Source: Dictyostelium discoideum
Taxonomy: Eukaryota
Direction: 5' to 3'
Assembly: GCA_000004695.1 (NCBI GenBank)
Contig: CM000151.3
Location: forward strand, 2,944,001 to 3,008,000
DNA length: 64,000 bases
Part shown: positions 1-64,000 of the stretch, piece by piece
Position numbering within the stretch: the stretch's first letter is position 1
How the letters are laid out: each line of letters opens with the position of its first letter
Made by a program: the position numbers and the translations under genes
Notes under the pieces: generated by a model
Database searches by the model: none
Seen by the model: the letters and a program-made list of their open reading frames with translations, nothing else
What the model was told of the DNA's origin: nothing

Positions 1-7
1 TTATTAG

Positions 8-1021
8 ACACTTTCAGATCATTGGCATCCTCATGTTAGATATATATCAGAATATTTATTAAATGAAACTGGTAAAAAAGGAATATATTGGAAAATTAGT
101 ACAAAAGATCAACAAATGTCTAAACTTTATTTAGGAAAAGGTTATGAATTAGATGAAGCCAATCAAACAACATTGATAATTGAAGAGAATGGTATGAAAT
201 CTTATATAGATTTATTGGATTTAAAATCAACAGGATTTTATTTAGAACATAGAGATAATAGACAAATTATATCAAACCTTTTCAAAGGTAGAAATGGTGG
301 TTCAATTCTAAATTTATTTGCACATACTTGTTCATTTTCAATTGCACCTTGTGTCAATGGTCATAAAATTCAAACTTATAATATTGATGAGTCAATTAAA
401 AACTTTAAATTTGCAGATAGAAATTTTAAATTGAATGGTTTAGATACAAATTATCATAAATTCTCTCAAAAAGATGTTTTCACACAATTGGATTATTTAA
501 AATCTAAATCCACAAGATTTGATGTAATCGTTTTGGATCCACCACCTCGTACAAAAGGTAATGGTTTTGGTATATTTACAAGTAAAGATTGTTATAGAGA
601 TTTATTACAATTGGCAATACCATTATTAAATCCTGGTGGTTTCATTGCTTCTTTTGTAAATACTCAATCAATATCTGAATCAAAATGGTTAAGACAAATT
701 GGTGTTAAAAATGATTTAGAAATTAATGAAAATCATTCAAAAAAACAAATTACAATACCAACTGATGATAATAATAATAATGATGATTTAAATGAAATTT
801 CACAATTAAATATTAAAGAAGCACAATTTTCAAATTTTACTAAAAATGTATCACCATTTATCAAATTACCTAAATTTAAAGCAGTTCAATATTTTGATCA
901 ATCTCAAGATTTTAATGTAAGAAAAGGTGATGAAAATATTGCACAACAATTAAAAGGTGTATTGTTAAAGAATAAGGTTGACTATTCAAAAACTAAATAT
1001 TATTCAAGTAAACAAGATTAG
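8..1021 (+). CDS. 3'-terminal exon (5'-partial) of a class I SAM-dependent methyltransferase, RlmI/YccW-like (PF10672-type)
   Basis: The open frame runs from the window edge (in-frame stop at 5-7) to TAA at 1019-1021. Motifs NLFAHTCSFSIAPCV, FDVIVLDPPP (the DPP motif) and LLNPGGFIASF are typical of RlmI-like rRNA m5C methyltransferases. A possible acceptor ttattag|A at 6-7 means the upstream exon(s) lie outside the window. Confidence 0.7.
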   Translation, partial: TLSDHWHPHVRYISEYLLNETGKKGIYWKISTKDQQMSKLYLGKGYELDEANQTTLIIEENGMKSYIDLLDLKSTGFYLEHRDNRQIISNLFKGRNGGSILNLFAHTCSFSIAPCVNGHKIQTYNIDESIKNFKFADRNFKLNGLDTNYHKFSQKDVFTQLDYLKSKSTRFDVIVLDPPPRTKGNGFGIFTSKDCYRDLLQLAIPLLNPGGFIASFVNTQSISESKWLRQIGVKNDLEINENHSKKQITIPTDDNNNNDDLNEISQLNIKEAQFSNFTKNVSPFIKLPKFKAVQYFDQSQDFNVRKGDENIAQQLKGVLLKNKVDYSKTKYYSSKQD

Positions 1022-1278
1022 GAATAATAATAATTATATATATTGATTTTTAATTTTTTTAATTTTTTTTTTAATAATAATAATAATAATAATTTTTTTT
1101 ATTTTTTTTTATTTTTTTATACAAATAAAATCCTCATAAATTTTAAAATTAGATTTTACATATGTGTATTTATATATACATATATATTTGTTTTTTTATT
1201 TATTTATTTTTTTTGATTTTTTATTTTTTTTTTTTCCCAAATATCAATATAATGTAAGGATATTTAATTAATTATTTT

Positions 1279-3444
<2,166 letters not shown>

Positions 3445-3467
3445 TTAATTATATTTTTAAAAAAGTT

Positions 3468-3498
<31 letters not shown>

Positions 3499-3774
3499 TA
3501 CAAATTTTATTTTTTAATTATTTATTTATTTATTTATACAAATTTTATTTTAATTCTAATATTACAATTGTTTTTCAAATAAAAATAATTTAACAACAAA
3601 GAAATTTTTTTTTTTTTTTTTTAAAATAAAGATTTAGTTAATCTCCTTTTTTTTTTTTTTTTTTTTTTTATTTTTTTTATTTTTGTTTTTTTTTTTTTTA
3701 TTTGACAGGTTGTTTTTATATTTTTCCTTAAATAAAGAAAAAAATGGTTTATAGATAAAATAAAATCAACAACT

Positions 3775-3809
<35 letters not shown>

Positions 3810-4886
3810 TAGTTATGGTTTTTTATTTGGATTTTATCAAATCATATTTTATTTTTTTAAAAAACTGATAAAACCAAATTATTGCTATTGGTTTGCTTTT
3901 TTGTTTTCCAAAAGGAAAAAAACAAAAAAAAAAAAATTAAAAAAAAATAAAAAAAAATTAAATTATTTTAAATGTTAATTTTAAAAATTAATTTAAAAAT
4001 TAATTTTAGAAATTAATTTAAAATAAAAACAACTGATCGAAAAAAAAAAAAAAAAAAAAAAAAATAAGTTGTTGAATTAAGGAAAAAAAAAAAAACAATA
4101 ACAACAACAACAACAACAGAAATATTGATAGTTATTTTATTTTAAAATAGGTGGGTTTTATATTGCTGATAGTGTTTAAGGGTAATGATAAAAAAAAACA
4201 ATGGTTGAGGTATATAATTTTTTTAATAATTTGAAAAATATGAAAAAAAATAAATAAATAAAATAATTGAAAAAAAAATAAAATTTTAATACAAGGTTAT
4301 TATTTACTACCACACTATAAATAAATAAAAAAATTTTAAACCTTGGAGGTTGCTTATGTATTTGAATAATTTTATTATTATTATTATTATTTTTATTTTT
4401 ATTATTATTTTTTTTTTTTATTTTATTATTTTTTTTATTTTTTTTTTTTATTAATTTATTTTATTAATTTATTAATTTATTTTATTTATTACTATTTAAA
4501 AATAATAATTTTGGTATTGAATGAAGATCTCGAAAAAAAAAAAAAAAAAAAGTGTGAGATTCTAAAGTTTTTTTTTTTTTTTTTTTTTCTTTCTTTCTTT
4601 CTTTCTGAGATTACTAATTTATTCGAAAAAATATAATTATGTTCTTTAATTGCGAATAATGTGGAAATTAGATCTTTTACCAATCACTAAGATTAGTAAG
4701 ACAATGGAAAAAAAACAATAAATTTATTATTGACTTTTTATTATTATTATTTTATTATTTTTATTTATTTTTATTATTATTATAACAAATGTGTTTTTTT
4801 TTTTATAATTATTTCTTATATGAAATTATTTTGACGCAATTGTTGAAAATCAAAATTATTATTTTTAAAAGAAATTTTGTAAAATG

Positions 4887-4921
<35 letters not shown>

Positions 4922-4986
4922 ATTTATTATTATCTATTGTTATAGGGAAAGAGGATTGTAATTTTTAAAAAATTACAAAGGCTAAA

Positions 4987-5060
<74 letters not shown>

Positions 5061-5211
5061 ATTATTATAATTGTTATTGTTATATTATTTAAAACCACAC
5101 AAACACACAGCACACAAACCACACTTTTTTAATCATATAAATTTTATAATTATAATTATTTATATTAAAATGGAAAAAAAAAAAAAAAAAAAAAAAAGTG
5201 AATGGAAGAAG

Positions 5212-5242
<31 letters not shown>

Positions 5243-5518
5243 GAATAAATTTATAAAATATATGAAATATATAAAAAATAAATAAATTTTATAATTTAAT
5301 TATTTATACTCTGTAAAGGTAGTTACTATTTGAAATTTATAGCCGACTGTTTTATAATTCCTTTTCAGGTTTATTTTTTAGTATTTATAATTGTTTAAAT
5401 TTGATTTTTTATTTTTTATTTTTTATTTTTTTGGTTTTTTTTTTTTTTGGTTTTTGATTTAATTAAAAATTATTTAAAAAAGATGGTATAAATACTACTA
5501 AATAATGATAGTTAAACA

Positions 5519-5730
5519 ACACACACACACTCTCTCTCTCTCTCATTCACACTCATTCACACAAAGACACCACTGATATTATTTTTTATAAAAAAAAAAG
5601 AAAATAAAAATATGATAATTGTGATAGTGAGTTAAGATGGCGAATATAAATTAAGTGTGAGTGTGTTTGAGAGAGACAGACAGAGAGTGTGTGTGTGTAG
5701 TGTGTTTGAGAGAGAGTGTGTGTATGTGGT
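5519..5730. repeat. imperfect inverted repeat of composite (CA)n(CT)n / (AG)n(TG)n microsatellite arms (about 45-75 nt each) around an 85-nt AT-rich spacer
   Basis: The left arm is acacacacacactctctctctctctcattcacactcattcacac (5519-5565). The right arm, 5655-5730, reverse-complements to ...acacacacactctctgtctgtctctctcaaacacactcacac. Confidence 0.7.
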
Positions 5731-5947
5731 TAAATTTATATTGGTAGGAGGTGGTAAAGAAAAAATACTTTAAATTAAAATAAATATGTTTCTATAATAT
5801 ATTTTTTATTGTTATTGTTGTAGTTGTTGTTGTTAAAATTGTATTTGAAATTTTGATAGTTTAATAATAGTCATTGACTGGTTGGTTGTAAGAGTGGTTG
5901 GTTATAATAAATGGTTGGCTGTTTAGTTTGGCTGCAGCAAAACAATG

Positions 5948-6001
<54 letters not shown>

Positions 6002-6040
6002 GTAGTTGTGGTTAGAAAGAGTTGTTAAAGTGTTATAAAA

Positions 6041-6077
<37 letters not shown>

Positions 6078-6588
6078 CCATATTCACCTTTTTATTTATT
6101 ATTTTTATTTATTTTTATTTTTATTTTATTATAATGTCATGATATTTTAGTATATCCATCTACAAAACAAATATAAAAGGATTAAAAACAAAAAGAAATT
6201 GAAACAACAAATGAGATGAGAGTAAAAAAAAAAAAAACAATAAAAAACAATAAATAAATAAACAAAAAAAAAAAAAAAAATTAAAAAATTAAAAAATTAA
6301 TATTTAAACATTATAAATAAAATCCACAAAAAAAAAAAAGAATACTATTTGAAAACCATTTATTGTAGTTATAATTTATAAATTTATTCAATGGGAGTAT
6401 TATTATTAGTAATATTAATTTTTTATTGTTGTTTTTGTTTTTGGTGTTATTAAACACCATTTATTAACCACTATATAACACACTCACACTATTTATAATA
6501 TTATAAAATAATTATTCCCATTTGTAGATATGATTGTCAATTTTTTTATTTATATTTATGTGTGTAACATATCACATATATCATATAT

Positions 6589-6647
<59 letters not shown>

Positions 6648-6990
6648 AAAATAAAAAATAAAAAATAAATTTTATTGCTATTGTCTCACTACAATAAAAT
6701 AACAATAAAATTTTAACCAAATATTTTTCTTCTATGAGGAAATAAACCTCTGAATAAGTTTTTAACAATATATTCTTTTTTTCTATATCTCTTTTTATTT
6801 TTTTTATTTTTATTTTTATTTTTATTTTTATTTTTATTTTTTGTGAATTCTTAAAAATTTTACTTAAAAATCTAAATGTAAAAAAAAAAAATAATAATTA
6901 TAATAATTTGAGGGATAAATATTGTTAAGGTAAAATTTTATTAATTTTTATTATTTTATTATTTTATTATCATTTTATTATTATTATAAT

Positions 6991-7033
<43 letters not shown>

Positions 7034-7217
7034 GTATTAAGCAGATCTACATCTTGAAAATTGTATGGGTTTGTGTAATGCATTTGAAAAAATTTCCCAA
7101 AATAAAAAAAAAAAAATTGGTTTTTACAATAAAATATTTTAGTACAAATTCACATATCTAAGATTTTAAAAATTTCATCCCATATTGATATTATGGGTGT
7201 ATTAAAAAAGGATTGTT

Positions 7218-7225
7218 TCCCATAA
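7218..7225 (+). promoter_or_regulatory. DUSE-like motif TCCCATAA (Dictyostelium upstream sequence element consensus [AT]CCCA[CT]AA)
   Basis: Exact consensus match on the + strand. A hairpin (cccatat..tatggg at 7173-7195) lies just upstream and a G/T-rich patch (7281-7305) lies about 60 nt downstream. Confidence 0.3.
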
Positions 7226-7457
7226 AATTTAAAAAACAATTTTTTATTTTTTGTTTAATTTTATTTTATTTCATTTCATTTGGTTGTGGTGTTTTGTCGG
7301 GTGGTTAAAAAAATAAATAAAAAAAAAAAACAAATTTCTAAAATTTCGTTAGTTTTTACAATTTTTATTTTATTTTTTTTTTTATTTTTTTTTTTATTTT
7401 TTTTTTTATTATTATGATCAAATATCACACCTATCTAAATTAGTATAATAAGATAAT

Positions 7458-9000
7458 ATGATACGATTAGTATATAATAATTTTCGAAAACTTCCAAAAA
7501 CGCTTTTAATACCATCATTCCAAAAACAACCACATCCCATACATTTTAATTTCAACAAAAAACATTTTTTTACTACTATTAATAATAATAATACCAATGA
7601 AACAATATTAACAACTGAAAATACCCCCACCAATTTAACCCCAAATAATAATAATAAAATAATAATTAAAAATACTGAAGATGAAATTAAAGAAACAATA
7701 TTTTCTGTTCAAAGGTTTTTATTTATTTATTTATTATTTTTTTTTAGAAAATAATATTAATAATTTTCTTTTTTCTTTTTTCTTTTTATTTTTTTTTTTT
7801 TATTTTTTTTTACTTTTAATAATAAAGGGAATTAAATATTATAGAATTAAATGATTGGTATAATGTTAATATTACAAAAATATTTTCAGAGAATAAAGAA
7901 CTTAAAAATAGTGAAATTAGTAAACCAATTTTAAAATTACAACAAATATTTAGAGATAATTTTGAATATTCATTTTATGAGATGTTAAAATTTGCATACC
8001 CTAAAGAAGAATGGGATAGAGTTAAATTGGTAAAATCAATTGATAGGAATAAATATTTTTGGTTAAATCAAGATAATATTGATTCTTTTATTCAATCTTT
8101 TACAACTGATATGAAATTCGATCAAACTCATCGTAAATTTGATAGGTTTCGATATAGTGATGAAAATGAAACTGATAATGAATATCTTAAACAATGGTAT
8201 AAAGTTCAAAAAAATGATTTTATAAAATTTAAAGGTCGTCCAATAATTGCACAATTTAATGATTCAATTTATGGTTTTCTTTGTAGTTATTATCCAAATT
8301 ATAATTTTAAACCTTGGTTATTTACATCAGCTCCAAGGTATACCTTATTTATTATTAATTTATTATTAATTAATTATTTATTAATTTATTAATTATTTAT
8401 TAATTTTTTTATTATTATTTTTTATTATTTATTAGAAATTTTTGGAAACCAATTGAAAATCAAAAACAATATTTACAATGGTTAGGTAAACAAATAGGAT
8501 TCACAGAATATAACCATTGGTATGGTATTGGTAAAAATGATTTTGTTAAAAATAATGGATCATCTTTATTATTATTATATAATGGATCACCAGCAAAAGT
8601 GATTATAGAAGTTTTTAAAGATGATTATGATTGGAAAGTTTGGAAATTTAATAATTTACCAATATTAAATGATAATAAAAATAATGTTGATAATAATAAT
8701 GATAATAATAAAAATAATAAAATTGAAGAAATTAAAGATGAATTAAAAACTTTAAGAGAATTTTTTAAATTTGCAGGAGAATATTATAATATTTTAGATA
8801 TTAAAGATTGGTATAGAGTTTCAAATTCACAAATTCAATATATTGGTGGATCACAACTTGTTAAAAAACATGGTGGATTATTTAATTGTTTAGAGATTTT
8901 ATATCCAGAAGAGAAATGGGATTATCATATTTATTCACAACCTGGTAAAAAATCATCACAACGTTTATTATCAATTTATTTAAATCATTTATTTATTCAA

Positions 9001-9035
<35 letters not shown>

Positions 9036-9407
9036 TAATAATAATATTGAAATATTTGAAGATTATAGACATCCAAATTTAAAATATCAACAATTAAGTA
9101 ATCATTCATTTCATTTAGATTTTTTTATACCTCAATTATCATTAGCATTTGAATATCAAGGTAAACAACATTATATGGATGTTCCACGTTTTGGTGATTC
9201 TACAATATATCAAAATCGTGATAATGAAAAAAGATTAATTTGTAAGAATAATAATATCACAATCATTGAAATTCCATTTTGGTGGGATAATCAAATTGAA
9301 TCTTTAATTGGTACAATTATCACTGAATTACCAAATTTAAAAGATCAATTATTAATAAATTATAAAAATTATTTATTAAATTATAAAAAAAATAATAATC
9401 AAATTAT

Positions 9408-9438
<31 letters not shown>

Positions 9439-9693
9439 CAAATTATTAATAATAAAAATGATAATAATAATAATAATAATAATAATGGTGATAATGGTGA
9501 TAATGGTGATAATAATAAAAATAAAAATAATAATAATAATAATAATTTAAAAAATATTAATGATAATAATAATAATAATGATAATAATAATAAAAATGGT
9601 AATAATAATCAAATTGATTTTGACACTTTTTTACCAATATCAAAAACACCACAAAAGGTTAGTAATCGTAAAAGACTTTTCAATAAAGAATGA
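7458..9693 (+). CDS. hypothetical protein of about 674 aa, with an N-terminal mitochondrial-presequence-like segment and a C-terminal DUF559/Vsr-like (PD-(D/E)xK-type) nuclease-like region; join(7458..7714,7828..8337,8436..9693)
   Basis: Three frame-compatible pieces. Exon 1 opens MIRLVYNNFRKLPKTLLIPSFQK (basic, no acidic residues). The exon 2/3 junction AG|GTATAC ... TTATTAG|A keeps frame (split codon aga). The C-terminus reads HLDFFIPQLSLAFEYQGKQHY...RDNEKRLICKNNNITIIEIPFWWD, which resembles DUF559-type endonuclease-like domains. The intron-1 donor GTTTTT is non-consensus, so exon 1 is uncertain; an alternative start is ATG 7982. Confidence 0.5.
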
Positions 9694-9807
9694 TTTTTGA
9701 ATAAATCTAAAATTTAATCTTAAACAAAAGAAAAAAAAGTGGTTGGAAAATTTTTTTTAATTTATTTATTTGTTTAAAGAATAAAACAAATATATTATTT
9801 TTATTTC

Positions 9808-9838
<31 letters not shown>

Positions 9839-10095
9839 TTAAAATAATCTTTTAACTATAGTACTCAAATAAATAAAAAAATAAATAAAAAGTCATAAAA
9901 GAATAAAATTAAGGTTTGGAGAAAAAAAAAAAAAAAAAAAAAAATTTATTTATTTTTTTATTTATTTATTTTACAACCAATTATAACCACCATTAGATTT
10001 AAAAATTTTTTAATAAAAATTATAATATTTATTAACTTTTTGATTTATTTGAAATCAATGATTATTAATATAAATATAGCACCATTAACCACTTA

Positions 10096-10103
10096 TCCCA
10101 CAA
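10096..10103 (+). promoter_or_regulatory. DUSE-like motif TCCCACAA followed about 45-80 nt downstream by a short hairpin and a T18 tract (a possible Pol III-type small RNA unit)
   Basis: Exact match to [AT]CCCA[CT]AA. Downstream there is a tctatcAATTGCgataga hairpin (10146-10163) and then T-run 10183-10200. Confidence 0.3.
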
Positions 10104-10865
10104 TAAAATAAAATATAAAAACTAAACCATGTAATCTTTATTTCCATCTCTATCAATTGCGATAGATAAATCTGATTGAGTTTTTTTTTTTTTTTTTTTT
10201 TGTTTTTTTTTTCCTTTTTTCATTTTCTTTTTTTTATTAAAAAGGTGAAGACGGTAATACCAATAAAAGCAATTGTAAGTTTTTTGTAAATAAGATAAAT
10301 TATATATAATTAACAATTATTTAATATTTTTTTAAAGATACAAAATGGTGCATGTATTACCATTTTTATTTAATTTATTTTATTTTTTTTTTATTTTATT
10401 TTATTTTTTATGAACCTAGTGCGTGTGTGTATGTGTGTGGTTATTAATTTGATATAACCCACCCAGAATATCTAAATAAGCCAGTTGTTTTACCTTTTCT
10501 TTTTTTAATTTCCTTTTTATTTTTTTTAAATTTTTCATTTTTCATTTTCGAAATGACTTTCCCACATTATCTTATTTTTTTTTCCATTATTTTTTTTATT
10601 TGCAAATAAAATTTTTTTTTTTTTTTTTTTTTTTTTAATTTTTTTTATTTTTTTTTTATTTTTTTGGTATTTTTTTTTTTGTATAAAATTCACCTCTTTC
10701 ATATTCTCTCCTCTGCAATATAAATTTTTTGTTTAACAAATTTTTTTTTTTTTTAATGTTTTTTTAAATATTAATTATAATTTTAATTTAAAATAGAAAA
10801 TAAAAAATTAAAAAAAAAAAAAAAAAAAAAAAACGCACATTTTACTTTTGCACAAATTAAAAAGG

Positions 10866-10903
<38 letters not shown>

Positions 10904-11220
10904 GAAATCAATTAAACAATACATTTCGCAATATTTATTATAATTGTAATATTACATTAACAAAAGATAAAGTAGAGGGAAATAAAGGATATAAATAGAA
11001 AAAGAAGGAGAAGAAGTGGTGCGTAGTTAAATTATTATTATAATTTTATATTATAATAAAAAGATAATTTATTTATTGGTCATAATAATTTTACTTTTAA
11101 TATAATAACTTTTATAATTAAAAAAAAAAAAAAAAAAAAAAAAACAAAAACAAAAAAGTATATATTAAATAAATTTAAAAAAACACGCGTGTATATCCCC
11201 ATATATATATACGAAAAGAA

Positions 11221-15208
<3,988 letters not shown>

Positions 15209-15445
15209 TTATAATTTTAATAATTATAAATTCTATTTTTCTTTTTTTTATTTATGTTTAAATAAAAAAAAAAAGTAAAGTTATTTATAACTTTTTTAGT
15301 TTGATTTTTTTTTATTATCTTTTTTTTTTTTTTTATTAATCTTTTTTTTTTTTTTTTTTTTGTTTATTTTTTATTTTTTATTATATGTCATATTTTATTT
15401 GTTTTATAAATTATTTGGTATTAATTTTTTATTATTTTTTTTTTT

Positions 15446-17113
<1,668 letters not shown>

Positions 17114-17236
17114 TTTTTATTTTTTAATTAAAAAAAAATATATATATATAATTTTAAAGTAGTTTAAAGTGACTGGTTGTGTGCTGAGAAAAATAAATTG
17201 AAAAATTTTGAAAATAAAAAAAAAATTTGAAAAAAA

Positions 17237-17284
<48 letters not shown>

Positions 17285-17761
17285 AAGATAATATATTGTG
17301 AAAAACGAAAAAAATTGATTAATTGTTTTTATTTTTTTTATTTTTTTATTTTTTTTTTTTTTTCCTTTTTTTTGTTTTATACTGGGACTTTGTGTTTTGA
17401 TTAAAAAAAAAAAAAAAAAAAAGAAAAAAAGAAATAAAAATAGTCAAATGAAAAAAAACCAAAATTAAAATTTTAAAAATTATTTTCATTTTTTGGCCTG
17501 GTTATTTTTAACCAGGAAATTAAAAAAAAAAAATTAAATTAATTTTGGTTTTTAAATAGAAAAGATTTTTAATAAAAAAAAAAAAAAAAATAAAAAAAAA
17601 AAAAAATAAAAAAAAAGATTTGTTTGAAAAATTAGTAATAGCACCTTTTGTTTTACTATTGACTTTTATTTGGTTATTATTTTATTATTATTATTATTAT
17701 TTTTTAAAAAATAATTATTATTTAGTTTAAATGTACAGAATGATAATATTGAGCTAGATTA

Positions 17762-18361
17762 TTAAATATAAATAGGATGATAAGGTTTTTTTCCATGCAA
17801 TTTTGCATTGCAGACCGGACAGCTTTTTTTCTTTTTTAAGGCATTGACGATACAATCAGAGCAAAATATATGCCCACAAAGAGTTGAGACATATGGCTTT
17901 GTATCTTCAAAACAAATTGGACATTCCAAATTTTTTGATTTTTTATCACCGCCATTGGATTGCGTATCAATTGCTTTCTTTGATTCATTTTCTTTTTCCA
18001 TTTCTTTTTGAAGTTTCCAAAGTTCTGAATTTTCAGATATCGAGGATAATGATGAGTTACCTTGTTTTTCGAGTATATGAATTACCTCTGGTTTAGTTGT
18101 TTGGATGGATGCTGTTGCAGTAGTGTTGTTGTTATTGCTATTATTGTTATTTCTGACAGCTGAACGATTTGTGCCAACCAAAGATTGACGATTTGTTGGT
18201 CTAAAAAATGAGTCGTCGCTTGAGTCACTATTGCGGTCCCTACCACCAAACCCAAAACTAATGTCAATATTTTCATCAAAAAGATCCTCTGGACTAATTG
18301 GGAATTGATTTCTACGATCAAAGTGAACATCATCATCATCATCGTCTTCATCATCATCGTC

Positions 18362-18394
<33 letters not shown>

Positions 18395-19492
18395 GTCATC
18401 GTCGGTATCAAAATTATGATAATGTTTTCTCTTTTTTAAACTATTACCACCATTACCATTATTACCAATAGGGCCATTTCCTACAGCACTACCACTATGA
18501 TTATTAAAAATGTTTAATACTATTGGAAATTGTTGTTGAGATGGTGGTGGTGGTGGCTGATGTTGTGTTCTAGAATTAAAGAAACTATTATTTCTAAAAA
18601 AAGTAAAGTCATTCGCTTGTCTATTAAGGAATCTATTATTACTATTATTATTACTATTATTATTTCTATCATTATTATGATTATTATTATTATTAGCTAA
18701 ACGTGTTGCTGTCAGTACTAAAACTGGTGATTGTGGTGGAGAAAGAGTAAGATCCACAACTCTGTCATATAAAAAAAAAAAAAAAATTAATAAATCAATG
18801 TCAACAAAAACCGTGGTGTATATTATAACTTACTCTTTATCTTGATTGTTGTTTTGGTTATTTACATTTGTGGTGGTGGTAGTGGTAGTTGTGGAAGTTT
18901 CAGTAGTTTCAGTATTTGAAATAGGTGTGGGTTTATCATTATCATTTTCACCATCATCATCTTCATCATCTTCATCATCATCACTCAAATCTATAATAAC
19001 TACCTGTCTACTTGATTGGCGTTGATTCTGTTTTTCACCCTCTTTTTTGATATTAAGGTCTATTTGTTGTGATTGTTGTGATTGTTGTGATTGTTGTGAT
19101 TGTTGTGATTGTTGTTCCTCTTCTTTATTTTGTTCTCCATTTTGTTGTTCATTTTCTTCATTATGTTGTTCATTTTCTCTATTTTCTTGTTTCTCCTCTA
19201 CATTTTGCTTCACCTCTTCATTTTGTTTCTCCTCTTCATTTTGTTTCACCTCTTCATTTTGTTTCTCCTCTTCATTTTTTTTCTCCTCTTCATTTTGTTG
19301 TATTGGGTTCTTCACACCAAATGCGAAATCCTCTTGTGGGTTTTCATGTTGAACTAATTGAGAGGTACCATGAGCAATTGTTTTATTTTTATCATCTTTT
19401 TGTTGCTTATTTTCTTCATCTATCTGCCTATCCATCAATTCAAATATATCATTTAAAATTTCGGGTATATCTTGTGATGTTTGGCTGTCCAT
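17762..19492 (-). CDS. RNF4-like SUMO-targeted RING E3 ubiquitin ligase (STUbL), about 552 aa; complement(join(17762..18761,18834..19492))
   Basis: The C-terminus CPICFEDTKPYVSTLCGHIFCSDCIVNALKKKKSCPVCNAKLHGKKPYHPIYI* is nearly collinear with the RNF4 RING and tail (...CPTCRKKINHKRYHPIYI). Exon 1 carries an acidic SUMO-interaction motif, RQVVIIDLSDDDEDDEDDD, and exon 2 carries a poly-D tract plus a second hydrophobic core, VIHILE. The 72-nt intron (GTAAGT...ACAG) is phase-2 consistent (split codon gaa). The ORF track began exon 2 at GTG; no ATG is needed under this model. Confidence 0.75.
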
Positions 19493-19681
19493 TTTATAAT
19501 AATATTATTTTATTATTATTTAATATATACTTTTAATATTAGATGATATCTTTAATTCTGTATAACTTGTAAACTTGGTTTTTATAATTTGAAGGTGTGA
19601 AACATTTATTGTGTATATTTTTTTTTAATTTTTATCTTTTGAAATATCTCTTTGAAAAATTCAAGTTTGAAAAAATATGAG

Positions 19682-19712
<31 letters not shown>

Positions 19713-20189
19713 ATTTTAAAAAAATTTTTTTTGTATTTATTTTTATTTTTATTTAATTTTTTTTTTTTTTATTTTTATTTTTTTTTATTTTTTTTTCTGA
19801 CCCATAAATAGTAGTTCGATTTATTCCAAGCATTGTTGGAAGAAAGAAAAAAAAAAAAACAATAAAATAACCAACTTGGTTCATTTCCAATATTTTGAAA
19901 GTTTTTTTGATTATAAAAAAAAAAAAAAAAAAACCATAAATAAAGTTTAGTCCAACCACAAAATTTTTAATTAACAAAAACATAGCCCGGCTTTTAAAAG
20001 CCACAATTTATTACAAAAAAAAAAAAAAGACAGAAAATTAAAATATGGAAATTGTATTTTTTTTTAAAATTTTTTTGTTTTTTTATTTTTTTTATTTATT
20101 TATTTATTATATTAATAATAATTATTATTATTAATTTTATAAATTGGTAATTATAATAGTACATGGGTTTTTCTTTTTTTTTTTTTTTT

Positions 20190-20239
<50 letters not shown>

Positions 20240-20373
20240 AAATTTATATTGTACAGAAGTTTAGGGAAAAAAATCACATCGTGAATTAATTTGTTTTTTA
20301 AATTTTTACAAATAATTAAATATATATACTTGGTTTTTTAATTTTTTTTTTTTTTTTCTTTTTTTTTTTATAA

Positions 20374-21274
20374 TCAATTATTTCCTTGACCATTTGTTGA
20401 AGTGGAAATTTGAATATTTTGCATTTCAACAGTCTGTTTTTCTTCATCAGATGATGATAAAGAAGATGAAGATGAACCTTCATCATTATAATTTTGTTGT
20501 AAACCATAATTATTATTTAGATTTTGTTGATTATTTACCATATTTGGATGTCTTTCCAAAGAACATTGCTCCATATCGGAACTACATTGCACATCATCAC
20601 CAGTTGGATGACCACCCATAGTTTTACCAGAAGTACCACGACTTGAACTATATGGTGATGGATTGTTATTGTTTTTATTCTTTTCCAATTTCTTTTGTAC
20701 ATCAGTAAAGTAACCAAAGAATGTGAAAACTGTTAAAATCTTTGCACCAAAATAACGCCACATTAATGGATTATTATAGATAAATGTGACAGATGCCCAA
20801 AAACCATGGGATACACTCAAATAGGTGTGGAGAATATTGAGTGCTGGTGGAAACATATTTAAACCATTTACAATACGATTAACAACTGCAAATACCCAAC
20901 AAACAAGGAAAACTATGATATAGTTGATCAATTTGAATTGGTATGTTAAATGTTTCTCTTTATTATCACTAACACCATTATGAATAACAACATAGGTATA
21001 ACGTGATGTTAAACCAACCAATACTGCTGAAATTGCCCAAATAAATAAGAATGGACCATAGAATAACCCAAATCTATATCCAGTGAAACTTACACCAATC
21101 CAACACCAATTACCAACAAATTGTACTGTATTTTTTGCCAACATAACAATTGTTGAAATTAATGGTAAACCCCAACATAATAAATAATAATATTTTTCAA
21201 ATCTTTCTGGTTCTGGTTCTCTTTTTACAATTAACATATAAATACTAATTGCTAAAAAAAAAAATTTTTAAGAG

Positions 21275-21307
<33 letters not shown>

Positions 21308-21343
21308 AGCACATTTTCAAATAATCTGATCAAATCTTTTTTT

Positions 21344-21383
<40 letters not shown>

Positions 21384-21695
21384 TTTAAACTTACCAAGAC
21401 ATAAAGTCCACAACCAACATGCAAAACTACCATATGTAATTACAATTGCATATAAATAACAAGGGAAACCACCATTGACAGCTGTATTTGTTAAAGTTAA
21501 AATTGTTGAAGGAAAATCTTTACAAAAGGAGGTAGCACAAAAACATGCAATTACTTTTGTAACATGATTACGCAAAAGTTTTAATCTCCAAAAACCAATC
21601 AACACTGCCATACAACCCAACATTGAAGAAAAATCGGCAAATAATAATAAAACCAATGATGTTTCATTGGCTGGATTTCCATCTAAAAGACCCAT
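20374..21695 (-). CDS. carA: cAMP receptor 1 (cAR1), 7-TM GPCR, 392 aa; complement(join(20374..21251,21395..21695))
   Basis: The translation [39 protein letters not shown]...TLCL|[31 protein letters not shown]...[12 protein letters not shown] matches cAR1 over its full length as recalled from memory. A single 143-nt intron (GTAAGT..TTTTTTAG) splits codon gca (Ala101). Length is 392 aa. Confidence 0.97.
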
Positions 21696-22158
21696 TTTAT
21701 TTTTTTATTTATATATATATATGTGTGAAAAATCTAGATAGTTTATGTATGTGATTGTATTTTAAATAATTTTTTTTTTTTTTTTTTTATTGTATTAATA
21801 CAAATTATTTTTTTAAATTTAGCGTTCTATAATTATTTGAAAATAAAAGAAAAGAGAGGAAAAAAAAAAATAATAATAAAAAATATGTGTAAAAAAAAAA
21901 ATAAGAAAAAAAAAAAAATAATATAATATAAAATAAAGAAAATAAAAATAAAAAAAAAAAAATAGATTAATATTTTGTAAATTGTGATTGAAAAAAAAAT
22001 TTTATTTTATTTTTTTCAATTTTTTTTTATTTTAATTGATTAATCACCTTTCAATCTCGATTGATTGAAAAAAAAATAAAAAAAAATTGGATAATCTACA
22101 AAAGTTTTTATTTTTTTTTGAAAGTTTGAGACCAAAGTTTTTTATAATAAACAATATA

Positions 22159-22194
<36 letters not shown>

Positions 22195-22559
22195 TAATAA
22201 TTTGGTTGTTTAGAATTTTATATAATGTGGAGTGTAGTGGTGGTGAACGAAGATGAAAGAAGGGGTGATTTTTTATTTATATTGTAAATAAATTTTTTTA
22301 TTCGATATAAAATGGTTTTAATTAATTTAAATTAATATCAAACAATAAAAAAAAAAAAAAAAAATTATGTAATATAAAAAAATAAAAAAAAAAAAAAAAA
22401 ATTAAAATTAAAAAAAAATTAAAAAAATAATTAATTAAAAAATATTTAATAAAATAATTTAAAAACCATAGTATCACAATTATTATTGAATCAAATAAAT
22501 TGAATCTTGGTAGTTAAAAAAAAAAGCCCACTTTTGATGTGTGGTTTGTAGTGGTAAAT

Positions 22560-22595
22560 TATTTGTGTGTTTAAATATTATTGTGTGAGTGGTGT
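22560..22595 (+). promoter_or_regulatory. G/T-rich element (GTGTGTTT...GTGTGAGTGGTGTGGGTG) about 0.9 kb upstream of the carA ATG; candidate G-box/CA-rich-type regulatory element
   Basis: A G-rich island in an otherwise more than 85% AT intergenic region, on the carA 5' side (carA is on the minus strand). Confidence 0.3.
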
Positions 22596-23655
22596 GGGTG
22601 AAAAAAAAAAAAATCCACATTCAAAAAAAAAAAACTTCAAGTGTGTTATTATTATTTTTATTATTATTATTATTATTAATTTAAATCAATTATAATTGAT
22701 ATTTATAGAACCACCCTAAGAAAAAAAAAATTTTATAATCTTTTTTTTTCTTTTTTTTTTCTATAATTTTTAGGGGTATATATATGAACAGGATGTTTTA
22801 TATCTGAGATATGGATATAACCGACAATAAACAAATAATAAATTTTTTTGAAAACAATTTAACAACATAAAAAACAACATACAAAAAAAAAAAAAACCTC
22901 CTTTGAATTGTTATTATTATTATTATTATTATTTATTTTTTTTTATTTTTTATTTTTTTATTGATTATTAAATACAAAAGAATACAAAAGAATCAAAGAA
23001 AAAAATTATTAAAGTGCAACATTTATGATGACGGTTTATAATTATTTGTTATCTCGAATTTTTGATTCTATTTATTAATAATATTAATTACCTTAAATTT
23101 ATTCGATTTATCGTTTTGATTTGATATTAGAGAGAGAGAGAGAGATAAAGTTTTAATTATATTATTATAAAAAGGATTAATTTTTATATTATTTTTTTTA
23201 TAATAAATTTAAATTTTAATTTTAATTTTATTAATTTAGCCTATTGGAAATAATTTGAACCTTTTTATTTTAAATTAAACTTTAATGATAATAATTATTA
23301 AAAAAAAAAAAAAAAAAATTATTTATTTAAAAAAAAAAAAAATAAAAAAAAAAAAAATAAAAAAAAATGATTAAAAAAAAAAGTATTTTTAAAAAAATTT
23401 ATTTTTAAATGTGAATCAAGCTCGAATCTCCATCATAAAATAAAAGGTTAGTAAAAAAAATGAAAATAAAAAAACATATTATATCATTTTGATTGCTGGG
23501 CAAATTAATCATTAGTTCTAAGATTTTTTTTTTTTTTTTTTTTTTTTTAATTTTTAAAAAAAAAAAAAAAAATGTTGTAAGAGCATTACCGTTTCACAAA
23601 ATGAAAAGACACAAAATTGAAATTAAAAATATACAGTGAAATGATTTAGTGAGTA

Positions 23656-23690
<35 letters not shown>

Positions 23691-24487
23691 GTTTAAATTA
23701 TTATAATTTTGTGTGTTTTTAAATAAATAAATTATATTTTTTTTTTTTTTTTAAGTGTCGAATTATTTTCTATTAATATCATCGATAGTGTTGAATGTGG
23801 GTTTATGATCACCCCTCAAACTTTGAAAAAAAAGACTTTTTTTATTTTTTTATTTTTTTTATTTTTTTTTTTATTTTTTTTGAATTTTGATCATTTGTGT
23901 TGATTGATTAATTTTTTTTTTTTTAACTTTTTGATTAAAAAAAAAAATCTTTACTACTCGCTTGATGGTTCCCAGCATCTTTTCATTTTTTACACTCCTA
24001 TAGGTCAAAAAGTCTATAAAAAAAAAATAAAAAAAAAAAAATAAAAAAAAATAAAAAAAAAAAAAAAAAAAAAAAAAAATTAAAAAGAAAAAATAAAATA
24101 AAATAAATAAACAAAGAGTTTTTTTCTAAAGCAAAACATACATTCATTTATTAATTAATAAATAAACTAATTATAATTATTATTATTATTTTAATTTTTT
24201 TTACTTTTAATTTTTTTTTTTTTTTTTATAAAATTTAATTTTTAAAGATTTTAACAAAATACAAAATTTTTGAATAAAACAGTGTAGTGATCTAAAAAAA
24301 GGGGCTTTTTGTTGAATTGATTAATCTATCCTTTTAAATCAGTTACAGTAGTTTGGAAATAATTAAAAATAATATTTTTTTATTTTTGACTATAGATTAA
24401 AAAAAAGGATCACAATTTCCAGATTTTTTTAAATTGTAAAAAACATGTGATTTTGATATAGTATTGAATGTCACATCTATTTTTACA

Positions 24488-24526
<39 letters not shown>

Positions 24527-24958
24527 TTTTGGGGTTTTCAGAAGTTGTTTATTAAAAAAAGAATAGAAATTAAAAAAAAAAATAATAATAAAATAAAAAT
24601 AAAAATTTAAAACATTAAATTAATAATAAATTATTAATTCTATAGAATTTTAAATTAAACAAACCACACCAAAGGCTTATTTTTTTTTTTTTTTTATTAA
24701 AAAATTTAAAAAAAAAAAAAAAAAAAGTGAAGGATAAAATTTTTTTTAAAAAATATTATTTTTATATTATTATTATTTATATTTATATTTAAAAGTATCT
24801 TCATAATAAAACTTTTTTTTTTTTTCACACAAAAAATTAATTTCTACCATTTTTTTAGTGGGGCAAAAAAGTTGATTAAAAGATATTTCATTCAGGGTAA
24901 TAGTTTAGAAAATATCAAAATAACCTCGAATCATAGGCACCCGAATTCCGGGCTTGGA

Positions 24959-24983
<25 letters not shown>

Positions 24984-24989
<6 letters not shown>

Positions 24990-25112
24990 TATCAAATAAT
25001 TTTAAAAAAAAGAAAAAAAGAAAAAATCCAATCAAATAATTTTAAAAAAAAAAAAATCCAATCAAATAATTTTTTAAAAAAAAAAAAAAAAAAAAATCTA
25101 ATCAAATAATTA
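24984..25112 (+). repeat. array of 4 direct repeats of a 17-20-nt core AAATC(C/T)(A/T)ATCAAATAATT(T), spaced 30-40 bp, embedded in poly-A
   Basis: Copies at 24984-25003, 25024-25043, 25054-25073 and 25094-25112, read directly. Located in the 3' flank of the kinase gene and about 3.3 kb upstream of carA. Confidence 0.85.
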
Positions 25113-25376
25113 TTTTTCAAAATAGAAAATTAATTATTTTTTTTATTATTTATTACATAAAAACCATTTAATACAATTAATATATTATTTTTTGTTTCAA
25201 TTTTTTTTTTTTATTTTTTTTTTATTTTTTTTTTTTATTTATTTATTATTTATTTATTTGTTTATTTATTTGTTTATTTATTTATTTACTTATTAATATA
25301 AATATTTTTGGTAAATTAGTATGATAGATGGTGATTATAAAGTATTTAATTGGTGTAGTGTATGTAATCAATTGAT

Positions 25377-27620
25377 TTATTCTTGATTCTTTGGAAGTGG
25401 AACAATTAAATTATTCCAAGTTTGAATGTTGCTTCTATATTCATTTTCAATGGTAACCAATCTACTTAAAATATCGGTACAAGTTGGTCTATTTTCGAGA
25501 TTTGGATCCCAGCAATCTTGAATCAATGAAACCAATGACTCTGGACATGCATTTGGTATTGTTGGTCTAAGGTTTTTCTTTGCTGTTTGAATAATAATTT
25601 GGAAATCATGTTGTAAATTCTAAAATAATAAAAATAAAAAGAGTTAGAAATATATTTTTTTAAAAAAAAAAAAATTAAATTTTTAAAAATACAAACCTTA
25701 TATTCTGAAAAAGGTCTTTCATATCTACCATTTATACATCTTGTGACCAATTCCCATAGGATAACAGCGATTGAGTAAACATCAGATTTACCAGAGAATT
25801 GTTCACCATAATAAACTTCTGGAGCACAATAAGCAAAGGTACCTCTCATTTTTACCAATGTTTCTAAATTTGATCCTGTATTGAAACGACTTAAACCAAA
25901 ATCACAAACCTTTATTTCCCATTTATCATTTACCAATAAATTTAAACTCTTTAAATCTCTATGAACGATTGGTGGATCCCATTTATGTAAACATTCAATA
26001 CCTCTAACTGTTTCAATTGCAAATCTAAATGTTCTTTCCCATCCAATATCCAATGAATTATTATCCATAACATGATATAAACTACCTCTTGAACAATTTT
26101 CCATTACCATACATAATTTTGGTTCCAATACTGCACCATAAAAATGTACAACATGTTTCGATCTTATGGCACTATAAAAATTAAAAAAAAAAAAAAAATA
26201 ATAAAATTTTAGTTAATATACATATATATTTCTTTTTTTCATTTTCATTTTCATTTTTTTTTTTTTTTTTTTTTTCAAAAAATAATAATAATAAATATAA
26301 AATTAAATGCTTACCTCATAATTTGGAATTCTTTTTTAAATTCTTCAATTTCTTTTGATTCAGTCATTGATTTTAATACTTTAATTGCAACTTCTTTACC
26401 TCTATATAAACCTTTATAAACTTTACCAGAACTACCAGCACCCAATTTCTCAGTATACTCCAACTCATTATCATTAATAATATTTACTTCACCAACATGT
26501 CTTAGTGTATGTAATGAATGTCTAAGTCCACTAATATCTGGTGTATCTGGTGGTGTTGGATCTTCTTCTATTATAAGTTCTGGTGTTTTTGGTTTTTTTG
26601 TTTGTTCATCTAATAATAATTAATGATAAAAATAATAATAATAATTAATAATAATAATAATATTAGTAAATAAATAAATATTTTAAAAAATAAATAAATA
26701 AATAAATAATACATACTTGCTAAATTTGAAGTTTCTTTTAAAATTCTTAATCTTGTACCAGTAGAAGTAATACCCATTTTATTTAAAATATCTTCACTCA
26801 TTTCACCCAATTCATCTAAAAACATTTCTTCCTTTAAAAAAGCATCTTTGTATTGTTCGAAACCATGTTTTTGTAACCAATCAAAGAGATCTTTATACTT
26901 TTTGATACGAGCAGTCATATCCTTGTTACCCTCTTCAACGGCCAATTGATAAGGAGTTTTTCTCTCTTTTGTACCAACACAATCAACATCAGCACCAGCC
27001 TTCAAAAGTACAGACACTAAATCCTCACGACCTAAACGTACGGCATAGTGAAGTGGTGATTCTTGAAATTGAGTTGCCAAATTAACGTTGGCACCATTTT
27101 TCAATAAGAGACCAACCATCATAAGACGTACTGAATTGTTAAAGATTGCCTTGTGTAACGGTGTTTCACCATTCTTATTTTGAGCATTCACATTGACACC
27201 CTTTTGAATGAATAGTTGAAATGGTTCTTGACAATTTGGTGATCTAAATTTCTGGCAAAAGTAGTGAATTGGTGTGTTTAAATCATCGTTTTGTACATCT
27301 ACATTAATGTTTTCATATTGTAATACCCTCATCAATATCCTATCATCACTACTCACTGCTTGATGTAATGCTGAAAATCCATTCTTGTCAAAGGTATTTA
27401 TATCTGCCTTTAATGTTACACATAAACTCAACAAGAGTTCCACCATCTCTTCATTATTATTCTTTAATGCTATAGTTAATGCTGATTGTCCATATTGATC
27501 AAATGATGTTAAATTACTTTTACTAATCTTTTTTTTACTTGATAATTTCTTAACTTTTGTAACATCATTTTGTTCAACTGCACTAAATAATTGATGTTGT
27601 TGTTGTTGAGTTGATGACAT
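25377..27620 (-). CDS. ankyrin-repeat plus SAM-domain TKL-type protein kinase, about 638 aa; complement(join(25377..25619,25697..26171,26315..26609,26717..27620))
   Basis: Exon 1 has ANK repeats (GETPLHKA..., SPLHYAVRLGREDLVSVLLKAGADV) and a SAM domain (DLFDWLQKHGFEQYKDAFLKEEMFLDELGEMSEDILNKMGIT). Exon 2 carries the kinase glycine loop LGAGSSGKVYKG and VAIKVL. Exon 3 carries HRDLKSLNLLV, DFGLS and APE. Exon 4 ends ...LPKNQE*. Introns are GTATGT/GTAAGC/GTTTGT...AG and phase-consistent. Confidence 0.85.
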
Positions 27621-27927
27621 TGTATTTTTATTATTAATATTTAATTTTTATTTTTTTTATTTTTTTTTTATTTAATTTTATGTGTGTGTTTTTAATATAT
27701 ATATATTTTTTTTTTTTTGTAATACAAACTGAAGTTTTTTTTTTTTTTTTTTTTTTAATCTTTCTTTAAAAAAAAAAAAGTGAATTATATAATGTACAGG
27801 GATATGTAAAAAAAAAAAAAAAAATATATAAAAAAAAACAAATAAATAAAAATATTGAAAAAAAAAAAATAATAATAATATTGATATTATACGCAAACAA
27901 TTAAATTTATCCTGAAAAAAAAAATCT

Positions 27928-27959
<32 letters not shown>

Positions 27960-28199
27960 AATTTTTTTTTTTTTAAAAAAAAAAAAAAAATAAATAAAAA
28001 AAATAAAAAAAAAATATTGAAGGTACAATAAACTTTGGATTGTTGGAAAAAAAAAAAAAAAATAATAATAATAATGATTAAAATAAAAATAATTTTTCTT
28101 TAAGTTGTTTTAATGTTATGTGATTAAAAAAATAATAATAATGATTAAAATAAAAATAAAAAATAAAAATAATAAAAATAATAAAAAAAAAACCCACAT

Positions 28200-28233
<34 letters not shown>

Positions 28234-28718
28234 CCATCAAAAAAAAAAAAAACTTTAATTGAATATATTATTATATATACCGTTGACCAAGATTCTTCTC
28301 TCTCTTAGCTGTGGTTAATCATGCTCTTGGTTGGGCTCTCACAGCTAATATTCATTTTATTCGATTACAAACAAATTAAAAATATAATAGTCATAACAAT
28401 AAAAAACTTTAATTGAATATAATATATATATATATAACGAATTTCTATATTAAAATAATTTTATTTTATTTATTTTTTAATTTTTTTTTTTTTTTTTTGA
28501 TTTTTTTGATTTATTTTATTTTTGTTTTTATAATTGTTTTTATATTTATTTTATTTTAATTTTATACTTGAATGTTTTTTAAACATTATATATATATAAT
28601 TTGGGCTTTTTCATAGAAACTTATATTAATTTAGTCAAAAATGATTTAAAATTTCTAATAATAGTAAATATGAATCCATTTTTTTTATTTTTAATTTTAT
28701 TTTTTATTTTTAATTTTT

Positions 28719-28759
<41 letters not shown>

Positions 28760-28871
28760 TTCAAAAATTTCGCTGACACCATAAAAATTTTTTTATTTTT
28801 TAATTTAAATTAATTTCGAAAACAAGTTTTGGAAAAAACATATATTTATAGATATTAAAAAATTCTAAAAA

Positions 28872-31587
<2,716 letters not shown>

Positions 31588-31859
31588 AAAAAATAAAATA
31601 AAATAAAAATAAACAAAAAAAAAGATAAAATAAAACAAAGTATAATAATACTAATAGTAATAATAATAATAATAATAATGATAAAAACTAAATTATTATT
31701 ATTTATATTTTATCAAAATAATTTTAATATAAAAAATAAAATATTTTTAATTCTTTTTTATTTATATCTTTTTTTTTTTATTTTTTTTTTTTATTTAAAT
31801 AATTAAACTATATTTGTTTTTTTTTTAGTACAAAGTTTTTATAAATTAATATCGAGAAT

Positions 31860-31967
31860 TTAAAATAATAAACTAATAATGAAGATAGCAATTAAAATAA
31901 CAGAGGAATTTACAATTAATTTTGAGGTTGAACTGTAAAATTCTTCATCTTGTTGAAATTCTTCTTC

Positions 31968-32005
<38 letters not shown>

Positions 32006-33092
32006 GATTATTATTTTTACTTAATAATTTATAATCCCAAAACCAATTCCAATTTCTTTGTGGTGGATATGTTGCTTTTGGAGTACTAGTTTCAAATTTA
32101 ATAGCAATTTCAGTTTGACTTGGATTTTCTAAACCTAGATTTACATTTAAAGATACAGAGGAGCTAATTGACCATCCTAAACATGTTGTATCTTTACTAA
32201 CTTGAAGATAACCAGTATCTGGATATCTAATGGTTGAATCATTGCTTGTAGTACCTTGGAAATAATATTTTTGACATGCTACGGTATAGGTCGATGGGGT
32301 ATAGGTATAAGCGGCATATGATGGATTACCATAGGTTAATTCCATTGGTAACTTTGAATCAGCACTACCAATTGAACCTACAAAAACAATTGACATTGTT
32401 GAAATGGTTTGAGTTTCACTATAAACCATAGCAATGAATTTTGGAATTGTTGCAGATGGATAAAAAGTATGATAACCAGAATAAATTGGATTGGTTGGTA
32501 AATTTGAAGAACTTGTAAAATCTTGAGTCCAATAAGTATTATAGGTTGACGATGATGTGTAATAATAACCAACACCTAAAATTTGATAATCTTCACCCAT
32601 GATATTCTTTCTGTGACCATCTTGACCACTACCATCTGGTGTACATACTTTATTTCCACTTGGTGAATCACAAATTAATTGATTATTTGTGCTGATTCCA
32701 TCTTTATTTCCAGCTGCAATATTTTCAGCCCATGTACCTTCAGTAGACCACTTGTTAAATCTTTGACCAATTGATGTACCATTACAATCACTATGACTAA
32801 AACAATTCTTTAATGACATATCAAATGAGTGAGCTTTTGACATACGATTTAATAAATTATCCATATAAAGTGGTGGAACGGCTGAATATGAACTTAACAC
32901 TGATGATAAACCAGAATAACCATTCATAAATGATGTCTTGTATTGAACTGGAAACATTCTTGCCAAGTTAATCAAATTATGTGATTCTCTTTCAAGTGAA
33001 CATGGATTACCTTGAGAATCTGATTCACCATATGAATTAACATTTGAACTTTTTAAAATTAATACAATTAAAATTGATAATAATAATTTCAT
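31860..33092 (-). CDS. secreted or GPI-anchored-type Ser/Thr/Tyr-rich glycoprotein (signal peptide, C-terminal hydrophobic tail), 410 aa, single exon
   Basis: Continuous ORF starting MKLLLSILIVLILKSSNVNS (signal peptide), with many Cys and N-x-S/T sites, a poly-Q then acidic stretch, and a terminal hydrophobic segment VILIAIFIISLLF*. No intron is needed. Confidence 0.7.
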
Positions 33093-34252
33093 TTTATTGT
33101 TTTTTTTTTTTTAATTGTTATATATATATATTTATAATTTAATTTTTTTTAATTTATATTAATATTTTTAAATTTCTTAATTTATTAATTTACTTTTTTT
33201 ATTTATATATTTGATTATTTGATTATTTGTTTTTGAATGAAATAAATGATTTTTGAATTTTTTTTATTTATACTTTTTTTTTTTAAATTATAATTTTTTT
33301 TTTTTTTTTTTTGATTGGAAAATCTTGGTATTTATAATAAAGCCATTTAATTTATTTTTTTTTTATTTATTCAAATAAAAAAAATAAACGAGTGATTAAA
33401 AAAATAAACAGCAAATTATAGGTTTATCATAATTCATTCTTGAAAAAAAAAAAGTTATTTTGGGTAGGTAAAAAAAAAAATATAAATTGATACATTCTTT
33501 AAATCCAAAAACCTTTTTGATGGTTTTGGCAATATAAAAAATTGTGGAAAATTATTTTGTTAATTTTATTTTTTTAATATTCTTATTTTTTTTTGTAAAA
33601 AAAAAAACCTACCCTCTATAACAGATTATTTTTTTATTTTTTTTTTTTTAATTATGTAATTATTATTATTTTTTTTTTATTTTTTTTTTTTTTTTTTTGT
33701 GGTTAATTCAGATTCAACTTTTATGTACATAGATAATTTTTTGAGTAGGAACAATTATAGAATTAACTACTTGGTTTTTACAAAAAAAAAAAAAAAAAAA
33801 AAAAATAAAAATATAAAAAAGAAAAAAATAAACCACAAATTTTTAGTGACATATATATTAATTTATTTGAAACTATAATTTTGAATTTCATTTTAATAAT
33901 CAACACAAAACTTTTCGTTAATATACTAAAAATTTGCACATAAAATTAAAAAAAAAAAAAAAAATTAAAAAAAAATTAAATATAAAAAAAAAAATAAAAA
34001 AGATTTAAAAAATAAAAATGACTAAAAATAAATTTGATTAAAAAATGGAATATCTTTGTATGGATGGTTTAAAAATAAAAATTTTTTTTTTTTTTTTTTT
34101 ATTAAATTAATTTTTAATTTTTTAGGAATTGTTTAAATTTATTTTATTTTTTTTTTTTTTTTTTTTTTTTTTTTGAAAATTTTTTTTTTTTTTTTTTTTT
34201 TTATTTATTTTTATTTTTATCATAATATCAAGCAAATTAAAAAAAAAGCACA

Positions 34253-34972
34253 ATGTCATCTTCAAACAATATCTATCATATTTTAGATGATCTTGTAAAG
34301 ATGGTAATTCGTGCTTTTTACCCCGATGAATATGCTGTTATTATTGATGGTCTTTTAAGAGAAAAGAAACGGTATATATTTCTAATTCTTTTTTTCTCTT
34401 TTATTATTATCTTTATAGAATTTATAATAATTATTATAAATATTAATAATAAATCACTATTTTTATTTACATTACTAATAATATTTTTTTTTTTCCTTTT
34501 TTTTACTAACTTTATTATAATATACCAATTAAAAATATATTTTCAAATAAAAAATAATAATAATAATAATAAAAATAAAAAACAATAATAAAAATAAAAA
34601 ACAATAACAAAAATAAAAAATAATAATAATAATAATAATAAAATAAATAATAGTATTAAAGATGAAGATTTAGCATTAAGACTTCGTATTCAACAAAAAT
34701 ATGTAAGAAAGATATTAATGGATCTTAAAGGTGATTCAATGGTAAAGAGTTCAGATGTAAAAGTAGAAGCAAAAGGACCAAATGAAAGAGGTAGTACCCA
34801 TCTACTTTGGTATATAGATTATAAACATATCATTGATATTGTAAAATATAAATTATACATGTTTAGAAAGAAGATGGAATCTGTAAAAGTTCAAAAAATT
34901 GACGTTCAAACTTATAAATGTCAAACATGTCATAAAGTGTACACATTTTTTTTATTTATATTCCCATCTTTA

Positions 34973-35061
<89 letters not shown>

Positions 35062-35684
35062 TAATAACTATTATTATTATTATCATCATCATTACTAATT
35101 TCAAACTCTTAAATAATAATTAGATATACAGCATTAGATATTCCAAAATTATTAAATATGGACACTGGTGCATTGGCATGCGAAATTTGCGATGGCGAAT
35201 TAGAAGAGGAATTAAATAATGAATCATTAACACAAACTGCTAAACATCAATCTGATTTGTTTAGTCAATTAAGAAAAATTATTGAACAATTAAAGAAAAC
35301 TGAAGGTCATAATATACCTTTGTATGTTTTTTCTTTTTTTTCTTTTTCTTTTTTTTTTTTTTTTTTTTTCTTTTCTTTTTTTAAAAAAACAAAACAAATA
35401 TAAATATTAATACATCCCTTTTATTTATTATTAAATAGATTTGCAAGAGATTTAGCAGATTTATCAGCAGATCAAGGTCCATCTTATACAATTAATACCA
35501 ATTCATCATTAGGTATGGGTCCAAAACCATCTGCATTTCCTGTTGCACAAGGTGCTGCAACTTCTCATCATATAGATCCAACAAATGAAAATATAGAATT
35601 TCATGTTGATATTTTAGATACTGATGGTATAGAAATTAATAAAGCAGTAGTTAAAAAAGAAAAGTATATATTAAAAAATTTTAA

Positions 35685-35726
<42 letters not shown>

Positions 35727-36341
35727 AAATAATTAAATTTTAAACATTTTTTTTTATTTTTTATCTTCCTCCTTCCGAAACCAATAATTTAATTTAGTAA
35801 AAAAACAGGATTAGCATCACTTCCACCTTGGTTATTGCCAAGTAATTCATTTAAAAATAGAAATGTTAAGTCGAATTCAATCTTGAACAATAATCAACAA
35901 ACTCAAACCTCAACCAACGAACAACCTACTGCTGTTAAAGAACAAATTAAAATTGATCAAGATTTTTATATAAATTATATTAAAACTCATTATCAAGAAT
36001 GGGAGAGTGCTCCTGATAGTGGTGATGCTGATGGTAATGGTAGTAATAGTGGTAGTGGTGGTTCAACCATTGAAGGTAATGATGGTGGTAATGGTGAACA
36101 TCAAAATAAAAAAATGAAATTGGATGATTCACAAACCGTTTCTTCAATGTCACAATCGGATGATGATGGTAAAGATATTTTAGTTAGAGTCGGTGATAAC
36201 TTAATACCAATCACCAAAATCACAGAACATGACCAAGAGTTAATGTCTAATCAAGAATATGAAGATTATAGTCATGCACTCTATTCATATGCTTCCAAAA
36301 ATGTTTTCGATCATCAATATCAAAGTTTAATGTCAAATTAA
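34253..36341 (+). CDS. general transcription factor IIE subunit alpha (TFIIE-alpha), about 456 aa; join(34253..34371,34654..34938,35124..35321,35439..35663,35798..36341)
   Basis: It has a winged-helix N-terminus (YPDEYAVIIDGLLREKKR|IKDEDLALRLRIQQKYVRKILMDLK) and the TFIIE zinc ribbon YKCQTCHKVYTALD...ALACEICDGEL rebuilt across intron 2, plus an acidic Ser/Asp-rich C-terminus. Five phase-consistent exons. The intron-2 donor is non-consensus (GTACAC), and that intron contains (AAT)n. Confidence 0.8.
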
Positions 36342-36578
36342 TTTAATCTAATTTTTTTTTTTCCTTTTTTTTTTTTTTTTTCTTTTTCTTTTTTTTTTTT
36401 TTTAATCCTTTAAACTAAACTTGTAAATAATTATAAATAAACTTTAAAAAATAAAATAAAATAAAATAAACCAATAAAATTAATGAAAATAATACTTTTT
36501 TTTTTTATTTACATAGAAATTTTTTATTTCTTTTATACAAAATACTTTATTTATAAAGTTTTTTTTTTTTTTTTTTTT

Positions 36579-37451
36579 CTATTCGTCTTCTTCTATTGTA
36601 GGTTCTTCCCCACCATCATCTTCAGCTACTTCATCATCTTGATTTTCTCCACCATCCTCTTCATTTTCATCATCATCACCAGCAGATTGGTTTGTCCACC
36701 AAGAAACCATACCTAAACCTGCTTCTCTCATTGACACTTTTAAGATCAAAGGAGATTTAACTTGTTTCAAAAGATTTTCATTTTCAATTTGTTTTTCTTT
36801 ATATTCTCTCAATGAATAAGAATCCATTGCTTCTGTATTTACATTTTTTGGTGATGGTGCTGGTTGTGATATCTCTGGATTAAATTCAACTTGATCAATT
36901 TTAAATCTAACCCTACCACCATCTTCAAAAAACAATTGATTTTCATTCCATTCCCAATACCATAATCCTTCTTCTTGATTACTAAAATAAATTTGAATTA
37001 AAATTAAAATTTTATTATTATTAATTATTTATTATTTATTTAATTAATTATTTAACTATTATTTATTAATTATTAATTATTAATTTTATATTTACTAATT
37101 TGATGGATTTGGTAATTCGATTGGATTTAAATAAATTTCATGAAAGAAACCAAGAGAAATTTGAATTGATTGTCTTGAAGACTTTTTTATAACACCTTCC
37201 AAAACTTCACCTTTGAAAGGTTTAAATACAACCATTCTAAAACGAACCATAAGGTGAGCACCTCCGTCACCTGAATGAACATATGAATCACCTGTTCCTA
37301 ATATATCATATAATGCTACAAATAAACCTGCATTTAATACAACTTTACTTGTATACTTCTTTTCAATTTCATCTTCAATTGTTTGTACTTCATTATTGAA
37401 TTGACTTGGTGCTATTCTAACTTTATCTTCAATCGTTATTAAATGAAACAT
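36579..37451 (-). CDS. DNA-directed RNA polymerase III subunit Rpc25/RPC8 (POLR3H, Rpb7-like), about 252 aa with an acidic C-terminal tail; complement(join(36579..36981,37096..37451))
   Basis: The N-terminus MFHLITIEDKVRIAPSQF...VVLNAGLFVALYDIL...GDGGAHLMVRFRMVVFKPFKGEVLEGVI...ISLGFFHEIYL is collinear with POLR3H/Rpb7-fold subunits, and the GLGMVSWWTNQS motif near the C-terminus is conserved. The intron (GTAAAT..TTTTAG) is phase-2 consistent (split codon tat). Confidence 0.85.
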
Positions 37452-38288
37452 TATATTGTTTCATGTATAATAAATATAGATTGAAACGAAAAAAAAAAAA
37501 AATAAAAAGAAATTGAAAAACATTTTGAAAAAAAAAATTTTCTTTTTTTTTTTTTTTTTTTTCTTTTTTTTTTTTTTTTTCTCTATTCTCAAAAATAACA
37601 ATTATTTTTATATTTTTTTTTTTTTTTTTACATTTTTTTTCATCCAATCAGAATAAAATAAAATAAAACAAAATAAAATAAAATAAAATAAAATAAAATA
37701 AAATAAAATAAAATAAAATAAAATATAAAAAAATAATTTTTTTTTTTTTTTTTACTCCATTCAAAAAAAAGGCAAAGTTATACTTAAATAAAAAAAAAAA
37801 AATAAATACACTTATCAGAGTTATTAATCCAATTGCCCGAGAATCAAAGGATTTTATTCTTTTTTATAAGATAAATCTTTTCATTCTCGGGCATTGTTGA
37901 TAGGTAGATGCTATATTAAACAGCTTTCACTAAATATTTTTTAATATTAAAAAAAAAAATAAAACAACTTTTATACATGACACAGAAATAAACATTGAAA
38001 TTTTTTAATTTTCGTTCAAGATAAATTTTAAAAATACATTTTATTCTAATAATAATTTTTACTAATATTAATTTATATTATAGGTTGATTGCCATGAAAC
38101 AAAATTAAAAAATCAAAGTTTAGTGAACTATATTTGGCTGAAAGGGGTGTCTCTGGCTGTGTCGGCTCCCGAACAAAACAAAAAAAAAAACAAAACAAAA
38201 CAAAATAAAATAAAACAAAATAAAACAAAATAAAACAAAATAAAATTTATTAAATAAACTAAAAAAAAAAATTAAACAAATAAACAAA

Positions 38289-38322
<34 letters not shown>

Positions 38323-38371
38323 AAATAAATAAATAATCGAATAATTTTATAAAGTTAATTTTTAATACTTT

Positions 38372-38819
38372 TTATTGTTTTGAAATTTCAGATTCATTAT
38401 CTTTTTGTTTATTAAATTCATCTGATTTTTTTGTATTTCTTCTTTTAATTAAAAGTACAGTGACTATAATTATAAATACAATCACTGAAAATCCAATAAT
38501 TGATATTAAGATTGGTATTAAAATATTCTTTTTCTTTACTTGATTTGGTTCAATTGGTGAGCCACCTCTTGCGATAAAACTTTGAGCATATTTTTCATTA
38601 TGATGTAATGGAATTTTAAAGTTTGTATACTTTTCATATGATAATGTATCAATATTATAAACGATTAAAACATTTGATTTATCTGAATAAAATAAACAAA
38701 ATAATTATTTTTCTATTTTAATAAAATTTATTGGTTATAAAATTTTTTATCATACAAAGCATGAGTGAATAGTATTTTATACACAATTTATTATTCCAAT
38801 AAATTAAGGTTGAAACCAT
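38372..38819 (-). CDS. small single-pass membrane protein of about 124 aa, two exons, not present in the ORF track; complement(join(38372..38682,38756..38819))
   Basis: Exon 1 is ATG..MVSTLIYWNNKLCIKYYSLML, then a GTATGA donor. The 73-nt intron ends TTTTATTCAG. Exon 2 is a 103-codon open frame with a TM segment ILIPILISIIGFSVIVFIIIVTVLLI and a basic tail KRRNTKKSDEFNKQKDNESEISKQ*. Codon composition (GC-containing codons) is unlike the flanking AT-only spacer. Confidence 0.45.
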
Positions 38820-38880
38820 TTTTTTTTTTTTTTTTTTTTTATTCACACTTTTTTTTTTTTTTTTTCTTTTTAAAAAATAA

Positions 38881-39756
38881 TTATATTTTATAATTATTTA
38901 ATTTTTTATGATTAAATACAGGTATGTTTTCTCTACAAGTTGAAATGTAATCGAGATCTATATCAACAAAAGCGATATCATTTAGGTTATCAGGTAAATC
39001 ATGTAAGACCTTACCCCAAGGATCAATGATCATTGAATGGCCATAGGAAGATCTTTTAGAATGATGATCACCAGTTTGAGCAGCAGCGATGACATAAGTT
39101 TGATTTTCAATTGCTCTTGCTTGAAGTAATGGTTTCCAATGTGCTTCACCAGTACTCTTCATAAATGCACTTGGTACCAATAGAATTTGAGCATCCATTC
39201 TTCTTAGACTTAGATAAAGTTCTGGAAAACGTAAATCATAACAAATTGATAAACCAAGTTTACCAACTGGTGAATCACAAACCACTAAATCATTACCACC
39301 TTTAACAACTTTACTTTCATTCATTTTAACACCCTTTGATGGAATATCGACATCAAATAAATGCATCTTTCTATACTCGCAAACTATTACACCATTTGAA
39401 TCAATGATTAAATGAGTATTGTAGATCATATCATTTGGATCATCCAATATCTTTTCATGAAATCCACCTAATGATAACCAAATATTATTTTGCTTTGCTA
39501 AATCTTTATATCTTTCAATGATTCCTCCTTTTTGATCTAAATACTCTGCATTATCTCTTGATTCAAATTGATGAATTCCACCACTTATAAATGCAAAACA
39601 TTCTGGTAAACAAAATAAATTCACTTTATTTTCAACAGCTTTCTCTATCATTTCTTTACATTTTCTAAAATTATCCTCTTTATTATTGGTACTTGTAATT
39701 TGACCTAATCCAATCCTTTTTAATTTATTCATTAATATTTTTGAATTTCTAATCAT
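38881..39756 (-). CDS. nit1: nitrilase-family protein Nit1-like (carbon-nitrogen hydrolase), 291 aa, single exon
   Basis: The CN-hydrolase catalytic triad contexts are present: LPECF (Glu), RKMHLFD (Lys) and LSICYDLRFPE (Cys). It is collinear with Nit1/Nit2 family proteins and is ATG to TAA with no intron. Confidence 0.85.
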   Translation of the reverse strand: MIRNSKILMNKLKRIGLGQITSTNNKEDNFRKCKEMIEKAVENKVNLFCLPECFAFISGGIHQFESRDNAEYLDQKGGIIERYKDLAKQNNIWLSLGGFHEKILDDPNDMIYNTHLIIDSNGVIVCEYRKMHLFDVDIPSKGVKMNESKVVKGGNDLVVCDSPVGKLGLSICYDLRFPELYLSLRRMDAQILLVPSAFMKSTGEAHWKPLLQARAIENQTYVIAAAQTGDHHSKRSSYGHSMIIDPWGKVLHDLPDNLNDIAFVDIDLDYISTCRENIPVFNHKKLNNYKI

Positions 39757-40112
39757 GATATTTAATTATAAAAATTGAAAATAAAAATAAAAAAAAAAAA
39801 TAAAAAAATAAAAAAAAAATTGAAAAATAAATTAAAATGTTGGTTTGTTTAAAAATTATAATTTGGTATTAAAAAAAAAAATGGATTTATTTTCAAAAAG
39901 AGATTCCATTTTATAATAGCTTTCCAAGAAATAATCCAGATTTCCAAAACATTTTTTTTTTTTTTTTAATAAATATGGATAAATAAGGAAAACAAATGGA
40001 AATAGTTTATTGTGACATTTTATTTTATTTTATTTTTTTTAATCAATTCAGATAATAAGTATTTGGATATTTGTAAATACCATTAGCATATTGTTAGGAT
40101 ATCTTAATTTTC

Positions 40113-41640
40113 TTACAATTGTTGTACGAAATTAGATGGGAAGAAACCTTGTTCACCTGTTGGTAAAGATCCCTATAAAAATAAAAATAAAAATAAAATT
40201 AGCTACTATTATTGACTAATTGATTGATTAATTAATCAATTAATTAATACTTACTTGCCACCAACCATCTGGATCACTTTGATCTAAAATTGTAATGATA
40301 TCACCTTCTCTGAAAGAAAGATCACCATCATTTTCACCATTATAATCGTAAAGTGCTTTAGCTTGAAGATAACCACTTTGATCGTATTGCTCTTCAGCTG
40401 GCTGTTCATATTGTTGTTGTTCTTCTTGATAATATTGTTGATCTTCAGTTGGTTGTTCGTATTGTTGTTGCTCTTCTTGATAATATTGTTGTTCTTCGGT
40501 TGGTTGTTCTTCATATTGTTGTTGTTCTTCTTGATAATATTGTTGTTCTTCAGTTGGTTGTTCTTCGTATTGTTGTTGTGGTTCTTCTTGATAATATTGT
40601 TGTTCTTCAGTTGGTTGCTCTTCATATTGTTGTTGTTGTTCTTCTTCATATTGTGGTTCTTCATATTGTGGTTCTTCATGAACTGGTTCTTGATAAACTG
40701 GTTGGACTGGTGCAGCTGGTTTATTTACACGTGATGGTACTGGAGCAGCTGGACGTGATGGAGCTGGTGGTTCTTGTTGTTGTTGAGTTGCAGCTGGGAA
40801 ACGATTTAAAACACTTCCTTTTGAAGGAGCAGGTCTTGGTTGTGGTGGAGCAGTTTCAGTTGGTTTTGAAACTTGTTCTTGGAATTTATTACCAACAGTA
40901 CGAGATGGTGGTGGAGCATTAACTCTTGATGCTTGTTGTTGCTGTTGTTGTTGTTGTTGTTTTTGTTTCTCTGCTTGTTGTTGTTTCCAATAGTCATCTC
41001 TTTCGGTGGATAAATTATATTCTGGACGAGTTGGTTTGGCTGGTTCAGATTTATTTGCTTGATTTTGTTTCCAATATTCTGCAGATTCTTGAATTTTGTT
41101 ATAATCGTTTTTGTTGATGACATTTTTAACCTCAGCATTTGATTTGGTTGCAGCTTCTCTACCTTGACTAACCGATTGTGGAATGAAGGTACCTTTGGTA
41201 GCACCTTGTACCTTTGAACCACTATCGTATGAGGCACCAGTTGCTTTGTTCAATGCAGCGGTGATTGCTTTCTCGTCGATATCTTCCTCTGAACGAGCGT
41301 TAACTTGATGATGAATTGGTTTGAAAGATTTTGAAAATTCGATTGCGTGTCCACTGAAAGCGCCTTTGATTGGTCCGTTTACACCATCACCACACCATGG
41401 AATGTATACAAACTTTGGCATATTATTAATAACAAAACGAATATAAGCAAAACGAATACTTGAATCATCTAATTCCTCTCTCAACTCTTTCAAATCACCT
41501 GATCCACTATCACAAAATTTAATTTTGTTATTTGATTTTGGTACATATGAAAAAACAATCCAACGATTTGCTGGATTACCATCTTGAACTAATTTAATAT
41601 ATTTTGTAATATCTGGATCACTAATATCTAATGATGCCAT
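40113..41640 (-). CDS. abpE: actin-binding protein Abp1 (drebrin-like; N-terminal ADF-H domain, Pro/Gln-rich linker with YEE(Q)QPTEEQQYYQEE repeats, C-terminal SH3), 481 aa; complement(join(40113..40172,40255..41640))
   Basis: The ADF-H domain reads ...NRWIVFSYVPKSNNKIKF...KFVYIPWCGDGVNGPIKGAFSGHA. The SH3 domain ALYDYNGENDGDLSFREGDIITILDQSDPDGWWQ is split by an 82-nt intron (GTAAGT..TTTTATAG), and a 60-nt terminal exon encodes GSLPTGEQGFFPSNFVQQL*. Confidence 0.85.
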
Positions 41641-41942
41641 CTTCTATGTTTTTCTAATTTATCTCTTTTAAATATATAATACAACAATTTTAAATTAAAT
41701 CAAAAAAAAAAAAAAAAAAAAAAAAATTAAAAATTAAAAAAAAAAAATTAAAAAAAAAAAAAAAAAAAATTAAAAAAAAAAAAAAATATAAAAAAAAAAA
41801 TTATAAAAAAAAAAAAAGATATTTTTTTTAAAAAAAAAAAGACACCTGTGTTTATTCTGAAATTGTCTCCATATTTGTTTTGGTTCAAAGAATAATATTT
41901 GTTGGTTGTGTTGATAAAGGTAAAGTATTTGGATAATATTTA

Positions 41943-41976
<34 letters not shown>

Positions 41977-42239
41977 CTTTTTAAAATTTAAAATTTTCCC
42001 CAATGAATAACTAAATCAAACTTTAATTTTGGTTTAAACATTTTTCCTAAAAAATAAATAAATTAAAAAAAAAAATCTCTGCCATAGCATTTATCTTTTT
42101 TTTTTTTTTTTTGCCAACATAATATTATGTGTTTTGAAACACTTTTTTTTTTTTATTTTCACTTTTTTTTTACAATCTTATTTTTTAACTAAAAAATCTT
42201 TTTATTTTTTAAATTTTATTTTTATTTTATTTTTATTTT

Positions 42240-42291
<52 letters not shown>

Positions 42292-42447
42292 AGCCGAGTC
42301 ATTTGGCTTAATTTTTTGATTCATTTTTTTTTTTTTTTTTTTTTTAAAATTGATAAATTAGTCAATATCATTGGATCAATAATAATATTGATTTAATTTT
42401 TTTTTTTTTGATAAAAAAAAAAAAAAAAAATTTGGAAAAAAAAAAAG

Positions 42448-43269
42448 ATGTTTAGCAAATTAATAACCCCACAAATAAAAAATTATAAAAATTTTTCAAA
42501 ATTTTCAATATTTTCACTTTCAAACACATCATCACTCTTGAATAAAAGTAATAAAAATATTAATTTTATCAAATATAATATTGCAACAAAAGATTATCAA
42601 CTTTCTAAAACAATTATAAATGATCAATTTACATTAATAAATAATAATAGATATTATTCAATCAGAAAAAGTATGGCCACATTATCATCATCGTCTTCGT
42701 CATCATCACCAACAACACCACCAACACCACCAACACCATCATCACCATCATCAATGAAAACAGAAGTTGTTTCATCAATATCAAATACAACAACAGTGGA
42801 AAATAATAATAATAATAATAATTCAACATCAGAACCAACAATCAATCCAATTTTTAATAATAATGAAAATAATAAAACTCTTTTCGATAAAATTATGAAG
42901 AATACATATGAATATCCAAGATTTAGTAAACAATGGTGGACAGAAAAAGCATACATTTTCATAGTCTTTGGTATTACAGGTACTTCATCACTTCATGTAG
43001 TTAAATTTTTATTGAAATATTTAATTGGTTATCAAAATCCAGTTAGTCCATTCCGGGGAGGTTTGGAATTAATTCAAAATGATCCAAAATATGTAATAGT
43101 TTATTTTTTAACAATGTATACAGTTTATCCTTTCATTCTCATTTCATATGGAACTTTATTTGGAAGATTTCAATACTTTATCAAACTCTTTAATAGAATG
43201 TCAATTTTCTCTCAATTAAAAAGATTATTCTTAAAATTTTCAAAAAAATCTTCAAATAAAAAAGAATAA
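42448..43269 (+). CDS. mitochondrial-type protein with a C-terminal DUF1279/FAM210-like domain, 273 aa, single exon
   Basis: ATG..TAA ORF. The N-terminus is basic/hydroxylated (MFSKLITPQIKNYKNFSKFS...), there is a poly-S/PT linker, and the C-terminus WWTEKAYIFIVFGITGTSSLHVVKFLLKYLIGY...YGTLFGRFQY resembles DUF1279. Confidence 0.55.
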   Translation: MFSKLITPQIKNYKNFSKFSIFSLSNTSSLLNKSNKNINFIKYNIATKDYQLSKTIINDQFTLINNNRYYSIRKSMATLSSSSSSSSPTTPPTPPTPSSPSSMKTEVVSSISNTTTVENNNNNNNSTSEPTINPIFNNNENNKTLFDKIMKNTYEYPRFSKQWWTEKAYIFIVFGITGTSSLHVVKFLLKYLIGYQNPVSPFRGGLELIQNDPKYVIVYFLTMYTVYPFILISYGTLFGRFQYFIKLFNRMSIFSQLKRLFLKFSKKSSNKKE

Positions 43270-43292
43270 TATATTTTTTTTTCTTTTAAAAT

Positions 43293-43300
<8 letters not shown>

Positions 43301-43372
<72 letters not shown>

Positions 43373-43560
43373 TATAATAATTATACTAATAAAAATAATA
43401 AACAAATTTAGTAAATATTTTATTATTTGAGGGTTTCTTTCATTTCCAACAATCTTTTTATTATTTGAGGCTTTCTTTCATTTCCAACAATCTTTTTTTA
43501 ATTTTTTAAAAATTTAGTAAATATTTTATTATTTGAGGGTTTCTTTATATTTTCTGACTT
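43301..43560. repeat. (AAT)n followed by tandem copies of about 40 bp (TTATTTGAGGGTTTCTTTCATTTCCAACAATCTTTTT) and flanking partial copies
   Basis: (AAT)n at 43301-43378. Repeat copies at 43416-43455, 43456-43497 and 43527-43550, and related TTCCCAACAATG at 43733-43745. An (AT)n run at 43905-43950 lies nearby. Confidence 0.7.
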
Positions 43561-43904
43561 TTTTTTTTTTTCATTTTTCCCAAAGTCCACAATGATTTGG
43601 TAAGGGGAACTACAAAAAAATTAAAAAATAAAAGAAAAATAAAAAAAAGAAGCGACCAACGAACTGCATAAAATTTCACCACTCTAATGCTGAAATTTTT
43701 TTATATCCCGCCAACCTTATGATTTGGTGTTTCATTCCCAACAATGTTTTTTTTTTTTTTATTTTTTTTATTTTTTTTATTTTTTTTATTTTCCCACAGC
43801 AAAAAATAAAAAAAACATAAAATTAAGACATCTCATTTCCGTATTTTTTTTTTTTTTTATTAAATAAATAATAACAAACGGGTAATAATAGATTTCGAAT
43901 ATTT

Positions 43905-43959
<55 letters not shown>

Positions 43960-44289
43960 TCATTTATTTATCTCCCTTAACTAATTATTTTAATTTTTTT
44001 TTTTTTTTTTTCCCACACCAATTAATTTTTATTTTTTTTTATTTTTTTATTTATTTATTTTTTTCAAATAAATAAAATTTCAATTATTCACTTTTTCTTC
44101 ATTTTTATTATTTATTTTTTTATTAATTCATAACCAAAAAAAAAAAAAAAAAAAAAAAAAACAATAAACAATTTTAAGACACACCTTATTTTCATTTTTT
44201 TATTTTTTTTTTATTTTTTTATTATTTTATTTTTTTTATTTTTTTTTTATATGAAAATTCATATAAATAATTATAAATAGATTTATACA

Positions 44290-45955
<1,666 letters not shown>

Positions 45956-46158
45956 ATTACAAATTTAATTAAATTACAAATTTTACAAATTAATAAAAAA
46001 TTTTTTATATTTTTATTTTCATATTTTCATTTTTTTATCGCGTTACTTTTTTTTTGAAACTAATTTTCATATTTTCATTTTTTTTTTTTTACTTTTTTTT
46101 TTTTTTTTTTTTTTTCACCCCAATAAAAGATATTTATTATAGAATTTTTTTTAAAATT

Positions 46159-47404
46159 ATGAGTTCTTTTGATGCAAGTCCTAAAATTTATACCCCAAGT
46201 GAGATTAAAAGCCATTACGAGGTAAGAAATTAAGTGTATTTTTGTTTTTTTTTTTTTTGTTTTTTCTTTTTTGTTTTTTTTTATTTTTTTTTTACACACA
46301 TTTACCAATTTACTAACAAAAAAAAAATAATAAAAAAAAAAAAAAAAAATGAAAATAATAAAGGAATTTTGTCAAAGTATAAAACAAAGGCATGCATTTA
46401 TATATTGTGGTTCAAAGAGTGAATTTTGTATTAATAGTGCCCTTGAATTTTCAAGGATATTAAAAAAAGATTGTCATTTCAATTGTAAAATAATTGTAAA
46501 TCAATCAAGTTTAATAAATGAATTTGAAAAATATTTAGAAAATTCTTTTAAAGATGTTTCATATTTAGATTTTATTTTTTATTATATTGGTGAATCTCAA
46601 CATAATAAAAATAATAATAATAATTCAATTGAATTTATAATTGAAAATCCAAATCGAGAACAATGTAGTTTTAATAAAATTATAGATTTAATTGATAAAA
46701 AAGAAAAAGATTTACGTATGTTATTAATAAATAAATAAACAAAAAAAATTACAATTATTAAATAATATAATTTTATTAATACTTTATTTTTTGAAAAAAA
46801 AAAAAAAAAAAAAAAAACAAAATAGAATCATCTTTATTAAAACATGAATGTTATATAACTTTTAGAAAACTTTATATATTAGATTTAAATACAAGTAATG
46901 ATGGTATTAATCCTATTGAATCATTATCTCGTTTATTTAAAAATCAACAACAAGAGTTTTATACACCAAAAATGGGTTTTAGTAAGTTTTAAAAATTATA
47001 TCTAATACCTTTGGAAATTTATTATTATTTTATTTATTAATATATATATATTTTCAGATAGTGGAATTTTATATTCACCAATTATTGGAGATCATTCAAT
47101 CCGAGTTTTAAATCAAATGGAATTATCATCTTTTACATCAATTCTTATTGAAAGAATAACTAGTAAATCATCACTTGGTAGAAGATTATTAGATGTTGCT
47201 GATGTAATGGAGTATGAACTCTTTGAGAAATTCATTGAAACTCATTGTACAAACATTCATATCTATCAAGAATTAAATAATCTTTTCAAAGTTGATTTGG
47301 ATATGGAATCAAATTTAAAAAATAAATTTGAAATACTTTTTCTATCAAGTGCTCAAATTGCTTCATTTATTTTCGTTGAAAGAAAATTAAATCAAGAAAC
47401 ATAA
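46159..47404 (+). CDS. hypothetical protein of about 305 aa; join(46159..46221,46364..46715,46826..46981,47058..47404)
   Basis: Four exons joined by GTAAGA/GTATGT/GTAAGT donors and AG acceptors in consistent phase. Intron 1 contains a TACTAAC branch-like motif. I could not assign a family. Confidence 0.55.
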
Positions 47405-48271
47405 TCAAAACAAAATGATATTTTAATTTTTTATTTTTGAAAAATTAAATGTATAAAAAAAATATAAAATAAAAAGAGATATGTATTAATAATTTATTTT
47501 TTTTTATTTTTTTTATTTATTTTATTTTTTTTTTTATTTTTTATTTTTCATTTGTCGGAATGTAAAATAAGAAAAGATCTGATTTTACTGAAAATTTGGT
47601 ATTTTTGTTTTAAAGAGTGAGAAAAAAAAAAACAGATTTCAGTTAAAAAAAAAAAAATTTTTTTTTCTATTTTTTTTTCTTTTTTTCTTTTTTTTTTTTT
47701 ACGTTCTAAAAAACCAACGATTAAGATTTGCAGTATTTTTGAATTTTTTCACCCAAAGAACAGAGTTAATCACAATTTTTTTCATTTTTTTTTATTTTTA
47801 TTTTATTTTTTTTTTTATTTTTTTTTTTTATTGTTTTTAAAAAACCAAGAAAAGATTTTTAATTTTTTTTTTTATTTTTTTTTTATAAATTTCATTTTTT
47901 TTTTTTTCTTTTTAAATTTTTTATATAAAACAAACCACATCACGCATTGTACTTAATATATTGTAATATTATTTGATTATAAATATTACTTTTTTTTTTC
48001 ATTTTTTTTATTTTATTTTTTTTCCATATAGAAACATATACAATCTTTATTCAAATAAATAAAATAAATAAAATATAAATATACAAATAAATAAATTAAT
48101 TTATAAATAAATATACAAATAATATACAAATAATAAATAAATATACAAATAAATAAAAAAATAAAAATAAGAATAAAAATAAAAATATAAATAAATATAT
48201 ATAAATATAAATAAATAAATATAAATATAAATATAAATATAAATATAAATATAAATATAAATAATATTAAA

Positions 48272-49729
48272 ATGGATAAAAAAATAAATTTAGATTATTT
48301 AATTGATGATATTATTGTAAATTCAGATGATTTAACACCATTTCAATGTCAAATTTGTTTTAATAGTGTCATTGATTTTAAAAAAGAAACCTTATCATTT
48401 GATGTTTTACAATGTAGAAATGGTCATATTTCTTGTCACGAATGGTATGTAGTAGTATTTTATTTTTTTATTTTTTTTTTAATAAGATAAAATAAAATAA
48501 AATAAAATAAAATAAAATAAAATTATTAATTATTAATTTTATTTTAAAGTTGGAATCGTCAATTATCAATTAAACAAGAATGTCCAAGTTGTAAAGTTAA
48601 AACTTTACCAAGTGAATTATCTCGTAATATATTTTTAGAGAATGCATTTCGTGCATTAAAAGTGATATGTCCAAATAAATTTAAAGAAAGTAAATTTCAA
48701 GGAGAGGCAGTTCATTGTGAGAATGGATGTCCAGAGATTTTAAAGGTAGAATTATTGGAGCATCATTTGAAAGAATGTCAATATCAATTTATAAAGTGTC
48801 CAAACAATTCAAACAAATGTAAATATATTATTAGAAAGAATCAAATTGAACATCACAATCAATCGGTATGCGATTACTCTTTGATTCAATGCGAGAAATG
48901 TTCAGAATTAATAGAGAGAAAGAAATTAAATAAACATATCGAGAGTGAATGTGACACTCTTATGATCACATGTAGTAAATGTTCAGCATCCATTGGTAAA
49001 AAATTAATGAATCATCATTTAGAAACCGATTGTCCAATGGAGGAGATTTCATGTCTCTACAAAGCAGGTGGTTGTAATAAAAGATTCCTTCGTTCACAAC
49101 TTTCTCAACATTTATCTGAAAATAATAATCATATCTTTTATATTCAAAATGTTATGGATTTACATAAACTTCAATTGGATGAATGTAATCAAGATTATAG
49201 AAAATTAGAAAAACAAAATAGAGATTTGGAAAAAAGATTATTTTATTTAGAGAGTACTGTAAATTCAACTGTAATAAATAGTAAACCACATGAATGTGGT
49301 GGTGGTGGTGGTGGTGGCAGTGGTAATAATGTTTATAAAGGGAAATGGGTAATCAATAATTGGGATCGTAAATTACGTGAATATCCAATATCAAAGAGTT
49401 TAAATAGTCCATTCTTTCAAATTGGTTCTTCTAAATTCTTTATCATGCTCTACCCAAATGGTAACAATGAGGTTAAAGGTTTTCTAAGTATTTTCCTCTA
49501 TAAAATTTATGATCGTCCATCACTTGTAAAATATAGTTTAGAAGCTAAAAATATTGACCCCACTAAAAATTATAAAAATACTCATACAAATAATTTCATC
49601 AATAACAATGGTAATGGTTGGTTCAAATGGATTGAAAATAAAAGTCAAAATGGTTTCTTTTCAAATAATTCTTTAACAATTAGTATTAGTATTAAAATTA
49701 TTCAAGATCATTCATTAGTTACTGAATAA
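48272..49729 (+). CDS. TRAF-like protein (N-terminal RING, TRAF-type zinc fingers, coiled coil, C-terminal MATH domain), about 450 aa; join(48272..48444,48550..49729)
   Basis: The RING CQICFNSV...CRNGHISCHEC|WNRQLSIKQECPSC is rebuilt across a 105-nt GTATGT..AAAG intron (split codon tgt). There are repeated C/H TRAF zinc-finger units, a coiled coil (LEKQNRDLEKRLFYLE) and a MATH-like C-terminus. Confidence 0.85.
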
Positions 49730-50084
49730 TTTTGATAAAAATAAAATAATAAAAATTTATAAAAAAAAAAAAGAAATATAATTCAAATATTTAATTTAAT
49801 TAATAAATAATAATAGTTTTTTTTTTTTTTTTTTTTTTTAAAAAAAAAACAAAGTATTTTTTTAACCTTTTTTGGGAATGTTTTAACAAAACATTTAATT
49901 TAATATAATTTTAATAGAATAAACATTAATAATTAAAATAGATTATTTAATCTTATAACAATATATTTTAGTTGATCTTGTTACAAACATTGTCATTAAA
50001 GTTTATAAAAAAAAAGAAAAAAAATGCAACAAATATATAATGCTTAATTATTGATCAAATTCTCCGTTTTCTATATATAAAATT

Positions 50085-50390
50085 GATAATGATGGAAATG
50101 GTTCATCAGTTGATGCTGCTATTGGAAATATTACTACTGGACAATTTTTATTATGTTAAATTACATTATTTTGTGTCCTTTACAAGTGTTGGTGACATAT
50201 TATATCTGCGTATTAGTTTTGTTGTGAAGTATATGGGTTTTACAAACTTTTGTGATACTAAAACAGATTCATCAACTCTGTTCTCCTTTATATTATGTGT
50301 GTTTCCATTAATTGCTGCTATAGTGTTATGTATTAATTCTTCACCGCCACATTTATCCAATAAACTATTAGATTTTTGGAATTTGAAAAA
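50085..50390 (-). pseudogene. rearranged GldA-family (glycerol dehydrogenase) gene fragments: a C-terminal-type piece (50170-50390) placed next to a piece from the start of exon 2 (50085-50165)
   Basis: Nucleotides 50100-50160 (tcatcagttgatgctgctattggaaatattactactggaca) closely match the intact gene at 55927-55977. The minus-strand translation of 50170-50360 (...CGGEELIHNTIAAINGNTHNIKENRVDESVL...) is homologous to the GldA C-terminus (like E. coli [30 protein letters not shown]). There is no complete ORF or start. Confidence 0.7.
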
Positions 50391-50486
50391 AAAAAAAAAA
50401 AATAAATTTCTAAAAATTTAATGAGATTGACAATGTCGTAGTTTAAAAAAATATATAAAAAATTAAAAAGATTTTTGAATTGTTCA

Positions 50487-50539
<53 letters not shown>

Positions 50540-50869
50540 AATTTTCATAAATTGTTTATCTTTTTTTTAAGGTTAAAAAAAATAAGTAAACTTTTGTTTA
50601 TTTGGATACTTGTTTTTAATTTAGTTAAGTTTAGGTTTAAGTTTAATTTTATTTTAATTAATTTTTAATATTAATTTGATCATAATTAAAAAAAAAAAAT
50701 TCACAATAAAAAGAAATAATAAAAAAAAAAAAATATATAAAAATATAATAAATTATATATTATATAAAATGCCACCAAAAGTTTATGGTGGAAGAGTATA
50801 TGTATTAAATAATGGGTTTCACCAACTCATAATACTCAATGTACTCTCGTTATTGTTCTGAAAATGAAT

Positions 50870-51070
50870 TGAAAATAAAAGTCAAAATGTTTTCTTTTTT
50901 AACAATTAGTATTAGTATTACTATTATTCAAGATCATTCATTAGTCACTCAATAATTTAGATAAAAATAAAATAATAAAATTTATAAATTCCAAAAAAAA
51001 AAAAATAAAAAAAAAAAAAAAGAAATACAACTCAAATATTTAATATAATTAATAAATAATAAATTTTTAT
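50870..51070 (+). other. duplicated copy of the 3' end and 3' flank of the TRAF-like gene (paralogous to 49630..49830)
   Basis: aaaataaaagtcaaaatg...ttagtattagtatta...attcaagatcattcattagt(c/t)act(c/g)aataatt...aaaataataaaa...aaatataa(c/t)tcaaatatttaat is shared between the two loci with scattered substitutions and indels. The copy lacks the upstream coding region. Confidence 0.75.
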
Positions 51071-51289
51071 TTATTTTTTTTTAAAAAAGGAAAAAAAAAA
51101 TATTTAAGAACTAAAATTAAAAGAAATAACAGATAAAGTTTTTTTTTTTTAAACAATTCCAAATCCATTCAATTTTTTTTTTTTTTTTTTTTTGATATTA
51201 ATTTTATTACCAAAAAAAAAAAAAAAAATTTGATACCTTGCATGAAATTAAGCGAGCTCTATTTCTTTTGATTATAATTGATATAGAAT

Positions 51290-51332
<43 letters not shown>

Positions 51333-51399
51333 ATAATTTAATTTAATTATTCTCGTTTAAAAAATATTATTTGTAAGTAAATTTATTTATTTTATTTAT

Positions 51400-51660
51400 T
51401 CTCTGAAAATTTTATTTTTTGTGTCATCTACGAGTGTTGGTGACATATTATATTTGCGTATTAGTTTCGATGAGAAGTTTATGAGTTTTACAAACTTTTG
51501 TGATACTAAAACGGATGCGTCAACTCTATTTTCCTTTATTTTGTGTGTGTTTCCATTAACTGCTGCTATAGTGTTATGTATTAATTCTTCACCGCCACAC
51601 TCTTCCAATAAACTATTAGATTCATCAAGATATTCGTTCGTAAGTATAATTAATACGCTC
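51400..51660 (-). pseudogene. second copy of the GldA-family C-terminal-type fragment (85-90% identical to 50170-50390)
   Basis: The minus-strand ORF 51396..51662 encodes ...LEECGGEELIHNTIAAVNGNTHKIKENRVDASVLVSQKFVKLINFSSKLIRKYN.... This is GldA C-terminal homology diverged from the intact gene's own C-terminus (...SDTMSNMLRNFENDDIFNSIVAANEMGKRY...), so it derives from a different paralogue or an older copy. No upstream exons are present. Confidence 0.65.
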
Positions 51661-52009
51661 AAGATGTTAATTGCCTGTCCATGTAATGTATTTTGGATTA
51701 TATTTCTCGTTTGATGTTTTGATAACCTTTCTAGCAGTTGATACTTTCTTTAATACACCTGATATTGTTGTATGTATATATTATCTGTGTGTTGATTTTT
51801 GGAATAAATTGAAAAATTTTTATGTGGGGGAAAAAAGTTTTTTTTAATTTTTTTTTTTTTTTTTAATTTATTTATCAAGATAAATAATTAAATTCTAAAA
51901 ATAAATTTTTTGGTTATCCTTCAAGTTCAATGTTACACAATATCCAACAATCAATAATTAGTTTTTAAATTTTATATCGATATTTATTTTTCCAATTTCT
52001 TTTAAAAGA

Positions 52010-52480
52010 ATCCATGGCTTTTTCAATATTTTCACTTATGATTTTATAATATATTTTTGAAAGGTTATATCCAATCAATGATGGTTTTGTATTGGTTAAT
52101 TATTTCCAAAACTTTGAAAACATGGTCTCGCTTCAAAATAAGTTTAAAGTGCATTAGCCACTCCTGAAGAAAATTAACTTGGTGGCGCAGTAACCATAAC
52201 AACTGGATCAACTAAAACAACATCTGGATTTTTGGAATATAAAGATATTGATCAAATTCTCCATTTTCTTTATACCAAACTAATAATTATGCACATGATG
52301 CATCAGTCGAGGAAGCTTTAGGAAATATTACTACTGGACATTTTTACAATAAGGCAATTGCTTTAATTTAAAAATAATAAAAAAAAAAAAATAAAAAAAA
52401 AAAAAAAAATTTTAATTTCCTTTTGTAATATCAATTGTTTTAATACCAATTCCTAAATTTTTAATTTTATTAGTAAGAGG
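52010..52480 (-). pseudogene. degenerate copy of the GldA-family gene's exon-2 start, intron 2 and the 3' part of the upstream (second) exon, equivalent to 55630..56110
   Basis: Long nucleotide identity blocks with the intact gene (ttttcaatattttcacttatgattttata..., ggtggcgcagtaaccataacaactggatcaactaaaacaacatctggatt...). They are interrupted by frameshifts and substitutions, and the intron-equivalent region is retained. Confidence 0.75.
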
Positions 52481-52874
52481 ATTATTGGAATTAATTTATG
52501 TTTTTAATTTTTTCTTTTTTAATTTTTTATTTTTGTTTTTTTTTTTTTTTTTTTCAAATTCTACTTTTTAATTAAAAAGTAGATGTCCTTTGAAAAAATT
52601 GTTCATTGATGGGGTCGTTATTATTTTTTTATTATCTCAAATTTAATTCTTGAGTTTTTTCATAACCTTTGATAGGTCCAACTGTTTTTTAGTTTAAACC
52701 ATTTAACACATATAAATAATAAAATAAAAAATTTAATCTATAAAAAAAAAGTTCTTATTCATTTTTTAACAAAATAATTTAAAATCAATAATTATCTCAT
52801 ATTATCTATTTTTTTAAAAAAGACTGGATAAAAAACTAAAAAGTATGGATTAATTATTTAGTATATATTTAATC

Positions 52875-52911
<37 letters not shown>

Positions 52912-53077
52912 AGTACACAAATAATTTTGAACACTATTTTTAAAACTATTAACATTAATTTTTTTATTTATTTTTATTTTTTATTTTATGTGACTCCTTT
53001 GGTAATATTCCTTGTAATAACGATGTACTATCGATTATAACAAATTTTTTTTCCATTTTTTTTATTCTTTTTTTTTT

Positions 53078-54385
53078 TTATTCTTCCAATTCAGTTATTA
53101 AAGTATTATTAAAATTTTCTTCACTTTCTTCAATTTCTTGTTGTTCATCTTGAATTGATAAAATTTTGATATTAAATTTAATAATTAATTGATCATTTAC
53201 AATGAATTTATTATGAATATTATAGATTTCAGAGGTTGGAAATTCTATTGAATGAGAGGAGCCAATTAGATGAGAGAATTTCTTTTTCTCTTCTTTTTTG
53301 ATTGATTTAGTTTGACTTTGATTTGTAATTTCAAAAGAGAATTTAATGGTTGAAGAGGATTGAAATTGTTTTGATAAAATTACAGAAATACAATTGACCG
53401 AGTTTACCACGGTATCAGCTGATAGAGATAATGAAAATTCTTTTGTTGGTGTTAAAAAGATTGGTGGTGATATTATTAGATTTGTGAACGGGTTCTCTTT
53501 GAATAGATCGAAATGAGCAGAGAATTGTTTAATTATCCATCTACCATTGAAAGAGTAATCATTGTTAATTAGTTTGGTTTCTAATTCTTCACAACTTGAT
53601 CGAAGTTGTTTCAATTGTTTTGAAGTTGATTTCAAAAGTGATTGATGACCATTGATAATGTTGGAGATGTATTGCTGATGATTATCCTCTAATGCTAAAT
53701 GTTTTGAAAGTTCATGACGTGGAAAAGTTTCATTACATCCACCATCTTTATATCTACATCCTATAATCACCAATGGACAATCCAATAGTAAATGATTACT
53801 AAGATTCATTCTTTCAAAATCATTCTTACAATAGAAACATTTGGTTGGATAATAATTACATTGATCTTGATGATTCTCTATCTCATTCATTCTATATTTA
53901 CCACATTTTTCATTATATTCACATGAAACAAATGTAAATTTACATTCTTTTAAATGTTTACCATTCTTTAATTGTTCAATTGTTAATATTTCTTTACATC
54001 CTTTTTTTTCATCTAAAATTAATTTATTATTATCATTATTTAAAAAACTATTTGGACAATAAACCTAATAAAAATTTTTTTTTTTTTTTTTTTTTTTTTT
54101 AGTATTAATAATTTTTTTAAATAAATAAAATAAAATACAAACCTTTAAATTATTTATATGTTTTTGAAGATAAATATTTTTACATAAAGTTTGAATTGTA
54201 ACAGGAATACAACATATTGGACATTCTGATTTTACAGTTTCAATTTGTTTATGAAAACAGCCTTTACATAAACAATGACCATTTGGGCACGAAACTGATT
54301 CATTCATAAGATTACAACATAGTTGACAATAAAGATCTTCATCAATATCTTTTGAAAAAATTAAATCATCTATTGAATATTTCAT
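53078..54385 (-). CDS. second TRAF-like protein (RING, TRAF zinc fingers, coiled coil, MATH-like C-terminus), about 409 aa; complement(join(53078..54064,54143..54385))
   Basis: Exon 1 is MKYSIDDLIFSKDIDEDLYCQLCCNLMNESVSCPNGHCLCKGCFHKQIETVKSECPICC... (RING), and it ends at a GTTTGT donor. The 78-nt intron is phase 0. Exon 2 has repeated C/H TRAF-type fingers and a coiled coil (LKQLRSSCEELETKLI). It is a paralogue of the gene at 48272..49729 and convergent with it. The ORF track extended the 5' end to a TTG start at 54418. Confidence 0.8.
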
Positions 54386-54908
54386 TTTTATATTTTTTAA
54401 TTTTATTTTTTTATTCAACTATTATCATTATTTTAATATACATATATCTTTTTAATTATTATTTTTCTTTTTTTTTTTTTTTTTTTTTTTCTATCTTTTT
54501 TCACTTTTTCGTTTTCTCAATTTTTTTTTTTGTTGTGGTTGGGAAAAAAAAAAAAAAATAAAAAAAATAAAAAAAAAAAAAAAAAATTAAAAATTAATTT
54601 ACCATCAAAATAAATACACAATTTTTTGATCAATTAAAACAAAATTTCTCCCCTTTTAAATAATATTAACCAAATGATAAGCTTGATAAGTAAAATTATG
54701 TATATCAACCAAACACATAAAAAATACTTATAAATTTTTTGTTTTTTTTTTTATGACCAATTTTTGATTGAGGTTCTGTTTTATTTGCAATTTCAACTAT
54801 TTTTAATGCTAAACAATACAAAAATATCATTTTTTACAATGTAAAGGAAATAAAATTTTCATATATTCCTTTCAAATGGGTAGTTTAAACTTTTCAAAGT
54901 AGGTTTAT

Positions 54909-54949
<41 letters not shown>

Positions 54950-55156
54950 AATATGTTTATTTTTTTTTTTTTTATATCGTTTAGTAATTCAGTTAAGGGT
55001 TAAACAAATAAAATTAAATAATAATTTACAAATGTTGATTTTAATAATTATAAATAATAAAAATAAAAAACAAAAGTTTATTTTTAATTTATTTATTTAA
55101 AAACTTTAATTCATTTTATTTCTTTATTATCAAATAATAGATTAATTGAAAGAATT

Positions 55157-56505
55157 TTAAATTGGATAATTTGGTTTTAAATTTTCTATTGATATTTTTT
55201 TATATCTTTTACCCATTTCATTTGCAGCCACAATTGAATTAAAGATATCATCATTTTCAAAGTTTCTTAACATGTTTGACATTGTATCTGATGGTAAATT
55301 TGAAATTGAAGCCACTTTTTTAATATCTTCATCATTCCAATTTTTATAACCTAAATCCTCTAATGTCATCGGAAGTTTTGCAATTTTCATTATTCTAATT
55401 ACATTTTCAATTTCTCCAGTTGGAGCATCTTCTAAAATCAATTGAGCCAATAAACCAAATGCAACCTTTTCACCATGTTGAGAGGAATGTAATTGTTCTA
55501 TTGAACTTAGACCATTGGAAATTGCATGGGCAGCAGCAAGTCCTCCACTCTCTGCCCCAATACCACTTAAATAAATTGTTGCTTCTAAAATATTTTCAAA
55601 TGAAATTGAATTTGATTTACAATTTAAAGAATCCATTGCTTTTTCAATATTTTCACTTATGATTTTATAGCATAATTTTGAAAGGTTATATCCAATCAAT
55701 GATGGTTTTGTATTGGTTAAATTATTTCCAAAACTTTGGAAACATTGTCTTGCTTCAAAATAAGTTGCAAGTGCATCACCTACTCCTGAAGAAAATAATC
55801 TTGGTGGTGCAGTAACCATAACAACTGGATCAACTAAAACAACATCTGGATTATTTGGAATATAAAGATATTGATCAAATTCTCCATTATCTTTGTATAA
55901 AACTGCTAATGATGTACATGGTGCATCAGTTGATGCTGCTGTTGGAAATATTACTACTGGACATTTTTCATAAAATGCCATTGCTTTTTGTTATAAAAAT
56001 AATATAAATTAATTAATAATTAATTATTGATTTAAAAAAATAATAATAATAATAATAATAATAATTACCTTTTGCAGTATCAATTGTTTTACCACCACCA
56101 ATTCCTAAAATTACATTTGAACCTTTAGATTTTTTAATTGAACACATTCTTTCAACTTCATTTTTTGTACATTCAATTTTAAATTTTTCAACGTGAGATA
56201 TAATATTCTCTTTTTCTAAAGACTTTACAGTTTTTTGATTTACTTGATCAATTAATCTCTCATCACAAACAATAAAACATTTATTTCCAAAATCTTTAAT
56301 AAATTTTGAAGGATCATTTAATAAATTCTTTCCAATTATAAATTTTTTTGGTGAGCTAAAGTAAATTAATTAATTAAATAAAAAAAAATAATAATTAGTT
56401 TTTAAAATTATATTAAATATTATTAATAGAAATTATTTAATTTTTTTTTTATTTCTTTATTTTTTTTTATAAATATTACCAAAGAGTTTTATAAATTGTA
56501 TTCAT
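55157..56505 (-). CDS. iron-containing alcohol dehydrogenase family, glycerol dehydrogenase GldA-like, about 379 aa; complement(join(55157..55983,56069..56355,56480..56505))
   Basis: It is collinear with E. coli GldA. A 26-nt first exon (MNTIYKTL, GTAATA donor) is followed by a 124-nt intron to exon 2 (split codon tgc). The NAD-binding motif ...GSNVILGIGGGKTIDTAK|A is split by a phase-1 85-nt intron (GTAATT..AAAAAG). Exon 3 reads MAFYEKCPVVIFPTAASTDAPC...GGLAAAHAISNGL...HGEKVAFG.... Confidence 0.85.
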
Positions 56506-56941
56506 TTTAATTGGTTTTGTTTTTTTTAAACAAACAATATATTAATTAAATAATTTATGATAAATAATAAATAATAAAAATAATTAAAAAAATAAAATAA
56601 TAAAAAATAAACAAAGTGGTTGTAGTGAAAAAGGATTTGGGAGTTGTGGTTATAATAAAAAAGATTTACATTTTTATTAGGAAAAAAAAAGTATAAAAAC
56701 AAAAACTATAATTACACTTCCTCACCTTTATTTTCATAATATTTTAATTAAAAGTAACCACACCCCACCACATTTTATTTTTTTTTAATTTTTTAATTTT
56801 TCTTCGGTCTGTGCTTTTTCGTTAATAAAAAAGTATTTTTTAGTAATTATTTCAAAAATAGACATAAAAGTGAATTTGCTTTTTTTTTTTTTTTTTTATT
56901 CAATTTATTTTATACTTTAAATTATTTTATTTTTTTTATTT

Positions 56942-60624
<3,683 letters not shown>

Positions 60625-61084
60625 TGTTGATTATATATAATGTATAATTAATTATTTATATATTTTTTATTATTTAATTTTGACTTTATTATTATTAATT
60701 TACTCTTTTTACTTTTTATTTTACTTTTTTTTTTTTTTATTATTTTTTTTTTATTAATTGATTAATTATTTATTTTTATCAATCTTTTTAAATATTAATA
60801 CAATCTGTACTACAAATAATTATACAAATGTATAAATGCTACAGGATTTTGAATGAACTTTTTTTTTTTTTTACAATCAAAAAAAAAAAAATAAAAAAAA
60901 TTTAATTAAAAAAAAAAAAAAAATAAAAAAAATAAAAAAAATAAAAAAAATAAAAAATAAAAAAAATTGAAATTTTTATAATTTTTTTTTTATGTGAATA
61001 TCACCCATATATGGGTGACTTTTTATTTTTTATTTTTTATTTTTTTTTCATTTTTCTTTATTTTTTTTTTTTTTTGTTATTTCT

Positions 61085-61891
61085 CTAATCAGTTTTATTT
61101 ATAAATTTTATTTTTTTGGAAATATTTTGATTGATTTTATTTAGAGTTGTTGTTAAAACCAAATAAATTATAAAAAGTAATGCATTATTACCATAATAAC
61201 CAAAATAAATTATTTCATTTGTGAGTGTGGGTGAAAGATTATCAAATGAATTGCACAATAATTTTGAAGTTCCACCAATTTTATTTTGACTAAAAAGGAA
61301 ACAATTATGAAATAATTTAAAAAATATAAAACTTGAGCAAATAAATATATAAACCATCCATTGTTTTGATTTAAATTTAATTGTTTTTTTAAAAAATGAT
61401 AAATTATTATTATTATTATTATTATTTTGATTAATTTTAATTGGTTTTAAAAATAAAATTAATTTTAATTTATAAATTAAAATTAAAATTGTTAAAATTG
61501 AAATGAAAAATGGTATTGAAATTATAATAATTTCATTTATTTGATTATTAAAAATTATTTGAAAATTATTTATATTATTGATTTTAATTAAATCACATAA
61601 TAACATTACACAATATTTGCAAGTGATTGTTGTAATGAGAATATCAATAATATGAAAAATATTTTTTAAACCAACTAAAAGAGTTGATTTTTTAAAAATT
61701 CCAACATTTTCAATTATCCATAACAATGATATTGAAATTATTATTGGTATTATTGATATTATAAAAACTGTTAAAAAATATAAACCAATTGAATAAATAA
61801 TTGGAAAAATATAAATTTTAAATAAAGTTATTAAAATTTTAAAATCATTAAAAATATTATTATTATTTATTTTTTGATATAAATATTTCAT
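61085..61891 (-). CDS. multi-pass integral membrane protein, about 268 aa, function unknown; single exon from ATG 61891
   Basis: An 807-nt ORF free of stops in an AT-rich context (unlikely by chance). It has five or more strongly hydrophobic 20-aa segments (IFPIIYSIGLYFLTVFIISIIPIIISISLLWII; IIIISIPFFISILTILILIY; WMVYIFICSSFIFF...). The first in-frame ATG is at 61891; the ORF track started at a TTG at 61930. Confidence 0.5.
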   Translation of the reverse strand: MKYLYQKINNNNIFNDFKILITLFKIYIFPIIYSIGLYFLTVFIISIIPIIISISLLWIIENVGIFKKSTLLVGLKNIFHIIDILITTITCKYCVMLLCDLIKINNINNFQIIFNNQINEIIIISIPFFISILTILILIYKLKLILFLKPIKINQNNNNNNNNLSFFKKTIKFKSKQWMVYIFICSSFIFFKLFHNCFLFSQNKIGGTSKLLCNSFDNLSPTLTNEIIYFGYYGNNALLFIIYLVLTTTLNKINQNISKKIKFINKTD

Positions 61892-62070
61892 AGTTTTTTT
61901 TTTTTTTTTATTATAATTATTATGTATCAATATATTCGAATATATTGAAAGAAAAAAGAAAAAAAAAAAAAAAAAAAAAAAAAGTGTGGGAATAATTATT
62001 TTTTATTTGTTTTTAAATTATTATTTTTATATTATTATTTTATTTTTATTTTTATTTTTTTATTATTATT

Positions 62071-63438
<1,368 letters not shown>

Positions 63439-63862
63439 TTCTTCTCAACGTTTCGACTAAAAGGGAAAATTAAAAAAATTAAAAAAAAAAAAAAAAATTA
63501 AAAAAATTTTATTAATTTTTTTTTTTTTTTTATTTTTTATTTTAATTTTTATTTTTTTATTTTTTTTATTTTTTTTATTTTTTTTTAATTTTTTTTTTTC
63601 TTTTTTTTTTTCAGTGAATTAATATTAATCCATAAAAGTGTCAAATAAAATTGGGTGGTATTCATTAAGATCTCTTTGTGCTATAAAAAAAAAAAAAACA
63701 AATAAATAATTAAATAAATAAATAACTAGCTAAGGAATATATTTAATTTTTTTTTTTAAAAAAAAAAATTTAGATTACTCACAGCAACACCCAATTTGGT
63801 AGTGGGTGATCCAACATATCATCAACAATTATGTCACAAACAACATATTTCCGAAAATTAAT

Positions 63863-63909
<47 letters not shown>

Positions 63910-64000
63910 AGATTTGTGAAGGGTCCCACTTTTATGGAGCATGGTTATATTGAATGTCACAAAATGAAGAAGCATTTTTTTTAAAAAAAAAAAAATCTTT

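Follow-up and report, generated by a model that had tools for sequence, protein, structure and literature searches.

The gene considered here lies on the forward strand at 7458-9693 of the window, the 64,000-nucleotide stretch of Dictyostelium discoideum DNA that was analysed (contig CM000151.3, positions 2,944,001 to 3,008,000), and its coding sequence of 2025 nt, joined in frame from three exons, specifies a protein of 674 aa (Table 1). The splice sites read AAAG/GTTTTT...AAAG/GG for the first intron and CAAG/GTATAC...TTAG/AA for the second, and an unspliced exon 1 meets a stop codon at 7752-7754. The D. citrinum ortholog (P0001) is 82% identical and has its exon borders at the same places: DNA identity to the D. 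citrinum locus (L001) is about 90% within all three exons and is lost at precisely the four predicted splice borders, the exon 1 indels are all multiples of three, identity falls upstream of the ATG, and cutting the D. citrinum coding sequence at the homologous borders gives the exact translation of the annotated protein. The intron 1 donor is GTAAAG in D. citrinum versus GTTTTT in D. discoideum, and the junction left by intron 2 is read through in P. violaceum and other orthologs (APKKFW). Comparison with D. citrinum also revealed purifying selection on exon 1 (dN/dS = 0.26). By these sequence comparisons the three-exon coding sequence is real and conserved, bearing out the gene model, exon 1 included, of an earlier sequence-only reading of this DNA, whose quoted peptides also lie where it had placed them. 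An alternative donor, the GT at 7707, breaks the frame with the sole compatible acceptor. A start at ATG 7982 (M137) is unlikely; this codon falls inside a conserved helical repeat and, because that repeat (residues 72-151) spans the exon 1/2 junction, initiation there would halve a conserved domain. The gene is nuclear and single-copy, has two spliceosomal introns, is syntenic, with a downstream M1 aminopeptidase neighbour common to D. discoideum and D. citrinum, and has been kept across the dictyostelid groups. A search of the Dictyostelium literature on RAP or restriction-endonuclease-like folds returned nothing on it.

Table 1. Features of the gene at 7458-9693, in window coordinates
Feature	Positions	Strand	Remarks
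Exon 1	7458..7714	+	residues 1-85 plus 2 nt; start codon, presequence-like segment, first helix of repeat 1
Presequence-like N-terminus, residues 1-47	7458..7598	+	7 K/R, 0 D/E, amphipathic MIRLVYNNFRKL; from composition and hydrophobic moment
Helical repeat 1, residues 72-151	7671..8023	+	spans intron 1; repeat HMM i-E 4e-7; helical in AF2 model
Intron 1 (predicted)	7715..7827	+	113 nt; donor GTTTTT non-consensus, acceptor AAAG
Exon 2	7828..8337	+	remainder of repeat 1, repeat 2, beginning of repeat 3; in-frame model and D. citrinum alignment
Helical repeat 2, residues 161-251	8051..8323	+	internal insertion; HMM: C-terminal half i-E 2e-16, N-terminal part weak; AF2 model
Helical repeat 3, residues 256-328	8336..8652	+	spans intron 2; HMM i-E 8e-22; pLDDT >90
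Intron 2	8338..8435	+	98 nt, GTATAC...TTAG; in-frame model and D. citrinum alignment
Exon 3	8436..9693	+	repeats 3-4, nuclease domain, low-complexity tail, stop codon
Helical repeat 4, residues 356-418	8734..8922	+	repeat HMM i-E 1e-16
Vsr/RAP-type PD-(D/E)XK nuclease-fold domain (predicted), residues 426-570	8944..9378	+	poly-Asn loop inserted at residues 444-459
Predicted active-site residues	9118..9231	+	conservation in 158 family members
Tail motif P-I-(P/S)-x-x-P then basic residues, residues 656-669	9634..9675	+	PISKTPQKVSNRKR; after poly-Asn low-complexity region

About half of the protein (residues 72-418) consists of four all-helical repeats, which the sequence-only reading had not described. 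Each unit comprises roughly 70 residues in five helices with the signature DWY/GG..LL/YP..W, and repeat 3 is the closest to the consensus FW..NQ..Y..WLG..L......WY.i...DF...GG.LL..YNGSP......YP...W..WKF. No counterpart of the repeats was found in Pfam or the PDB: the repeat profile drew only chance FUS RRM matches from PDB sequences (E>0.1) and six short fragments from a word-indexed protein search, and in structure comparisons the region matched no nucleic-acid-binding module known so far. This repeat type is undescribed and unclassified. Its charges are nearly balanced (49 K/R vs 51 D/E), so that the region is not net basic. The short three-residue pattern P[IV][PS] near the C-terminus of the protein recurs in the family: among the 107 tails that are 35 aa or longer, 61 contain it, frequently in the form PIPLEMPxRFKK or PIPKxYQK.

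In the structural model, the 145-residue C-terminal domain falls into the Vsr/RAP branch of the PD-(D/E)XK fold, with an alpha-beta-beta-beta-alpha-beta core that superposes on solved members of the Vsr-like branch and is structurally equivalent to solved RAP domains. Hallmarks of the domain are an N-terminal helix, KKSxQRLL, and a strand, IP(F/Y)WWD. The residues expected of the Vsr-like branch (a beta-2 Asp, a beta-3 acidic residue, the His typical of Vsr and, further downstream, an Asp) are all present, with D484, E495, H501 and D518 placed on predicted strands and helix. In the full set, strand beta-2 supplies an Asp and strand beta-3 a Glu and a Gln/His/Asn; a His follows just after, and the next helix contributes Arg-Asp and Lys. 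Conservation across 158 family members is close to complete: D484 (codon 9118-9120) in 158, E495 (9151-9153) in 157, Q/H/N497 (9157-9159) in 158, H501 (9169-9171) in 158, D518 (9220-9222) in 158 and K521 (9229-9231) in 155, with G498 invariant and R517-D518 conserved. The spacing of these residues is that of Vsr D51/F62/H64/H69/D97 (PMC3239194) and also of I-Bth0305I; the equivalence to Vsr D51/H69/D97 is taken from spacing, the Vsr sequence itself having been verified. Of the EDxHD residues, the D, the acidic residue, the H and the D are invariant; the N-terminal Glu (Vsr E25, I-Bth0305I E170) was not placed, and the N-terminal helix conserves K427/K428 and Q431 instead.

Sequence searches with the same protein returned little. 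The whole protein matched nothing in Pfam, RAP, FAST_1, FAST_2, NUMOD and HTH models included, and its C-terminal domain nothing in NCBIfam, while DUF559 (PF04480) gave no match at E<=10 to either the whole protein or the C-terminal 145 aa. The nearest model was DUF2726 (PF10881), which scored 14.7 bits in the D. discoideum protein (E=0.026; gathering score 24.7) and 15.7-17.0 bits in three homologs (E 0.005-0.03 across the four proteins), scores that suggest relatedness, not membership; RAP (PF08373) was likewise sub-threshold in one homolog, P0006 (14.6 bits vs a cut-off of 24.2). Against PDB sequences, phmmer and profile hmmsearch gave only a poly-Asn artefact (the MBP fusion 3oai) and a chance endoglucanase match, and hhalign of the family profile with Vsr was insignificant (Prob 0.16), the R-D helix alone being aligned. 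As none of these matches is significant, homology to any named family rests on predicted structure. The Vsr/DUF559-like domain proposed by the sequence-only reading survives in its Vsr-type fold and catalytic spacing but not in a DUF559 match in Pfam, and of the proposed D...E.Q.K core followed by Arg-Asp, all is conserved (with Q/H/N at 497) except the Lys, K499, in whose stead K521 is kept. That such domains are uncommon in eukaryotic nuclear genomes was an overstatement, because RAP/FASTK proteins have the same fold and the present family has many protist members. We consider it quite likely that the protein combines a catalytically competent Vsr/RAP-type nuclease domain with a repeat array.

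The same repeat and nuclease architecture occurs in Amoebozoa and Heterolobosea, with 1-10 repeats joined to the nuclease domain in 122 of the best 138 representative matches. Several paralogs are found per protist, at least six in Cavostelium, and this multi-paralog pattern resembles that of organellar RNA-binding repeat families.

The N-terminus had been read as looking like a mitochondrial presequence, and its composition agrees: it is of the kind expected of presequences (20-60 residues, K/R-rich, no D/E, amphipathic helix), and its hydrophobic moment peaks at 0.81 over residues 2-12. With acidic residues making up about 12% of the remainder, a 47-residue acid-free run would arise by chance with a probability of about 0.003 (0.88^47). 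The presequence-like segment has a dN/dS of 0.20. All four full-length dictyostelid proteins compared have an acid-free run of 28-61 residues with 4-7 K/R, at low sequence identity. The same bias marks three orthologs, whose N-termini are amphipathic as well, and the more distant homologs P0010 and P0012, and of 37 homologs with an N-terminal extension, 21 begin with a basic, acid-poor segment. A basic-aromatic-aromatic-S/T motif (KHFFTT here, RYYFSS and RYYSS in orthologs) may represent an MPP R-3 cleavage motif. An ER signal peptide was ruled out, the segment being without a hydrophobic core. From these features we infer a cleavable presequence for mitochondrial import, and the protein is probably located in mitochondria.

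Taken together, our analysis favours, with some confidence, a mitochondria-targeted, repeat-guided endonuclease that would be functionally analogous to the FASTK/RAP proteins. A nuclear-encoded modular endonuclease would be imported into mitochondria, where the repeat array would recognise a specific nucleic-acid target and position the metal-dependent nuclease domain for cutting. Mitochondrial RNA would be the most likely substrate; given a mitochondrial location, RNA rather than DNA is nonetheless a tentative choice, to which we give slightly less than even weight. The D. discoideum mitochondrial genome has a single transcription site and its transcripts are then processed by factors that are unknown (PMC3753752), and the RAP domain was undetectable in Amoebozoa and Excavata in a survey with the Pfam RAP model (PMC8190603). 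Human FASTKD5 is a real endoribonuclease, and appears to be metal-independent (PMC12242768); the D. discoideum protein could fill a FASTKD5-like role in a lineage that yields no match to the Pfam RAP model. Several observations count against this interpretation. Sequence matches to named families are all insignificant. The enzymes with the same intact catalytic set, Vsr and I-Bth0305I, cut DNA and not RNA, FASTKD5 is apparently metal-independent, and viral relatives look like DNA homing endonucleases. The same applies to a repeat region that is neither net basic nor matched by a known nucleic-acid-binding structure, and to the non-consensus donor of the predicted first intron.

The strongest competitor is a mitochondrial DNA endonuclease, domesticated from a virus- or phage-type homing endonuclease, in which the repeats would bind DNA and the Vsr-like domain would nick or cut mtDNA in repair, recombination or maintenance. 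Vsr and I-Bth0305I, the best structural matches among catalytically characterised enzymes, are DNases that require Mg and carry this residue set. The nuclease core, (L/I)(A/G)(F/I)EYQG.QH(Y/F)...RD..K...C...I.LIEIPY, recurs with 36-48% identity across at least 455 viral contigs, where it is fused to zinc-ribbon repeat arrays, not to helical repeats, in a homing-endonuclease-like layout. Homing endonucleases are also the best matches in a BFVD fold search, and viral relatives with the EYQG.QHY core resemble free-standing homing endonucleases that cut DNA. A protein from a giant-virus-like contig (P0007) carries the helical repeat of the D. discoideum protein seven times, joined to a different Vsr-like or nuclease-like C-terminus. 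Against this, the single-copy, syntenic, intron-containing gene conserved across dictyostelid groups is no mobile element now, and the paralog expansions, variable repeat number and organelle-type N-termini of the family resemble those of RNA-binding families. We regard a DNA-directed enzyme as possible but rather unlikely.

Less probable again is a nuclear or cytosolic nuclease that, for example, attacks invading DNA or takes part in nuclear DNA metabolism, and whose N-terminus is mere low-complexity Dictyostelium sequence. Targeting was judged from composition alone, and many homologs show no obvious leader, although many of these sequences are fragmentary or come from transcript models. The basic PIxxxP-KR motif near the C-terminus might act like an NLS or bind a partner, and viruses commonly carry relatives. 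Such a location sits poorly, however, with an acid-free K/R stretch that persists in every full-length dictyostelid protein despite low identity, with purifying selection on exon 1 and with the basic, acid-poor bias shared by more than half of the N-extended homologs.

The fold of FASTKD4 has been proposed to be a binding platform, and the mitoribosome of Toxoplasma incorporates RAP proteins. A non-catalytic RNA-binding adaptor or mitoribosome-associated scaffold that keeps the nuclease fold for binding only is nevertheless the least probable alternative, as FASTKD4 has Asn at the Vsr His69 position whereas the present family keeps this His and the acidic residues in 157-158 of 158 members, and binding alone is hard to square with so strictly conserved a complete catalytic set.

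A repeat-guided mitochondrial endonuclease in D. discoideum would have several implications. Cleavage of human polycistronic mitochondrial transcripts at sites without flanking tRNAs was solved only recently, with FASTKD5, and Dictyostelium genetics makes the present hypothesis directly testable. If the repeats are indeed a modular recognition array, they would form a new class of nucleic-acid-binding repeat beside PPR, OPR, HPR and mTERF. A more far-reaching, and speculative, proposal is that an unrecognised and widespread protist family uses such arrays as a modular recognition device for an active Vsr-like nuclease and fills the FASTK/RAP role in Amoebozoa and Excavata, that giant viruses share or exchange the module, and that the Dictyostelium gene is a tractable member; we think this unlikely as a whole. 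The link to viral nucleases would bear on the origin of organellar RAP-type proteins.

Comparison with characterised systems sets the D. discoideum protein apart from each. In Vsr there are a zinc site and Trp intercalation residues, both of which it lacks. The EDxHD homing endonucleases such as I-Bth0305I have a NUMOD/HTH DNA-binding region, absent here, and are intron- or intein-encoded or free-standing and mobile, unlike this syntenic nuclear gene; because the gene is single-copy and syntenic and has spliceosomal introns, it is not mobile, and an active mobile homing endonuclease was ruled out. In the bacterial and phage DUF559 domains the beta-3 motif is E-x-D, whereas the third residue of this motif is Gln/His/Asn here, and the DUF2726 matches all fall below gathering score, with DUF559 giving none. 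An organelle-type leader is found in neither the viral zinc-ribbon-array nucleases nor P0007. The FASTK/RAP proteins (human FASTK and FASTKD1-5; apicomplexan and algal RAP proteins) have the Pfam RAP, FAST_1 or FAST_2 matches missing here, and heptatricopeptide or octotricopeptide hairpins upstream of RAP where the D. discoideum protein has five-helix units, which do not superpose on the N-terminal part of FASTKD4. Amoebozoa and Excavata, reported as RAP-less, do carry proteins with a predicted RAP/Vsr-type domain, here with its catalytic set fully conserved and joined to a different, undescribed repeat.

The three exons proposed by the sequence-only reading join in frame into a 2025-nt coding sequence for a protein of 674 residues, in an extremely AT-rich window where GC content is 0.15-0.30, coding tracts encode poly-Asn/Gln and introns are short and AT-rich, features that mark it as dictyostelid nuclear DNA. 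If left unspliced, the exon 1 reading ends at a stop at 7752-7754. The closest match in a protein search was a hypothetical protein of D. citrinum (82% identity, short of 100%), which places the window in a close relative of that species, and the gene itself is not new, being annotated as 'hypothetical protein' in related species. Alignment of the DNA with the D. citrinum locus revealed exons that are ~90% identical, with identity dropping off exactly at every predicted splice border; similarity dwindles 5' of the ATG, and the exon 1 indels (7/7) are all multiples of three. As the D. citrinum coding sequence on the homologous borders translates to the exact annotated protein, frame, border conservation and translation together bear out the three-exon model. 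The intron 1 donor, flagged earlier as non-consensus, is GTTTTT in the window versus GTAAAG at the homologous position in D. citrinum, and so is no argument against the intron; the intron position is conserved, and the donor is unusually weak there, a lineage-specific deviation. The intron 2 donor is GTATAC in the window and GTATGT in D. citrinum, and the exon 2/3 junction is read through in more distant orthologs (APKKFW, TPKNIW and others). Comparison with D. citrinum gave dN/dS values of 0.26 in exon 1 (0.20 over residues 1-47), 0.49 in the repeats and 0.40 in the nuclease domain; the Asn-rich tail, at 1.3, evolves neutrally.

A start at ATG 7982 (M137) is unlikely because M137 falls midway through conserved repeat 1; this repeat covers residues 72-151 and extends across intron 1. 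Leader and repeat 1 are present in the D. citrinum, P. violaceum and Heterostelium models, while the Tieghemostelium (P0003, 426 aa) and Acytostelium (P0004, 369 aa) models begin inside repeat 2, without either element, and probably reflect incomplete gene prediction, not genuine differences. As to the neighbours, a split M1 aminopeptidase gene (HEIAHQWFGDLVTMKWW...EGFA motif) lies on the 3' side and is syntenic with a Peptidase_M1 gene 3' of the D. citrinum ortholog; the upstream ORFs carry greatly extended runs of Asn/Gln/His together with a segment that resembles a histone fold, possibly from an NF-YC-type factor.

Features of the gene and its neighbours, with residue conservation among the 158 family members
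Feature	Window position	Strand	Residues	Conservation
Upstream ORFs	1279-3444	-
Exon 1	7458-7714	+
Intron 1 donor	7715-7720
Exon 2	7828-8337	+
Exon 3	8436-9693	+
Poly-Asn insert	8989-9036		444-459
Asn-rich C-terminal tail	9379-9630		~85 residues
PI(P/S)xxP segment	9634-9675		656-669
M1 aminopeptidase gene	11221-14436	+
N-terminal helix Gln			Q431	153/158
Asp			D484	158/158
Glu			E495	157/158
Gln, His or Asn			497	Q 119, H 31, N 8
Gly			G498	158/158
His			H501	158/158
Arg			R517	135/158
Asp			D518	158/158
Lys			K521	155/158

Residues 72-418 comprise four copies of a ~70-residue unit (consensus KGFWKDKENQKKFLEWLGKKLGIKKMEDWYRVSKKDIKKLGGSSLLKKYNGSLIKLLKSVYPEHSWKPWKF) that the first reading had missed. 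In the AF2 model (residues 86-569, pLDDT 83) each unit consists of one long helix and four short helices. Searches with the window protein and its homologs returned no Pfam family for the unit; no PDB sequence relative was found, nor could the unit be superposed on the helices of FASTKD4. The repeat module is of an unclassified type.

The C-terminal domain, which the first reading likened to DUF559/Vsr-like endonucleases, is left unclassified by sequence profiles alone. The whole protein had no match in Pfam, an NCBIfam search was likewise negative, and PDB sequence searches using the protein or the family profile as query gave nothing meaningful. The last 145 structured residues matched DUF2726 only (E=0.026; 14.7 bits versus a cut-off of 24.7), and DUF2726 scored just as weakly in several homologs (E 0.005-0.013), as did RAP in a single homolog. 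When membership was tested, the window protein fell outside Pfam DUF559, DUF2726, RAP and FAST_1/2. Structural matches to the domain include many other PD-(D/E)XK enzymes, and Foldseek searches against viral models returned phage homing endonucleases, DUF2726 and DUF559 proteins, and giant-virus 'endonuclease-like' proteins. These matches support the claimed nuclease fold at the level of predicted structure. On predicted structure, the domain belongs to the Vsr-like branch, as RAP does, and the protein is structurally homologous to the Vsr/RAP branch of PD-(D/E)XK and would work like it.

Conservation was scored across 158 members, namely the window protein and homologs P0001-P0158, drawn from the protein search and a search of a 50%-identity cluster-representative library. 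A 20-sequence alignment shows no variation at the D, E, G, H, D and K positions, while K499, the lysine of the previously proposed D...E.Q.K motif, varies across the 158 members. The Vsr catalytic residues are listed as E25, D51, H64, H69 and D97 in the I-Bth0305I paper (PMC3239194), and we confirmed the Vsr sequence against 1cw0. The spacings of the two proteins match: counted from D51, Vsr has F62 at +11, H64 at +13 and H69 at +18; counted from D484, the window protein has E495 at +11, Q497 at +13 and H501 at +17, and in both the next helix carries an R-D pair. The residues found at position 497 are the His of Vsr, the Asn of I-Bth0305I, and Gln. An hhalign comparison of the family profile with Vsr was not significant and aligned only the R-D helix; from spacing and fold, we infer a probable equivalence to the Vsr set. 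FASTKD4 has Asn at the Vsr His69 position and is inactive in its authors' view (PMC11879112), whereas the corresponding His never varies in the present family, and for this reason we think that catalysis is retained.

Among 1.84 billion cluster representatives, the nuclease-domain profile matched 38,203 at E<=1e-3, of which 323 reached E<=1e-30, and the domain accompanies 1-10 copies of the helical repeat in 122 of 138 new top hits. One gene each was found in D. citrinum, Polysphondylium violaceum, Tieghemostelium, Acytostelium and Heterostelium, at least six paralogs in Cavostelium, and further members in Physarum, the testate amoeba Pyxidicula and a heterolobosean. Each of the four best-scoring representatives (P0021-P0024, 696-1010 aa, two from Cavostelium) matched the profile in two separate stretches, which suggests that the entire unit of repeats plus nuclease was duplicated in tandem. 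At 36-48% identity, the nuclease core EYQG.QH(Y/F)...RD..K...I.LIEIPY is also encoded by at least 455 viral contigs of IMG/VR. In the 79 viral loci read, it lies C-terminal to zinc-ribbon (treble-clef-like) arrays, KLxWKCxxGHxWxxxxxxxxxGxWCPxC, and the helical repeat was found in none (0/79). Conversely, a 593-aa protein (P0007; 10001-11782 of contig L002) pairs seven repeats of the ~70-aa helical type, corresponding to window 7671-8922, with a different nuclease-like C-terminus (VDGF...YQFHGDYYHGNP). The metagenome contig that encodes it, 117 kb long, has the look of an algal giant virus, given its dUTPase, DNA ligase, dNK/thymidylate kinase, two rhodopsins and chlorophyll-a/b-binding protein; the contig also encodes a Peptidase_S74. 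Taken together, the viral zinc-ribbon arrangement and P0007 mark the repeat array plus Vsr-like nuclease as a modular design seen repeatedly.

Of residues 1-47, seven are K/R and none is D/E, and the helical hydrophobic moment of MIRLVYNNFRKL is high. The acid-free stretch measures 28 residues in D. citrinum, 61 in P. violaceum and 46 in Heterostelium, with low sequence identity, and a basic, acid-poor start was seen in 21 of the 37 homologs with >30 residues before the first repeat. A basic-aromatic-aromatic-Ser/Thr element (KHFFTT in the window, KHFCTT in D. citrinum, RYYFSS in P. violaceum, RYYSS in Heterostelium) resembles the MPP R-3 cleavage motif and, by this likeness, may be an MPP site. 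Judged from these sequence features, import into mitochondria is probable. Within the nuclease domain, the poly-Asn insert, much shorter in D. citrinum, lies in the loop that joins the first helix to the first strand (pLDDT ~56). Following the poly-Asn tail is a conserved P-I-(P/S)-x-x-P and then basic residues (PISKTPQKVSNRKR), which may be a partner-binding peptide; the short pattern P[IV][PS] is present, by raw count, in 61 of the 107 tails in the family, often as PIPLEMPxRFKK or PIPKxYQK.

We infer that the precursor would be imported into mitochondria and its presequence then removed, that the four helical repeats would bind a specific nucleic-acid target, and that the Vsr-type site would cleave it, with Asp484, Glu495 and Asp518 binding metal, His501 acting as general base, and Lys521 and Arg517 contacting phosphate. 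DNA is a serious candidate for the substrate, as the enzymes that share this residue set intact cut DNA and the relatives in viruses resemble homing endonucleases. The mobile context and DNA-binding modules of EDxHD homing endonucleases are absent here. A purely structural role for the domain is less likely given the invariant catalytic set. We lean toward RNA because the architecture parallels the FASTK/RAP proteins, of which FASTKD5 is a demonstrated endoribonuclease acting at non-canonical mitochondrial junctions (PMC12242768); because the family has multi-paralog sets with variable repeat numbers; because D. discoideum mitochondrial transcripts arise from a single initiation site and are then processed by factors not identified (PMC3753752); and because the Pfam RAP domain is reported undetectable in Amoebozoa and Excavata (PMC8190603), the very lineages that harbour the present family. 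For specialists in organellar gene expression, the filling of this gap and the new repeat are noteworthy and overturn no expectation: we rate the window protein as a variant on the organellar proteins that join helical repeats to a RAP-like domain, built with an unclassified repeat.

Follow-up and report, generated by a model that had tools for sequence, protein, structure and literature searches.

A two-exon gene beside carA in Dictyostelium discoideum probably encodes an RNF4-type SUMO-targeted ubiquitin ligase

Two open reading frames follow each other on the minus strand of the window, the 64,000-nucleotide stretch of Dictyostelium discoideum DNA that was analysed. The question they raise is whether they encode one protein and, if so, whether this protein belongs to the SUMO-targeted ubiquitin ligases (STUbLs) of the RNF4 type. 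The preliminary description of the locus held that the reading frame track splits a single gene here and begins the downstream frame at GTG, and the list of frames agrees: the frame at 18830..19492(-) has 220 amino acids and an ATG start, the frame at 17762..18757(-) has 331 amino acids and a GTG 'start'. The two frames (19492..18830 and 18757..17762) join via a 72-nt intron to give a 552 amino acid protein. The spliced coding sequence of 1659 nt is uninterrupted and its product ends in ...KKPYHPIYI. The gene is laid out as follows.

17762..19492, minus strand: complete coding gene of two exons with a single intron, 552 aa, stop codon TAA at 17762..17764
18834..19492, minus strand: exon 1, 659 nt, aa 1-219 and 2 nt of codon 220
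18762..18833, minus strand: intron, 72 nt, phase 2, GTAAGT...T16...ACAG, with the in-frame TAA of the first reading frame inside it
17762..18761, minus strand: exon 2, 1000 nt with the stop codon counted, aa 220-552
19064..19299, minus strand: tandem repeats within exon 1 that keep the frame, with units of 18 nt (KQNEE[EV]) and 9 nt (QQS)

On the minus strand exon 1 ends in ...CAAGATAAAGA, the intron reads GTAAGTTATAAT...T16ATATGACAG at 18833..18762, and exon 2 starts with AGTTGTGGATCTTACT. The splice junction implied by the gene model is AAGATAAAGA|AGTTGTGGATC, read as AAGATAAAGA|AGTTGTGGATCTTAC, and the junction peptide would be ...NNQDKEVVDLTLSPPQSPVLVLTATR. The GC content is 32-33% in the exons, 21% in the intron and 13-14% in the AT-rich flanks. 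There are 21 GT..AG pairs that preserve the frame, from only three distinct donor sites, and 18833 is the sole GTAAGT among them; the acceptor AG of the 72-nt pair comes immediately after the T16 tract. The other 20 pairs were rejected, as they use non-consensus donors or would delete conserved coding sequence. The two frames share one genomic frame, and the single TAA between them lies within the GTAAGT donor.

The orthologous intron is found at the same site in four related genomes, with a length of 86 nt in L001, 85 nt in L002, 75 nt in D. firmibasis (L008) and 77 nt in Tieghemostelium lacteum (L009). With spacers of 86 and 85 nt the two reading frames of L001 and L002 are out of frame unless the transcript is spliced, and the D. 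firmibasis intron holds several in-frame stops. In the annotation of the T. lacteum orthologue there is an intron, likewise of phase 2, that lies one codon away. All 9-10 exon indels relative to the close relatives L001 and L002 are multiples of 3, and the remaining gaps (14 and 13 nt) are confined to the intron. The GTAAGT..ACAG intron that the preliminary description used to join the frames into one protein is thereby upheld, and the comparative evidence supports one two-exon gene. The dN/dS of the whole gene is 0.31-0.41 against three relatives, and it is below 1 in both halves. The first Met codon in exon 2 is M474. In related genomes, automatic annotation has probably missed or truncated the RNF4-like gene.

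The gene lies directly downstream of carA, the product of the adjacent gene being exactly CAR1_DICDI (cAR1), which settles the species as D. discoideum. An exact look-up in a protein collection that does contain this cAR1 found none of the 552 amino acid product, the products of the two reading frames and one alternative splice model; this seems to point to a missing reference entry more than to a faulty gene model. An Ac45-VOA1 neighbour is kept beside the T. lacteum orthologue, and a synteny check of the D. purpureum carA locus found the RNF4-like gene absent from that position. Exon 1 encodes a helix-prone N-terminal region rich in E, K and Q, a SUMO-interacting motif (SIM), and acidic and poly-T tracts. 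The copy number of its repeats differs between strains, with indels of 54 nt and 18 nt relative to L001 and L002.

The C-terminus of the protein carries the following features.

17810..17923, minus strand: C3HC4 RING, C500-C537, C-x2-C-x11-C-x-H-x2-C-x2-C-x10-C-x2-C
17765..17809, minus strand: RNF4-type C-terminal tail NAKLHGKKPYHPIYI, aa 538-552, in which N538, Y551 and I552 correspond to rat R181, Y193 and I194
17981..18028, minus strand: predicted helix SELWKLQKEMEKENES upstream of the RING, aa 465-480, from AlphaFold2 single-sequence models at moderate confidence

All eight zinc ligands (C500, C503, C515, H517, C520, C523, C534 and C537) are present with canonical spacing and are invariant in the orthologues. 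The RING matches the Pfam families zf-C3HC4_2 (E=2.3e-11) and zf-RING_2 (9e-10), both above their gathering scores, and the Pfam search of the 552 amino acid protein found no domain besides RING families. In a search of the PDB, RNF4 chains rank best and third to sixth (E=1.5e-23 to 3.5e-9); the best is 4ap4 (E=1.5e-23), followed by 4ppe, 3ng2 and 2xeu at about 1e-12, and the alignments run through the last residue (YHPIYI). A similarity of the C-terminus to the RNF4 RING is therefore readily detected by database search, as had been proposed. The alignment is interrupted by gaps of 7 residues in the first zinc loop and of one residue ahead of the tail. Residues 441-552 have a dN/dS of 0.07-0.09, which indicates strong purifying selection.

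A protein library of 1.84 billion proteins was also scanned, and the 153 sequences retained are the best 150 matches and three cluster members. The strict RNF4-type tail, HP[ILV][YF][ILF], occurs in 72 of them and a relaxed pattern in 93. Three of ten library matches that were looked up, Plodia and Armadillidium proteins, carry the NCBI name 'E3 ubiquitin-protein ligase RNF4(-like)'. A word-index homologue search gave no match for the full protein, for its C-terminal 112 amino acids or for the P0002 C-terminus, either as low complexity swamps the index or as the entries are absent from it. The AlphaFold2 single-sequence model of the C-terminus has a RING fold, for which Foldseek returned only generic RING matches from the PDB (E of at least 0.02) that do not discriminate RNF4.

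In rat RNF4, Y193 contacts ubiquitin in trans and I194 serves dimerisation, and the M140A+R181A double substitution abolishes E2 binding (PMC3991395). Y551 and I552 are identical to Y193 and I194. The equivalent of M140 is F504, hydrophobic as in 20 of the 93 RNF4-tail proteins. At the position of R181 the D. discoideum protein has N538; P0002 and T. lacteum likewise have Asn there, D. firmibasis has Ser, and basic residues dominate the 93 proteins as a whole (R 54, K 18, N 13, S 3). The near position-for-position match to the RNF4 RING claimed earlier thus applies to the fold and to the tail, up to the last residue, and does not extend to every catalytic contact, given the Asn in place of R181. 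That dictyostelid RNF4-like RINGs lack the basic E2-contact residue is a testable point of interest for RING mechanism.

The candidate SIMs, and two segments close to them, are as follows.

18953..19003, minus strand: SIM1, VVIIDLS core and acidic tail DDDEDDEDDD, aa 164-180
18746..18760, minus strand: SIM2, VVDLT, aa 221-225, encoded by the earliest complete codons of exon 2
18713..18739, minus strand: PPQSPVLVL, aa 228-236, a conserved PPxxP / Ser-Pro patch after SIM2, of putative function
18329..18409, minus strand: low-complexity poly-Asp/Glu tract of (GAT)n, aa 338-364
18068..18085, minus strand: VIHILE, a weak SIM candidate, aa 446-451

SIM1 (VVIIDLSDDDEDDEDDD, aa 164-180) agrees with the motif of hydrophobic core and acidic tail that was first noticed in the N-terminal half, and its core is conserved in relatives: IIDL is invariant in the D. 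discoideum protein, L001, L002, D. firmibasis and P0002, and T. lacteum has EVIDLE. SIM2 is the best conserved, with [VI]DLT kept in all six aligned sequences; the five relatives all read [VI][VI]DLT or SIDLT. According to PMC4083429, the two strongest SIMs of RNF4 read VVDLT and IVDLT. The reading frame track hides VVDLT because its second frame was begun at an internal GTG, and a SIM placed at the exon 2 boundary in this way is lost to readers that work from open reading frames. The preliminary description named VIHILE, after the poly-D tract, as the second SIM. Its location is as described (aa 446-451, past 338-364), but its conservation is poor, as it is kept only in the D. discoideum-like genomes L001 and L002 and in D. 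firmibasis (IIHILE) and is replaced by THGFLL in P0002 and by KKPHIDE in T. lacteum. The convincing candidate for a second SIM is VVDLT and not VIHILE.

The strict SIM pattern [VIL][VIL][DE][VIL][STDE] occurs twice in residues 1-495, against an expectation of 0.064 (P(>=2) = 0.0018, 200,000 shuffles). The six-way alignment shows IIDL and [VI]DLT as conserved islands; around them, identity is about 40% even with D. firmibasis. The N-terminal SIM region is long, of low complexity and fast-evolving, and it is predicted to be disordered; its pLDDT is 30-50 in a single-sequence model, which is weak evidence for disorder.

STUbLs are defined by one or more SIMs, each a V/I/L core with acidic residues beside it, that lie in a disordered region N-terminal to a RING (PMC8161396). 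The D. discoideum protein has a C3HC4 RING at its extreme C-terminus, an RNF4-type tail and two SIM-consensus motifs that are conserved across dictyostelid lineages. We infer that the gene probably encodes a member of the RNF4 family of STUbLs, a protein expected to bind SUMO and to act as a ubiquitin ligase. By analogy with RNF4, each SIM would pair with a SUMO moiety as an additional beta-strand, and multi- or poly-SUMOylated proteins would in this way be bound with avidity. The RING would homodimerise through its C-terminal tail (I552), and with an E2 on one protomer the donor ubiquitin would be held by Y551 of the other. The SUMOylated substrate would then be ubiquitinated.

RNF4 is the prototype of a single-chain STUbL. 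Mammalian RNF4 (SNURF; PDB 4AP4, 2XEU, 3NG2 and 4PPE) resembles the D. discoideum protein in its C-terminal C3HC4 RING, in the ...[KR]xYHPIYI tail and in IVDLT/VVDLT-type SIMs within a disordered N-terminal part, and VVDLT is identical to SIM3 of rat RNF4 (V62-T66). The proteins differ in length (552 amino acids here, 190-194 in RNF4) and in the number of SIMs, of which two are clearly conserved here and four are found in RNF4. The D. discoideum SIMs are about 50 residues apart, whereas those of RNF4 are much closer; they lie more than 270 residues from the RING and are embedded in D/E/N/Q/T low complexity. In T. lacteum the SIMs are 6 residues apart and joined by an acidic, Pro-containing linker, like SIM2-3 of RNF4. 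Within the RING, 7 residues of the first zinc loop of RNF4 have no counterpart, R181 is replaced by Asn and M140 by Phe.

Schizosaccharomyces pombe Rfp1/Rfp2-Slx8 and Saccharomyces cerevisiae Slx5-Slx8 are, by description, similar in having N-terminal SIMs, a C-terminal RING and SUMO conjugates as targets. These are complexes of two RING proteins, however, and the RNF4-type tail and the homodimer model published for human and rat RNF4 fit better here. RNF111 (Arkadia), the second human STUbL, shares a SIM cluster and a C-terminal RING. Its RING is described as acting in monomeric form and it has an M domain (PMC8161396), whereas the D. discoideum protein has Cys as the fifth zinc ligand, a tail of the RNF4 dimer type and no M domain in the Pfam search.

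Other readings of the locus concern the gene model and the nature of the ligase. If the TAA at 18830..18832 were a real stop, there would be a 220 amino acid acidic protein and either an independent RING reading frame or a pseudogene, unless the stop codon were read through. The common frame, the single TAA between the reading frames and a 72-nt spacer that is a multiple of 3 would all agree with this, but it is scarcely credible given the spacers of 86 and 85 nt in L001 and L002, the several in-frame stops in D. firmibasis and the splicing annotated at the same place in T. lacteum. The translated spacer (24 residues, 21% GC) is hydrophobic junk, dN/dS is below 1 on both sides of it, and the first start codon in exon 2 comes at residue 474, yet the 5' part of this exon, including VVDLT, is conserved as coding. 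It is also very unlikely that the protein is an ordinary RING E3 that is not directed to SUMO, with SIM-like strings as by-products of hydrophobic and acidic low complexity. Runs of D, E, N, Q and T are extremely frequent in the protein, and the SIM consensus, by which the motifs were predicted, is short and degenerate. However, two strict SIMs are improbable by composition (P = 0.0018), they match the strongest RNF4 SIMs (VVDLT/IVDLT type), and outside the RING they alone persist as blocks between D. discoideum and T. lacteum, the tracts beside them having been replaced or lost; the RING, moreover, falls specifically in the subgroup that bears the RNF4 tail.

The position of R181 is Asn, Asn, Asn and Ser in the dictyostelid orthologues, RNF4 with M140A+R181A is unable to bind E2 (PMC3991395), and STUbLs of two RINGs exist, namely Slx8-Rfp and Slx5-Slx8 (PMC3355946). 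The protein might thus be a SIM-bearing targeting subunit that binds SUMOylated targets, like the S. pombe Rfp proteins that work with Slx8; its own RING, without the basic E2 'linchpin', would then form heterodimers mainly with another RING protein that is catalytically competent. We consider this unlikely, since Asn or Ser occurs in 16 of the 93 RNF4-tail proteins, in many taxa, and appears to be a tolerated natural variant, and since the hydrophobic E2-contact position (F504), Y551 and I552 are all kept. No partner RING gene adjoins the RNF4-like gene and none was identified. In addition, PMC9055824 states, with Sobko 2002 as its source, that the RNF4-like protein of Dictyostelium ubiquitinates MEK1 in a RING-dependent manner. 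The single-chain, RNF4-type STUbL is therefore the reading we retain.

An RNF4-like STUbL, MIP1, has been described in D. discoideum since 2002-2007. MIP1 (MEK1-interacting protein 1) is said to be a two-hybrid partner of MEK1 that was cloned in Sobko et al. 2002, and its substrate is reportedly SUMOylated MEK1. PMC3355946 lists MIP1 among the STUbLs. Among the best 150 library matches, no further dictyostelid-like sequence with long N/Q/T runs and an RNF4 tail was found besides the orthologues P0002 and P0146. From the statements in the literature and this lack of another match, the gene is likely to be the published mip1, and otherwise a paralogue. The suggestion that the gene is a candidate for the MIP1 class of SUMO-targeted RING ligases is a reasonable one, in view of the listing of MIP1 in PMC3355946 and of the statement on MEK1 in PMC9055824.

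As MIP1 already represents the RNF4-like class in D. discoideum, the finding holds but is an ordinary one. Its significance goes little beyond annotation quality, as the model organism D. discoideum has been annotated in full; comparative support for the two-exon gene model is a by-product. It is rather doubtful that the gene is a second dictyostelid STUbL and not mip1, or that Asn or Ser at the R181 position entails a different activation of E2~ubiquitin or the need for a partner RING. If E2 activation were altered or a partner RING were needed, the Ser-Pro sites by SIM2 (LSPPQSP) could couple SUMO reading to MAP-kinase phosphorylation. The VLVL hydrophobic core of PPQSPVLVL is found in Dictyostelium sensu stricto only.

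Two further segments between SIM2 and the poly-D tract are conserved.

18500..18529, minus strand: FPIVLNIFNN hydrophobic island, aa 298-307
18425..18436, minus strand: KKRK basic cluster, candidate nuclear localisation signal (NLS), aa 329-332

The arginine-rich motif that comes directly after SIM4 and the RKK motif, both of vertebrate RNF4, are absent from the D. discoideum protein, in which KKRK is the sole basic cluster; these motifs are unique to RNF4 and do not define the family (PMC8161396). KKRK has the counterparts KKRK in D. firmibasis, RKRK in P0002 and KRRR in T. lacteum, and this conservation suggests nuclear action, with the cluster as a putative NLS. The poly-D tract is replaced by poly-N in D. 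firmibasis and is missing from P0002, and by this comparison it is apparently dispensable low complexity. FPIVLNIFNN corresponds to YPVIFNIYNN in P0002 and FVMNVYNKNN in T. lacteum, and it is possible that it forms a further SUMO- or partner-binding strand.

The RING gene is divided between two ORFs of the minus strand, the second of which is listed from a GTG inside exon 2. Examination of the region on both strands places a short intron between them:

19492..18830, minus strand: upstream ORF, 220 aa, with an ATG start
18833..18762, minus strand: intron of 72 nt, with a GTAAGT donor, a T16 tract and an ACAG acceptor
18757..17762, minus strand: downstream ORF, 331 aa, listed from the internal GTG

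On the minus strand exon 1 ends in ...CAAGATAAAGA, directly followed by the intron, GTAAGTTATAAT...(T)16ATATGACAG; the first bases of exon 2 are AGTTGTGGATCTTACT. Splicing gives a CDS of 1659 nt and an uninterrupted protein of 552 aa that terminates in KKPYHPIYI before the stop codon. Both the intron and the GTG-started ORF are exactly as the preliminary description had proposed. The 21 frame-preserving GT..AG pairs reduce to three distinct donors, the only GTAAGT among them being that at 18833, and the acceptor AG of the 72-nt pair lies immediately 3' of the T16 tract. The exons have a GC content of 32-33%, against 21% for the intron and 13-14% for the flanks. The first Met of exon 2 is residue 474 of the joined protein, the 5' end of this exon is nevertheless kept as coding. 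On sequence and comparative evidence we regard the two-exon model as established, with very little doubt.

The model was compared with related loci. Two D. discoideum-like loci (L001 and L002) and the D. firmibasis locus (L008) were fetched with cAR1 and the members of its cluster as anchors. A further locus (L009, GCA_001606155.1) encodes the library match P0146; from its LODT accession prefix we take this assembly to be Tieghemostelium lacteum. The gene in L001/L002 is 95.5% identical in nucleotides to that in the window. All four loci share the intron position, with lengths of 86, 85, 75 and 77 nt (L001, L002, D. firmibasis, T. lacteum). The T. lacteum gene is annotated at 297 aa, its phase-2 intron lies one codon off the D. 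discoideum position and directly precedes an SIDLT motif, and an Ac45-VOA1 gene then follows, as in the D. discoideum-like loci. Because 72 is a multiple of three, both window ORFs lie in one genomic frame, split by a single TAA within the donor, and read-through or intron retention was therefore considered alongside two separate genes. The spacers of L001/L002 are not multiples of three, so splicing is the only way to join the ORFs there, and the D. firmibasis intron contains in-frame TAG, TAA and TGA; two genes or read-through are thus extremely improbable. All nine or ten exon indels relative to L001/L002 are multiples of three (3 to 54 nt), the only other gaps (14 and 13 nt) are intronic. 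Relative to L001, L002 and L008, overall dN/dS is 0.31, 0.33 and 0.41, and for aa 441-552 it is 0.07-0.09. The CDS contains in-frame microsatellite-like repeats at 19064..19299 on the minus strand (18-nt KQNEE[EV] x6.3, 9-nt units x5.8) and (GAT)n x24 at 18328..18400. Copy number differs between the window and L001/L002 by indels of 54, 18 and 3-12 nt, and the protein is therefore polymorphic in length within its disordered part.

The only Pfam families matched by the window protein are RING families, at aa 499-538 (zf-C3HC4_2, 2.3e-11), with zinc ligands C500, C503, C515, H517, C520, C523, C534 and C537. The best match among all PDB sequences is the RNF4 RING (4ap4, E=1.5e-23; 4ppe, 3ng2 and 2xeu, ~1e-12), which bears out the similarity given in the preliminary description. 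In rat RNF4, M140 and R181 bind the E2, Y193 touches ubiquitin in trans and I194 is required for dimerisation (PMC3991395). The equivalent residues are F504, N538, Y551 and I552. The near position-for-position match previously claimed holds through the last residue, with both tail residues identical and the hydrophobic E2 contact conservatively replaced by Phe, but the first loop has a 7-residue deletion, one extra residue precedes YHPIYI, and Asn takes the place of the basic residue that follows the last Cys. HMMER with the last 112 aa against 1.84 billion representatives gave 39 matches below 1e-10. Among the best 150 matches and three cluster members, 72 of 153 sequences fit a strict pattern, a RING and then ...HP[ILV][YF][ILF] as the C-terminus or close to it, and 93 fit a relaxed one; three clusters among ten matches looked up are named RNF4 or RNF4-like at NCBI. 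In an AlphaFold2 single-sequence model the RING core reaches pLDDT ~80-86, and aa 465-480 form a predicted helix. Foldseek with this model retrieved generic RINGs and nothing RNF4-specific.

STUbLs combine a RING with SIMs, which have V/I/L cores and acidic flanks in disordered sequence (PMC8161396). The two strongest binders of rat RNF4 are SIM2 (IVDLT) and SIM3 (VVDLT) (PMC4083429). The window protein has two such motifs:

aa 164-180: SIM1, VVIIDLSDDDEDDEDDD, a candidate SIM by consensus
aa 221-225: SIM2, VVDLT, encoded by the first complete codons of exon 2

The second is identical to rat SIM3, and is missing from the ORF track because the ORF was cut at the internal GTG. Over aa 1-440 the D. 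firmibasis protein shares only ~41% identity with that of the window; P0002, a dictyostelid-like EukProt protein, is also a library match, and T. lacteum is the most distant of the three. The non-RING blocks that survive in all four are (V)IIDL/VIDLE; [VI]VDLT/SIDLT followed by PPxxP; FPIVLNIFNN/YPVIFNIYNN/FVMNVYNKNN; a basic cluster (KKRK/RKRK/KRRR); and SFFRPTNR-like residues. The acidic candidate SIM of the preliminary description has a conserved core. The proposed second core, VIHILE, is kept only within Dictyostelium sensu stricto, and the poly-D tract is poly-N in D. firmibasis and absent from P0002; both are weak or dispensable. The two SIMs of T. lacteum lie only six residues from each other (EVIDLENEPESIDLT), resembling the SIM2-linker-SIM3 arrangement of RNF4; in D. 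discoideum ~50 inserted residues, acidic and poly-Thr low complexity, lie between the SIMs, as does the intron. The full-length single-sequence model has low confidence throughout aa 156-461, which is compatible with disorder without being strong evidence for it. Just after SIM2 are Ser-Pro sites, LSPPQSP (18713..18745, minus strand, aa 226-236), which are conserved: D. firmibasis has SSPPQSP and T. lacteum PPSPP. These are candidate proline-directed kinase sites which, speculatively, may modulate the SIM.

The SIM-like strings could be fortuitous in an ordinary RING E3 that is not SUMO-directed. Two occurrences of the strict SIM pattern, where 0.064 would be expected (P = 0.0018), and conservation of the blocks to T. 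lacteum make this very unlikely; judged by sequence, the conservation of these putative motifs is more telling than the pattern statistics. The protein could also be an Rfp-like targeting subunit that requires a partner RING, as N538 at the basic E2-contact position would allow. P0002 and T. lacteum also have Asn at this position, D. firmibasis has Ser, and in the 93 tail-bearing matches (from the best 150 and three cluster members) it is R in 54, K in 18, N in 13 and S in 3. Asn/Ser is therefore a recurrent minority state and not an aberration, and we consider a targeting subunit unlikely.

The gene thus encodes an RNF4-type RING and tail together with conserved SIM-consensus motifs, and is probably an STUbL of the RNF4/MIP1 family, the class for which it had been suggested as a candidate. 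By analogy with RNF4 (PMC8161396, PMC3991395, PMC4083429), the SIMs would bind SUMO moieties multivalently and the RING would dimerise via the C-terminal tail. The E2 would sit on one protomer, with donor ubiquitin positioned by Y551 of the other, and ubiquitination of SUMOylated substrates would then follow. The conserved basic cluster suggests nuclear action. MEK1 would be a substrate only if the gene is MIP1.

A passage in PMC3355946 counts D. discoideum MIP1 as a STUbL with Slx8-Rfp, Slx5-Slx8 and RNF4, and one in PMC9055824 cites a Dictyostelium RNF4-like protein for RING-dependent ubiquitination of activated MEK1. Besides the orthologues P0002 and P0146, none of the best 150 library matches combines an RNF4-type tail with long N/Q/T runs of the dictyostelid kind. 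The window gene is therefore probably mip1 itself. Whether or not it is, nothing in the protein type, organism or family assignment goes beyond established knowledge, and the preliminary description read an ordinary gene correctly. Homologue search and exact look-up in the protein collection gave no match to this protein or its close relatives, though the collection contains cAR1 of this genome; this should not be taken as novelty.

In related genomes the gene is probably cut short or overlooked by automatic annotation:

L001 12275..14110 and L002 12233..14058: annotated products of 549 and 546 aa, no Pfam match
L008 14568..16388, plus strand: D. firmibasis orthologue (GCA_036169595.1), complete, 581 aa, with its 75-nt intron starting GTAGGG

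The L001/L002 products run 40 nt beyond the conserved TAA. Their lengths are exactly reproduced, a match by length, by the first intron and a 100-nt second 'intron' (GTATCGTC..TAATTTAG), which deletes the latter half of the RING and ends the product in ...CGHIFCSDSQYYHSVHLN. This second intron is probably a gene-prediction error. The D. firmibasis assembly leaves its orthologue unannotated and instead places a product of 303 aa further upstream, on the other strand (13055..13966).

The next gene upstream is on the same strand:

21695..20374, minus strand: carA (cAR1), 392 aa

Its intron is 143 nt (21252..21394, GTAAGT..TTTTTTAG), and the spliced product exactly matches Dictyostelium discoideum CAR1_DICDI/EAL70653.1/EAL70721.1. 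The two AX4 accessions (EAL70653.1 and EAL70721.1) are consistent with the known chromosome-2 duplication. By Pfam matches of neighbouring ORFs, an ankyrin-SAM-kinase gene lies upstream of carA, and an M1 aminopeptidase gene is found on the far side of the RING gene; related assemblies have the same gene order around carA. In D. purpureum (L007, GL871272.1) an Ac45-VOA1 gene directly follows carA in inverted orientation (11222..11659), and tblastn of the 21-kb carA locus did not find the RING orthologue; the gene has been moved or lost there. In the window, an ORF of 159 aa (16443..16922, minus strand) contains ~60 Asn in a row and has no Pfam match. It takes the position of the Ac45-VOA1_TM gene of related loci and probably belongs to that gene, which has several exons.

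Follow-up and report, generated by a model that had tools for sequence, protein, structure and literature searches.

What does the long 5' flank of the Dictyostelium discoideum carA gene contain, and which of its motifs have been maintained? The carA gene is central to cAMP signalling in Dictyostelium, and its two-promoter structure is a textbook case of the adoption of cAMP for aggregation by group-4 species. Both the locus and its dual promoter have been described before; at issue here is the make-up of the sequence between carA and its upstream neighbour, spkA. A first-pass annotation of the window (the whole 64-kb stretch of DNA analysed) had picked out several candidate cis-elements in this flank, and the best-conserved blocks are ones that it had left unflagged. 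It is quite probable that the 3.7 kb from the spkA stop codon to the carA ATG represent a compound regulatory region, in which a four-copy repeat array has no conserved role.

The carA gene, its neighbour and its flank

The two-exon gene on the minus strand at 20374-21695 is carA, which encodes cAR1, a G-protein-coupled receptor of the Dicty_CAR family. The coding part of the first coding exon (21395-21695, minus strand, ATG at 21695-21693) is separated from exon 2, which includes the stop codon (20374-21251, minus strand), by a 143-nt GT-AG intron (21252-21394, minus strand, GTAAGT...TTTAG, 90% A+T). As first annotated, the gene translates exactly to cAR1: the spliced coding sequence of 1179 nt gives a product of 392 aa with 100% identity to CAR1_DICDI (P0001) over 100% of its length, and RNA-seq contigs L003-L006 translate to the same spliced protein. 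The product (accessions EAL70653.1 and EAL70721.1) carries the precomputed Pfam domains PF05462 and PF00002 and has the Dicty_CAR domain.

Upstream on the same strand is spkA, whose spliced 638-aa product matches stress-activated protein kinase alpha exactly. It has this position and strand in all nine other group-4 loci, the arrangement being kept in ten genomes. The spkA stop codon, ending at 25377, is the distal border of the carA 5' flank (21696-25376; 3,681 bp, 14.3% G+C). The flank was originally described as unusually long, and in length it exceeds the five other intergenic gaps at the locus (228-1,117 bp, strain locus L001) 3- to 16-fold. This length is maintained throughout the D. discoideum complex (3.5-3.8 kb), and in D. 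purpureum the flank measures 3.0 kb. The 1993 abstract of Louis, Saxe and Kimmel is said to describe alternatively spliced carA mRNAs that encode the same protein. Reviews describe a proximal post-aggregative (late) promoter and a distal aggregation (early) promoter (PMC7934950, PMC5055082), which bears out the separate promoters that the annotation had mentioned. In addition, carA-1 is a direct ChIP-seq target of the GATA factor GtaC at three developmental stages (PMC4506546).

How much of the flank is conserved?

The flank was aligned from ten Dictyostelium genomes, and a base was scored as identical when it is the same in all of D. citrinum, D. dimigraforme and D. firmibasis. Because A/T identity is inflated by the alignment of 85% A+T DNA, reliance was placed on G/C positions, exact motifs and neighbouring regions as controls. 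By this measure, 49.5% of the G/C bases of the flank are identical in the three species; the intergenic DNA 5' of spkA scores 9%, and that 3' of carA 13%. From -800 to -2,900, thirteen exact motifs (9-27 nt) each occur once, and in the same order, in nine genomes, and conservation drops to baseline (0.28) between -3,000 and -3,500. The alignment thus shows the approximately 2.9 kb beside carA (roughly 21696-24560) as a mosaic of 15-130-nt blocks under purifying selection, with A/T homopolymers and microsatellites that evolve freely between them. No copies of the conserved blocks are found elsewhere in the 64-kb window. Stretches with at least 50% G+C over 18 nt number nine in the flank, among them the three G/C-rich items noticed at first.

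What might these blocks be? They would represent transcription factor sites, core promoters and signals of leader exons and introns, and the outermost 0.7 kb or so (about 24700-25376) would consist of spacer and the spkA 3' end.

A predicted leader exon, 5'-UTR intron and proximal promoter

Conservation is deepest close to the gene. The motifs of the proximal 410 bp or so are collinear as far as D. purpureum, whereas the distal part cannot be aligned with that species; five proximal motifs have the same order in D. discoideum and D. purpureum, and their distances from the ATG differ by no more than 12 nt between the two. The predicted 5'-UTR part of the ATG exon (21696-21826, minus strand) is transcribed over at least 55 nt, colinear with the genome: RNA-seq contigs reach 23-55 nt upstream of the ATG, with L003-L006 extending to -55. 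An acceptor-like TTATAG/ (the slash denotes the boundary) ending at 21827 is kept in 10 of 10 genomes, and a donor-like site at 22047 is the sole one that is 100% conserved in all species, D. purpureum included. In D. discoideum and D. purpureum alike, the donor is at -355 and the acceptor at about -130. These sites likely delimit a 5'-UTR intron of 221 nt (21827-22047, minus strand; AAAG/GTGATT...TTATAG/AACG, 91% A+T), also kept in D. purpureum; its composition and boundaries match those of confirmed local introns. An upstream leader exon would then end in AAAG at 22048 and be spliced over 22047-21827 to the ATG exon, a layout that D. purpureum appears to share.

The predicted donor is part of a deeply conserved block at 22036-22105 (minus strand), with the sequence TTGTAGATTATCCAAT...TCAATCGAGATTGAAAG/GTGATTAATCAAT. 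Positions 22093-22036 are 0.91 identical in the three comparison species, with every G/C base kept, and the motifs of the block are also present in D. purpureum in unchanged order. Further upstream, a TATA-like TATATAAAA (22224-22216) is followed by a sense-strand T27 tract (22194-22168) that is present in all species of the complex. According to a published rule, the start site follows the end of a poly-T tract by about 2 bp (PMC3371697); the segment 22168-22224 (minus strand) is accordingly predicted to be a proximal core promoter, with transcription starting near 22166.

Is there a second leader? A candidate donor, AAG/GTAA, with the exon end at 23092 and the intron start at 23091, lies within conserved blocks at 23009-23110 (minus strand). 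The string TT(A/T)AGGTAA occurs once in each of nine genomes of the complex, and the site may serve as a second donor. A layout with two start sites, and with leader exons joined to the common coding exon, fits the acceptor at 21827, the donor at 22047, the donor-like site at 23091 and the candidate start sites flanked by poly-T.

The G/T-rich islands

Two G/T-rich islands of the flank had been annotated as G-box/CAE-like. Both are present where they were placed, and only the second carries a heptamer of the type bound by GBF, whose response element, typically present as pairs with short spacing, is (T/G)G(T/G)G(T/G)G(T/G) (PMC2257962). The first island (22230-22265, plus strand) is C/T-rich on the carA sense strand and has no GBF heptamer. 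It overlaps a conserved block at 22254-22288, directly upstream of the TATA-like box; it is 0.61 identical in the three comparison species (66th percentile), and the adjoining block is 0.80 identical. The second island (22583-22600, plus strand) reads GTGTGAGTGGTGTGGGTG, or CACCCACACCACTCACAC at -905 on the sense strand, and contains two overlapping GBF-type heptamers; four such heptamers are found in 22538-22599, where the paired-site pattern occurs with at most 1 mismatch.

The 18-mer GTGTGAGTGGTGTGGGTG itself is 0.50 identical, which is the 49th percentile of the flank, and a C/A-rich run is found at its position in every species with differing exact sequence. The surroundings are better conserved. 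The island is part of a module of about 160 bp (22470-22634, minus strand, -775 to -940), recognized by alignment, in which the order is T-run, GAATGTGGA, T-run, C/A-rich run, TAATATTTAAACACACA, CAAACCACACATCAAAAGTGGGC, T-run and AACTACCAAGATTCAATTTATTTGATT; the flanking motifs are exact in 9 of 9 genomes of the D. discoideum complex.

The flank as a whole has seven GBF-type heptamers compared with 0.59 expected, or 1.9 per kb compared with 0.92 per kb across the window. They fall into two clusters, each C-rich on the sense strand of carA. Counterparts exist in every species examined, D. purpureum among them, and all have a C/A-rich cluster on the same strand at about the place of the second island. 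Comparable G/T clusters number about five in the 64-kb window, so that their presence in the flank is not special. The heptamer is short and degenerate.

The second island would be a degenerate C/A-rich element of the G-box/CAE type that most likely either binds a zinc-finger factor of the GBF type or belongs to a core promoter. Might the latter be its actual role, so that the island lies in a core promoter or begins a transcript leader and is no upstream GBF-type enhancer? The island directly follows a sense-strand poly-T tract, with another 85 nt downstream. The ends of the conserved poly-T tracts, at 22623, 22601 and 22516, are followed by GAATGTGGA (1.00), the C/A run and AACTACCAAG... (1.00), as would be expected for start sites under the poly-T rule (PMC3371697), and a canonical TATAAATA is nearby at 22707-22700. 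The same island, however, also fits the GBF heptamer and the paired-site pattern, and the two roles are not mutually exclusive. We regard the core promoter or leader reading as possible but somewhat doubtful.

The distal blocks

The most striking conservation is found further upstream, on the minus strand. A 132-nt block at 23405-23536 (…TGCCCAGCAATCAAAATGATATAATATG…TACTAACC…GATGGAGATTCGAGCTTG…) is 0.90 identical in the three species (99.8th percentile), with 93% of its G/C bases kept and its exact motifs collinear in all genomes of the complex. The most conserved block, GAGGGGTGATCATAAACCCACATTCAACACTATCGATGATATTAATAGAA at 23765-23826, is exact in the genomes of the complex, 0.94 identical (99.7th percentile) and has kept all its G/C bases. 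Together with ACACACA at 23710-23716 it makes up the other of the two groups of GBF-type heptamers (positions -2107 and -2021). Directly after a long sense-strand T-rich tract comes the block ATAGACTTTTTGACCTATAGGAG…GGAACCATCAAGCGAG at 23948-24018 (0.76 identical), and the most distal conserved blocks (24290-24545; 0.73-0.88 identical) are at 24290-24355, 24398-24455 and 24520-24545, the last with the sequence CTGAAAACCCCAAAATA.

Could the distal blocks (about 23400-24560) be part of an unannotated non-coding transcription unit that stands on its own between spkA and carA, and have no part in carA regulation? Homopolymer tracts flank several of them, the 132-nt block has donor-like and branch-point-like strings, and a unit of about 435 bp (24524-24958) between a sense-strand T27 and an A34 would fit the start/end rule on either strand. 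The interior of this 435-bp unit, however, is at baseline conservation, and the carA flank has no ORF of at least 60 aa and no match to an Rfam family or tRNA. The distal carA promoter described in reviews (PMC7934950, PMC5055082) explains the blocks more simply, and a separate unit is thus unlikely.

A related proposal is that the mosaic from -0.8 to -2.9 kb exceeds the published early promoter and represents a long-range enhancer cluster or includes an unannotated non-coding unit, specific to the complex and completely turned over with respect to D. purpureum, with the proximal leader exon and intron kept. We consider this improbable. If true, it would offer a base-level view of the addition of a distal aggregation promoter to an older gene and of its later evolution. 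An enhancer cluster at -0.8 to -2.9 kb would be unusually long-range for a compact genome.

The near-palindrome and the repeat array

The remaining two of the original candidates are both in the single stretch of the flank whose conservation falls to baseline. The near-palindrome CACCCGAATTCCGGGC, with its EcoRI site, is located at 24938-24953 (plus strand) as reported, 7 nt downstream of a sense-strand T27 tract (24986-24960). Its conservation does not support a role as a cis-element: it is 0.38 identical (34th percentile), and other species retain just its core, GCYCGGAA, without the symmetry.

The array (24984-25111, plus strand) consists of four copies of AAATC(C/T)(A/T)ATCAAATAATT with A-runs between them. 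The four copies were correctly recognized, but they are not, as had been thought, evenly spaced, and the array ends at 25111, not 25112; the copies start at 24984, 25024, 25054 and 25094, with start-to-start spacings of 40, 30 and 40. Tandem Repeats Finder gives a period of 40 in four copies (score 184) or of 70 in two, with 91% matches. With up to 2 mismatches, the repeat 18-mer is present four times in the 64-kb window compared with 0.28 expected, always within the array. The copy number across strains and species is 4, 3, 3, 1, 2, 3 and 0; three D. discoideum strains have 4, 3 and 3, D. cf. discoideum has 1 and D. firmibasis 0. At 0.10 identical, below the 1st percentile, the array is the least conserved segment of the flank. 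As it is poorly conserved and varies in copy number between strains, it is not a conserved cis-element. The variation in copy number makes it an ordinary minisatellite, with head-to-tail copies, copy-number polymorphism and lack of cross-species conservation; it is A/T-rich and prone to slippage.

Might the array still have a lineage-restricted role, either as a lineage-specific multimerised factor site or as a poly(dA:dT) nucleosome-excluding boundary between the spkA terminator and the carA domain? The repeat is real and non-random, two copies contain CCAAT, the core of the repeat unit, AATTATTTGAT, is common to D. discoideum and D. citrinum, and an organising role for genes and chromatin has been reported for poly-A/T tracts in D. 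discoideum (PMC3371697). Against this, CCAAT is missing from the copies of other strains, and the low conservation and the variation in copy number given above also argue the other way. Such a role is very unlikely.

Nor does the array seem to be a part of spkA. It is on the same strand, 266-393 nt downstream of the spkA stop codon, and the spkA contigs, one of which continues for 48 nt or more beyond the stop, end before it. However, AATAAA repeats and then the first sense-strand poly-A tract, at 25236, begin 88-141 nt past the stop and more than 120 nt before the array; the homopolymer-tract rule for transcript ends (PMC3371697) places the end of the transcript before the array, and alignable 3'-UTR sequence also stops short of it. 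With the stop codon at 25379-25377, the predicted spkA 3' UTR would occupy 25237-25376 (minus strand). The array is probably beyond the end of spkA, and there is little chance that it is 3'-UTR sequence.

Significance and relation to known systems

A useful by-product is a comparative map of constraint across the 3.7-kb flank. It directs attention to 22036-22105, 22470-22634, 23405-23536, 23765-23826, 23948-24018 and 24290-24545, and away from the palindrome and the repeat array.

How do the elements compare with those already described? The array resembles the A/T-rich intergenic minisatellites of Dictyostelium in its 30-40-nt head-to-tail units, its varying copy number among strains and species and its unconserved sequence, and no difference from them was found. 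With the C/A-rich GBF elements of post-aggregative genes such as cprB, cotC and the sigN genes, the second island shares closely spaced heptamer pairs (PMC2257962) and a position upstream of a promoter described in the literature as post-aggregative; it differs in that its exact sequence drifts between species, and the island at 22230-22265 does not match these elements. The published carA dual promoter (Louis 1993, in the account given by PMC7934950 and PMC5055082) concerns the same gene, the long flank is as expected from it, and no difference is apparent; the conserved common acceptor and upstream donor-like sites seen here fit alternative leader exons. Reviews give the same layout, with a distal aggregation promoter and one or more proximal late promoters, for acaA and pdsA (PMC5055082).

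The carA locus and its long 5' flank

The carA reading frame comprises 1,179 nt on the minus strand of a window of 20.9% G+C, running from the ATG at 21695 to 21395 and, past an intron at 21394-21252 (minus strand, GTAAGT...TTTAG), from 21251 to 20374. The encoded protein, 392 aa long, matches D. discoideum cyclic AMP receptor 1 from end to end at 100% identity, which confirms the first-pass annotation of the gene as cAR1; the AX4 entries EAL70653.1 and EAL70721.1 are among the accessions matched. The nearest gene upstream, on the same strand, is spkA, whose four exons, once spliced, encode 638 aa that match the database sequence of stress-activated protein kinase alpha exactly. With the last base of the spkA stop codon at 25377, the 5' flank of carA spans 21696-25376 (3,681 bp, 14% G+C, 527 G/C bases).

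Is this flank unusual? In a second D. discoideum strain the spkA-carA gap is 3,689 bp, compared with 228-1,117 bp for five other intergenic gaps at the locus. Gene order and long gap are retained in nine other loci of group 4; the gap measures 3.5-3.8 kb across the D. discoideum species complex, and D. purpureum has one of 2,969 bp. Outside group 4, the flanks of two cAR genes, 1.2 kb and 1.8 kb long, are shared with divergently transcribed neighbours. According to reviews, carA is driven by a proximal promoter in post-aggregative cells and by a distal one during aggregation, and the distal promoter is missing outside group 4 (PMC7934950; PMC5055082; PMC4739590). Linking the long flank to dual promoters, as had been proposed, is sound. 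carA-1 is also listed among the direct targets of GtaC in ChIP-seq, with binding at three stages (PMC4506546).

Several side observations concern this layout. In Cavenderia fasciculata (comparison locus L015, 4906-9354), a cAR-family gene and a PDEase_II (class II phosphodiesterase) gene are arranged head to head, 1.8 kb apart, and may constitute a linked cAMP-signalling gene pair in a group-1 species. In D. cf. discoideum (L012, 3955-7000), the deposited gene call for the spkA orthologue is 688 aa, lacks a Pfam hit and ends about 700 bp later than in the other genomes; this is probably a mis-annotated 3' extension running into the carA flank. An (AT)n run just 5' of the carA ATG (21705-21725) is one AT unit shorter in the strain represented by RNA-seq contigs (L003-L006) than in the window.

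Constraint across the flank

The flank was aligned across ten genomes: the window, two more D. discoideum strains, two D. cf. discoideum, two D. citrinum, D. dimigraforme, D. firmibasis and D. purpureum. Within the complex, identity to the window declines from 95% to 76%. D. purpureum, at 59%, is essentially unalignable, and the distal flank gave no significant collinear match to that species. Because identity at A/T positions is inflated at this base composition, three safeguards were adopted: G/C positions only, neighbouring controls and an alignment-free motif check. Of the 527 G/C bases, 49.5% are identical in all three of D. citrinum, D. dimigraforme and D. firmibasis, against 9% in the spkA 5' intergenic region and 13% in the carA 3' intergenic region under the same alignment procedure. 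The alignment-free check gave thirteen exact motifs of 9-27 nt between -800 and -2,900 (counted from the carA ATG), each present once and in unchanged order in the nine complex genomes. Together, the G/C identity above controls and the collinear exact motifs show constraint much stronger than in ordinary intergenic DNA at the locus. By 500-bp bins it extends from the ATG to about -3,000, with baseline (0.28) reached at -3,000 to -3,500.

The conservation score of an element is the share of its bases at which all three comparison species agree with the window; percentiles were taken among flank segments of equal length. The best-conserved blocks are 23765-23826 (0.94) and 22036-22093 (0.91), both with all G/C kept, followed by 23405-23536 (0.90), 21960-21990 (0.90), 24290-24355 (0.88) and 21820-21842 (0.87). 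None was among the elements flagged earlier, and conserved blocks have no second copy elsewhere in the window.

A hidden protein gene in the flank was considered and rejected, as there is no open reading frame of at least 60 aa and those present (up to 51 aa) are low-complexity. Two small sense-strand frames (22483-22620 and 23405-23512), taken as a proxy for a transcribed leader, match no database record and are uninformative. A known non-coding RNA was likewise rejected, since nothing in the whole window reaches the gathering score of an Rfam family and no tRNA is present, as was a dispersed repeat or mobile element, since the flank matches the rest of the window in low-complexity A/T runs only.

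Some blocks have features of their own. The 132-nt block at 23405-23536, 90% identical in three other species, contains TACTAAC, which resembles a yeast branch point, on the sense strand of carA, and AAG|GTTAGT, which resembles a donor site, on the other strand; in D. firmibasis its middle is interrupted by a T-rich insertion of about 40 nt. Two adjacent perfect short palindromes, TCAATCGAGATTGA and TGATTAATCA, lie in the most deeply conserved block (22036-22070) and are only partly retained in D. purpureum. (CT)n and (AAT)n microsatellites (23129-23145, 22646-22678 and 24170-24190) change length strongly between species, with about 60 AAT units in D. dimigraforme and a long run also in D. firmibasis, while adjacent blocks remain exact.

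G/T-rich islands, palindrome and repeat array

All motifs listed in the first-pass annotation are present at the positions it assigned, and as candidate cis-elements they fare differently. The island at 22555-22600 (score 0.48, 51st percentile) and the 18-mer G/T box within it (22583-22600; 0.50, 49th percentile) are average for the flank. The 18-mer sits within a conserved module of about 160 bp (22470-22634); every complex genome has exact copies of its flanks GAATGTGGA, CAAACCACACATCAAA and AACTACCAAGATTCAATTTATTTGATT, and its C/A run is different in each species. The island at 22230-22265 (0.61, 66th percentile) overlaps a conserved block at 22254-22288 (0.80), with a TATA-like TATATAAAA and a T27 tract just downstream.

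For GBF, the published response element reads (T/G)G(T/G)G(T/G)G(T/G) (PMC2257962). Seven matches occur in the flank, with 0.59 expected from first-order Markov simulations, and six of the seven have the C-rich strand as the carA sense strand. They form two clusters, at -849 to -904, noticed earlier, and at -2,021 to -2,107, previously missed. Clusters at similar positions are found in every complex species, and those of D. purpureum are at -641 to -776 and -1,731 to -1,772. The motif is a weak one, with 0.92 matches per kb over the whole window and five comparable clusters in 64 kb; a match in the flank is a lead rather than proof.

The palindrome at 24938-24953 (0.38, 34th percentile) does not stand as a conserved element: only its core GCYCGGAA is retained, and the symmetry is gone in other species. 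An EcoRI site lies within it at 24943-24948. The repeat array at 24984-25111 is genuine, with a Tandem Repeats Finder score of 184; its 18-mer, at up to two mismatches, occurs four times in 64 kb (0.28 expected), always inside the array. The four copies that had been described are present, but their starts (24984, 25024, 25054 and 25094) are spaced 40/30/40 rather than evenly. Two other D. discoideum strains have three copies each and D. cf. discoideum a single degenerate one; the two D. citrinum strains carry two and three copies of variant sequence, and D. firmibasis has none. CCAAT, found in two window copies, is missing from the other strains. The array behaves as a minisatellite, and with variable copy number and a score of 0.10 (below the 1st percentile) it is not a conserved cis-element. 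The earlier interpretation holds in part: for the gene, for the length of its flank and for one G/T box, but not for the palindrome or the array.

A predicted 5'-UTR intron and transcript limits

The proximal part of the flank is more deeply conserved than the rest. Five motifs keep the same order in all ten genomes: TTGTAGATT (-406 in D. discoideum, -401 in D. purpureum), ATCGAGA (-366, -365), AAGGTGATTA (-355 in both), TTTACAAAA (-286, -296) and TAYAGAA (-136, -124). The D. purpureum sequence between them is unalignable, and none was found in cAR genes outside group 4. The region corresponds to 21827-22105 on the minus strand of the window and to 9540-9880 of the D. purpureum locus (L007).

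What might these motifs represent? AAAG|GTGATT is the sole donor-like site kept in all species, and a conserved acceptor-like TTATAG|AA follows a pyrimidine-rich stretch. The 221 nt from donor (22047) to acceptor (21827) have an A+T fraction of 0.91 and boundaries as in confirmed local introns. From these features we infer a putative 221-nt intron in the 5' UTR, preceded by a leader exon whose last base would be 22048. Another donor-like site, AAG|GTAA (23092|23091), is retained across the complex and could close a leader exon lying more distally. Two donor-like sites and one acceptor would fit alternative leader exons sharing that acceptor.

Chang et al. found that sense-strand poly-T ends about 2 bp before a transcription start and sense-strand poly-A begins about 1 bp past a transcript end (PMC3371697). 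Candidate start sites are thereby suggested where conserved poly-T tracts give way to conserved sequence, the tracts ending at 22168, 22516, 22601 and 22623, and 24018; a further poly-T tract, which ends at 23300, may also mark a start. In spkA, the predicted end is placed near 25237 by repeated AATAAA and by the first long tract of poly-A, at 25236; the 3' UTR would then be about 140 nt, ending more than 120 nt before the array. Downstream of carA (20223-20295), conserved ACAAATTAATTCACGATGTGATTTT and TGTACAATATAAATTTATTT followed by poly-A seem to mark where the 3' UTR stops, with the transcript end predicted near 20231. Further downstream, conservation of a DUSE-like ACCCATAA (19800-19807) and a perfect palindrome GGCTTTTAAAAGCC (about 19989-20002) stops at D. 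cf. discoideum, and both were set aside.

Contigs from public RNA-seq assemblies include 23-55 nt of colinear 5' UTR for carA and, for spkA, 20-48 nt of 3' UTR past the stop; as assembly breaks at homopolymers, the contig ends do not mark the start sites or the poly(A) site of spkA. A full-text literature search outside the primary mapping papers yielded no mapped coordinates for the early or late carA promoters or the CRTF site. Separately, a unit of about 435 bp (24524-24958, within 24490-24986) has a T27 at one boundary and an A34 at the other, both on the sense strand, which agrees with the poly-T/poly-A rule of Chang et al. whichever strand is read. Its ends are conserved and its interior is not; it could be a small unannotated transcript.

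Relation to known systems

What the comparative map and the predicted 5'-UTR intron add is modest but testable. The carA locus was already known, as were the long flank and the dual promoter, and G-box-like islands and A/T-rich minisatellites are ordinary in Dictyostelium intergenic DNA.

Follow-up and report, generated by a model that had tools for sequence, protein, structure and literature searches.

The stretch between nit1 and rpc25 in Dictyostelium discoideum AX4 raises the question of whether it holds a small membrane-protein gene in its own right or what is left of a larger one. We analysed a window of 64,000 nucleotides (contig CM000151.3, positions 2,944,001 to 3,008,000), in which a sequence-only reading had proposed an unlisted two-exon gene for a small single-pass membrane protein directly after nit1. 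Its coordinates for the start codon, the GTATGA donor, the 73-nt intron, the acceptor and the 103-codon second exon all proved correct (Table 1), and joining the two exons gives a product of 124 aa. Exon 2 contains zero in-frame ATG codons, as had been claimed, and the transmembrane helix and basic tail predicted for it are borne out by hydropathy and by the Lys/Arg count. Peptides of the predicted product are YYSLMLYK, SNVLIVYNIDTLSYEK and YAQSFIAR, the first of which includes SLMLYK at the exon junction.

The description of the gene as unlisted holds for the prokaryote-style ORF track but not for GenBank/UniProt. When the protein collections were queried with exon 2, one protein was found at 100% identity, and the complete spliced model is identical (100% identity and coverage, 124 aa) to the AX4 hypothetical protein DDB_G0273521 / DDB_G0273427 (Q557J4, XP_644609.1). 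The exact two-exon structure proposed is that of the public gene model; the two are the same object, and the gene prediction itself is already known, having been present in the AX4 annotation all along. The existence of two identifiers fits the known chromosome 2 duplication in AX4. An identical 124-aa model, KAM9952303.1, is present in a second D. discoideum assembly, where it may be a simple transfer from the AX4 annotation, and the 124-aa model has no annotated orthologue of like size. The present analysis adds that a larger ancestral gene once stood here, of which this model keeps a fragment.

Table 1. Features of the nit1–rpc25 interval of AX4, in window coordinates.
Feature	Position	Strand	Description
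nit1 (CN_hydrolase, 291 aa)	38881..39756	-	Upstream neighbour; ORF; syntenic homologues carry Pfam CN_hydrolase
nit1 stop codon TAA	38883-38881	-	
Model start ATG	38819	-	61 A-rich bases beyond the nit1 stop
Annotated exon 1	38756..38819	-	64 nt = 21 codons + 1 nt; MVSTLIYWNNKLCIKYYSLML + 1 nt
Annotated intron	38683..38755	-	73 nt, 89% A+T; donor GTATGA, acceptor TTTTATTCAG
Relic coding segment (annotated exon 2)	38372..38682	-	311 nt; 103 codons + TAA (38374-38372)
Transmembrane helix	38524-38447	-	Residues 75-100; Kyte-Doolittle 19-residue maximum 3.13
Cytoplasmic tail KRRNTKKSDEFNKQKDNESEISKQ	38446-38375	-	8 K/R per 24 residues
Juxtamembrane motif ARGGSPIEPNQVKKKN	within 38372..38682	-	
Deletion junction	38686..38697	-	nit1-flank homology stops, family-gene homology starts
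Relic 3' flank	38252..38371	-	Alignable with the 3' flank of L001 copy A and with the L002 copy
rpc25 (two exons)	36579..37451	-	Downstream neighbour; bounds the interval holding family genes in relatives
AATAAA signals	38843; 38792; 38732		38792 inside exon 1; 38732 inside the intron

We searched exon 2 exhaustively against 1.8 billion representative sequences using phmmer. Nine matches were returned, six of which are real relatives, with E-values from 1.5e-39 to 3e-14. These six comprise proteins of 318–415 aa together with short fragment-like models, and all of them align via their C-terminal ends only; the C-termini of the proteins of 366 to 415 aa match exon 2 at E = 1.5e-39 to 5e-19. A profile search defined a family of 13 proteins, and 13–15 relatives were recovered over the phmmer and profile searches, and every member comes from the D. 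discoideum complex or D. dimigraforme. As homology to longer proteins reaches E = 1.5e-39, the claim that exon 2 is coding in origin is beyond doubt. The claim that it originated as a self-contained small gene fails, since exon 2 equals residues 343-445 of a 445-aa syntenic gene, the intact first family gene of locus L004, and matches the family through the C-terminus only. The identity to this gene is 88% (aligned residues 337-445), and exon 2 makes up the final 23% of a ~445-aa family gene. Across family members, the identity of the AX4 C-terminal 103 residues ranges from 73% to 92%. When all family members were searched against the 64-kb window by tblastn, matches were obtained only at 38728/38701-38375, corresponding to the C-terminal part, and the N-terminal three quarters of the family proteins were not found anywhere within the window.

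The family is unnamed and includes KAN0044948.1 (P0003, 366 aa), P0017 (410 aa), P0014 (428 aa), P0016 (406 aa), the 445-aa gene at L004 6513-7939 and a 444-aa gene at L001 9750-11165. Full-length members are 366-445 aa long, and exon 2 matches their C-terminal 103 to 118 residues. From N to C terminus, a cleavable signal peptide leads into a CQYEKQGYTLPPTTIYY module and an ectodomain of ~300 residues bearing N-x-S/T sequons; a linker of poly-Asn/Asp frequently comes next, and the proteins close with ARGGSPIEP, the transmembrane helix and the tail KRRN...KDNESEIS. The AX4 locus has in common with the family the ARGGSPIEP motif, the helix, the KRRN...KDNESEIS tail and the position between nit1 and rpc25. 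It lacks the whole N-terminal module, in which the signal peptide is followed by (C/R)-(Q/E)-Y-x-K-(Q/K)-G-(Y/L)-T-x-P-P-x-T-I-Y, as well as the poly-Asn linker, and only the last ~50 residues of the ~300-residue ectodomain (SITFDDCSKDYFN(I/V)T ... YSIYKYDL ...) remain. The native family intron (GTAAAT...TTTTAG, 81-89 nt), which lies after ...ANNET, is also missing, its site being deleted in AX4. The part that is retained is the most conserved one in family alignments, namely ARGGSPIEP, the transmembrane helix and the KRRN...KDNESE tail: the columns of the C-terminal module, F-x-A-x-G-x-P-I-E-P, K-K-x-N, the helix (PI..SIIGFS) and K/R-R-x-N ... KDNESE, are invariant or near-invariant, and the module is present in the AX4 locus.

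Pfam searches with five family members gave sub-threshold matches only (EphA2_TM, TMEM154 and Orf78), driven by the transmembrane helix, and the family profile had no match among PDB sequences. An AlphaFold2 model of P0003, built from an 11-sequence family alignment, has a mean pLDDT of 51 and a pTM of 0.39; at this low confidence, the ectodomain is predicted to be beta-rich, with beta strands running through the stretch retained in AX4. Other family fragments carry patched gene models comparable to that of AX4 (P0002, P0004, P0007, P0008, P0019 and P0020). In a 154-aa "D. cf. discoideum" model of the same 90% cluster, the reading frame extends upstream via ...SYFILYSDKSNV... and does not begin at a splice acceptor.

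The loci of related strains show what this interval looks like when the family is complete. In an isolate labelled D. discoideum (L004), the gene order is abpE, nit1, the intact 445-aa family gene (intron GTAAAT...TTTTAG), a 382-aa family gene, rpc25 and TFIIE-alpha. In D. cf. discoideum (L001, which covers the nit1 side only), abpE and nit1 are followed by three tandem family copies, of which one is intact (444 aa) and two, copies A and C, contain stops or frameshifts. In D. dimigraforme (L005), where the interval spans nit1 to rpc25 as in L004, an intact two-exon member of 410 aa lies between rpc25 and nit1 in an inverted block. Close relatives therefore carry one to three family copies after nit1, at least one of them intact. 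nit1 itself is 98.4-98.5% identical to the AX4 gene in L001 and L004, with a dS of ~0.06 for both (0.061 for L004), and has a dS of 0.67 in D. dimigraforme. Since this outgroup has an intact long gene in the interval too, that form is the ancestral one, and the possibility that the short AX4 form came first is ruled out. For another D. dimigraforme locus, that of P0003 (L003), the gene table contains neither a nit1 (CN_hydrolase) nor an rpc25 gene.

Comparison by blastn, filtered by bit score because the unfiltered version was swamped by low-complexity A+T matches, showed collinearity with the L004 flanks over window 43436-38686 and 37736-30000. The second block corresponds to L004 10896-18566, in which the gene at 11170-12035 carries SHS2_Rpb7-N and RNA_pol_Rbc25. 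Between the two collinear blocks, only 38729-38369 matches L004, hitting the 3' ends of both family genes at 92.3% each; AX4 is without ~3.9 kb of the L004 interval overall. In L001, window 38691-38252 aligns to 8235-8687 at 88.3%. The sequence-only reading had suggested checking for conservation next to nit1, and exon 2 is indeed conserved there in relatives, yet what is conserved is the parent gene and not the 124-aa model.

To which sequence, then, do the start codon, exon 1 and the intron belong? In an alignment of the nit1 3' flank, AX4 38900 to ~38698 is homologous to the spacer that follows nit1 in L001 and L004, and the part of this spacer homologous to exon 1 and the intron precedes the family gene's true first exon by 550-600 bp. 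Blastn collinearity stops at window 38686, equivalent to L001 6910 and L004 6081. The annotated intron, made up of nit1 3'-flank spacer plus the junction, has its homologues at 6855-6910 in L001 and at 6025-6081 in L004, in both cases spacer that precedes complete family genes. Both sides of the junction share a T-rich microhomology (TTTATT / TTATTTTATT), leaving the breakpoint ambiguous within 38697-38686. Family-gene homology begins at ...TTATTCAGATAAATC..., and the acceptor CAG is part of the codons TCA-GAT (Ser-Asp) of ...ILYSDKS..., inside an ancestral exon.

Neither the start codon nor the first exon is conserved as coding in the close relatives. The exon 1 homologue reads ATG GTT TTC AAC CTT AAT TTA TTG GAA AAA TAT AAT TGT GTA TAA in L001 and ATG GTT TTC AAC ATG TTT AAT TTA TTG GAA TAA in L004. 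These homologues differ by 1-nt and 3-nt indels with frameshifts and stop after 14 codons (L001) and 10 codons (L004), which is the pattern of non-coding DNA, and no counterpart of exon 1 was found downstream of nit1 in D. dimigraforme. The three AATAAA signals suggest that 38843-38732 is likely the nit1 polyadenylation zone.

Taken together, we consider it probable that the locus is a 3'-terminal relic of a lineage-specific type I membrane-protein gene, most likely a non-functional fragment carrying a patched gene model; the relic origin of exon 2 is, taken by itself, close to certain. The ancestral gene had two exons, encoded ~370-445 aa and stood as one copy or as several in tandem in the nit1–rpc25 interval, as it does in the relatives. 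In the AX4 lineage a deletion then joined the nit1 3' flank to the codons ...ILY|SDKS, using the short T-rich microhomology. In L004 coordinates this deletion measures ~1.5 to 3.9 kb, depending on which copy was the parent of the relic; with it went the promoter, the exon for the signal peptide, the native intron and ~77% of the coding sequence, leaving ~103 codons and the 3' flank. The annotated ATG, the 21-codon exon and the 73-nt intron would be fortuitous signals of the nit1 3' flank, which a gene finder presumably used to open an ORF that has no ATG. As the exon 1 and intron signals appear fortuitous, the locus is most likely a non-functional gene fragment. If translated, the product would lack a signal peptide and consist of the last ectodomain strands, the membrane anchor and the tail. 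Against a purely relic reading, the retained part is the family's most conserved module, so that such a fragment could keep some activity.

That last point leads to the alternative that the fragment was exapted as a functional two-exon gene, with the nit1 3' flank supplying a promoter-proximal ATG, the 21-codon exon and the intron. The gene would express a 124-aa single-pass protein with its N-terminus outside and its basic tail in the cytosol, and this protein might act as an adaptor or decoy via the conserved transmembrane and tail module. In its favour, the bases around the ATG are A-rich, as is usual in this species, the intron has GT-AG ends and a canonical length and base composition (Table 1), and among the four GT..AG models possible, the annotated one is the best; the model also recurs in the second assembly. 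These signals are nevertheless within chance expectation: in shuffled upstream regions, a path from ATG through donor and acceptor into the ORF was found in 12% of cases with GTAWG..YAG, 52% with GTA..AG and 81% with GT..AG, and real spacer segments gave similar fractions. Further points against it are that exon 1 is disrupted by indels and stops in two relatives as close as dS ~0.06, that exon 1 shows no signal-peptide character (KD19 0.37), that AATAAA polyadenylation signals fall inside exon 1 and the intron, and that a promoter would be confined to the 61 nt of 6.6% G+C after the nit1 stop or lie inside nit1.

The state of the retained codons could also speak for function, as the 103 codons contain no stop and no frameshift. 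The sequence-only reading would have been undermined by a lack of coding conservation with no Ka/Ks below 1; pairwise dN/dS between the AX4 relic and five related copies is in fact 0.30-0.50, but these values come from 9-15 differences (4-6 synonymous, 5-9 non-synonymous) and the conservation is that of the parent gene. Most of the differences are shared among the copies and hence predate, or are independent of, the truncation, and dN/dS is similar even between copies that carry disruptions. AX4 has a single private substitution, an I to V change in the helix, which is too little to reveal selection. Of 918 possible substitutions, 61 create a stop. Under neutrality, the probability of no stop is 0.49 at a divergence of 0.035 per site and ~0.54 at ~0.03 (half the nit1 dS), and that of an intact ORF is 0.36-0.82 over the divergences tried. 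An intact ORF is thus expected under neutrality, and the open frame needs no selective explanation. DDB_G0273521 / DDB_G0273427 is also not mentioned in the searchable literature or in the searchable portions of the supplements of transcriptome and proteome papers, which is weak evidence given that these supplements are partial. We therefore regard a functional two-exon gene as unlikely, if worth keeping in view.

A further alternative is that the relic is transcribed passively, through nit1 read-through, within a lengthened 3' UTR or in an infrequent fusion isoform (nit1::relic), and has no gene identity of its own. The relic model shares the strand of nit1 and starts 62 nt past its stop, several AATAAA signals are scattered across 38843-38732, and 25 phase-1 GT sites in nit1 could be joined in frame to the 38682 acceptor. 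A nit1::relic fusion, P0004, has even been modelled in another strain. At that locus (L002), the nit1 copy is truncated at its 5' end and has a premature stop; ~25 nt on there is a longer relic starting ...IYKYDLSNQ..., and the breakpoint is different from and independent of that in AX4. P0004 lies at a different genomic site and, with such a damaged nit1 copy, is itself probably a pseudogene model. In the four loci compared, nit1 is uniformly 291 aa long, with identical C-terminal residues. We judge passive transcription to be quite improbable as the account of this locus.

The weakest alternative, that an open frame arose by chance in A+T-rich spacer beside fortuitous splice signals and that nothing there ever coded, is refuted by homology: full-length proteins encoded in four other genomes match at their C-termini (E = 1e-39 to 1e-19), and the position next to nit1 is conserved. 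We give it practically no credence. Its one attraction is that long stop-free runs do arise in shuffled spacer, owing to homopolymer tracts: such runs average 65 codons and reach at most 133, and the 110-codon run of the real sequence was reached in 25 of 2000 dinucleotide shuffles of the interval, making it unusual, not extreme. A small structured RNA in the GC-rich island at 38130-38175 was considered separately and rejected, as there was no structure signal (z +0.4 to +0.55) and no Rfam match; a scan of the whole window against Rfam at gathering thresholds gave no match.

The preferred reading, a truncated relic with a patched model, places the locus among the truncated unprocessed pseudogene fragments found in variable tandem arrays, with which it shares partial homology to a parent and a microhomology deletion junction. 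In AX4 the homology ends at a rearrangement junction where the parent promoter and start are lost, and the array differs between close strains, AX4 having a single relic, L004 two copies and L001 three, two of them disrupted. Unlike a typical pseudogene fragment, it bears no disabling mutation and has a plausible, though unconserved, start and intron. As the retained part has no lesions, its pseudogene status follows from the missing parts. A second AX4 model, DDB_G0293710 (Q54BK6, 116 aa), is similar in that it is short, retains the C-terminal module and is also remnant-like. It lies on another contig in the AX4 record and belongs to a subfamily with 45-55% identity, a distant branch of the family, and its alignment to the 415-aa P0006 falls into two blocks, with the stretch between them absent, indicating an internal and not a 5' deletion. 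Its reported expression is very low (RPKM 0-2.5; PMC6198379, supplementary file 5).

These results suggest that DDB_G0273521 / DDB_G0273427, and probably DDB_G0293710 too, should be flagged as gene fragments and not as orphan small membrane proteins, a distinction that matters for orphan gene counts, small-protein catalogues and knockout screens. If exaptation were true after all, the locus would show a gene reborn, very recently, out of a truncated one and non-coding DNA. The analysis also reveals a previously unnamed, lineage-restricted surface-protein family whose copy number and intactness vary between strains separated by a nit1 dS of only ~0.06, and of which only fragments were found among annotated AX4 proteins. 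The family is a modest lead for Dictyostelium strain differences: varying and decaying as it is, it could underlie strain-specific cell-surface traits.

A second, independent truncation in which a family relic is joined to nit1 sequence is found in D. cf. discoideum (L002, GCA_054859235.1). The joined sequence spans L002 7817-9229, and its nit1 copy lies at a non-syntenic site, where it adjoins UQ_con and SGTA genes. This copy is 5'-truncated, with homology beginning at window position 39618, and carries a premature TAA. About 25 nt after it follows a relic of the type I membrane-protein family, a longer one beginning ...IYKYDLSNQ..., and the annotation combines the nit1 copy and the relic in one 362-aa model, the nit1::relic fusion P0004.

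Disrupted family copies were also observed at the D. cf. discoideum locus with three tandem copies (L001). Two of the three (7258-8554 and ~12780-14004) contain in-frame TGA codons or frameshifts and are annotated in pieces, as P0020 (172 aa) with P0002 (154 aa) and as P0019 (259 aa); either these copies are decaying or the assembly is in error here. The inverted repeat at this locus, recognized by eye only, may belong to a mobile element that took part in the rearrangements. At the L004 locus, from an isolate labelled D. discoideum, the annotated model of the second family copy (P0018, 382 aa) begins at an internal ATG (region L004 8929-9020). The frame of this start is not that of the signal-peptide exon expected here (MKFIIFF...CQYEKQGYT), and exon 1 of this copy may therefore be frameshifted as well, or mis-modelled. 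In D. dimigraforme (L005 4583-13533), the block that contains nit1 and the family gene has the reverse orientation with respect to rpc25 and TFIIE-alpha, as compared with AX4 and L004. Between these two genes of the block, an additional 154-aa model is annotated on the opposite strand.

Coordinates of the repeat, island, hairpin and microsatellite at the AX4 and related loci
Feature	Position	Strand	Sequence	Context
Long inverted repeat	L001 8880-9030		GGCTCTTTCTTTCTGACTTCGACGTCGG ... CCGAAGTCGAAGTCAGAGAGAAAGAGCC	Between family copies A and B
G+C-rich island	window 38130-38175	minus	GTTCGGGAGCCGACACAGCCAGAGACACCCCTTTCAGCC	Inside AX4-specific spacer 38252-37737
Near-perfect hairpin, 58 nt	window 37835-37892	either	GCCCGAGAAT ... 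ATTCTCGGGC	Spacer upstream of rpc25
(ATTTT)n microsatellite	window 37650-37740; L004 10880-10990			Upstream of rpc25; common to AX4 and its relative L004

Nothing in the related loci corresponds to the AX4-specific spacer (~515 bp), and the right-hand synteny block shared by AX4 and L004 begins at the (ATTTT)n microsatellite. Within this spacer, the G+C-rich island is embedded in sequence of ~15% G+C and occurs only once in the window; its folding z-scores of +0.4 to +0.55 show no sign of structure, and an Rfam search gave no match. Its likeness to L001 ~8687-8720, downstream of family copy A, is limited to the first bases of the island. The hairpin has a folding energy of -24.7/-28.1 kcal/mol, with z-scores of -7.0/-6.0 against shuffles, and its only Rfam matches, with miRNA-precursor models at E = 0.008 and 0.07, were sub-threshold. 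Loci L001, L002, L004 and L005 hold no counterpart of the hairpin, for which a miRNA-like precursor, a terminator-like element and a short palindromic insertion are possible interpretations.

An intact family member was not found among AX4 proteins. A second short AX4 model outside the window, DDB_G0293710 (P0008, 116 aa), belongs to a distant branch of the family, and supplementary file 5 of PMC6198379 gives it an RPKM of 0-2.5 and the label "not in dictyBase". Its sequence aligns with two separated parts of the 415-aa family protein P0006, with the middle missing, which points to DDB_G0293710 probably being another gene remnant.

Follow-up and report, generated by a model that had tools for sequence, protein, structure and literature searches.

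On chromosome 2 of Dictyostelium discoideum AX4, two convergent TRAF genes are separated by a 3.3-kb gap, which lies within the window analysed here (the whole 64,000-nucleotide stretch of DNA, with positions counted from its first letter). The intact genes around the gap and the pieces inside it are as follows.

48272..49729, plus strand: TRAF1, an intact TRAF/MATH-domain gene
49625-49859, plus strand: T1, the terminal 105 nt of the TRAF1 CDS together with 3′ flank; parent of T1′
50049..50151, minus strand: G′, a GldA exon 3 pseudogene fragment of 103 bp; parent sequence 55869-55971
50158..50374, minus strand: psi-orf124-A (copy A), codons ~51-118 (the 3′ two-thirds) of a 124-aa single-exon gene
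50406..50865, plus strand: O2 remnant, decayed, internally deleted and truncated by T1′
50862..51105, plus strand: T1′, a second, diverged copy of the TRAF1 3′ end
51171..51395, no strand assigned: spacer, homologous to the interval that separates the TRAF1 3′ end from the orf124 stop in other isolates
51396..51765, minus strand: psi-orf124-B (copy B), a dead full-length copy, with 5′ flank homology to about 51898
52002..52460, minus strand: C, an unprocessed GldA pseudogene block
53078..54385, minus strand: TRAF2, intact, convergent with TRAF1 and bounding the interval
55157..56505, minus strand: the intact GldA parent gene, 379 aa, with exons 56505-56480, 56355-56069 and 55983-55157

Both TRAF genes are represented by open reading frames in the window. 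A TRAF1 model with zf-TRAF and MATH_2 domains is annotated at the near-identical locus L007 (an AX2-type assembly that equals the window except for homopolymer lengths), and zf-TRAF models corresponding to TRAF2 are found in L007 and in the wild D. discoideum isolates L001 and L008. The product of 55157-56505 is an exact sequence match to DDB_G0273437 and DDB_G0273503 and scores 467 bits against NCBIfam NF006941 (cutoff 336); it is a true glycerol dehydrogenase of the GldA subfamily within the Fe-ADH superfamily. The window contains no tRNA genes, the targets of TRE retroelements. No mention of DDB_G0274271, DDB_G0273437 or DDB_G0273503 was found in the literature, and a literature search for horizontal transfer of GldA in Dictyostelium returned nothing relevant.

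A self-BLAST of 49500-52700 against the whole window recovered every repeat pair listed in the sequence-only reading, with coordinates within ~20 bp. The four pairs were 52002-52460 with 55623-56112 (82.4% over 490 columns, E 1e-143), 50158-50374 with 51407-51622 (89.4% over 217 columns, E 5e-78), 50862-51105 with 49625-49859 (77.4% over 261 columns, E 5e-59) and 50049-50151 with 55869-55971 (88.4% over 103 bp, E 2e-32), all well above AT-rich chance matches. Pieces from three different parent genes are thus packed into 3.3 kb. Two of the pairs are separated by nearly equal offsets, 1237 bp from 49625 to 50862 and 1249 bp from 50158 to 51407.

The ~470-bp block described as collinear with 55630-56110, including the intron-2 equivalent, corresponds to C. 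In the alignment, C covers the final 44 nt of exon 2, an 85-nt intron-2 equivalent and the initial 361 nt of exon 3. Damage to the block comprises a 3-bp deletion within the GGGGK (GIGGGK) motif, a donor changed from GT to GA, two 1-bp deletions and in-frame stops. A GldA HMM was built from 120 homologues and searched against six-frame translations with --max (all filters off); C scored 46.6, 50.0 and 21.9 bits, spread over three frames, and matched profile positions 104-227 of 369, and G′ scored 29.1 bits (E 2.9e-10) at positions 105-145. Both pieces are therefore significant matches to the family profile, whereas neither the reading frame, the GGGxxxD nucleotide-binding motif nor the splice sites of a functional GldA gene are intact in them. 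G′ had been taken for a 60-bp piece of the exon-2 start; a GldA piece is indeed present there, but it is 103 bp long and corresponds to nucleotides 13-115 of the third coding exon, and it is joined directly to the 3′ end of copy A. The parental intron is kept in collinear position in C, which excludes a processed pseudogene and indicates a DNA-level duplication rather than retroposition; no poly(A) tail is present at the 3′ breakpoint of C. As originally proposed, part of the neighbouring GldA gene has thus been copied at the DNA level into the gap, where the copies are non-functional.

The divergence of C and G′ is ~10% from GldA genes of the D. discoideum clade, compared with 15-17% for D. 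citrinum GldA and 24-25% for the divergent GldA paralogue of D. dimigraforme. Since they are closest to the D. discoideum-clade genes, their source is assigned to the lineage of the neighbouring gene. G′ differs from these clade genes by 8-10%, yet from block C by 16-18%, which makes it an independent copy; a separate counterpart was not found beside copy A in L001, L008 or in L009 (D. cf. discoideum).

The remaining minus-strand pair, A and B, requires a different explanation. The similarity of 50158-50374 to 51407-51622 was real, but their assignment to the GldA C-terminus failed in every comparison. Neither copy matched the 120-homologue HMM in six frames with --max at E≤100, nor the NCBIfam and Pfam GldA/Fe-ADH models. 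Against the neighbouring GldA protein, BLASTP gave E 3.6; the best phmmer match among the 120 GldAs had E 1.4 and 2 bits; blastn against 55157-56505 at word size 7 returned only chance matches of 8-20 nt; and phmmer against the PDB gave no GldA support. By contrast, tblastn with P0121 detected A at E 2e-37 and B at E 5.9e-49 (in two frames), and DDB_G0274271 (P0129) detected them at E 4.6e-16 and E 2.5e-20, respectively. By these sequence comparisons, A and B are dead copies of an unrelated small, dictyostelid-specific gene, here termed orf124. The sequence-only reading had instead made all non-TRAF pieces GldA, with A and B as C-termini of a lost, more bacterial-like paralogue. By eye, 'GGEELIHNT...VDASVLVSQKF' does loosely resemble 'EGETIHNM...[11 protein letters not shown]' at the C-terminus of bacterial GldA, and D. 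dimigraforme does have a second GldA paralogue (P0003, 69% identity). Yet no significant GldA match to A or B was obtained by profile or pairwise search, both match the unrelated family at E 1e-16 to 1e-49, intact full-length members of that family occupy exactly the A/B site in other isolates, and a Foldseek comparison of the orf124 structure with the PDB gave no link to the Fe-ADH C-terminal domain. We consider this reading extremely improbable. Because A and B are not GldA-derived, the argument for a lost bacterial-like paralogue falls, and C and G′ trace to the neighbouring gene lineage.

orf124 is a 124-aa single-exon gene, intact in the orthologues of copy A at L001 16456-16830 and L008 10001-10375. 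Its relatives include P0121 (97%) and D. firmibasis P0123 (75% over full length) in phmmer/BLASTP searches. A profile search retrieved dictyostelid proteins of 115-129 aa only, including AX4 DDB_G0274271, together with two long repetitive proteins, probably spurious matches. The core CGGEELIHNT is invariant in the family alignment, and A and B belong to this DDB_G0274271-like family by significant similarity and by the conserved core. Interspecies dN/dS was 0.18-0.26. The AF2 model is a confident 4-helix structure (pLDDT 85) for which Foldseek found nothing in the PDB with E<1, and Pfam yielded only sub-threshold noise. From sequence and model together, orf124 is a real gene under purifying selection between species. 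Neither AX4 copy retains an ATG-to-stop frame of ~115-129 codons. In A, codons 1-50 (the 5′ third) are deleted at a poly(A) run (50375-50395) and G′ stands in place of the last 6 codons; in B, an alignment with 8 other copies revealed ATG changed to ATA, a 3-bp deletion, GAA changed to TAA and a 2-bp frameshift deletion.

The plus-strand pieces tie these copies to TRAF1. T1′ comprises the final ~31 codons of TRAF1, from which 11 nt are deleted, followed by the stop codon and 3′ flank, in agreement with the proposed duplication of the TRAF 3′ end. The spacer region aligns over 51171-51898 with L001 17037-16302 and over 51213-51801 with L008 10546-9960, and T1′, spacer and B together (50862-51816) form one HSP with the single-copy locus L009 10778-9915. 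The O2 remnant matches L001 16136-15496 and L008 9696-9127; its counterpart beside orf124 in other isolates carries a predicted ORF of 155-170 aa, for which no Pfam match (170-aa ORF in L001) and no homologues outside the D. discoideum clade were found.

The genomic contexts of orf124 might suggest that it reached the TRAF gap and other loci by RNA-mediated retroposition, A and B being processed copies. It has a single exon and occurs in three non-syntenic contexts in three species, including locations elsewhere in D. firmibasis and D. citrinum, between which homology is limited to the CDS (10001-10380 versus 10001-10367), with no flank similarity over 10 kb on either side. Against this, the orf124 copies lack a poly(A) tail, ~100 bp upstream of the ATG are common to them, and the A/B duplication takes in sequence from the TRAF 3′ end as well as 5′ flank of up to 400 bp. 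In addition, O2 and orf124 lie in the same collinear arrangement at two places, the D. citrinum locus L006 and the TRAF gap of D. discoideum; at least 1.3 kb therefore moved as DNA. Retroposition is accordingly an unlikely route, and we favour movement at the DNA level.

Automated annotation raises a further alternative, in which the fragments are spliced into a functional chimeric minus-strand gene, GenBank model ACTFIT_003014 (P0126, 118 aa) of the AX2-type assembly. Such a spliced gene is indeed called across the fragments, and several of them retain ORFs of 64-88 codons, which is unusual for AT-rich DNA. P0126 is, however, an ab initio model only, which joins C 52221-52177, B 51756-51676, B 51566-51498, A 50363-50250 and G′ 50135-50109, reads G′ in the wrong frame and contains one orf124 segment twice. 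As a whole it has no homologue, the gene models of L001 and L008 differ and do not reproduce it, and the parent frames of its pieces carry nonsense and frameshift lesions. A functional chimera is thus highly improbable. These results show that 50049-52460 is pseudogenic in AX4 and in its chromosome-2 duplicate, and protein-coding capacity anywhere in the AX4 gap seems unlikely.

Comparison among isolates and species places the pieces in time. The orthologous TRAF gap of D. citrinum is empty and 766 bp long, so all gap pieces arrived after the D. citrinum split. L009 has a single orf124 copy and no GldA pieces, L008 has two orf124 copies without C, and L001 has two orf124 copies and C; in the two wild D. 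discoideum isolates, L001 and L008, an intact orf124 is present at the gap. C is orthologous to L001 13477-13920, with both breakpoints and 9 derived substitutions in common, and is absent from L008 and L009; it is old enough to be common to one wild isolate, yet polymorphic. In L001 and L008 a partial copy of the TRAF UTR lies directly beside the true TRAF 3′ end, before copy A, and no clear T1′-spacer was detectable beside copy B; permissive self-BLAST of L001, L008 and L009 for a degraded T1′-spacer near B gave mainly ~60% AT-rich matches. L001 shows gene conversion between A and B, which blurs their orthology.

Since their offsets are equal, T1/T1′ and A/B are attributed to one tandem duplication, and the collinearity of 50862-51816 with single-copy L009 agrees with this. 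The order of pieces had been called scrambled, through successive local duplications and deletions; separate events are indeed needed for the two GldA pieces, but T1/T1′ and A/B are explained by a single one. A single tandem duplication does not fully account for the arrangements in L001 and L008. The broader view of an origin by local duplication and deletion is supported.

From the observed piece identities, lesions, presence or absence among isolates and equal offsets, we infer the following order of events and molecular mechanism. After the D. citrinum split, a cassette of orf124 and O2 would have lodged just downstream of TRAF1. A ~1.24-kb tandem duplication of the last ~105 nt of the TRAF1 CDS, the spacer and orf124 would then have produced T1/T1′ and A/B, and 460 bp from the neighbouring GldA gene, together with the intron, would have been copied beside B to give C. 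In the AX4/AX2 lineage, an independent 103-bp piece of GldA exon 3 (G′) may have replaced the spacer beside A, with A losing its 5′ third, O2 being internally deleted and B gaining its start loss, nonsense and frameshift. Unequal recombination or template-switching repair in the AT- and homopolymer-rich spacer would be the favoured mechanism. The gap is an ordinary collection of dead gene copies, and that these are DNA-level copies from three genes assembled by this series of events is, in our judgement, very probable. A more far-reaching and rather doubtful idea is that the TRAF gap is a recurrent DNA-capture site and orf124/O2 a relocating cassette, dead in the NC4-derived laboratory lineage. 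Breaks in the spacer would then have been repaired from templates 1-6 kb away, GldA twice and the TRAF 3′ end once, and AX4/AX2 would constitute a natural null for a lineage-specific gene.

The main value of these results lies in annotation hygiene: ACTFIT_003014 joins four pseudogene pieces into a chimera, and no hidden second GldA paralogue stands behind the fragments. The TRAF gap is also a structurally polymorphic locus among D. discoideum isolates. As a modestly interesting by-product, orf124 represents a dictyostelid-only, ~120-aa helical family whose location shifts between species, and its presence or absence, intact or dead, among D. discoideum isolates offers a tractable small-scale example of lineage-specific gene turnover.

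Among known systems, C resembles duplicated unprocessed pseudogenes in retaining the parent's intron and exon order, in its frameshifts, stops and dead splice donor, and in lying on the parent's strand 3.2 kb away; G′ and T1′ are shorter pieces of the same kind. The gap differs from ordinary duplicated pseudogenes in having three parents and in holding copies of a family, orf124, that has no intact member in the window. A and B agree with DDB_G0274271-like proteins in length class, single exon and C-G-G-E-E-L-I-H-N-T core, with 48-49% identity to DDB_G0274271 and 81-90% (aligned parts) to P0121, encoded at the same site in L008, whereas both AX4 copies are disabled. Tandem duplication with later differential decay, as after unequal crossing-over, is a further parallel: one offset of ~1.24 kb fits two repeat pairs, and the second unit keeps the ancestral order that D. 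cf. discoideum shows in single copy. The gap departs from it in that GldA sequence replaces the spacer of the first unit, and the arrangements in other isolates exceed what a single duplication would fully account for.

The gap between the convergent TRAF genes of the very AT-rich window contains an unremarkable group of pseudogene pieces produced by duplication. All four repeat pairs listed there by an earlier sequence-only reading were recovered by self-BLAST, with coordinates that proved right to about 20 bp.

Features of the inter-TRAF gap and its neighbours (window coordinates; identities and E values from self-BLAST)
48272-49729 (+): TRAF1
50049-50151: G', a GldA-derived piece, aligned with 55869-55971 (88.4%, E 2e-32)
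50158-50374: A (psi-orf124-A), aligned with 51407-51622 in B (psi-orf124-B; 89.4%, E 5e-78)
50862-51105: T1', a copy of the TRAF1 3' end (T1, 49625-49859; 77.4%, E 5e-59)
52002-52460: C, a GldA-derived piece, aligned with 55623-56112 (82.4%, E 1e-143)
53078-54385 (-): TRAF2
56505-56480, 56355-56069, 55983-55157 (-): intact three-exon GldA gene (span 55157-56505), 379-aa product

An exact-sequence look-up showed that the product of 55157-56505 is identical to AX4 DDB_G0273437 and DDB_G0273503, the two copies arising from the AX4 chromosome-2 duplication. The protein scored 467 bits against NCBIfam NF006941 'glycerol dehydrogenase' (cutoff 336); this intron-containing gene satisfies the bacterial GldA subfamily model. 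Outside Dictyostelium, its nearest named relatives come from bacteria such as Shewanella, Salmonella and Hafnia (~49-55% identity), a pattern that would be compatible with an old acquisition from bacteria. Two GldA genes are present in D. dimigraforme: P0146, in a ~90% cluster with D. citrinum, and a divergent paralogue, P0003 (69% identity; L003 10001-11855), which has aldo-keto reductase genes on either side and could belong with them to a small polyol/aldehyde metabolism cluster. L007, a separate D. discoideum assembly with ACTFIT tags, matched window 46000-60000 with 0 mismatches and 38 gap positions, and is probably AX2-214, judging from Holland et al. 2025 (PMC12745789).

A GldA profile built from 120 homologues was searched, with all filters off, against the six-frame translation of 49700-53080, and matched only C and G'. 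C covers profile positions 104-227, divided among three frames, and G' covers positions 105-145. The earlier account was right about the larger GldA-derived block, the small one and the TRAF1 3' duplicate, except that the small piece, described as 60 bp of the exon-2 start, is 103 bp long and corresponds to the beginning of coding exon 3. In the nucleotide alignment, C comprises 44 nt from the end of exon 2, the equivalent of intron 2 and 361 nt of exon 3, and is on that account an unprocessed DNA-level copy. It has lost 3 bp from the GGGGK motif and 1 bp at each of two other sites, its splice donor is dead (GT to GA), and stop codons are present. Over its exon-3 part, C is ~10% divergent from the GldA genes of three genomes in the D. 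discoideum clade; the figure is 15-17% for D. citrinum GldA and 24% for the divergent paralogue in D. dimigraforme. G' differs by 8-10% from the D. discoideum-clade genes and by 16-18% from C; being closer to the clade genes, it is a separate copy of the GldA gene and not part of C. C and G' both derive from the neighbouring GldA lineage after the D. citrinum split; no lost paralogue is called for to account for them, and the earlier proposal of one is wrong. G' was found in the AX4/AX2 lineage only. C in the wild D. discoideum locus L001 has both breakpoints and 9 derived substitutions in common with C in the window, so that C goes back to one old insertion and remains polymorphic.

The best-conserved pair, A and B, had been taken for C-terminal-type GldA fragments, but belongs to another gene: neither copy has detectable similarity to the neighbouring GldA or to any GldA at the DNA or protein level. 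At the site orthologous to A, L001 carries an intact 124-codon ORF, orf124. Searches with its protein identified an intact copy in a second wild isolate (P0121) and relatives in D. cf. discoideum (P0122), D. citrinum (P0125) and D. firmibasis (P0123; 124 aa, 75% identity over the full length). When 1.8 billion representatives were searched with a profile, the only additions were dictyostelid proteins of 115-129 aa (AX4 DDB_G0274271, three from D. purpureum and two from Tieghemostelium lacteum), apart from two probably spurious matches to long repetitive proteins. In tblastn against the window, DDB_G0274271 matched B (E 2.5e-20) and A (E 4.6e-16). orf124 is a real gene, given an interspecies dN/dS of 0.18-0.26 and a confident AlphaFold2 model of four helices (pLDDT 85). 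The predicted fold has no significant neighbour in the PDB, and the protein matches no Pfam family. This uncharacterised, dictyostelid-only family has an invariant CGGE.LIHNT-like core.

Copies of orf124
Window 51396-51765: B
Window 50158-50374: A
L001 16456-16830: wild D. discoideum
L008 10001-10375: wild D. discoideum
L005 10001-10375: D. firmibasis

Both window copies are dead. B has lost its start codon (ATG to ATA) and gained a stop (GAA to TAA), and also carries a 3-bp deletion and a 2-bp frameshift. In A, the first ~50 codons are missing, the break falling at a poly(A) run, and G' stands in place of the last six. A GenBank model, P0126 (ACTFIT_003014; 118 aa), spans the interval on the minus strand of the AX2-type assembly (L007 10001-12227, window ~50100-52350) and is spliced from four different pseudogene fragments in five pieces: C 52221-52177, B 51756-51676, B 51566-51498, A 50363-50250 and G' 50135-50109. 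The G' piece lies outside the GldA frame, and the same orf124 segment is used twice. As a whole, P0126 has no homologue, and the model has no counterpart in the other assemblies; it is probably an ab initio annotation artefact.

Content of the inter-TRAF gap in the genomes compared
D. citrinum (L002), 766 bp: empty, with none of these pieces
D. cf. discoideum (L009), ~2.1 kb: TRAF end, spacer, one orf124 and O2 (sequence beside orf124); GldA pieces absent
Wild D. discoideum (L008), ~3.3 kb: A intact, O2, B with TAG; C absent
Wild D. discoideum (L001), ~4.0 kb: A intact, O2, B open, plus C
AX4/AX2, ~3.35 kb: G', truncated A, deleted O2, T1', spacer, dead B, C

The offsets from T1 to T1' (1237 bp) and from A to B (1249 bp) are alike, and window 50862-51816 (T1', spacer and B) aligns as a single block with the single-copy TRAF end, spacer and orf124 of L009; the two pairs are therefore attributed to one tandem duplication. 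The duplicated unit would be ~1.24 kb, starting inside the terminal ~105 nt of TRAF1 coding sequence, with two independent GldA-derived insertions and several deletions superimposed. We infer both the order of events and the molecular route, with a preference for unequal recombination or repair by template switching in homopolymer-rich DNA. Next to the real TRAF end, L001 and L008 have a partial copy of the TRAF UTR, and no clear T1' accompanies their copy B. A-to-B gene conversion is visible in L001: the middle of copy B (14101-14549) is identical to that locus's own copy A, with B-type ends, and is a conversion tract between the tandem copies. On account of these features, a single duplication would explain only part of the gap's history.

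The orf124 loci of D. firmibasis and D. citrinum lie elsewhere and are mutually non-syntenic; across 20 kb, they can be aligned with each other in the CDS alone (L005 10001-10380, L006 10001-10367). Counting the window, the gene has a different context in each of three species. The D. citrinum gene has a 10-bp deletion near the 3' end, bridged by an intron in the gene model. O2, on the strand opposite orf124 (window 50406-50865; L001 15262-15774; L008 8893-9389; L006 9347-9645), adjoins orf124 in D. citrinum as well, which argues that at least 1.3 kb moved as a DNA segment. In L001, O2 contains a continuous predicted ORF of 170 aa with unusually high G+C for Dictyostelium; it has no Pfam match and no homologue beyond the D. 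discoideum clade.

L009, a possible cryptic species, has two large minus-strand genes beside TRAF2 (1-8700) in place of GldA and alpha-adaptin. Its GldA gene (ACTFIZ_011046) lies on the same contig a few genes off, so a local rearrangement relative to AX4 has occurred.

The mild interest of the cluster lies in the turnover of a small lineage-specific gene, orf124, intact in two wild isolates and dead in the AX4/AX2 laboratory lineage. Across window 46000-60000, L001 and L008 differ from AX4 by ~2.5% in the GldA exon and by 11-18% in the pseudogenes and at synonymous sites of the region. Such divergence is deep within a single nominal species and accords with the diverged discoideum clade of PMC12745789.
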